Below are positions 1-4,833 of a stretch of DNA of 4,833 nucleotides, piece after piece. The first letter of the stretch is position 1; each line of letters opens with the position of its first letter. Both the position numbers and the translations under genes were made by a program. The notes beneath the pieces were generated by a model. The model did no database searches. It had not been told where the DNA came from and saw only the letters and a list, made by a program, of their open reading frames with translations. The DNA comes from a virus (lineage: Duplodnaviria > Heunggongvirae > Uroviricota > Caudoviricetes), in the IMG/VR virus record IMGVR_UViG_2548876865_000014; one strand, written 5' to 3'.

Positions 1-70
1 AGAGTACCACCCGCGGTGACTGCTCTGACTTAACCGACTCGTTCAGACTTTCTTCGCGAATATCCTGCAT
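1..70 (-). CDS. L: Minor tail protein L-like, N-terminal fragment (23 codons; gene continues beyond window start)
   Basis: Minus-strand ATG at 70..68 overlaps the M stop TGA (72..70) as TGATG. Hand translation of the reverse complement of 1..70 gives MQDIREESLNESVKSEQSPRVVL, closely matching the lambda gpL N-terminus as I recall it (MQDIRQETLNE...). Not in the ORF track because it is truncated by the window edge. Confidence 0.7.
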   Translation of the reverse strand, partial: MQDIREESLNESVKSEQSPRVVL

Positions 71-411
71 CAGTTCACCACCTGCTCAATCGTACAACTG
101 AAATCACTGTACCTGGCGTTATCTGTGACGCTCCACTCCCGGCACACCACCCTCACCGTCCGGTTATGTTTCGGCGGTCGCCACAAAAAGGCACGGTAAC
201 CACCATGCCAGGATAAAAATTCATCCAGCCAGCGCCGGGTTGGTTCATCCGTCACCCGGAACACCGCCTGAAACGTCTTCAGTCTGGCATTAAGTCCCGT
301 CGGTCGGCGCTGTTCATAACCGTCACCAAACCGAACCCTCACCACCGACGGTTTCTCACTCACCTGCATCCCTTCACGCGGGACCAGATGCAGCGTTTTT
401 ATCTCAGCCAC
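70..411 (-). CDS. M: Minor tail protein M (lambda gpM-like), 113 aa
   Basis: ORF track 70..411. The start is GTG at 411..409, preceded by GGAGGA (419..424) with 7-nt spacing. The protein has an RVRFGDGY motif and an ...EQVVN C-terminus like lambda gpM (by recall). Its start overlaps the tape measure stop, and its stop overlaps the L start. Confidence 0.85.
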   Translation of the reverse strand: MAEIKTLHLVPREGMQVSEKPSVVRVRFGDGYEQRRPTGLNARLKTFQAVFRVTDEPTRRWLDEFLSWHGGYRAFLWRPPKHNRTVRVVCREWSVTDNARYSDFSCTIEQVVN

Positions 412-3400
412 TCAGCATTCCTCCGTCACGTCGCATGGACAGCATCACCGCCTGCACCCGCTGGTCAATCAGCTGCACAAGACTGCCTGCCGCCTCCGCC
501 CCTATCTGTCCGTTAGCCCCGTCATTCTGAATGGCGATGTGGTAGACCGGGGAATACACCAGACCGGCACTGCCGTTCATACTGCCCACCGCGCGTACGC
601 CCAGCGAGCCATCCGCCGCCCGGGTCAGGGGCATAATGGCTTCAGGTCCGGCTTCCCCCATCAGCCCGGCCCCTTTTGCAAACGCAAAGTACGTGGGCGT
701 GTCCACAATGCTGTTGCTGTACGCACTCAGGTTTGCCGAGGTATACACGCCGCCTTTTGCATTGGCCACCGCACCGCCCAGCCAGTCACCAATGCTGCCA
801 ATAAATCCTCCCGCACCGGACATACCGTTTGCCGCCGTCTTAATTCCGTTGACAATCGCGGCATTCATAAGAACTTTTGAGATTTCCTGCAGTACGGATG
901 AGGCCCAGTTGCGCCATTCCACTTTGTTTCCGTTCAGCATCTCCGTGATGTTATTCACCATCCCTGAGATACCCTCCGTCGCAAGCTGTGCTGCCTGTGA
1001 AGCGTAATCGGATGCATTGTCCACCCAGTTACTGAGCCCCTCCTGCAAGCCTTTCTGCCAGTCCGCACGCTGCGCATCCGATTCGGCATAAAAGGCTGCC
1101 TGGTCCTTAAGGCGTTCGCTCAGATACTGCGCGTTCTGTGCCCGTGCCTGTCTGTAAAAATCCTCACTGATATCCCCGGTCTGATACTGAGACTGAAGGT
1201 CCGCATCCTTCTGGCGGAAGCTGTCGCGGATCTGCTGCAACTCCCGCATGCGTTCCCTGGCTCGTTCTCCCTGCCCGTATCCCAGCAGTTCGGCTTCATT
1301 TGATGCACGCGCAGCCACATTATCATTCTTCAGGGTCTCTTCCCGGGATCGCAACTGTTCCCGGATTTTTTGCTGGTCAATCAGGGCCGCGTTACGCAGC
1401 AGTTCCTGCTTCTGCATCTCCGTCAGGGTTTTCAGTTCGCCCTGCGCAGTCTGGTACTTCAGCTTCGCCAGCTCTGTATTCTGACCCGCCAGTGCCAGTT
1501 GCTCTTTCTGCTGCTTCAGTAGCCGGGAAAAACTGTCTTCCGCTTTTTCCGTCTCTGATTTTCCACCCCGGGATTTAGGTTTGTTCGCCTCGTTATTACG
1601 CCAGGCTTCCAGAGCATTACTGATATAACGCTGTCTCGCCTCCTGATACGAATCCCCCACAAAACCAAGGTCATCCGCCGCATACCCCAGCCGGGCACGC
1701 TCTTTTTCCTCCCCCTTCAGTCGGGACAGGGCCAGCTCACGTTCTGTTTTTGTCAGGGCGCTCTGCTGTTTATCATCCAGGGTGGCCTGCGGCAGCCGTA
1801 ACGGTACATTCACCAGTCCCTGACGCTGCTGAAGCAGTTCATTCCCCAGCCCCAGCAGACGGTTGAATTCCGTATGCTGACCGTTCATAACCAGCATGGA
1901 CTGGTACACCTTATTCTGCTCTGCCGCCTGCTGACGAATTAACGCCACACGACGGTCTTCCAGCCCGGCAAGCACATCCTGAATGGACTGCACTTTTTCC
2001 TGCATCTGTGCCAGACGGGACTGCTCAACGGCAAGCTGCTCTGTTGCCTGAGAAAGCCCTTCCGTCACGGTCTTCACCGATGTCAGATGGTTTATCATGA
2101 ATCCGTCACCGGTTGTCCAGCCAGGGTTAGCCAGAACATACTGATATCCAGCGATTTTTTCCTGCAGGGATTTCACCCGGCTGGCCTGTTCATCAATCAG
2201 CCGGTTCTGCTCTGCCAGCGCCGCCCGTGTTCGTCCTTCATTATCTGAGGCTTCAGGCAAAGACATTGACGGCGTTTTATGCGCGATTTCATCTATCGTC
2301 AGTGCATACTGGCGCGCTGACTCCCTGGCCTGCTCCTGATTCTGGTACAGCGTATACCATGCTGCTGCCCCCAGCATCACCAGTCCGGGTACGCCACCAA
2401 CCAGTCCCAACGCACCAGTCATCAGACGTGAGCCCACCGCCGTTGTACTGTTCAGCTCATTCTGGGCTGCGGTTCTGGCAGCAATATTTCTGTTCAGGCG
2501 TTCCTGTGTGGCCGCCAGACGGGCTTCTGCAGCAATCTGCATCTCCGTCCCGCGGGCTGCCGCCACAGCCTGCTGTGCACGGTACACTGCTGCCCTTGCC
2601 CGCGCCGTGGCAATCTGCGTCCCCCTGAGCTGTGCTTCCGCCAGTGCCACTTCATTACGTGCTGCCGTCACAAGTCCTGCCGTGGCAGACACCGCTCCGG
2701 AGGCCATATTGCCAAAGTACCGGGCAACCCCGACGGCAACCAGCGCCCCCGCGGCTGTTGCCACATTATCAATATTACCGGCAACACCGTTCAGCACGCC
2801 GGAGAGCGTTTTTGTCACCCCGCTGGCTTCATTCGCGCCACCCACCCAGGCCATAAAGGCGTTTTCCACCTTTGTGATCCCGTCAGAGACCGTTTCCGGC
2901 ATGGCGGCATATTCATCACGCAATACCCCCAGCTGGCTGATTAACGCAGGAACGACTTTATCCGCCGTCAGTTTGCCGTCGTCCGCCATCGCCTTAAGGT
3001 CTTTACGGGCCACGCCCATACCCGCAGCCAGTGCACGTACGATCCGGTCTCCGCTTTCATTGACCGAATTAAATTCCTCACCGCGTAACACACCCTGTGC
3101 CAGCGCCTGGCTGAACTGGGTGATCACCGAGCCCGCCTCTGCCGTACTGGCACCGGAGATTTTCAGCCCCGTGGAAATGGCCTCCGTCACCTTCAGCACA
3201 TCATCAGCACTGTAACCATATTCACGCATTGAGGCTGCCGAGCGGGCAAACAGGGCCGCATTATCTGAAAATGCCGTGCCCGTCCGCTGGCTGATATCCA
3301 TCAGCACTTTCTGTGATGACGAAAATTCATCGGATGACTGCGACGCCTGTTTCAGTCGGGCATTCACGGAACTCCATTCATCGGCCAGAGAAATCAGGTG

Positions 3401-3646
3401 TCCGGTGGCAAAGGCACCTGCAAATGCCCCCGCCGTTCCGGCAGCTGAAGCGCGGATTTCCGTCAACTGGCTGTTCAGCTCAGCCAGGGCGCGTCGCTGC
3501 TCCCGGGCGACTGCGGCAGCCTGACGCCCGCCATTCTGCAGGGTCCGGTAATATTCACTGCCCATGCGGGAAGCCCGCTGGATCTCCGACTGGAATGACT
3601 GCGAATTTGCCGAAATTTTGATAATCAGTTCACGTAACGTCGCCAT
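404..3646 (-). CDS. H: Tail tape measure protein (lambda gpH family), 1080 aa
   Basis: ORF track 404..3646. ATG at 3646..3644 is preceded by GGAG (3655..3658) with 8-nt spacing. The protein has a long Q/E/R/A-rich region of likely coiled-coil character (by inspection), Gly-rich hydrophobic segments (e.g. LMTGALGLVGGVPGLVMLGAAAWYTLY), and a C-terminal region (...FAFAKGAGLMGEAGPEAIMPLTR...IQNDGANGQIGAEAA...RRDGGMLSG) resembling the lambda H C-terminus (...NNDGTNGQIGP...MRDGGLFSG) by recall. It sits between the G/GT chaperone pair and M. Confidence 0.93.
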   Translation of the reverse strand: MATLRELIIKISANSQSFQSEIQRASRMGSEYYRTLQNGGRQAAAVAREQRRALAELNSQLTEIRASAAGTAGAFAGAFATGHLISLADEWSSVNARLKQASQSSDEFSSSQKVLMDISQRTGTAFSDNAALFARSAASMREYGYSADDVLKVTEAISTGLKISGASTAEAGSVITQFSQALAQGVLRGEEFNSVNESGDRIVRALAAGMGVARKDLKAMADDGKLTADKVVPALISQLGVLRDEYAAMPETVSDGITKVENAFMAWVGGANEASGVTKTLSGVLNGVAGNIDNVATAAGALVAVGVARYFGNMASGAVSATAGLVTAARNEVALAEAQLRGTQIATARARAAVYRAQQAVAAARGTEMQIAAEARLAATQERLNRNIAARTAAQNELNSTTAVGSRLMTGALGLVGGVPGLVMLGAAAWYTLYQNQEQARESARQYALTIDEIAHKTPSMSLPEASDNEGRTRAALAEQNRLIDEQASRVKSLQEKIAGYQYVLANPGWTTGDGFMINHLTSVKTVTEGLSQATEQLAVEQSRLAQMQEKVQSIQDVLAGLEDRRVALIRQQAAEQNKVYQSMLVMNGQHTEFNRLLGLGNELLQQRQGLVNVPLRLPQATLDDKQQSALTKTERELALSRLKGEEKERARLGYAADDLGFVGDSYQEARQRYISNALEAWRNNEANKPKSRGGKSETEKAEDSFSRLLKQQKEQLALAGQNTELAKLKYQTAQGELKTLTEMQKQELLRNAALIDQQKIREQLRSREETLKNDNVAARASNEAELLGYGQGERARERMRELQQIRDSFRQKDADLQSQYQTGDISEDFYRQARAQNAQYLSERLKDQAAFYAESDAQRADWQKGLQEGLSNWVDNASDYASQAAQLATEGISGMVNNITEMLNGNKVEWRNWASSVLQEISKVLMNAAIVNGIKTAANGMSGAGGFIGSIGDWLGGAVANAKGGVYTSANLSAYSNSIVDTPTYFAFAKGAGLMGEAGPEAIMPLTRAADGSLGVRAVGSMNGSAGLVYSPVYHIAIQNDGANGQIGAEAAGSLVQLIDQRVQAVMLSMRRDGGMLSG

Positions 3647-3664
3647 TCACCTTTCTCCGGGCGT

Positions 3665-3685
3665 AAAAAAACCGCCTCAGCGGTT
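3665..3685 (-). terminator. Short hairpin followed by a T-tract in the T-H intergenic spacer (possible weak terminator/attenuator)
   Basis: Minus strand reads AACCGC-TGAG-GCGGTT followed by TTTTT: a CCGC/GCGG core extendable to 6 bp, a 4-nt loop, then a U-run. It lies between the T stop (3694) and the tape measure RBS. The stem is short, so strength is doubtful. Confidence 0.25.
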
Positions 3686-3693
3686 CTCATCAT

Positions 3694-4373
3694 TCATGAC
3701 TGTGCTGCGAAGCTCAGCGCGTCTTCCAGCGCCGCAAACGGATCCACCTCCGGCTTATCCTCATCCTCGCCCCAGCAGAGCATGGCGTCCTTCAGTGCAA
3801 CATTCATCCCCTGTGCCCCAAAAACCGCTTTCACGATCTGTGCATTACGGATATCCCCGCGCTCATCACCCAGCGGGGATACCCTGTCGAACTCCATCCA
3901 CATCATCGCCTCGCTCACACTCAGGCTGTGCCGCAGTTCGGATAAGGTGCGCCCCAGACGGAGCGCAAGTCGCATCAGAAAGCGAATTTCCGGGCGGGCT
4001 ACTTTTTTCTGGCCGACTCTGCATCAGCGATCAGTTCCAGTGCCTGACGCAGCAACCGGGCATGTACCGGACCATAGACGGCCAGCACCTGCTCACGGTC
4101 GTCCGGAGCGAACACCCGCTGCAGATCCGTATCACACAGGACATCGCAGAACAGCGTCACATCCGCTTCCAGGTTACGGCGGGTTTTCGCCACCACCGAC
4201 AGGGTATCGTCATCCTCTCCATCACCATTGAGCACTTCCTGCCACAGATACCAGGCCTCTGCCGAAGGCTCCCGCAGCACCACGCTGACATTACCCCATT
4301 CCGGCACCTTCACCGTTTTATGACGAAACCCTGACAGTCTGGCCAGCGCCAGCGTTTTCAGATCCTTTTTCAT
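3694..4373 (-). CDS. Tail assembly chaperone fusion product (G-T type) made by programmed -1 ribosomal frameshift at 4002..4008; about 226 aa
   Basis: The T-like ORF (track 3694..3975) is in the -1 frame relative to the chaperone ORF. Hand translation in the -1 frame from the heptamer gives ...RKK-VARPEIRFL-MRLALRL... with no stop before the T ORF. The T portion has a W.EFDR..PLG.ER.D.R motif, which I recall as typical of phage tail assembly protein T. The position immediately upstream of the tape measure gene matches lambda G/GT. Confidence 0.72.
3999..4373 (-). CDS. Tail assembly chaperone (G-like, zero-frame product), 124 aa
   Basis: The track ORF 3999..4421 starts at an ATG that would overlap the upstream Ig-like ORF. 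The in-frame ATG at 4373 (MKKDLKTL...) is preceded by AAGGGGA about 9 nt upstream and lies 14 nt after the Ig-ORF TAA, so I take 4373 as the start. The protein is acidic (DGEDDD) and ends ...ARKK directly at the slippery heptamer and TAG stop. Confidence 0.78.
   Translation of the reverse strand: MKKDLKTLALARLSGFRHKTVKVPEWGNVSVVLREPSAEAWYLWQEVLNGDGEDDDTLSVVAKTRRNLEADVTLFCDVLCDTDLQRVFAPDDREQVLAVYGPVHARLLRQALELIADAESARKK
4002..4008 (-). other. Programmed -1 frameshift slippery heptamer A_AAA_AAG
   Basis: Minus strand reads AGA AAA AAG TAG in the chaperone frame. The heptamer A-AAA-AAG is in correct X_XXY_YYZ register, immediately 5' of the stop, and the downstream T-like ORF is open in the -1 frame (plus strand 4002..4008 = CTTTTTT). 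Confidence 0.7.
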
Positions 4374-4387
4374 GATGACCCATCCCC

Positions 4388-4762
4388 TTATCCGGCGGCT
4401 GCGCTCACTGTCACGGTGCATTCAACAGACGTCACACTCTGTGCTTTCTCTGCCGAATCGGTCACCACGCAGGTATATTTCCCCGCATCAGCGGACTGCG
4501 CACCTGGCTTACTGAAGGTGTCTGTCGTCTGCCCGTCAACCGGCTGACCATCCTTCTTCCAGGCGTATTTATACGGCGGCGTTCCCCCGTTGGCACTGAC
4601 TGACATTGTCAGCAGCGCACCTGTATTCACGGTAAGTGTTTTATCCAGATTTTTCACAAACGCCAGCGGTACCACAAAGGACACCGGTTTGCCTTTCATA
4701 CGCAGTGAAAACGTTGCTGCCACCACGCCGTTGGTACCGGATGACCAGGTGTGCTGACGCAC
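4388..4762 (-). CDS. Ig-like domain protein (major-tail-protein C-terminal-domain-like), 124 aa; start codon uncertain
   Basis: ORF track 4388..4762. The first in-frame start is GTG at 4762 with no convincing SD. The sequence ...PPYKYAWKKDGQPVDG...DAGKYTCVVTD...VECTVTV has the Y.W...G / D.G.Y.C pattern of Ig-like decoration domains found on phage structural proteins. The position just upstream of the chaperone gene corresponds to the major tail protein (gpV) slot. Confidence 0.65.
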   Translation of the reverse strand: MRQHTWSSGTNGVVAATFSLRMKGKPVSFVVPLAFVKNLDKTLTVNTGALLTMSVSANGGTPPYKYAWKKDGQPVDGQTTDTFSKPGAQSADAGKYTCVVTDSAEKAQSVTSVECTVTVSAAAG

Positions 4763-4833
4763 TTCCGCCAGGAACTTAGTAAGCGTGCAGCAAGAACCGT
4801 ATTGACGGGGATGTGTTATTCAGTCGGCAGTGC

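Follow-up and report, generated by a model that had tools for sequence, protein, structure and literature searches.

Does the phage tail locus described here make its second chaperone domain by a programmed change of reading frame and, if so, which signal drives it? The locus lies in a 4,833-nucleotide DNA from a virus of the Caudoviricetes (IMG/VR record IMGVR_UViG_2548876865_000014). This whole stretch is referred to below as the window, with positions counted from its first base. Near the 3′ end of a tail chaperone gene (G), an A_AAA_AAG heptamer adjoins the stop codon, and a second open reading frame (T) overlaps it in the −1 frame. An earlier note on this DNA had proposed a G/GT-type frameshift between the two genes, immediately 5′ of the tape measure gene. 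We find that the locus very probably carries a programmed −1 ribosomal frameshift of the G/GT type, within an HK97-like tail module of an O157/Stx-type E. coli lambdoid prophage. This reading is based on the anatomy of the sequence, the protein domains, conservation across the family, and the published frameshifting of an identical 75-nt cassette.

Gene content of the tail module

Read along the minus strand, the genes are ordered as major tail (from 4388), G (4373..3999), T (ending at 3694), tape measure (3646..404), and a gene for a lambda-M-like minor tail protein, M (Table 1). G matches Pfam PF06222 (Phage_TAC_1) over the complete profile (1–124 of 124; E 1.7e-61, 206 bits, gathering cut-off 25) and the PDB entry 2OB9, titled "Tail assembly chaperone", which is the structure of the HK97 protein (E 4.4e-46). 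A profile search with the T portion, as the earlier note had advised, assigns the −1 segment to PF06223 (Phage_tail_T; E 1.5e-18, 67.4 bits, cut-off 25.9, profile 1–71 of 73). PHROG 14766 is a family of fused G-T proteins with 224 positions: G aligns to positions 2–122, and the −1 segment aligns to positions 125–224, including the residues encoded before the first ATG of T. No NCBIfam model matched either the G or the T ORF.

Table 1. Coordinates of the features in and around the G/T overlap
Feature	Position	Strand	Remarks
Gene G, tail assembly chaperone (HK97 gp13 family)	3999..4373	minus	ATG 4373, 124 aa + TAG
Slippery heptamer A_AAA_AAG, −1 shift site	4002..4008	minus	X_XXY_YYZ phase, codons AGA AAA AAG
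0-frame UAG stop of G	3999..4001	minus	adjoins 3′ end of heptamer, next base C
−1 frame segment, predicted to be read after the shift	3694..4002	minus	102 aa + TGA: 9-codon linker VARPEIRFL, then T domain
Trans-frame linker 5′ of ATG 3975	3976..4002	minus	−1 frame
Terminator-like hairpin and U-run between T stop and tape measure start	3665..3688	minus	fold −10.8 kcal/mol, z −1.8
Tape measure protein gene, 1080 aa	404..3646	minus	Pfam Phage_HK97_TLTM 8e-90, TMP_3 6e-58, Tape_meas_lam_C 5e-18
Major tail subunit gene, 3′ part, C-terminal Ig-like domain	4388..4778	minus	Ig_3 and I-set matches; 5′-truncated

Tail modules of this type are shared by lambdoid prophages of E. coli and by Stx-converting phages, with phage 2851, YYZ-2008 and BP-4795 as examples. 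Among 5426 complete E. coli genomes, 1246 contain the module, and these records annotate T throughout as a separate 93-aa gene. A terminator scan of positions 3500..4500 found none; the scan probably stretches the 3688..3665 stem of the terminator-like hairpin into the U-run. In HK97, terminators are annotated at the corresponding location.

Anatomy of the G/T overlap

The last codons of G, read directly on the minus strand, are GCC AGA AAA AAG TAG, with the TAG stop at 4001..3999. The T frame is closed at its upstream end by a TGA (4026..4024); from 4023 it runs open across the heptamer as far as its stop, the TGA of 3696..3694. The earlier note had described both the heptamer at the end of G and a 93-residue T-like frame open back through it, and both descriptions stand. 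According to the ORF listing, ATG 3975 is the first ATG, GTG or TTG in this frame and gives rise to the 93-aa T ORF. Since none of these start codons lies between the TGA at 4026..4024 and position 3975, the linker could be translated solely by way of a frameshift. In conceptual translation, the GT fusion joins 4373..4002 to 4002..3694, has 226 residues, and reads ...ESARKK-VARPEIRFL-MRLALRLGRT... across the junction, which agrees with the product predicted earlier (...ARKK-VARPEIRFL-MRLALRL...).

AAAAAAG occurs once in the window, counting both strands, where 0.54 occurrences are expected, and at least one copy was present in 81 of 200 shuffled sequences; at the scale of the window, presence alone is therefore not significant. 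The chance of an in-phase heptamer inside the 22-nt G/T overlap is about 3e-4 (about 6 in-phase positions at about 5.7e-5 each). Thus, the significance of the heptamer derives from its phase, placement and conservation.

Conservation of the frameshift layout across the family

Our survey comprised 282 loci encoding Phage_TAC_1 relatives, drawn from viral contigs as well as from phage records and species genomes; for every locus, we identified the stop of G, the frame of T and the slip codon. An initial scan of viral contigs gave near-identical copies only, and the diversity in the set comes from genomes, phage records and three scans with diverged queries. Without exception, the 282 loci have T in the −1 frame and the slip codon at the homologous position. 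This codon is a lysine codon preceded by A (once an asparagine codon), and the loci comprise 27 junction types from about ten lineages.

Six slip motifs are used: A_AAA_AAG, A_AAA_AAA, A_AAA_AAC, G_GGA_AAG, G_GAA_AAG, and A_AAG. The G stop abuts the motif in the window, Yersinia-type and phi467-like loci (A_AAA_AAG), in L120-type loci (A_AAA_AAA), in Gammaproteobacterium L013 (A_AAA_AAC), and in Klebsiella phages, where the motif is the A_AAG tetramer only (GCA AAG TAA). It lies one codon further on in mEp390-type loci (G_GGA_AAG), 10–11 codons on in Burkholderia (A_AAA_AAG or A_AAA_AAA), and 5 codons and 1 codon on, respectively, in HK97 and ENT39118 (both G_GAA_AAG). All lineages keep the −1 frame open. 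The linker between slip site and T domain is free of stops and changes in length in whole codons only, and most lineages keep a V-x-x-P-(G/E)-x-x-F-L-M motif in it. The conceptual GT of the window and that of HK97 are colinear across the junction, with 61% identity and a single gap that is far from the junction.

Comparison with HK97, lambda and dnaX

HK97 gp13/gp14 resembles the window in both Pfam families, in gene order, in linker length, and in slipping at the homologous codon pair (GCG CGG GAA AAG, or AREK, in HK97, compared to GCC AGA AAA AAG, or ARKK, in the window). It differs in its G_GAA_AAG heptamer, in the five additional codons that G runs before its stop, and in the presence of a moron, gp15, between GT and the tape measure gene.

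Lambda gpG ends in ...AGKCSTVS, and in lambda the heptamer and the G stop are not contiguous. Lambda shares with the window a −1 shift close to the 3′ end of G, a PF06223 T domain and a location just 5′ of the tape measure gene, as well as a low efficiency with no required RNA structure (PMC5009743, PMC4066793 Table S4). Its slip site, however, is G_GGA_AAG, as the earlier note had correctly stated (PMC4066793 Table S4). No match of the window's G to the lambda gpG family was found, PF06222 being the only Pfam family that G matches at E ≤ 0.01.

The E. coli dnaX gene carries the identical A_AAA_AAG, which is decoded by the single E. coli tRNA-Lys. Frameshifting in dnaX involves an upstream Shine-Dalgarno (SD)-like element and a downstream hairpin, reaches about 50%, and yields a shorter product, whereas the window has neither stimulator, an efficiency of about 7% (taken from the reporter cassette discussed below), and a longer product. 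We found no SD-like sequence about 10 nt upstream of the heptamer and no stable hairpin 5–9 nt downstream of it. The description of this site as dnaX-type is thus apt for the heptamer, but not for the stimulators of dnaX.

Search for stimulatory elements

Upstream of the heptamer, the best anti-SD duplex within 20 nt has an energy of −3.0 kcal/mol, which is equalled or bettered by 66% of 20-nt windows. Sharma et al. likewise score SD as "N" for the corresponding cluster, A_AAA_AAG_25 (PMC4066793 Table S4).

Downstream, we folded the 40, 60, 100 and 130 nt that follow the heptamer, as well as the published 93-nt cassette, and compared the folds with those of shuffled sequences. A mild gain over shuffles was seen in the 60-nt fold only (z −2.0). 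Its source is an 8-bp hairpin (3967..3948), which begins 37 nt past the heptamer in the codons of the conserved LALRLGR motif; we rejected this hairpin as a stimulator, because at that distance it is too far away to act. The proximal hairpin, 8 nt after the heptamer, is weaker than the 8-bp one and no better than shuffles (−7.3 kcal/mol, z +0.33). RNAalifold, applied to 16 diverse homologues, gave no consensus structure downstream of the heptamer, and in the same homologues both hairpins are devoid of covariation or compensatory changes, with pairing not above that of column shuffles. An Rfam scan identified no frameshift element; its sole match, which is below threshold, was isrK at 3665..3732, overlapping the terminator-like hairpin that follows T. 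The long "hairpin" of Sharma et al. does not exceed the average local fold in stability (delta-delta-G 0.020 ± 0.023; PMC4066793). The earlier remark that no convincing structure is visible downstream therefore still holds after folding and comparative analysis. Given that there is neither an SD-like element upstream nor a conserved structure downstream, the signal appears to be the heptamer alone, with the adjoining stop as a possible helper.

Previous descriptions of the same site

The junction corresponds to ECs1801/ECs1802 in prophage Sp9 of E. coli O157:H7 Sakai. G is identical to ECs1801 at 121 of 124 residues, and the nucleotide sequences are identical over a stretch that extends 45 nt upstream and about 80 nt downstream of the G stop, heptamer and UAG included. 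Elsewhere, the two differ by few substitutions, and an IS66-family element disrupts the window's major tail gene. ECs1801 is listed by Sharma et al. (2014) in prophage cluster A_AAA_AAG_25 as "tail assembly chaperone [true]" (PMC4066793 Table S4), a label which, according to its footnote, means that −1 programmed frameshifting "can be safely inferred"; the cluster is the same as GeneTack programmed-frameshift cluster #10 (PMC4066793 Table S7).

The efficiency of the site has also been reported. Antonov et al. (2013) placed frameshift cassettes between GST and MBP in E. coli (PMC3711429), and their 75-nt Phage_TAC insert gave 7% ± 0.79 frameshifting in this reporter, as assayed by western blot (PMC3711429 Table S2). 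The published 75-mer is an exact substring of the minus strand of the window (4028..3954). The identity covers these 75 nt and not the flanks of the insert (18 nt upstream and 45 nt downstream), whose sequence is not printed. The value belongs to the cassette rather than to this genomic copy. In the same study, a cassette of the mEp390 type, with G_GGA_AAG, shifted at 6% (PMC3711429). The lacZ reporter of Sharma et al. gave 0.29% for A_AAA_AAG without stimulators (PMC4066793 Table S3), and G_GGA_AAG shows the same gap between the two reporters (0.28% vs 6%; PMC4066793, PMC3711429). For A_AAA_AAG, the low value speaks against a self-sufficient heptamer unless the assays are not comparable; otherwise, sequence context would have to play a part.

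Thus, judged by its sequence, this is the same element as Sakai ECs1801/ECs1802, and the frameshift site, its heptamer and its efficiency are already published. The novelty implied by the earlier note does not hold, the site having been catalogued (PMC4066793) and assayed on identical sequence (PMC3711429); the dual-reporter experiment that it proposed had, in effect, already been carried out, and its outcome was positive. Its central proposal, a tail-chaperone frameshift upstream of the tape measure gene, is supported by the domains, by the cassette, and by the annotation of HK97, in which the joined gp13/gp14 CDS is described as "translated due to a -1 frameshift". Joined CDSs are also noted as −1 or programmed frameshifts in HK446 and HK544, and KS9 has a joined gp11/gp12 CDS.

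Proposed mechanism

Tail chaperone frameshifts of the G/GT type reportedly form a class described by Levin et al. in 1993 and by Xu, Hendrix and Duda in 2004. The marks of this class are present at the locus: the ORFs overlap between the major tail and tape measure genes, the second ORF lies in the −1 frame and lacks translation signals of its own, and the layout is kept in all homologues surveyed (282/282 loci) despite their divergence. Production of a trans-frame fusion at a low level, another mark of the class, is documented for the identical 75 nt of the published cassette (7%; PMC3711429).

Most ribosomes translating G would stop at the UAG and release the 124-aa chaperone. A minority, about 7% if the reporter with the identical cassette is a guide, would slip back by one base on the heptamer, with tRNA-Lys presumably re-pairing from AAA-AAG to AAA-AAA. 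The next codon to be read would be GUA (4002..4000), followed by the rest of the linker and the T domain as far as 3694. The outcome would be the 226-aa GT fusion, with the junction-spanning peptide ...SARKKVARPEIR....

In lambda, the tape measure protein is bound by G and by the G part of GT, the T domain recruits the major tail subunit, the ratio of the two proteins is critical, and virions contain neither (PMC5009743). By analogy, G and GT of this phage would act as chaperones with the tape measure protein as their client: the G parts of both proteins may coat it, and the T part of the rarer GT may recruit the major tail subunit. The shift would then fix the G:GT ratio needed for correct tail assembly, and both proteins would be absent from the virion.

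Alternative explanations

The alternative that survives best retains the product and the site and changes the step at which slippage occurs. AAG would occupy the P site and the slowly decoded UAG-C the A site, and tRNA-Lys would slip to AAA before RF1 acts, such that a post-translocation slip replaces two-tRNA slippage during translocation. This "shifty stop" is an established concept (Weiss et al. 1987, as cited in PMC5009743). It is consistent with a slip motif that abuts the stop in six groups (window, Yersinia-type, phi467-type, L120-type, L013 and Klebsiella-type), with the failure of SD, folding and RNAalifold analyses to reveal any other stimulator near the heptamer, and with the efficiency of 7% for the native cassette vs 0.29% for the bare heptamer, which were obtained in different reporters (PMC3711429, PMC4066793). 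However, the mEp390-type cassette still shifts at 6% with its stop one codon later (PMC3711429), and the stop lies 5–11 codons past the slip site in the HK97 and Burkholderia homologues. G_GGA_AAG shows the same gap (0.28% vs 6%), and the gap is thus probably a difference between assays. We consider this reading unlikely.

A related claim is that the UAG abutting the slip motif is a working stimulator, in that slow termination by RF1 permits the P-site slip. If true, it would explain the difference between about 7% for the native cassette and about 0.3% for the bare heptamer in another reporter. A difference between the assays is probably the more economical reading of the two A_AAA_AAG values, since G_GGA_AAG shows the same gap although its stop sits one codon away, and we regard a stimulatory role of the UAG as quite unlikely.

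Programmed frameshifting by the ribosome also has to be weighed against slippage during transcription, in which RNA polymerase would add one A within the run of six and the same RKK-VARPE protein would be encoded in one frame. Such a route would give an identical product, and the published reporter would register ribosomal and transcriptional slippage alike. That one additional A suffices is seen in a genomic A7 variant which encodes the exact 226-aa GT (TVS74273.1, GCA_007714145.1), and runs of 8–9 A are found in the phi467-like and L120 lineages. The A7 run, seen in one assembly, is either a one-base homopolymer insertion or a sequencing error. Appreciable slippage by RNA polymerase usually needs about nine or more A, and the six found here fall short of such a run. 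Moreover, homologues with only three or four A (G_GGA_AAG, G_GAA_AAG, GCA_AAG) keep the design, although transcriptional slippage is implausible there, and the mEp390-type cassette with G_GGA_AAG still shifts at 6% (PMC3711429). Transcriptional slippage is therefore very improbable as the source of GT.

Equally improbable is a route without any frameshift, in which T is translated independently from ATG 3975 and yields a free 93-aa protein. GenBank and RefSeq annotate T as a separate CDS of 282 nt, the methionine codon at the position of ATG 3975 is kept in most lineages, such that some independent initiation may occur, and coupling is conceivable in the Klebsiella lineage, where an ATG lies 2 nt past the G stop. 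However, KS9 has ACG in place of this ATG, and ATG 3975 lacks a Shine-Dalgarno sequence: its anti-SD pairing of −3.5 kcal/mol equals the window median, compared to −8.4 for G (AAGGGGA, 5′ of ATG 4373), −6.6 for the tape measure gene and −9.5 kcal/mol for M. Furthermore, the nine codons before ATG 3975 are conserved as −1 frame protein and never interrupted, the 7% GST-MBP fusion from the identical cassette demands a change of frame rather than re-initiation (PMC3711429), and the T domain of lambda functions only when fused to G (PMC5009743).

State of this copy and implications

The 55 bases that open the minus strand (4833..4779) match the end of IS66-family ISEc22-like elements without a difference. 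From 4778 onward, the sequence is homologous to intact major tail genes of 717 nt, and about 130 C-terminal codons of 238 remain. Thus, the major tail gene is interrupted by an IS66-family element in this copy; the junction between the two is absent from the complete E. coli genomes in our collection. The source prophage is probably defective and, as a result, the frameshift site may be what is left of a once functional design and may no longer serve a working phage here.

With a textbook G/GT mechanism and a site that is already published, the value of the locus as a discovery is small. Its value for annotation is more tangible: GenBank, RefSeq and PGAP still call T as a separate gene of 93 aa, starting at an ATG without a ribosome-binding site, and the real 226-aa GT is consequently missing from protein sets. 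The stop abutting the heptamer may contribute to slippage. If that contribution is real, the abutting stop would tie the G:GT ratio to the termination efficiency of the host in several PF06222 lineages.

Frameshift efficiency and variant slip sites

Two published reporters bear on the A_AAA_AAG slip site between G, the tail assembly chaperone ORF, and T, the overlapping ORF in the -1 frame. Sharma et al. (PMC4066793), using a lacZ reporter, measured 0.29% frameshifting for the bare heptamer; for the native cassette (window 3954..4028), Antonov et al. (PMC3711429) obtained 7% with a GST-MBP assay. The same 20-fold gap separates the two reporters for G_GGA_AAG (0.28% versus 6%; PMC4066793, PMC3711429), and may be an effect of context or of the assay.

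Slip sites of other types are found among related loci. The HK97-type site (L007:1320-1360, HK97 itself; also L004 and L098) is read in the 0 frame as CGG GAA AAG, i.e. G_GAA_AAG, which is not a canonical X_XXY_YYZ heptamer; after a slip here, GGA would be the codon re-paired in place of the P-site GAA. The lambda-like letters are present in the run GGGAAAAG, yet out of phase. In a lineage of Klebsiella phages (L099:1166-1292, L100, L103 and about 80 viral contigs), the heptamer is absent and only GCA AAG TAA is found, an A_AAG tetramer abutting the stop codon. Upstream, the -1 frame of this lineage stays open for only 7 nt; on the other side, the stop is followed after 2 nt by an ATG (TAAAAATG). 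This lineage may rely on slippage of a single tRNA, on termination followed by reinitiation, or on the two together.

At the slip site (AGAAAAAAAGTAG), one E. coli assembly (GCA_007714145.1, VMRH01000005.1; L286:1840-1920) has A7 in place of A6, which joins G and T into a single reading frame. The protein deposited from it, TVS74273.1 ("DUF4035 domain-containing protein"), is exactly the conceptual fusion protein, GT. The fused form occurs in 1-2 contigs, compared to about 1000 contigs with the split form. The A7 may be an error in sequencing the homopolymer; otherwise it is a rare mutation, and the mutant would make GT only.

Regions flanking the chaperone genes

Features on either side of G and T in the window
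Feature	Position	Strand	Evidence
IS66-family (ISEc22-like) element, terminal 55 nt	4779..4833	minus-strand 5' end	sequence identity to known copies
Immunoglobulin-like domain, C-terminal part of major tail subunit	4388..4762	minus	matches to Ig_3, I-set and Ig_2
Hairpin with U7, between T stop and tape measure start	within 3665..3732	minus	folding, -10.8 kcal/mol

The hairpin 3' of T (GAGAACCGC-UGAG-GCGGUUUUU, followed by the U7 tail) looks like an intrinsic terminator; a consensus terminator scan did not pick it up. HK97 has annotated terminators at the equivalent position. The 3' end of T together with the hairpin (3665..3732, minus strand) also gives a sub-threshold Rfam match to isrK, annotated there as an Hfq-binding sRNA (27.3 bits versus a gathering threshold of 50, E = 9e-4).

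Copies identical to the ISEc22-like end at 58 of 58 positions number in the thousands on plasmids and chromosomes of E. coli. In the window this end adjoins the major tail subunit gene near codon 108 (of 238 codons), and this gene of the prophage is therefore interrupted. The junction was found in none of the complete E. coli genomes of the collection. Immunoglobulin-like domains, as in the remaining part of this gene, are known from many phage tail tube and decoration proteins.

Annotation of the frameshift product

GenBank, RefSeq and PGAP records of the module give T as a separate CDS of 93 aa (window 3694..3975; L001, L002, L003 and L008), shortened to 210 nt in the record of E. coli O157:H7 Sakai. 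The joined product is never annotated for the module in these records, the published evidence notwithstanding. The number of complete E. coli genomes affected by the missing GT annotation exceeds 1200.

Follow-up and report, generated by a model that had tools for sequence, protein, structure and literature searches.

An Ig-like open reading frame at a contig end is the 3' part of a prophage tail-tube gene split by ISEc22

Tube proteins with a C-terminal Ig-like domain are standard in siphophages, as in lambda (gpV), T5 and YSD1, where the tube and the Ig-like domain belong to one polypeptide (PMC8718954). The tube protein of SPP1 gains an FN3 domain through a translational frameshift (PMC8718954). 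A table of IS66-family elements in putative prophages, ISEc22 among them, lists 8-bp flanks (PMC6963479). The Ig-like open reading frame (ORF) described here is almost certainly the 3' part of a prophage tail-tube gene split by an ISEc22 insertion.

The window, i.e. the whole stretch of 4,833 nucleotides that was analysed, is the reverse complement of contig AIBV01000311.1 (L008) of assembly GCA_000446965.2. Its features are collected in Table 1. A preliminary description, made from the letters of the window alone, had remarked that the Ig-like ORF is cut off from any upstream coding sequence by stops in all three minus-strand frames, and that its only upstream start is a GTG at 4762 with no good Shine-Dalgarno sequence. 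Translation of the reverse complement of 4763..4833 bears this out, with one stop in each frame, at the positions claimed. The ORF listing offers no start between the TGA and GTG 4762, and the bases that lead into it, ggcggaaGTG, hold no properly spaced Shine-Dalgarno sequence. By itself, the three-frame stop pattern is weak evidence, being only mildly unusual: stops in all three frames are found in 6.4% of all 71-nt segments on the same strand of the window and in 11% of random 71-nt sequences of the same composition. The site is nevertheless real, because homology to an intact phage gene ends abruptly at 4778/4779 and homology to an insertion sequence begins there.

This switch emerged from a megablast search in which window 4300..4833, read on the minus strand, was compared with 50,697 phage records and 5,426 complete E. 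coli genomes. Hundreds of matches with 98-100% identity were obtained, annotated 'major tail subunit' or 'major tail protein' and then 'tail assembly chaperone'. Every one of these phage and E. coli matches starts at query base 56, which is window position 4778 (range, query 56..534), and none of them covers the first 55 query bases. From 4778 onward, the matching tail genes, with 98.5-100% identity, are intact major tail genes of Stx-type lambdoid phages and E. coli prophages. Likewise, a pairwise alignment with phage YYZ-2008 gives near-identity from 4778 downward and no similarity above. Thousands of sites on chromosomes and plasmids of E. coli match the terminal 55-64 bases of the window, and more than 2000 E. 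coli genomes contain IS copies that match the 55 nt and are labelled 'IS66-like element ISEc22 family transposase'. The junction itself is rare. An exact 32-mer across 4779/4778 had 0 matches in a contig collection with one genome per species, and none of the 5,426 complete E. coli genomes has the window junction (best coverage, 90%); in these genomes a 64-nt junction query found only 96.9% matches, at other IS copies.

Elements of the IS66 family have terminal inverted repeats beginning 5'-GTAAGCG, and an 8-bp target duplication is expected of them. In the window, a terminal inverted repeat ends ...CGCTTAC (reverse complement GTAAGCG) at 4779, the final base of the right inverted repeat; GTAAGCG is the reverse complement of window 4779..4785. 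The full element is present in a 5.1-Mb contig of assembly GCA_964048225.1 (L003), which, like L008, was found by look-up of the exact 124-aa product and which shows 0 mismatches to all 4833 window bases. Window 4779..4833 is identical to L003 9930..9984, the end of a 2454-bp IS (7531..9984) with GTAAGCG... inverted repeats. The left end of this IS reads GTAAGCGTCGTC... and the right end ...GCACGCTTAC; over its full 2454 bp it is 100% identical to copies annotated ISEc22. The three-gene set of the family, tnpA and tnpB together with a tnpC that carries DDE_Tnp_IS66, is present in L003, whereas the window retains the last five codons of tnpC only.

The end of the transposase gene is fixed by annotated copies. 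In ISEc22 copies, ...ACTGAATAA forms the last bases of the annotated transposase CDS, and ...CGCTTAC those of the element. In the L002 copy, this CDS ends at 3518, on the sequence gcactgccgactgaataa, its last bases being exactly ...GCACTGCCGACTGAATAA; the element ends 37 nt later, ...GCTGCACGCTTAC, and the opposite element end begins GTAAGCGTCGTC. The tnpC gene stops at TAA 4818..4816 and also contains, out of frame, the TGA of 4822..4820. Two of the three stops are thus IS sequence, and the third, TAA 4778..4776, belongs to the native gene. The preliminary description had called for extension upstream and identification of the gene ending near 4776..4822; that gene turns out to be the IS transposase gene tnpC and not a tube gene.

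Table 1. Features of the window and of the complete element in contig L003 (window coordinates unless L003 is stated)
Feature	Coordinates	Strand	Basis or remark
gpM-like minor tail gene, 113 aa	70..411	(-)	open, identical to L003
Tape measure gene, 1080 aa	404..3646	(-)	open, identical to L003
Tail assembly chaperone (G-like), 124 aa	3999..4373	(-)	intact, downstream; Pfam Phage_TAC_1
3' fragment of major tail gene, codons 110-238 and stop	4388..4778	(-)	putative pseudogene remnant
124-aa ORF	4388..4762	(-)	ORF listing; GTG start corresponds to Val115, an internal codon for the 238-aa intact protein
Ig-like (I-set type) C-terminal domain	4424..4660	(-)	ORF residues 35-113; intact protein 149-227
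Tube-domain C-terminal remnant	4661..4778	(-)	intact-protein residues 110-148
Right-hand copy of target duplication TAAGTTCC	4771..4778	(-)	only copy visible in the window
Last 55 nt of 2454-bp ISEc22 (IS66 family)	4779..4833	(-)	orientation same as phage genes
Last five tnpC codons (ALPTE) and TAA stop	4816..4833	(-)	translation and annotated ISEc22 transposase end
Frame from 4833	TAA 4818..4816	(-)	reads ALPTE, stop
Frame from 4832	TAA 4778..4776	(-)	reads ...HAY, stop
Frame from 4831 (frame of the Ig ORF)	TGA 4822..4820	(-)	reads TAD, stop
tnpA	L003 7612-8016		HTH_Tnp_1
tnpB	L003 8013-8360		TnpB_IS66
tnpC	L003 8409-9947		512 aa; Pfam LZ_Tnp_IS66, zf-IS66, DDE_Tnp_IS66

Both sides of the insertion can be read in L003, where the genes follow in the order tail completion, 128-aa ORF, tnpA, tnpB, tnpC, 124-aa Ig ORF, chaperone, T and tape measure protein. 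The 8-bp duplication TAAGTTCC flanks the IS on both sides (L003 7523..7530 and 9985..9992). Empty target sites, seen in L001, L004 and L013, read GGGCTTTAAGTTCCTGGCGG, and there TAAGTTCC occurs once. The TAA 4778..4776 sits in the target duplication, out of frame, and the intact gene has the same TAA. On the left side of a simple insertion, the 5' tail-gene fragment would end ...GGGCTTTAAGTTCC and be followed by the IS start GTAAGCGTCGTC; this left junction would read ...CCGGTAAGGGCTTTAAGTTCC directly joined to GTAAGCGTCGTCTCAGC. The 128-aa ORF (L003 7197..7583) is the 5' fragment itself. It consists of 111 native tube residues and 17 residues from the IS left end (RKRRLSTVWQILKFLRE), and it gives a faint match to Phage_TTP_11. 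The assembly to which the window belongs shows the right junction only, the 5' fragment and the left copy of the duplication being seen only in L003.

The window stops 55 nt into the IS, and the left junction lies outside it. Moreover, ISEc22 is a multicopy element (some genomes have about 20 or more matching places), and its copies could recombine with each other. In the source strain, the 3' fragment could therefore have come to lie beside an IS with unrelated DNA on its other side, through an IS-mediated deletion or inversion or through inter-copy recombination. Such a rearrangement is very unlikely in view of L003, which is identical over the 4833 nt and has a clean insertion, an 8-bp duplication and an intact 5' fragment. 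That the junction might be an assembly artefact, a chimeric contig end where phage sequence was joined to a repeat, is barely conceivable. The window is indeed a short draft contig, and its end falls in a repeat, but the identical right junction is found in four independent assemblies (L003, L007, L008 and L011), including the 5.1-Mb contig and two metagenome assemblies, and the target duplication is a signature of real transposition.

Removal of the IS and of one duplicate from L003 restores a 717-nt ORF with a 238-aa product. This protein matches WP_001275441.1, annotated 'major tail subunit' in E. coli 4/1-1, with 100% identity; with gp59 of phage YYZ-2008 the identity is 98% over the 238 aligned residues. 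The IS breaks the gene at codon 111/112 of 238, inside the predicted tube domain. The limits of this domain, about residues 8-141, come from Pfam alignments that remain below cutoff: Phage_TTP_11 with 24.6 bits (cutoff 28.4) over residues 8-102, and Phage_tail_2 with 23.1 bits (cutoff 23.8) over residues 50-141. The tube identity is backed by the position of the gene and by the 'major tail subunit' annotation. The profile search of the Ig ORF that had been proposed at the outset confirms the Ig-like domain, with I-set (35.4 bits, cutoff 23.7), Ig_3 (38.3, cutoff 30) and Ig_2 (34, cutoff 27) all above the Pfam cutoffs. PDB sequence matches involve mainly the Ig domain and lead to phage tail and decoration proteins, e.g. 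9ncf_S, 9c2d_S, 8zvi and 5lxk. The 124-aa ORF opens with ~34 residues from the end of the truncated tube domain, which are neither a linker nor a new N-terminus; the ORF is the longest left in the 3' remnant and starts at the internal Val115.

Comparison with homologous prophages, also suggested in the preliminary description, reveals an intact fused tube-Ig gene. Among the complete E. coli genomes that carry the 717-nt gene, 1244 of 1245 have it uninterrupted and annotated 'major tail subunit'. A single intact ORF is thus found in the relatives and is missing in the window, where the IS splits it. This organization speaks against the first of the three readings that had been offered, a standalone Ig-like protein made by coupled reinitiation. 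More generally, a functional standalone Ig-like protein, whether a decoration protein made by reinitiation or a product of tnpC read-through, is scarcely credible. To its credit, the Ig domain is complete, free Ig-like decoration proteins exist in other phages (PDB 8zvi and 5lxk, 'Decoration protein'), and a scan between tnpC and the ORF detected no terminator-like site, so that read-through transcription of the remnant is possible. However, no relative has a separate gene, the separate ORF being found only at an IS, a contig end or an N gap. The ORF would have to start at an internal Val without a Shine-Dalgarno sequence, it carries the ~34 truncated tube residues, and a promoter scan around the IS end and the ORF start returned no promoter-like site. 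Besides, without a tube protein there would be no tail to decorate. The hallmarks of a Hoc-like standalone protein, namely a start and ribosome-binding site of its own and conservation as a separate gene, were not found for this ORF.

The second reading had the Ig domain joined to the tube protein by recoding. The FN3 extension of SPP1 provides a siphophage precedent (PMC8718954) for an Ig domain that would be added to an upstream tube gene by a programmed -1 or +1 frameshift, in the manner of gp17.1*. Here, the upstream ORF encodes an IS66 transposase, there is no slippery site at the Ig ORF junction, as had already been pointed out, and intact relatives encode tube and Ig in a single frame; such a frameshift is practically out of the question. 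Indeed, the upstream frames consist of IS transposase and IS non-coding sequence. A -1 shift from the ALPTE frame was rejected since this frame is that of the transposase, and a +1 shift from the HAY frame was rejected since it is IS non-coding sequence. None of the features of an SPP1-type system (an overlapping upstream tube gene, a shift site, conservation of both in relatives) was found at this locus.

The third reading, a disrupted major tail gene, was the correct one. The cause of the disruption is an ISEc22 insertion with an 8-bp target duplication, and the IS had gone unrecognised in the preliminary description. The course of events is as follows. In a lambdoid E. coli prophage resembling Stx phages, ISEc22 transposed into the major tail gene. 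Transposition generated a second copy of the 8-bp target TAAGTTCC and cut the gene of 238 codons at codon 111/112, midway along the predicted tube domain. The draft contig breaks inside the repeated IS, leaving the last 55 IS nucleotides and the 3' gene fragment. The insertion is probably recent, judging by the 100% identity that the flanking phage sequence still shows with intact alleles.

Judged from its sequence, the 3' fragment appears to be a pseudogene remnant that no longer encodes a functional protein, and this copy of the prophage is probably unable to make a tail tube unaided. It would then be defective, unless the missing function were supplied by another lambdoid prophage. The rest of the tail module (70..3646) is open and identical to L003, and the IS insertion is therefore the sole visible lesion. 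The chaperone gene downstream of the remnant is also annotated in L001 and L013, and the tail operon continues normally past the remnant.

Some other features of this tail region deserve mention. A canonical -1 slippery heptamer, A_AAA_AAG, is found at 4008..4002 on the minus strand, just before the G stop. From this site the -1 frame is open into the T ORF, the T frame extending over 3694..about 4008. The heptamer is the conserved G/GT frameshift site of lambdoid tails. T itself is called as 69 or 93 aa by different gene callers. A GC-rich hairpin followed by a T run (cccgccgcgtgcgggtttttt; L003 7140..7196, L001 2606..2675) lies downstream of the tail completion gene and ahead of the major tail gene's ATG. 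The annotated start of the major tail gene differs between sources. The RefSeq record of YYZ-2008 gives a 261-aa protein with a GTG start and reads through the hairpin, and PGAP gives 238 aa with an ATG start.

Other IS66-family insertions were encountered in the same tail gene (gene coordinates refer to L013:1175-1891). In E. coli strain 1449 (NZ_CP184069.1; split-gene locus, L015 960..3510) the gene is split by ISEc23 at nt 211-218, with the 8-bp duplication GAGATTTC. As in the window, an IS66-family element has split the gene, and PGAP annotates both 'major tail subunit' halves of strain 1449 as incomplete pseudogenes. The strain 1449 insertion differs from that of the window in the element (ISEc23, not ISEc22), in its opposite orientation and in its site. 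In L005 1..70, an ISEc23-like end adjoins TGTTTCCG, at nt 305-312. The contigs L006, L009, L010 and L012 start (position 1) at GTTTCCG, at the same nt 305-312 site, and probably represent the same insertion.

These contigs also correct the notion that all contigs with the 124-aa ORF break inside ISEc22, which is wrong for L005, L006, L009, L010 and L012. In all five, the TAAGTTCC site is uninterrupted and the break or insertion lies 15-22 bp further upstream. Another source of the same ORF is the metagenome scaffold L004, where at 8050..8240 an intact target site is followed by an N run and a ~45-nt duplicated stretch of the same gene. This is a scaffolding artefact, which also led the gene caller to emit an identical 124-aa ORF.

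Altogether, three independent IS66-family insertions (ISEc22, ISEc23) lie within 124 bp of the 717-bp gene, at nt 211-218, 305-312 and 327-334. The clustering could be due to a hotspot, to selection or to sampling. It is rather unlikely that IS66-family elements prefer this tail gene or that knockout of the tube gene is selected for in a widespread E. coli prophage. If true, it would mean a target hotspot, or recurrent prophage domestication via tail loss.

The locus exemplifies a known and routine phenomenon, in which an IS common in E. coli turns a structural gene of a prophage into a pseudogene. Its practical lesson is that when an ORF is cut off by stops in all frames at a contig edge, a mobile-element boundary (here, the GTAAGCG repeat) should be tested before recoding is invoked. 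With respect to other ISEc22 insertions in E. coli, the mechanism shows no difference: the same tnpA, tnpB and tnpC, the same GTAAGCG repeats and an 8-bp target duplication. What is specific here is the site, nt 327-334 of the tail gene. The likeness to the gp17.1/gp17.1* pair of SPP1 is only superficial, an Ig-fold segment that is out of frame with what lies upstream; unlike in SPP1, the upstream gene here is a transposase gene, there is no slippery site and the relatives use a single frame. The closest counterpart of the reconstructed protein is the lambda gpV type, to which it corresponds in its C-terminal Ig-like domain, preceded by a probable N-terminal tube domain, and in the place of its gene, with the tail completion gene on one side and the G/GT chaperone genes on the other. 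It differs in that the Ig domain of lambda gpV is of the Big_2 type (PMC8718954) whereas the one described here is of the I-set/Ig_3 type, and in that the gene is broken in the window.
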